The position numbers and the translations under genes are program-made. The notes beneath the pieces were generated by a model, which saw only the letters and a program-made list of their open reading frames with translations, ran no database searches and was not told the origin of the DNA. A DNA stretch of 13,866 nucleotides from Chthonomonas calidirosea. Lineage in GTDB: Bacteria; Armatimonadota; Fimbriimonadia; Fimbriimonadales; Fimbriimonadaceae. The DNA lies in NCBI GenBank assembly GCA_945859975.1, contig CAMAPH010000056.1, positions 1-13,866 on the forward strand, read 5' to 3'. Positions 1 to 13,866 of the stretch are shown here, piece by piece (position 1 is the stretch's first letter; every line of letters starts with the position of its first letter).

Positions 1-64
1 TGCCAAAAAGGCCAGTAAATTTGCTCATCCAACCTGGACGATCTTGAAGTTCCATTTCTTCCAT
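1..64 (-). CDS. 5' end of a CDS running off the left edge; probable cell division protein SepF (YlmF)
   Basis: Not in the ORF track. The minus strand reads TAG(yggS stop)-AGAGGAAATC-ATG at 64, an SD-like GAGG, then an open frame MEEMELQDRPGWMSKFTGLFG to the edge. A 'W/F-xx-K-F-xx-F-G' amphipathic N-terminus directly after yggS/ylmE fits the well-known ylmE-sepF gene order. Only 21 codons are visible. Confidence 0.55.
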   Translation of the reverse strand, partial: MEEMELQDRPGWMSKFTGLFG

Positions 65-74
65 GATTTCCTCT

Positions 75-722
75 CTAAACCCGCTCGCCAAAGAGAGCAG
101 TGCCGACCCTGATGTGACTGGCTCCTTCCTGGATTGCCACCTCAAAATCCGAACTCATCCCCATACTTTTCCAACCGCTTCCGACATTTGCACTTAGATT
201 CGCCAACGTGCGAAACCAAGGACGCATATCTTCCGGGTTGTCCACCTGGGGACCAATGGTCATAAGACCACGGATTCGAGTCCGCTTATATTGTAGGGCT
301 GAAGTACTGAATTGATCAAGGTCGCTTGGCAAAATTCCTGATTTTTGCGATTCTTCCGCGATGTTGATCTCGATCAGCCCATCGACAGTCTTTGATCCCT
401 TCTCGATTTCCTTAAGTTGACCTTCGCTGGAAAGGGAATGAATCACCGAAAAGTACTCCGCGCACTTCTTGGCCTTGTTGGATTGCAGGTGCCCAATAAA
501 GTGCCAAGTGATGTCCTTAGGCAGCGCCTCGACTTTCGGGATGGCTTCCTGAACCTTGCTCTCCCCAAAGTGCCGCAGCCCAAGATCGTAAGCGGCTTGT
601 AGCTCCGGAATCGATCGCGTCTTGCTCACCGCGATCAGGGTGACGCTCTCCGGGTCACGGCCAACGGACTGAGCCGCTTGGCACATACGCGCCTGAATCT
701 CGCGCAAACGATCTAGCATCAT
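75..722 (-). CDS. yggS: Pyridoxal phosphate homeostasis protein (YggS/PLPBP family)
   Basis: Motifs LIAVSKT (PLP lysine), FGESKVQEA, WHFIGHLQSNK, GLMTIG, SMGMSSDFEVAIQEGASHIRVGTALFG. Start moved from 752 to the ATG at 722 (or 719), 1 nt after the upp stop. Confidence 0.96.
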   Translation of the reverse strand: MMLDRLREIQARMCQAAQSVGRDPESVTLIAVSKTRSIPELQAAYDLGLRHFGESKVQEAIPKVEALPKDITWHFIGHLQSNKAKKCAEYFSVIHSLSSEGQLKEIEKGSKTVDGLIEINIAEESQKSGILPSDLDQFSTSALQYKRTRIRGLMTIGPQVDNPEDMRPWFRTLANLSANVGSGWKSMGMSSDFEVAIQEGASHIRVGTALFGERV

Positions 723-723
723 T

Positions 724-1344
724 TCAAGGCGTGGCAAACAGCCGGTCGCCAAAATCGCCTAGCCCCGGCAAGATGTACTTACGCTCATCAAGCTTTTCAT
801 CCAGCGCCGCGGAATAGATCTCCACATCCGGATGATGCTTCGTCAGCGCCTCAACCCCTTCCGGCGCCGCCACGACGCAAACCATGATCACCCGACTTGC
901 CCCGGCTTCCTTGATAAAACTAATCGCCTGACTCGCGCTGCCGCCGGTCGCCAGCATGGGATCGATGCAAAGGGCAAACTTCCCGCTGAGGTTCGGAAGC
1001 TTTTGGTAGTACCGCCGGGCAACGGCGGTCTCCTCGCATCGCTCCAAGCCAATGTAACCCACCGCAACTTCGGGGAACAGCTCGGTAAACGGCGCAAGCA
1101 TCCCCAATCCCGCGCGAAGAACCGGCACCACCGCGATCGCCTGATCCAAAACGCGAGCCTCCGTCGCTTGCATTGGTGTTTCGATCGTTTCCGTTCGCAC
1201 CCGAAGATCCCGCGTGGCTTCAATCGCCAGCAGTGTTGTGAGCTGATTCGTTGCACGGCGAAACTCCGTCGGGCGAGTGACTTTGTTGCGAAGTTCGGCT
1301 AGCAAATGGCCAGCAAGGGGGTGTTGCAACACGTGCAGCGACAT
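724..1344 (-). CDS. upp: Uracil phosphoribosyltransferase
   Basis: HPL...LR N-terminus, VPVLRAGLGM, PRPP loop DPMLATGGS, C-terminal YILPGLGDFGDRLF; 206 aa. Confidence 0.97.
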   Translation of the reverse strand: MSLHVLQHPLAGHLLAELRNKVTRPTEFRRATNQLTTLLAIEATRDLRVRTETIETPMQATEARVLDQAIAVVPVLRAGLGMLAPFTELFPEVAVGYIGLERCEETAVARRYYQKLPNLSGKFALCIDPMLATGGSASQAISFIKEAGASRVIMVCVVAAPEGVEALTKHHPDVEIYSAALDEKLDERKYILPGLGDFGDRLFATP

Positions 1345-1424
1345 GTCCCTATTCTTCCACGTTTGCCTATTTTCGGCTTTGCTTGTCGGATCGGTCGCGA
1401 ACCGGTCAAAATGGACTCCTTCCT
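1345..1424. promoter_or_regulatory. Divergent promoter region between upp and glmU
   Basis: 80-nt gap between divergent starts. On the minus strand, TGG-AAGAAT (1359-1351) lies 6 nt before the upp ATG. On the plus strand, CAAAAT at 1407-1412 precedes glmU. Both are imperfect -10-like elements. Confidence 0.45.
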
Positions 1425-2813
1425 ATGGCTAACCAAGTTGCTGGCATCATCCTCGCCGCCGGAAAAGGCACCCGCATGAAGTCGGAGATTCCGAAAGTTC
1501 TGCACGAGGTGTGCGGTGTGCCGATGGTGGAGCTCGTCGCTCGAGCCATGCGAGAAGCCGGCGTCACCAAAATTGTGGTGGTAATCGGTCACGGCGCTGA
1601 GCAAGTCCGGGCCCGACTGGGAGACGCCTACGAATACGCCGTGCAGGACCCGCCGCAGGGAACCGGCGACGCCGCGCGAGTCGGCATGACGTGCCTCGAA
1701 GACTGGGAAGGTCCGGTAATCATCTCTTCCGGAGACACTCCGCTCATGACCGGCGAAGCGCTTTCGGCCCTCGTCACCGCTCAAGCCAAGGACAATGCCA
1801 GCGCGGTGGTCGCCACCGTCCGACTCCCCGATCCATTCGGTTACGGCCGAGTTCTGTGGGATAATGGACGATTCTCGGGAATCATCGAAGAGAAAGACGC
1901 GACCCCCGAGCAGAAGAAACTCGACGAGGTCTGCGTCTCGGTCTACGCCTTCGACGCCGCCCGGCTCCGAGCGACCCTGCCCAAGCTTCAGCCCAATAAC
2001 GCGCAAGGCGAGTACTACCTAACCGACGTTCCAGGCATCATGTCTGCCGAAGGAGACGTGGTCATCACCGAACTGTACGACGACTTCTCGCTCTTCACCG
2101 GAGTCAATGACCGAGTTCAACTCGCCGGTGCCTCTTCAGTCCTTCGCAACCGTATCAACGACCGCCACATGCGAAACGGGGTCACGATGATCGACCCAAC
2201 CAGCGTCTACATCGGCCTCGACGTGGAAATCGGGAACGACACGATCGTGTTCCCAGATAGCCACTTGGAAGGAAACACCGTCATCGGATCGAACTGCGAG
2301 ATCGGTCCCAACATCCGAATCAAAGATTCTCAAGTAGGAAGCGGTTCACAAGTCCATCACAGCGTCGTCTTCGACTCCAAGGTCGCCGACATGGTGCGAA
2401 TCGGCCCATACGCCACGCTCCGAAACGGCGCCGACATCGGGCCGAAAGTCAAGCTCGGCAACTTCGTCGAGATCAAGAATTCACGCCTAGATGAGAAGGT
2501 GAGCGTAGCGCACCTGTCGTATATCGGTGACGCGACCGTAGGCGAATACACCAACATCGGAGCAGGAACAATTACCTGCAACTACGATGGCTTCGCAAAG
2601 CACCGAACCCAGATCGGCAAAGGGGCCTTCATCGGAACCAATTCCACCCTCATCGCCCCGGTCAGCATCGGTGACGCGGCGATCATCGCGGCAGGTAGCG
2701 TGATTAACAAAGATGTCCCGAGCGACGCCGGTGCGTTCGGTCGTTCAAGACAAGAAAACAAAGATGGTTGGGCCACTCGGTGGCGCGGCATTCGGCAAGG
2801 AAAAGAACAGTGA
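1425..2813 (+). CDS. glmU: Bifunctional UDP-N-acetylglucosamine pyrophosphorylase / glucosamine-1-phosphate N-acetyltransferase
   Basis: ILAAGKGTRMKS, GTGDA, GYGRV, NNAQGEYYLTD, GVNDRVQL, hexapeptide repeats, GNFVEIK, HLSYIGDA, NIGAGTITCNYDG. The ATG at 1425 (MANQVAGIILAAG) is preferred over the TTG at 1383. Confidence 0.97.
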   Translation: MANQVAGIILAAGKGTRMKSEIPKVLHEVCGVPMVELVARAMREAGVTKIVVVIGHGAEQVRARLGDAYEYAVQDPPQGTGDAARVGMTCLEDWEGPVIISSGDTPLMTGEALSALVTAQAKDNASAVVATVRLPDPFGYGRVLWDNGRFSGIIEEKDATPEQKKLDEVCVSVYAFDAARLRATLPKLQPNNAQGEYYLTDVPGIMSAEGDVVITELYDDFSLFTGVNDRVQLAGASSVLRNRINDRHMRNGVTMIDPTSVYIGLDVEIGNDTIVFPDSHLEGNTVIGSNCEIGPNIRIKDSQVGSGSQVHHSVVFDSKVADMVRIGPYATLRNGADIGPKVKLGNFVEIKNSRLDEKVSVAHLSYIGDATVGEYTNIGAGTITCNYDGFAKHRTQIGKGAFIGTNSTLIAPVSIGDAAIIAAGSVINKDVPSDAGAFGRSRQENKDGWATRWRGIRQGKEQ

Positions 2814-3781
2814 GCAACGATTACGATCTATCAAAAATGAAATTGTTCTCTGGGAATGCCCACCCAGAGCTGGCTCACAAAGTAGCCGGGAACCTAGACA
2901 TTCCCCTCGGGAACTTGATGACCGACCGTTTCGCCGACGGCGAAATCCGCATCATGATCGAGGAGTCGGCGCGTGGCAACGACATCTTCCTGATTCAGCC
3001 GACATGTGCCCCGACGAACGACAACTGCATGGAGCTTTTCATCATGCTCGATGCGTTCCGCCGTGCATCGGCCCGCAACATCACCGTCGTCATGCCGTAC
3101 TACGGCTACGCGAGACAGGATAAAAAGATCAAGCCACGCGAGCCGATCACGGCCAGACTCGTTGCCGACATCATCGAAGCTTGCGGAGCAAGCCGGGTCG
3201 TCGCAATTGACTTACATGCTGAACAGATTCAGGGCTTCTTCAACATCCCGGTAGACCACCTGTACGGATTCCCGATCCTCGGTCGCCACTTCATCGAGCT
3301 TGGTTACAAAGACCGAGACGATGTCGTCGTCGTCAGCCCAGACGTCGCTGGTGTAGGCCGAGCTTCGGCTCTGGCAAAGATGCTCAACGGTAGCTTGGTT
3401 GTCATCAACAAGCGCCGACCACGACCCAATGCGGTTGAAGTGGTCGAAATTGTCGGCGACTTCGTTGGCAAGAACTGCATCATGATCGACGACATGATCG
3501 ACACCGGCGGCAGCATCGTCAGTGGCGCGCAAGCGCTCCTCGACCGAGGCGCCAAGGACGTCATTGCTTGCTGCACCCACCCGGTCTTCAGCCGCGCAGC
3601 ATCGATCCGACTACAAGATTCGCCGCTGAGCAAGGTTGTCTGTCTCGATACGATCCCGATGACGCCTGAAAAGATGTTCCCGAAGTTGACGGTTTTGCCG
3701 AGCGCGCAGTTGCTGGCCGATGCGATTCGACGCATTCACTGTAATGAATCGGTGAGTGAGCTGTTTGGAGACTGGCGCTAG
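2810..3781 (+). CDS. prs: Ribose-phosphate pyrophosphokinase (PRPP synthetase)
   Basis: KLFSGNAHPELA, FADGEI, PYYGYARQD, DLHAEQIQGFF, VVSPD, DDMIDTGGS. The GTG at 2810 overlaps the glmU stop (GTGA); glmU-prs is a classic gene pair. Confidence 0.97.
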   Translation: MSNDYDLSKMKLFSGNAHPELAHKVAGNLDIPLGNLMTDRFADGEIRIMIEESARGNDIFLIQPTCAPTNDNCMELFIMLDAFRRASARNITVVMPYYGYARQDKKIKPREPITARLVADIIEACGASRVVAIDLHAEQIQGFFNIPVDHLYGFPILGRHFIELGYKDRDDVVVVSPDVAGVGRASALAKMLNGSLVVINKRRPRPNAVEVVEIVGDFVGKNCIMIDDMIDTGGSIVSGAQALLDRGAKDVIACCTHPVFSRAASIRLQDSPLSKVVCLDTIPMTPEKMFPKLTVLPSAQLLADAIRRIHCNESVSELFGDWR

Positions 3782-4298
3782 CCTGGAGCCGCTGGTCTGG
3801 CAGACCGCGCCCCGCGCCAGCGGAACCGGAAAGAAGGTCGTTACCGGCCTTGGAATTCTGCTTCCGTTCGTGTGGGGACTGTCGGCTCGAGAGCTCGTTT
3901 TGGGCCTCGTCGGTAGTGCGCTGGTAGCCACCACTGTCGTCCCGATGTTTTTGCCGGTAAAGTACCGGCTCGACGAGAAATCGGCTTCGGCTGGCGTGCT
4001 CCTCGGAGTTTCCAGCATGGAGTGGGAAGCGGTGAAGAAGGTGAGGGTCTTCGAAGACCGAATTCATCTTTCGCCTTTTGGGCAAGAAACCCGATTAGAC
4101 GAGACACGGGGAGTCTGGTTAAACGTCTCGGGGGATAATCGGGATGCGGTTCTCGCGTACGTGAAGGATCGAGTTCAAAAAGATGTCGGATTTTTGGGAG
4201 GAGGAGATGTCCGAGGAGGGCACGGAGCAGCTGTTGGAGAAGATCGCAACCAAAATTCGCTCGAAGAAAATGGAGGTGCCCGCGGTGATGGCGCTTGA
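3765..4298 (+). CDS. Hypothetical membrane protein: two TM helices followed by a beta-rich, bacterial PH/YcxB-like domain (module gene 1)
   Basis: Hydrophobic VVTGLGILLPFVWGL and LVLGLVGSALVATTVVPMFLP, then KYRLDE...MEWEAVKKVRVFEDRIHLSPF...RLDETRGVWL. It fills the gap between prs and the next gene. Start is uncertain (TTG 3765 or GTG 3756). The PH-like call is pattern-based. Confidence 0.75.
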   Translation: METGASLEPLVWQTAPRASGTGKKVVTGLGILLPFVWGLSARELVLGLVGSALVATTVVPMFLPVKYRLDEKSASAGVLLGVSSMEWEAVKKVRVFEDRIHLSPFGQETRLDETRGVWLNVSGDNRDAVLAYVKDRVQKDVGFLGGGDVRGGHGAAVGEDRNQNSLEENGGARGDGA

Positions 4299-4476
4299 AA
4301 TGCACAAGCCTCTCGCTGGTATTGCCGGAAGTGCGGGGGTCGTTTTTGCTCCTTTCCTCGTCCCGTTTCTTGGCTTTGACAATGTTAACGATTACACTAG
4401 GGTTCTTTCGAAACCGGAGAACATTGAACGACTGATGAAAAAACTAGAGTTGCCTCAGGAGAGTGATAAGCAATGA
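4183..4476 (+). CDS. Small conserved-looking hypothetical protein with one hydrophobic segment (module gene 2)
   Basis: 97 aa, helical, with LLEKIA..I....MEVPAVMALEMHKPL, the hydrophobic AGVVFAPFLVPFLG and ENIERLMKKLE. Its stop overlaps the next ATG (ATGA). An alternative start at ATG 4207 has a strong GGAGG SD. Confidence 0.8.
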   Translation: MSDFWEEEMSEEGTEQLLEKIATKIRSKKMEVPAVMALEMHKPLAGIAGSAGVVFAPFLVPFLGFDNVNDYTRVLSKPENIERLMKKLELPQESDKQ

Positions 4477-5417
4477 TGCCGCTTTCTCAGGTCTACATCG
4501 GCGATCAGTACCGTGACACTGGCTGGTTTGGCGTCTTCATGACGCTGCTTGTGGCCGCCTTTGTCCTGCTGAACATTCGCCGTGCCCGTGGCGGGAAAGA
4601 TCTGTACATTCGACGAATCGCTGGCCTCAACGCCATTGACGAAGCTATTGGACGCGCCACCGAAATGGGCAAGCCCGTTTTGATGGTTCCTGGCCTTAGC
4701 GACACCATCAACGCGATTGCGGTTCAGGCCGTTAACATTTTCGCCTACGTCAGCCGAATTGCCGCCCGCTTCGCAAACCCGATCCTCCTGTGCTGCTACA
4801 ACGCTGCGGTTTACACCTACGCCCAGGAAACGATTCGGGACGTGTACCAGTCGGAAGGCGTCGCTGATCGCTACGATCCAGACTCCGTTCGATTCGTCTC
4901 CGACCGTCAGTTCGCTTTTGCCGCTGGCGTCTCCGGTTTGATTCTCCGCGAACAAACTGCCGCGACGTTCTTCCTCGGTGAGTTTTATGCCGAGTCGCTG
5001 ATCTTTGCCGAAACCGCAAACTCGATCGGCGCAATTCAGGTGGCAAGCTCCACGGAGACCACGCAGACTCCGTTCTTCATTGCCGCTTGCGATTACGTTC
5101 TGATTGGCGACGAGTTCTACGCTGCCTCGGCCTACCTCACGCGACAGCCGGTCCTGGTCGGATCGCTCGTTGGCCAAGACTGGAGCAAGCTGATGATCAT
5201 TCTCATGATCATCCTCGGAACCCTTCTCAACACCGTCCAGATCCAAGGCAAAACCACTTGGGAGCGAACGAAGGGCGTTTGGAGCCAGATTCCGGAACGC
5301 AGCGTAAAGCAATCCGACACCTTCATGTCACAACTCTTCAAGCCACAGCTTGAGAAGGTTAAGGTTGAGCGGCCGATCGATCCAAACTACGTCCCAGAAA
5401 AGGGGGCCGGCGAATGA
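4473..5417 (+). CDS. DUF6754-like membrane-anchored protein (module gene 3)
   Basis: N-terminal TM, then IRRIAGLNAIDEAIGRATEMGKPV, FAFAAGVSG, GEFYAESLIFAE, QTPFFIAACDYVLIGDEFYAASAYL, GSLVGQD and a C-terminal TM. I recognise this motif set as DUF6754 from memory, not from a search. ATGA overlaps at both ends. Confidence 0.8.
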   Translation: MMPLSQVYIGDQYRDTGWFGVFMTLLVAAFVLLNIRRARGGKDLYIRRIAGLNAIDEAIGRATEMGKPVLMVPGLSDTINAIAVQAVNIFAYVSRIAARFANPILLCCYNAAVYTYAQETIRDVYQSEGVADRYDPDSVRFVSDRQFAFAAGVSGLILREQTAATFFLGEFYAESLIFAETANSIGAIQVASSTETTQTPFFIAACDYVLIGDEFYAASAYLTRQPVLVGSLVGQDWSKLMIILMIILGTLLNTVQIQGKTTWERTKGVWSQIPERSVKQSDTFMSQLFKPQLEKVKVERPIDPNYVPEKGAGE

Positions 5418-6328
5418 TTCCTCTACTTCAAGCTCAGGCGCCAGCGACCAGTTTCTGGTCTGAGGCATTCAACTCTTCGGAGCTTTGGACGAAGCTCATC
5501 ATCACGCTCGTTGTTGGGCTTGTGGTGATGGTTGGACTTCTCTACGCCCCGATTCGAGCGCGTAAACCAATCATTGCGTTCTTCACGTTCATCTCCGGTG
5601 CTTACTGGGTCCTTCTTTACCTTTGGCCTAAGCCGATTGATCGCCAGCCCGGTGAAATGCCGCTGAATACGGTTGAGACCGTATCGTTCTGGCTCGCCGA
5701 TTCGAACAACGTCGTCGTCAGCTTCACGCAAATCCTCACCGGATTCCTCCTCGGCCTTGGCATCTTCTCGCTCTTGAAGATCCACCTCACCAAGATCACG
5801 AAGGGTCACAAAGACGCCTTCTTTAGCATCGTGCTGCTGGTCAGCATGGGCCTGATGATCTGGTTCGGTTATGCCGACTGGTTCGACCGACTCGGTGAAC
5901 GAGGCGCGATGCTCGACAATCGCGACAACTGGGGCTTCACCCAGTACGGCCGCGACTTCCTCTTCGAAGGTCTGCTCCAGCAGATGGACGCGGCGATGTT
6001 CTCTGTCATCGCGTTCTACATTCTCAGTGCCGCCTACCGAGCCTTCCGCGTTCGGTCGGTTGAAGCGACCATCTTGCTCTCTGCCGCCTTGCTCGTGCTT
6101 CTTTCCCTCATGGGTGCGGTCTCGTTCGTTTGGGACGAGAACGTGAAGTCAATCGCGAACGGCAATCCGTTTATTCTCAACTTCCAGCTCACCGAAGTTG
6201 CTCAGTGGATTCGGAACACGTTCCAAACCTCGAGCATCCGCGGCATCCAGTTCGGAGTTGGTTTGGGTGCCCTCGCCATGGGCTTGAGACTTTGGCTGAG
6301 CCTTGAAAAGCCGGGAAGTGGTTCGTAA
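5414..6328 (+). CDS. Polytopic membrane protein of unknown function, about 7 TM (module gene 4)
   Basis: About seven hydrophobic segments. Motif-like stretches AAMFSVIAFYILSAAYRAFRVRSVEATILL and RGIQFGVGLGALAMGLRLWLSLEK. ATGA overlap upstream and TAATG overlap downstream. Confidence 0.85.
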   Translation: MIPLLQAQAPATSFWSEAFNSSELWTKLIITLVVGLVVMVGLLYAPIRARKPIIAFFTFISGAYWVLLYLWPKPIDRQPGEMPLNTVETVSFWLADSNNVVVSFTQILTGFLLGLGIFSLLKIHLTKITKGHKDAFFSIVLLVSMGLMIWFGYADWFDRLGERGAMLDNRDNWGFTQYGRDFLFEGLLQQMDAAMFSVIAFYILSAAYRAFRVRSVEATILLSAALLVLLSLMGAVSFVWDENVKSIANGNPFILNFQLTEVAQWIRNTFQTSSIRGIQFGVGLGALAMGLRLWLSLEKPGSGS

Positions 6329-7275
6329 TGAAAGGAAATCTTGGAGAAAAGCTTCAGTCGCTACCGAAGCCAATCTTGTATCTGATCTTGATCTTGGCGA
6401 CTTCGATTCCTCTGTTCTTCCCAACCGAAGTTCCGAACGAACCGGTGGAATCGACAAAGGACTTCTACGCCACTCTCATGGCCTTGCCAGAGGGAAGCAA
6501 GGTCCTGCTGATGTCCGACTGGACCGGATCGACTCGCGGCGAAAGCAAGGGTGCTTTCCGCAGCATCTTTAAGATCCTGATCCGTCGAAAGGCAAAGGTC
6601 GCGATCTACTCGGCCGCCGACCCGCAGGCTCCTCGAGTTGCTCAAGACGCGATCAACGAGCTGAACATGGAGCGGAAGCGTAAAAACCTTCCGACCTTTG
6701 ATCGCTGGAACGACTGGGTCAACATTGGTTACTTCCCGAACGCGGAAGCCGCCATCAACGGTATTGCGAACGACCTCAAGGGTGCGTTTGGTGGACGAAA
6801 AGACTTTCCACCCAACTCGCCTCCACGAGACGTGTTCCAATCCCCGGTTCTCCAGGGCGTAACCAAAGTTGAAGACTTCCCGCTGATGCTCGTCATCACC
6901 GCGTCGAAGACCTCCAACTTTGCGGTTGAGCGAGTCTCTGGCCGAACTCCGCTGGCCTTTGCGGTCACTGGCGTCATGGTTCCAGAAACCCAGGTCTTCT
7001 ATCAATCGAAGCAGATTGTCGGCTACTGCGGCGGTCTGAAGGGTGTTTATGACCTTGAGCAGCTGATGGAGTCGGGCGTCAACTTCCCAGATAAAGCCAC
7101 CGGCAAAATCAAGTCGGACAAGCTTGGGACCATCGAAGGCTTTCCGGACCCGGACAACAAGGGGCAGGGAACTCGTTACTACCCGACCCTCCACTACGCT
7201 CTGGCCCTGATGATCATCATGATCATCCTCGGAAACGTCGGAATGTTCTTAGCAAAGCGAGGTGACAAGTCGTGA
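6328..7275 (+). CDS. Protein with N- and C-terminal TM anchors and a large, probably extracytoplasmic alpha/beta domain (module gene 5)
   Basis: TM ILYLILILATSIPLFF after a basic N-terminus, about 255 aa of soluble sequence (KVLLMSDW, DWVNIGYFP, QIVGYCGGLKGVYDLEQL), then TM YALALMIIMIILGNVGMFL followed by KRGDKS. TAATG and GTGA overlaps. Confidence 0.85.
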   Translation: MKGNLGEKLQSLPKPILYLILILATSIPLFFPTEVPNEPVESTKDFYATLMALPEGSKVLLMSDWTGSTRGESKGAFRSIFKILIRRKAKVAIYSAADPQAPRVAQDAINELNMERKRKNLPTFDRWNDWVNIGYFPNAEAAINGIANDLKGAFGGRKDFPPNSPPRDVFQSPVLQGVTKVEDFPLMLVITASKTSNFAVERVSGRTPLAFAVTGVMVPETQVFYQSKQIVGYCGGLKGVYDLEQLMESGVNFPDKATGKIKSDKLGTIEGFPDPDNKGQGTRYYPTLHYALALMIIMIILGNVGMFLAKRGDKS

Positions 7276-8021
7276 ACTATGATCTCTTGCGCATCACCGC
7301 TGGCGTCATCGCGACCATCGGTCTGTACAGCGTTCTCTGGAAGGAGAACAAGTTCTATCGGTTCTTCGAGCACGTCTTCCTAGGCCTTGCCGCCGGTTGG
7401 ACGATGGTCGCACTCTGGACCGAAACCCTAAAGGCGAACTGGTGGGACAAGATGGTCGGCACCCCGGCCGAAACCGGCTCGGTGGCGACCAACGGAATGT
7501 ACGCGTACGCGTTGTTGATCCCATTTGGCCTCATGGGCTACTTCGTGTTTAGCAAAAAGCACAACTGGATCAGCCGAATTCCAATTGGGATCATTCTTGG
7601 TCTCTGGTCTGGACAGCAGGTTCAGGTTTGGTGGAATACCTACGGCCCGCAGATCGATGCGACGCTGAAGCCGATTCTGCCAACGACCTGGGATTCCCTG
7701 ATCGTTCCTTCCACAAACGGCCTCACGCCAGAGCAGTTGTCGCAGGTCCAGAGCCAGATCTACTTCTCGCAAGCGGTTAACAACTTCCTGTTCACCATCA
7801 CCGTGGTGAGCGTGTTGAGCTACTTCCTATTTAGCTTTGAAGTCAAAAACAAGGCGGTCAAGGGCATCAACACGATGGGGCGCTACTTGCTCATGATCGG
7901 CTTCGGCGCGATCTTCGGCAGTACGGTCATGATGCGCTTCACGCTTCTGATCGACCGAATGCACTTCATTTGGATCGAGTGGCTACGAGACGGCGTCTTC
8001 CCGTTCCTTTCGGGTCGATAA
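7272..8021 (+). CDS. Polytopic membrane protein of unknown function, about 6 TM (module gene 6)
   Basis: GTG start overlapping the previous stop. YSVLWKENKFYRFFEHVFLGLAAG, LSYFLFS, GRYLLMIGFGAIFGSTVMMRFTLLIDR; about six hydrophobic segments. Confidence 0.85.
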   Translation: MNYDLLRITAGVIATIGLYSVLWKENKFYRFFEHVFLGLAAGWTMVALWTETLKANWWDKMVGTPAETGSVATNGMYAYALLIPFGLMGYFVFSKKHNWISRIPIGIILGLWSGQQVQVWWNTYGPQIDATLKPILPTTWDSLIVPSTNGLTPEQLSQVQSQIYFSQAVNNFLFTITVVSVLSYFLFSFEVKNKAVKGINTMGRYLLMIGFGAIFGSTVMMRFTLLIDRMHFIWIEWLRDGVFPFLSGR

Positions 8022-8025
8022 GTAA

Positions 8026-8784
8026 ATGGAGCAAACCATCCGTGCGGTGGTTCTGCGCAGAAGAGAACAGGGTGAGTCGGATCGTCGACTCACCCTGCTT
8101 TCCGTTGAGCTTGGCAAAGTTGACGCGATGGCCCGGGGGGCGAAGAAGGCGACCTCGAGATTGGCCGCCGTTTCTGAACCGCTGACCGTCGGTCGCTTCA
8201 CCGTTGCCGTATCCAAGCGCAATCGGTACATCACGCAAGTGCAGCCGGAATCGGCATTTCCGAAGCTGCGTACCGACTACCATCGCCTGACCTTTGCGGT
8301 GTCATTGACTGAGCTTTATGCCGGCTTGCTGCCGTGGGAACACCCGGCGCCTGACGAGTTTCAGCTCTTGTTCCAGAGTCTCCAGCACCTTAACGACTCC
8401 GAGAACCCGTTGACGGTGTACGTCTGGGCCGCGTGCCGGCTGCTGGCGATTTCTGGATTTCAGCCGAACTTTGAGGCCTGCGAAGTCTGGAGTCTCCCCG
8501 ACGGATCGCGTCGATGTTGGCTGTCTCCGAGTCAAGGAGGTTCGATATCCTCTGATTCCTTCCTGCCCGCTGACCGGTTTCAGGCGAGCTACGAAGCGGT
8601 GATCGCAGTTGATCGGATGTTCGAACTCGAGACCCCGCCGAAGAACCTGAGGCCGGCGATTGAATGTCTGGAGCTACTGTTCCCGTTCTGGAAGAACATC
8701 GTCGACGCTCCGATCCCAGCAACCGAGTTGGCTCGAAGTGAAGCAAAAGGGACCGAAGGTTTGATTCTTCCCAAACGAGTGTAG
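8026..8784 (+). CDS. recO: DNA repair protein RecO
   Basis: N-terminal OB-fold pattern AVVLRRREQGESDRRLTLLSVELGKVDAMARGAKKATSRLAAVSEPL, helical middle region, LLAISGFQPNF; 252 aa. Confidence 0.92.
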   Translation: MEQTIRAVVLRRREQGESDRRLTLLSVELGKVDAMARGAKKATSRLAAVSEPLTVGRFTVAVSKRNRYITQVQPESAFPKLRTDYHRLTFAVSLTELYAGLLPWEHPAPDEFQLLFQSLQHLNDSENPLTVYVWAACRLLAISGFQPNFEACEVWSLPDGSRRCWLSPSQGGSISSDSFLPADRFQASYEAVIAVDRMFELETPPKNLRPAIECLELLFPFWKNIVDAPIPATELARSEAKGTEGLILPKRV

Positions 8785-8794
8785 AATCGAAGGT

Positions 8795-10399
8795 ATGAAT
8801 CGTGGCTTCGCACTTTTGGCGGTTGGATTTGCCTTCGGCCTCGCGCTCTCTGGATGCAACCAGGGCGGATTTTCGGAGAAGACAAACGACAAGAAAGTCA
8901 ACGTTTTCCGCTATCCGATTGTCACCTCGCCGACCAGCCTAGACCCCGCGATGGTGCAAGACGGCGACACGATTGATGCCATCCAGCAGGTCTTCGAAGG
9001 CCTCGTAGGATTCAGTCCGGACAATAAGGTCGTCCCGATCCTTGCCGAGAAGTGGGAAGTTCAAGACAACGGAACAAGCTATGTCTTCTCCCTCAAAAAG
9101 GACCTAAAGTTCAGCTCCGGTCGCGAAGTGAAGGCGGCGGACTTTAAGAAGTGCTTCGAGCGTGCCTGCGATCCTGGGTTCAACAGCCCAACCGCCGCGA
9201 CTTACCTCAGCGACATTGTCGGCGTGAAAGAGCGTCTGGCTGGAAAGGCCGACGAAGTTAAGGGCTACGAAGTCGTTGACGACTACACGATCAAAATCAA
9301 GATCGACAAGCCGCGCCCGTACTTCCTCGGAAAACTGACTTATCCGGTCACCTTCGTTTACGACCTCGAAAAGCTTCCGGACGCTAAGAAAGAGATGGCA
9401 ACCGTGGACCAGATGGTCGGAACCGGTCCATACACCTTCGAGCAGTTCGTTCCCGAGCAGATTCTGAAGCTTAAGGCCAACTCCGCTTACCACGGCGGTG
9501 CTCCAAAGATTGACGGCATCGAACGACCTGTTGCCAAAGACGCGGCCACGCGACTTCAGCTTTTCAAGAACAAAGAAGTCGACCTCGTTCAACTTGAGCG
9601 ACAGGACATCAAGGCGATTGAAGAGGATGCCGAGCTGAAGAGCATGCTCAAGTTCTTCAACCGCCCGTCGGTTTGGTACATCGGCCTGAACGTCGATATG
9701 TACGAGCCGCTGAAGAAGCGCGAAATGCGCCAAGCCATCGCTCGCGCCATCGACACCGACAACATCGTCAAGAACGTTCTTGGCGGCGTTAACGAAAAGG
9801 CGAACGGCATTGTCCCGCCGGGCGTTTTCGGTCACCGCGAGAATCCTAAGCTCCTCACCTATGATCCGAAAGCCGCTCGAGACCTCATGGCCAAGGCCGG
9901 ATATCCCGAAGGGACGGGACTTCCTGAATTCACGATCACCTTCCGCGAAGCTCGCCCCGACATTCAGCTCGTCGCTGCACAGGTGGCTTCCGACCTGAAG
10001 AAGAACCTGAACATGAACGTGAAGCTCCAGACGATGGAGTGGCGAAGCTACCTTGAGAAGCATAACAAGTCGGCCATTCCGTTCCTCCACATGCGCTGGG
10101 CCGCGGACTACCTGGACGCAGAAAACTTCCTCAGCACTCTTCTTGCCAGCTATGGGCCAGAGAACAAGCTGAACTACAAGAACCCGGCCTACGACGCCCT
10201 CACCGCCAAAGCGGATGTATCGTTGGACGAGGCTGAGCGCCAGAAACTGTACGGGGAAGCGGAAGATTTGGTGCTTGACGATGCGCCTTTCATCCCGATT
10301 TACTTCCAGCGCGATGCAGAGTTGATCCGTCCACGCGTAGAAGGGCTGCGAGAGTCGGTGTTCGGCCATTTGCCGCATACCACCGTCACGCTCAAGTAA
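8795..10399 (+). CDS. Peptide/nickel ABC transporter substrate-binding lipoprotein (SBP family 5, OppA/DppA-like)
   Basis: Lipoprotein signal with lipobox LSG-C21. PTSLDPA, VFEGLV, P.LAEKWEV, YVFSLKKDLKFSSG, VGTGPY, REMRQAIARAID, W.ADYLDAENFL, DAPFIPIY. Confidence 0.93.
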   Translation: MNRGFALLAVGFAFGLALSGCNQGGFSEKTNDKKVNVFRYPIVTSPTSLDPAMVQDGDTIDAIQQVFEGLVGFSPDNKVVPILAEKWEVQDNGTSYVFSLKKDLKFSSGREVKAADFKKCFERACDPGFNSPTAATYLSDIVGVKERLAGKADEVKGYEVVDDYTIKIKIDKPRPYFLGKLTYPVTFVYDLEKLPDAKKEMATVDQMVGTGPYTFEQFVPEQILKLKANSAYHGGAPKIDGIERPVAKDAATRLQLFKNKEVDLVQLERQDIKAIEEDAELKSMLKFFNRPSVWYIGLNVDMYEPLKKREMRQAIARAIDTDNIVKNVLGGVNEKANGIVPPGVFGHRENPKLLTYDPKAARDLMAKAGYPEGTGLPEFTITFREARPDIQLVAAQVASDLKKNLNMNVKLQTMEWRSYLEKHNKSAIPFLHMRWAADYLDAENFLSTLLASYGPENKLNYKNPAYDALTAKADVSLDEAERQKLYGEAEDLVLDDAPFIPIYFQRDAELIRPRVEGLRESVFGHLPHTTVTLK

Positions 10400-10411
10400 C
10401 GACTTCAACGG

Positions 10412-11620
10412 ATGGATCGGACGACCGAGACTGAATTGCTACGTGGGGATTTCCGGCGACCGCCGGAAGGCCCCACTTTTGCCAATTCTCGGGTGTACAG
10501 CCTTTCAAATCTTCCCGCTTGGCGCAGCAATGGCGGACCGACCCGTAGCCATCCGGCTCGCAGCTTTCCCTTCACGATGGAGTGCGCCGCCCCTGCGGGT
10601 GCTCGCCGAATCCACGTCATCGGGATCTTTTGCCAATACGCCGGTAGCGGGCAAGAAGCTCCCGGCACGATGGGTGCGACGTTGCACGGAATGCTGGGCG
10701 AGAACCTCGTGTTCCGCCAGGACCTAGTTCTCGGTCAGCACTACCGCGACGCTGAGGGAGACCCGATCCTCCAGATCAACGGCGATGGGTCGAGCCTCGA
10801 AACGGTCGGTCAAGTTGAGATAGAAGGGAAGGAGCTGCAAGTGGACGCCTTGACCATTGACGTTCCCGCCGGTCTCACGTTCGATACCATCCGCATTCGA
10901 GATCTCGGAAGCCCGGCTTCCTTCACGATTTTCGATATCTTCTTCGATGCGCCGGTACCGCATGGCTGCCCATTCCATCGCGCCGGTGGCGGGATTCCCC
11001 TTAGCGAAGTCGCCGTCGCCCTGAGAATGGGCGATCGTGTGAAGTTCCAGCGTGCATTCGATCAACTCAAGGCGGCCCTCGGTAAATCGAGCAATCTTGA
11101 CGAAGCCCGAGGCCAGTTGCTCACCTTCTTCGCCCTGGTAACGTCCGCCTCCCTAGAGGCCGGTGGGGGCCGCGAGATGCACTGGCGCCTCTTGGATCTT
11201 GCTCGAGAACTAGAACGCAAGAACAAAGCATCCGAGCTCGTTGAGCTTGCCCAAACTTACATCTTTGAAGTCGCCGCGCCGATGCTTGGCGAAGCCGCCG
11301 GCCCAAGCGCCTACCTCATCGATCGCGCACTTGCTTACGTCGAGCGAAACTTTGCGCGCAACCTGACCGACGCCATTGTCGCAGAAGAGCTTGGACTCAG
11401 CACGAGTCATTTCCGCTTCCTATTCCGACAAGCAACTGGCCAGCCGTTCCACAAATATCTCATCGGCCTGAGGTTAGAAAAGGCTCGCCGACTTTTGGTT
11501 GAGCAAAAGATCACCGTCAGCCAAGCCGCTCGCTCCGTGGGTTTCAGCGGCCTCGCCCACTTCAGCCGCGCTTTCCAGCAACGTTTTGAGATCAGCCCAT
11601 CCACCGCGAGGCGAAGCTGA
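10412..11620 (+). CDS. AraC/XylS-family transcriptional regulator with a long atypical N-terminal region
   Basis: C-terminal double HTH IDRALAYVERNF...VAEELGLSTSHFRFLFRQATGQPFHKYLIGLRLEKARRLL...VSQAARSVGFSGLAHFSRAFQQRFEISPS; 402 aa. Confidence 0.92.
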   Translation: MDRTTETELLRGDFRRPPEGPTFANSRVYSLSNLPAWRSNGGPTRSHPARSFPFTMECAAPAGARRIHVIGIFCQYAGSGQEAPGTMGATLHGMLGENLVFRQDLVLGQHYRDAEGDPILQINGDGSSLETVGQVEIEGKELQVDALTIDVPAGLTFDTIRIRDLGSPASFTIFDIFFDAPVPHGCPFHRAGGGIPLSEVAVALRMGDRVKFQRAFDQLKAALGKSSNLDEARGQLLTFFALVTSASLEAGGGREMHWRLLDLARELERKNKASELVELAQTYIFEVAAPMLGEAAGPSAYLIDRALAYVERNFARNLTDAIVAEELGLSTSHFRFLFRQATGQPFHKYLIGLRLEKARRLLVEQKITVSQAARSVGFSGLAHFSRAFQQRFEISPSTARRS

Positions 11621-12361
11621 GTGATCGAGATCAAGAACCTCTCGCATCAATTCGGCCCGCGCCTGATCCTCGATAACATCAACCTGAGCGTTGCTGTCGG
11701 CAAAGTCGCGACCATCATGGGCAGCAGCGGTGGTGGAAAAACGACCCTCCTCAAGTGCGTCTCGCGGCTCCTCACTCCCACTAAAGGTGAAATCACCGTA
11801 GACGGCCTGAACGCCATTGAAGACCCGGAAGGTGCCTGCCGGAAAATGGGCATGGTCTTCCAATCGGCCGCCCTCTTCGACTTTATGACCGTGACCGAAA
11901 ATGTCCTCTTCGGTGTTCGTCGTCACAAAAGTGAAAAGGAGAAATCTGAAAAGGACCTTGTCGCCGAGGTTCTGGAAGATGTCGGTCTTACCCCCGATGC
12001 TGGCAAACTTATGCCGAGCGAACTCAGCGGCGGAATGCGCAAACGCGTGGGCATCGCCCGCGCCATCGCCCTTCGCCCAAAGGTCATGCTCTACGATGAG
12101 CCCACGACCGGGCTAGACCCCGTCACGACCTACGTCATCGACGAACTCATGGTCCGCCTAGCCCGTACGCAAGGCATCACCACCCTCATCGTGAGCCACG
12201 ACGTTAGCTCCGTCCTCCGCGTCAGTGACCAAATCGCCTTCCTCACCGGCGGAAAGCTCGTGTTCGATGGATCACCCGCAGATTTCGAGACCAGCACCCA
12301 GCCCGAAATTCAGGAGATAATCCAGAAGTCCCGCGCCACCGAGTTTGTGCTCACCCACTGA
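11621..12361 (+). CDS. ABC transporter ATP-binding protein, MlaF/Mkl/Ttg2A-like
   Basis: Walker A GSSGGGKTT, Q-loop GMVFQSAALFD, signature PSELSGGMRKRVGIARAI, Walker B/D-loop LYDEPTTGLDP, H-loop VSHD. The ELSGGMRKRV and YDEPTTGLDP wording is typical of the MlaF subfamily. The GTG start abuts the AraC stop. Confidence 0.9.
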   Translation: MIEIKNLSHQFGPRLILDNINLSVAVGKVATIMGSSGGGKTTLLKCVSRLLTPTKGEITVDGLNAIEDPEGACRKMGMVFQSAALFDFMTVTENVLFGVRRHKSEKEKSEKDLVAEVLEDVGLTPDAGKLMPSELSGGMRKRVGIARAIALRPKVMLYDEPTTGLDPVTTYVIDELMVRLARTQGITTLIVSHDVSSVLRVSDQIAFLTGGKLVFDGSPADFETSTQPEIQEIIQKSRATEFVLTH

Positions 12362-12383
12362 ACATTAACCAGAATCGCGCGTT
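12359..12383 (+). promoter_or_regulatory. Putative ECF sigma factor promoter (TGAAC-N16-CGTT)
   Basis: TGAAC at 12359-12363, exactly 16 nt, then CGTT at 12380-12383, ending 32 nt before the ATG at 12416. This matches the general ECF consensus of -35 AAC and -10 CGT. Confidence 0.55.
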
Positions 12384-12415
12384 TTCCTCATTAACCGAAC
12401 TACGGTGAAACAAAT

Positions 12416-12856
12416 ATGAACAAGATTCTCATCTCCGCCCTTGCTGCCGTTGCAGTTTTCGCCGTTGCTACTACCACTCTCGCCCAGGACGCTGGTCCAA
12501 AGCAGGGCCCAGGTAAGGGACAACAGGGCCGAGGCGCCCAGGCCGGACGAGGCAAGTGGATGCAGGACGTGCTCAAGCAGCTCAACCTGACCGAAGACCA
12601 GAAGAAGAAACTCGCTGACCTTCAGAAAGGCAATGCCGAAAAAATGAAGAAGATGCGAGAAGAAATGAAGGGCAACCCAGGCGCAGGTCGCGAAAAGTTC
12701 ATGGCCATGCGAAAGGAGAACGAGGATGCCATGAAGAAGATCCTCAGCAAAGACCAGTGGGCCAAGTACGAGAAGCTTCGAAAGGAAGCCATGGACAAGG
12801 CTCGAAAGGAAGGCGGCGGTAAGCGCGGCGGCGGCAACATCCCGCCAGCGTTCTAA
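12416..12856 (+). CDS. Secreted helical protein, Spy/CpxP (LTxxQ motif)-like
   Basis: Sec signal MNKILISALAAVAVFAVATTTLA|QD, Gly/Gln-rich linker, LNLTEDQKKKL and ILSKDQWAKY (two LTxxQ-type motifs), Met/Lys/Glu-rich helices. Confidence 0.8.
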   Translation: MNKILISALAAVAVFAVATTTLAQDAGPKQGPGKGQQGRGAQAGRGKWMQDVLKQLNLTEDQKKKLADLQKGNAEKMKKMREEMKGNPGAGREKFMAMRKENEDAMKKILSKDQWAKYEKLRKEAMDKARKEGGGKRGGGNIPPAF

Positions 12857-13395
12857 AGGTTAAGTACTAACCCAAACTCGGGGCTCTCATCGGGGTCGTC
12901 GCAAACGCGATCTCCCACGATGCGGGCCCCGAGGTCTATATAAAGGGCATGAGCCGCGCCAAACCGCTGATCGGACCATATCTCCATCGCCGTCCTACCG
13001 TTGTCTTTGGCCCATTGAACCGCCGTAAGGCACAGCTTCCGCGCGATCCCTTGCCGTCGCGCCCTCGGGTGCACGTATAACCGCTCCATCGAGCAATCCG
13101 TCCCCAGCACCCGCGTCAATCCTGCTTCCGGCTGCTCGGAGATCAGTGGGTACTGGTCCAGAGCGAGTGTCCCCTGGATCAAGCCGTCCGTTTCGAACAC
13201 CCAAAAGGGCAGTCCGGCGTCCAGATAAACCTCTTGCAGGTGATACAAGTCGTAGTGGTAGTCATCTGGATCCCACGTGAAGCTGTACTCCTCATACACC
13301 GTCTTGATGACATCAATGACTCCCGGTTGATCTTCTGCCGTCGCCATCCGAATGTTAGAAAGGGCGGAATTGGGTGAGGTCTCGGGAGTAGACAT
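12853..13395 (-). CDS. GNAT-family N-acetyltransferase
   Basis: IRMATAED N-terminal strand, acetyl-CoA motif A RLYVHPRARRQGIARKL, AHALY..LG; 180 aa. The stop overlaps the convergent gene's stop by 4 nt. Confidence 0.9.
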   Translation of the reverse strand: MSTPETSPNSALSNIRMATAEDQPGVIDVIKTVYEEYSFTWDPDDYHYDLYHLQEVYLDAGLPFWVFETDGLIQGTLALDQYPLISEQPEAGLTRVLGTDCSMERLYVHPRARRQGIARKLCLTAVQWAKDNGRTAMEIWSDQRFGAAHALYIDLGARIVGDRVCDDPDESPEFGLVLNL

Positions 13396-13451
13396 GAGCC
13401 CATAAGGTTATCGCATCTAGGCGATACGACTCTCTGCGCACCCTCCAGATT

Positions 13452-13460
13452 TGCTACAGT
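13452..13460 (+). promoter_or_regulatory. Extended -10 element TGCTACAGT ahead of a probably leaderless gene
   Basis: TGn-TAnnnT at 13452-13460, then 5 nt, then the GTG at 13466. There is no SD sequence, and an in-frame TGA at 13460-13462 prevents an earlier start. Confidence 0.55.
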
Positions 13461-13465
13461 GATTC

Positions 13466-13866
13466 GTGCCTTTGGCGACCCTCCGACCCGTCCGCCTTTC
13501 TGCCGACGACCGCGCGGCGATCATCGACGAGATCGAAGAGAATTCCGCTTCATGTCGTCGGTACTACGTTCTAACCGTGTTGGCGTCCGTCATTGCCGCC
13601 GTCGGTTTGCTTACGAACAGCCCAGCCACCATCATCGGAGCCATGATCATCGAGCCTTCCATGGGGCCGATCTTGGGCTTGTCTCTTGGTCTCGTCCGGT
13701 TTCGAGCGGCGATGAAGCGGGTCGCGATAATCGCGCTGATCTACGGAAACTTGATCGCCTTCGTGCTTGGTTTCGTGATCGGGAGCCTCCCGCTAAATTA
13801 CGGCGTAACCGCAGAAATGGCGAGCCGCGCCGCACCGACCTTCCTAGACATGGTCGTGGCCTTCGC
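13466..13866 (+). CDS. DUF389 (TIGR00341-type) membrane protein, partial, runs off the right edge
   Basis: Not in the ORF track. My translation from GTG 13466 is open to the edge: MPLATLRPVRLSADDRAAIIDEIEENSASCRRYYVLTVLASVIAAVGLLTNSPATIIGAMIIEPSMGPILGLSLGL...EMASRAAPTFLDMVVAF. The IA..GL..NS.A.IIGAM.I.P.MGPI and E..SR..P...D motifs are characteristic of DUF389. Confidence 0.88.
   Translation, partial: MPLATLRPVRLSADDRAAIIDEIEENSASCRRYYVLTVLASVIAAVGLLTNSPATIIGAMIIEPSMGPILGLSLGLVRFRAAMKRVAIIALIYGNLIAFVLGFVIGSLPLNYGVTAEMASRAAPTFLDMVVAF

Follow-up and report, generated by a model that had tools for sequence, protein, structure and literature searches.

A conserved DUF6754 gene cassette of Armatimonadota and its possible place in an eight-protein ATP-driven membrane machine

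Introduction

Type VII ABC mechanotransmission systems such as MacB, FtsEX and LolCDE comprise a cytoplasmic ATPase, membrane helices and a working outer domain, with no obvious pore. ECF transporters are built from ABC ATPases, a T component and single S components, with one ATPase module per genome serving one to several cassettes encoded elsewhere. GlmL/MutL (PF13941) is the family of the glutamate-mutase accessory protein, whose gene lies between or beside glmS and glmE. Diol/glycerol dehydratase reactivases pair an ASKHA ATPase, into which a swivelling domain is inserted, with a Rossmann-like small subunit and act on a B12 enzyme; the phosphohistidine domain of PTS enzyme I and other PEP-utilising enzymes is a swivelling domain as well. 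Proteins with a DUF6754 domain are encoded in cassettes in many phyla; no paper on DUF6754, or explaining the system considered below, was found in the literature searched.

The window analysed here, a stretch of 13,866 nucleotides from a freshwater Armatimonadota bacterium, carries six plus-strand ORFs at 3756-8021, flanked by prs and recO. ORF3 is a full-length member of DUF6754 (PF20539; E 3.3e-93, 312 bits against a cut-off of 27, profile positions 13-253 of 257), as an earlier note on this DNA had proposed, and the order ORF3-4-5-6 is that of the cassettes in other phyla. In contrast to those cassettes, the copy in the window lacks the exported N-terminal domain present in most relatives, is the single copy in its genome, and is joined directly to ORF1-2. 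The wider gene set includes two unlinked genes, one for an ASKHA ATPase and one for a 372-residue protein, P372. It resembles GlmL/MutL and the reactivases in having such an ATPase, a swivelling domain and an apparent Rossmann-like target, but its genome offers no mutase partner, a membrane protein takes that partner's apparent place, the ATPase exceeds the Pfam model in length, and the swivelling domain resides on a separate protein. The provision of one ATPase for one to several cassettes encoded elsewhere recalls the ECF transporters, to which there is no homology. By analogy, the DUF6754 system may work like Type VII ABC mechanotransmission, although its ATPase has the ASKHA and not the ABC fold, there is no sequence or profile similarity, and four different membrane subunits are present. 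We regard the chances as evenly balanced that the six ORFs form the membrane-embedded part of a conserved eight-protein ATP-driven machine, acting as a transporter or a mechanotransmitter.

Gene organization

The six ORFs are as follows.

ORF1: 3756-4298, plus strand, 180 aa; GTG start at 3756 or in-frame TTG at 3765
ORF2: 4183-4476, plus strand, 97 aa
ORF3: 4473-5417, plus strand, 314 aa; DUF6754 subunit
ORF4: 5414-6328, plus strand, 304 aa
ORF5: 6328-7275, plus strand, 315 aa
ORF6: 7272-8021, plus strand, 249 aa

The sequence bears out the earlier reading of six consecutive plus-strand ORFs between prs and recO, with the junctions ATGA at 4473, ATGA at 5414, TAATG at 6326-6330 and GTGA at 7272. 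The module had been taken to start at 3765, where an in-frame TTG does occur, but the ORF1 reading begins at GTG 3756. ORF1 and ORF2 overlap by 116 nt with ATG 4183 as the ORF2 start and by 92 nt with ATG 4207, and the overlap is real because relatives conserve each of the two reading frames (alignments A3 and A4). Family-averaged hydropathy yields about 19 hydrophobic segments in total, in keeping with the previous estimate of 19-20.

Tight packing extends beyond the six ORFs, as prs overlaps ORF1, recO begins 4 nt past ORF6, and the gene downstream of recO begins 10 nt past the recO end. Close spacing and a shared direction mark the entire window, down to its housekeeping genes, as would be expected if six unrelated membrane proteins were co-transcribed in a long co-directional array and formed no complex. 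That explanation is scarcely credible, however, given that the gene order is conserved across phyla while the flanks change. Conserved synteny, rather than the junctions, raises the module above chance.

Conservation of gene order across phyla

The order ORF3-4-5-6 is kept in 18 of 20 sampled Armatimonadota loci; of the remaining two, one is cut by a contig end and the other is a second copy with ORF3 and ORF4 only. Of 80 loci in species-representative genomes spanning many phyla, 73 carry it in full (WOR-3, Stahlbacteria, Poribacteria, Ignavibacteria, Edwardsbacteria, Fermentibacteraceae, Latescibacterota, Eisenbacteria, Vulcanimicrobiota and others), the other seven comprising five loci cut by contig ends and two with ORF3 alone and a flank of ~1.5 kb. 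ORF3-6 thus co-occur across phyla, and ORF1-2 accompany them in Armatimonadota. This conservation agrees with the proposal in the earlier note that the genes encode one functional unit. The notion of six self-sufficient genes did not survive: the locus is rather a four-gene core plus a two-gene adaptor, co-occurring with the unlinked ATPase and P372.

Clustering of all flanking ORFs from the 100 loci revealed no further neighbour that is widely shared, the next real cluster being found in 15 loci, and no substrate-related gene among these ORFs accompanies the system. recO neighbours the cassette in 13 of the 100 loci, and prs/recO flanking is limited to close relatives. In 11 of the 100 loci the ATPase and P372 genes lie between ORF2 and ORF3, giving the order ORF1-ORF2-ATPase-P372-ORF3-6, with one of these a permutation. 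Some genomes contain several cassettes and one ATPase. The system of cassette, ATPase and P372 is near-universal in Armatimonadota and common in many uncultured phyla; it had no match in 14 well-known control genomes.

The DUF6754 subunit

ORF3 consists of an N-terminal membrane helix, a cytoplasmic Rossmann-like domain (~residues 45-225) and a long C-terminal membrane helix. The fold of its AlphaFold2 model (pLDDT 82) gives no functional hint because it matches generic Rossmann folds only (VIA-align best Z 10.7 among many tied rows). Foldseek returned no match to the model at E ≤ 0.001, and the PDB profile search with ORF3 gave none. The mean K+R count is 4.2 past helix 1 versus 0.5 ahead of it, and the C-terminal tail of ORF5 is likewise K/R-rich (mean 3.5); this bias places the DUF6754 domain in the cytoplasm and the ORF5 domain on the outer side of the membrane. 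The DUF6754 domain has many invariant charged residues, and its invariant columns include no His or Cys.

About 15 of the 150 best DUF6754 representatives start with the domain, like ORF3 of the window. Where exported N-terminal parts are present in relatives, they include PQQ_2/BamB-like propellers (7/38), fn3 domains (2/38) and an Ig-like domain (1/38). Relatives that are variable outside and conserved inside would suit a transmembrane receptor, with the outer domains as sensors of a signal and the ATPase, recruited by the inner DUF6754 domain, as the output, and the cytoplasmic zinc ribbons of Chloroflexota ORF5 relatives point the same way. Nevertheless, we consider a receptor very unlikely: neither the subunits nor the conserved neighbours contain an HK, GGDEF, HTH or STK domain, two conserved polytopic subunits are hard to account for, and the Armatimonadota form remains strongly constrained despite its loss of the outer domain.

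The ORF4, ORF5 and ORF6 subunits

ORF4, detected in 96 of 100 loci, is polytopic with ~7 hydrophobic segments and carries the conserved motif FSLLAFFIASAAYRAFRxRSxEAT (alignment A7). Its N-terminal ~65 residues are missing in shorter forms (~210-226 aa) from other phyla and from four sampled Armatimonadota loci. ORF5 (94 of 100 loci) has a membrane helix at both ends around an extracytoplasmic domain of ~250 aa (alignment A2); its ESM Atlas neighbours are all unnamed, and the Chloroflexota forms have their zinc ribbons at the N-terminus. ORF6 (91 of 100 loci) is polytopic with 4 to 6 hydrophobic segments and the motifs YFFFSxEHKG and FGAxFGxTVMARxSLLIGR (alignment A8). It shows no detectable kinship with ORF4 (hhalign probability 0.6%). 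No consistent Pfam family was found across 23 members of ORF4 or 20 of ORF6, and none of ORF1, ORF2, ORF4, ORF5 and ORF6 belongs to a Pfam or NCBIfam family.

The layout of ORF5 recalls the GldG-type auxiliary proteins, which have a helix at each end and a large outer domain, and an ABC ATPase gene is present in the window at 11621-12361. Both would be compatible with a diverged member of a characterised system (ABC-2/GldFG-like, MacB/FtsEX-like, Mla/Lpt-like or respiratory) that profiles have missed, a reading we judge highly improbable. The six ORFs, and likewise 20-28 relatives of ORF1, ORF4 and ORF6, gave no ABC, ABC-2, MFS, Sec, Tat or respiratory match. PDB searches returned no match for ORF3 or ORF6 and chance-level matches for ORF4 and ORF5 (E 0.12 or more, the best for ORF5 being 0.12), so that, as the earlier note had supposed, nothing meaningful links the ORFs to a characterised complex. 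Moreover, the ABC ATPase of the window is not a conserved neighbour, and the gene that travels with the cassette encodes an ATPase of the actin/Hsp70-fold type. An ABC transporter or ABC-2/GldFG type was rejected, there being no such family in the conserved genes and no ABC protein among the conserved neighbours.

The proposed small adaptors ORF1 and ORF2

By family-averaged hydropathy, ORF1 has a single hairpin of two membrane helices; a cytoplasmic domain comes after it. This domain may be PH-like: bPH_6 weakly matches 4 of 28 ORF1 members (best E 0.0074, under the cut-off), with the ORF1 of the window itself unmatched. ORF2 starts with an acidic helix, continues with a hydrophobic hairpin that is conserved and bears a PAxLFLEMHKP motif, and ends in a C-terminal helix. 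ORF1 was detected in 55 of 100 related loci and ORF2 in 61 of 100; ORF1 is an adaptor subunit occurring with ORF2. ORF2 adjoins ORF3 in Armatimonadota; in all three genomes tested from outside that phylum, it lies immediately 5' of the ATPase gene. By gene neighbourhood, ORF2 is the apparent tie between the membrane cassette and the ATPase.

The unlinked ATPase and P372

The genome of the window encodes the two further proteins at separate positions.

ATPase (GlmL/MutL-type ASKHA, PF13941): G000:C2:104349-106211 (contig 2), minus strand, 620 aa
P372: G000:C1:56623-57747 (contig 1), plus strand, 372 aa

The ATPase matches PF13941 with E 1.4e-129 (433 bits, cut-off 27) and is ~150 residues longer than the 450-position Pfam model. 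Its identity to the ATPase at locus L014 is 53%, and the corresponding value for P372 is 47%. The phosphate-1, phosphate-2 and adenosine motifs of the ASKHA fold (D12-K19, D307-D314 and G446-G449) are invariant in 12 sequences with 53-59% identity across phyla, and the motor looks active on the strength of these motifs. Five of five further cassette-bearing genomes (one WOR-3, two Poribacteria and two Armatimonadota) contain exactly one ATPase homologue, at a distant locus. In the genome of the window the ATPase gene neighbours a ribosomal L10-domain ORF and STN-domain ORFs. Neither the ATPase nor P372 has a sequence match to any PDB chain, and the PADLOC anti-phage defence models gave 0 families for all eight proteins.

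ATPase identity is 56-82% within Armatimonadota, and with WOR-3 and Poribacteria the figure is 58-60%; cytoskeletal or chaperone ASKHA proteins typically show conservation of this order. An actin-fold protein that polymerises, and that the cassettes link through the membrane to variable exported domains serving adhesion, gliding or the organisation of the surface, would also explain why some genomes have several cassettes but one ATPase, and the exported N-terminal parts of DUF6754 relatives are binding scaffolds. However, the hydantoinase/GlmL branch is to our knowledge not known to polymerise, two MreB genes are already in the genome, and ORF3 of the window has no exported domain at all. We therefore hold a cytoskeletal anchor to be quite unlikely.

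The P372 model (pLDDT 84) contains barrel-sandwich, swivelling beta/beta/alpha and KOW-like domains. Residues 51-123 match the N-terminal barrels of RnfC and NqrA (Z 7.0-7.1) and the C-terminus matches KOW domains (Z about 8). Residues 152-296 superpose on two swivelling domains, one from PTS enzyme I (Z 9.3, rmsd 2.6, 107 residues aligned) and one from rifampin phosphotransferase (Z 9.2). Despite this similarity of fold, P372 was rejected as a PEP-utilising mobile domain, as the invariant columns of 12 sequences include no His; for the same reason a PTS-type phospho-relay by P372 is unlikely.

The family membership of the ATPase, that of the glutamate-mutase accessory protein, together with the swivelling domain of P372, raises the alternative of a membrane enzyme with its own reactivase. 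The Rossmann-like DUF6754 domain would hold a cofactor, the membrane subunits would form a redox or ion-coupled enzyme, and the ATPase and P372 would prise the domain open to swap damaged cofactor, in the manner of GlmL/MutL or the diol-dehydratase reactivases. Rossmann-like subunits are what reactivases work on, and the invariant charged residues of DUF6754 would also be in character. The glycerol dehydratase reactivase (1nbw_A) appears in the Foldseek list for P372, albeit as a weak match (rank 10, E 4.6e-3, TM 0.21). Against this, the glutamate mutase E subunit (PF06368) was not found in the 95.8%-complete genome, the two B12-binding domains found both belong to other proteins (a scan of one showed a CarH-like regulator), DUF6754 offers no invariant His or Cys for cofactor binding, and no subunit has a heme, Fe-S or flavin family match. 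On balance this alternative is unlikely. The narrower assignment of the ATPase as a glutamate-mutase accessory protein was rejected, with PF06368 missing and the ATPase neighbours not being glmS/glmE.

Co-distribution

Among 201 Armatimonadota genomes, DUF6754 is found in 175, the ATPase in 175 and P372 in 171, counts that overstate the support because related genomes are not independent. All three are missing together from family f8 (0/18 for each) and from genomes G046, G049, G156 and G176. Among the exceptions, two genomes (G042 and G121) combine the ATPase and P372 with no DUF6754 match, and three (G082, G100 and G124) have DUF6754 and the ATPase with no P372 match; most exception genomes are fragmented assemblies.

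Proposed machine and complex prediction

We propose that ORF3-6 would form an inner-membrane core of two polytopic subunits, the DUF6754 subunit and a subunit with an extracytoplasmic domain, with ORF1-2 as small membrane-anchored adaptors. The motor would be the GlmL/MutL-type ASKHA ATPase acting together with P372. The ATPase would dock on the DUF6754 domain in the cytoplasm, and its ATP cycle would be transmitted through the two membrane helices of ORF3 to the polytopic subunits, so that a substrate is moved across the membrane or mechanical work is done on the outer face, as in MacB/FtsEX-type systems with a different ATPase. The role as transporter, as exporter or in envelope biogenesis that the earlier note raised is likewise putative. 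Alongside the observed gene set, conservation, co-distribution and folds, what we infer is that the proteins assemble physically and are coupled and, most of all, what the substrate and direction are. It is possible, if somewhat doubtful, that the cassette, ORF1-2, the ASKHA ATPase and P372 constitute a new class of membrane machine that runs on ATP and serves as a primary transporter or mechanotransmitter. If true, it would be driven by an actin/Hsp70-fold ATPase in place of an ABC, P-type or rotary ATPase; we know of no precedent for an ASKHA ATPase driving transport.

The ATPase probably docks on ORF3. Complex prediction with ORF3 residues 40-235, ORF2 and the ATPase gave scores of 0.38, 0.53 and 0.52 (median 0.52), obtained with our own alignments and three chains, unlike the calibration. 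In that calibration 116 of the 157 solved complexes attained the mark, as did 2 of the 215 mismatched pairs, but passes at 0.60 or under came from only 18 of the solved complexes and from both mismatches. These values weakly suggest that the ATPase docks on the cytoplasmic DUF6754 domain. Three control complexes all scored 0.00, including the one that exchanged nothing but the ORF3 domain. Contact agreement between runs was at least 53%, with partner pLDDT at least 78.

The six-gene locus and its surroundings

The six plus-strand ORFs that the earlier note had placed between prs and recO were recovered by ORF calling.

2768-3781 (+), prs, upstream flank of the module
3756-4298 (+), ORF1, 180 aa
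4183-4476 (+), ORF2, 97 aa
4473-5417 (+), ORF3, 314 aa
5414-6328 (+), ORF4, 304 aa
6328-7275 (+), ORF5, 315 aa
7272-8021 (+), ORF6, 249 aa
8026-8784 (+), recO, downstream flank of the module

The junctions read off the sequence agree with those described before (ATGA at 4473, ATGA at 5414, TAATG at 6326-6330 and GTGA at 7272), as does the 116-nt overlap of ORF1 and ORF2, which shortens to 92 nt if ORF2 starts at the ATG at 4207. Both reading frames of this overlap are kept in relatives. The start codon of ORF1 is either GTG 3756 or, in the same frame, TTG 3765, within the 3' end of prs. Family-averaged hydropathy also bears out the hydrophobic segments, about 19 in all, and their spread among the ORFs. 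ORF3 is a true member of the DUF6754 family (PF20539; E 3.3e-93, 312 bits against a Pfam cut-off of 27). NCBIfam returned no family for any of the six ORFs, and Pfam none for ORF1, ORF2, ORF4, ORF5 and ORF6.

Because prs, recO and the next gene are packed tightly too, with gaps of at most 10 nt, the junctions alone say little. That the products form no complex at all is one of the rival readings. The module lies in a single long co-directional array (1383-12361, gaps of at most 10 nt around the module) of glmU, prs, the six ORFs, recO, an SBP_bac_5 solute-binding protein, an AraC-type regulator and an ABC ATPase, and may share transcripts with the housekeeping genes of this array. Downstream of the ABC ATPase, a small ORF (12416-12856) shows a weak LTXXQ (Spy/CpxP-like periplasmic chaperone) match with an E value of 3.4e-4, below the cut-off.

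The closest homologues, at 81% identity or less, bear public names that indicate Fimbriimonadaceae or Fimbriimonas in the Armatimonadota. DNA nearly identical to the window is present in lake-water metagenomes. Metatranscriptome contigs from four lake libraries, 95-99% alike, cover ORF2-6 in part and span the ORF2/3, ORF3/4, ORF4/5 and ORF5/6 junctions, a hint that close relatives express these genes; neither a single transcript nor a level can be read from such contigs, DNA carry-over is possible, and the lack of cover over ORF1 and recO is uninformative.

Distribution and gene order of the DUF6754 cassette

Of 41 close relatives, 40 have DUF6754, as do 175 of the 201 Armatimonadota genomes sampled; a search of 14 well-known control genomes gave no match. 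At least 615 stretches with a DUF6754 relative were found in a collection holding one genome per species, and a library of 1.84 billion proteins contains 2,511 representatives at the 50% identity level, 1,118 of them with E ≤ 1e-30.

Synteny within Armatimonadota was assessed at 20 loci from 19 genomes of different families. The order ORF3-4-5-6 is kept in 18 of them, and ORF2 or ORF1-2 lies upstream in most. One of the other two ends at a contig end; the second (L032, in genome G028, contig C2) is a diverged second copy in which tblastn and HMM searches detect homologues of ORF3 and ORF4 only, its ORF5 and ORF6 being either lost or diverged beyond detection. Among the best 80 of the at least 615 stretches from many phyla, 73 carry the complete ORF3-6 run, five end at contig ends, and two show ORF3 alone with only ~1.5 kb of flank. 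Record titles assign these 80 loci to Armatimonadota, WOR-3, Stahlbacteria, Poribacteria, Ignavibacteria, Edwardsbacteria, Fermentibacteraceae, Latescibacterota, Eisenbacteria, Vulcanimicrobiota, Aegiribacteria and others. Whole cassettes stand in tandem, two or three together, at L085, L087 and L103. In addition, the ORF3 gene alone is duplicated in tandem before one ORF4-5-6 set at L026:8006-9771 and L068:976-2620.

Every ORF flanking the cassette at these 100 loci was clustered, antisense shadow ORFs being set aside. Only ORF2 (61 loci), ORF1 (55), a 372-aa protein here termed P372 (12) and an ATPase (11) are widely shared as neighbours; the next cluster occurs at 15 of the 100 loci, and prs and recO adjoin the cassette only locally. 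The six-gene finding is thus real and beyond chance.

An ATPase and a 372-aa partner encoded elsewhere

At one locus, L014, two extra genes are inserted between ORF2 and ORF3, and this layout recurs in 10 further loci, some of them in other phyla. The first encodes a 598-aa protein matching the Pfam family MutL (PF13941, E 4e-126), a member of the GlmL/MutL branch of the ASKHA actin/Hsp70/sugar-kinase superfamily; the second encodes P372, which gives weak barrel-sandwich matches. In the genome from which the window derives (contigs C1 and C2), each gene stands alone at a separate locus.

C2:104349-106211 (-), ATPase, PF13941 E 1.4e-129, 53% identical to the L014 ATPase
C1:56623-57747 (+), P372, 47% identical to the L014 P372

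Of the same 201 genomes, 175 carry the ATPase and 171 carry P372. All three proteins are also unmatched together in G046, G049, G156 and G176 and in all 18 genomes of one family, f8 (e.g. G043, G058 and G085), most of which are more than 90% complete; this family offers a natural comparison group for what replaces the system. Mismatches are few and mostly concern fragmented assemblies. DUF6754 is unmatched in G042 and G121, where the ATPase and P372 are both present; P372 is unmatched in G082, G100 and G124. Since kin are not independent, these counts are to be read as a pattern and not as a statistic.

The ATPase and P372 genes are adjacent in at least 16 genomes listed for both (e.g. G044, G073, G099, G135, G181 and G189) and far apart in Fimbriimonadaceae, where the single-contig relative G014 has the three loci at ~0.95, 1.31 and 2.07 Mb. 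Such a split layout, with three distant loci sharing one phylogenetic distribution, provides a clean natural test of belonging together. Five further cassette-bearing genomes (one WOR-3, two Poribacteria and two Armatimonadota) each contain exactly one ATPase homologue, distant from the cassette and 58-77% identical, with ORF2 directly upstream of it in all three genomes from outside Armatimonadota. By standing next to ORF3 in Armatimonadota and, in some phyla, next to the ATPase, ORF2 links both modules. The eight proteins very probably constitute one functional system. The proposal of one membrane machine made in the earlier note was right in spirit; its part list lacked the ATPase and P372, and the functions it suggested are candidates.

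Just past the ATPase gene and on the opposite strand are two ORFs (L114:8292-9401 and L114:9551-10462, contig 2 of the same genome) with weak STN or secretin-N0 matches.

Subunit folds and topology

In the AlphaFold2 model of ORF3, built from 21 sequences (pLDDT 82), a six-stranded Rossmann-like α/β domain (~45-225) follows an N-terminal membrane helix and precedes a long C-terminal helix. Foldseek gave no match to it at E ≤ 0.001, and a wide VIA-align search gave nothing but generic Rossmann folds, many of them tied (Z 9-10.7). Mean K+R is 4.2 past helix 1 versus 0.5 ahead of it, which places the DUF6754 domain in the cytoplasm. The ORF5 domain is placed on the outer side by positive residues ahead of helix 1 and by a C-terminal tail rich in K/R; the N-terminal zinc ribbons of Chloroflexota forms fit a cytoplasmic N-terminus, and all ESM Atlas neighbours of ORF5 are unnamed. 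Weak bacterial PH-domain matches were seen in 4 of 28 relatives of ORF1, and Pfam searches of 20-28 relatives of ORF1, ORF4 and ORF6 otherwise returned scattered noise. No paralogy was detectable by hhalign between ORF3 and ORF5 (probability 2%) or between ORF4 and ORF6 (0.6%).

A receptor is one alternative reading of the system. Exported N-terminal extensions of 100-1000 residues are found on most of the best 150 of the 2,511 DUF6754 representatives; the ORF3 of the window is a reduced form that lacks such an extension. Among 38 long members, picked out of the best 150 chiefly by length, Pfam identified PQQ_2/BamB-like propellers in seven, fn3 in two and an Ig-like domain in one, and no family in the remaining extensions. 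The exported-side PQQ_2 β-propellers belong to the metagenomic proteins P0147, P0157, P0159, P0164, P0169, P0180 and P0207.

The ATPase has invariant phosphate-1, phosphate-2 and adenosine motifs and an identity across phyla of 53-59%. The P372 model (pLDDT 84) has three domains, with the following structural matches.

N-terminal barrel-sandwich domain: RnfC and NqrA, Z 7.0-7.1
Swivelling β/β/α domain: PTS enzyme I, Z 9.3, rmsd 2.6, 107 aligned; rifampin phosphotransferase, Z 9.2
C-terminal KOW-like barrel: Z ~8

A role as a PTS-type phospho-carrier is unlikely because P372 has no invariant histidine. PF13941 ATPases are otherwise tied to B12 enzymes, and glycerol dehydratase reactivase is a weak Foldseek match of P372, both of which are of interest for a rival reading in which the cassette is a membrane enzyme served by a dedicated reactivase. 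The narrower reading as a mutase helper or chaperone fails, as the genome lacks glutamate mutase and the B12-binding gene 4 kb from P372 encodes a CarH/LitR-like regulator (HTH and two B12-binding domains; C1:61670-62623 (-), equivalent to L115:13671-14624), which is probably unrelated to the system. The actin-like fold of the ATPase brings in a cytoskeletal anchor as a further rival; the ATPase as a substitute for MreB was rejected, two MreB genes being present.

A known transporter missed by the searches was also considered. PDB sequence searches found nothing with the ORF3 and ORF6 profiles, only chance-level rows (E 0.12 or more) with those of ORF4 and ORF5, and nothing meaningful with the single ATPase and P372 sequences; PADLOC assigned no family to any of the eight proteins. 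Literature searches, whose scope excluded most subscription journals, found no paper on DUF6754, on PF13941 or on GlmL as an ASKHA protein, a single paper, about mesaconase, for GlmL with glutamate mutase, and no relevant paper among the matches listed for an Armatimonadota membrane complex with an actin-like ATPase. Beyond the DUF label, Pfam, NCBIfam, PADLOC, PDB sequences and the searched literature contain no description of the system, which stands well apart from all characterised kinds of membrane machine.

Predicted docking of the ATPase

Residues 40-235 of ORF3 were co-folded with ORF2 and the ATPase, the latter being the scored partner. Complex prediction gave scores of 0.38, 0.53 and 0.52, with contact agreement of at least 53% and partner pLDDT of at least 78, against 0.00, 0.00 and 0.00 for the controls. 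In the third control only the ORF3 domain was replaced and ORF2 was retained; its score of 0.00 indicates that the scored interface depends on the DUF6754 domain. The same control gives no support for ORF2-ATPase binding and is not counter-evidence either. In calibration, passes at ≤0.60 were rare among solved complexes (18/157) and included both false passes. The predictions thus lend weak support to docking of the ATPase on the DUF6754 domain.

Proposed mechanism

The ATPase, together with P372, would dock on the cytoplasmic DUF6754 domain. ATP-driven movements would then pass through the flanking helices of ORF3 to the polytopic ORF4 and ORF6 and the outward-facing ORF5 domain, and in relatives also to the exported domain of ORF3 itself, resulting in substrate transport or in mechanical work outside the membrane. 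ORF1 and ORF2 would serve as membrane adaptors of this motor module. ATP-driven transport or mechanotransmission is put forward tentatively, as a reading with slightly less than an even chance.

The system is large and strongly conserved, and the nearly 60% identity of the ATPase across phyla points to a basic cellular task. Should the ATPase indeed power the membrane core, this would represent a new mode of coupling ATP to membrane work and the first non-B12 role for the GlmL/MutL branch of the actin-fold superfamily.

In one Armatimonadota genome, a gene for an NlpC/P60 peptidase (L019:4917-5654 (-)) and the end of the ORF6 homologue overlap, and a gene for a two-domain ABC ATPase follows that of the peptidase; this is a lineage-specific add-on, which might hint at cell-wall work.
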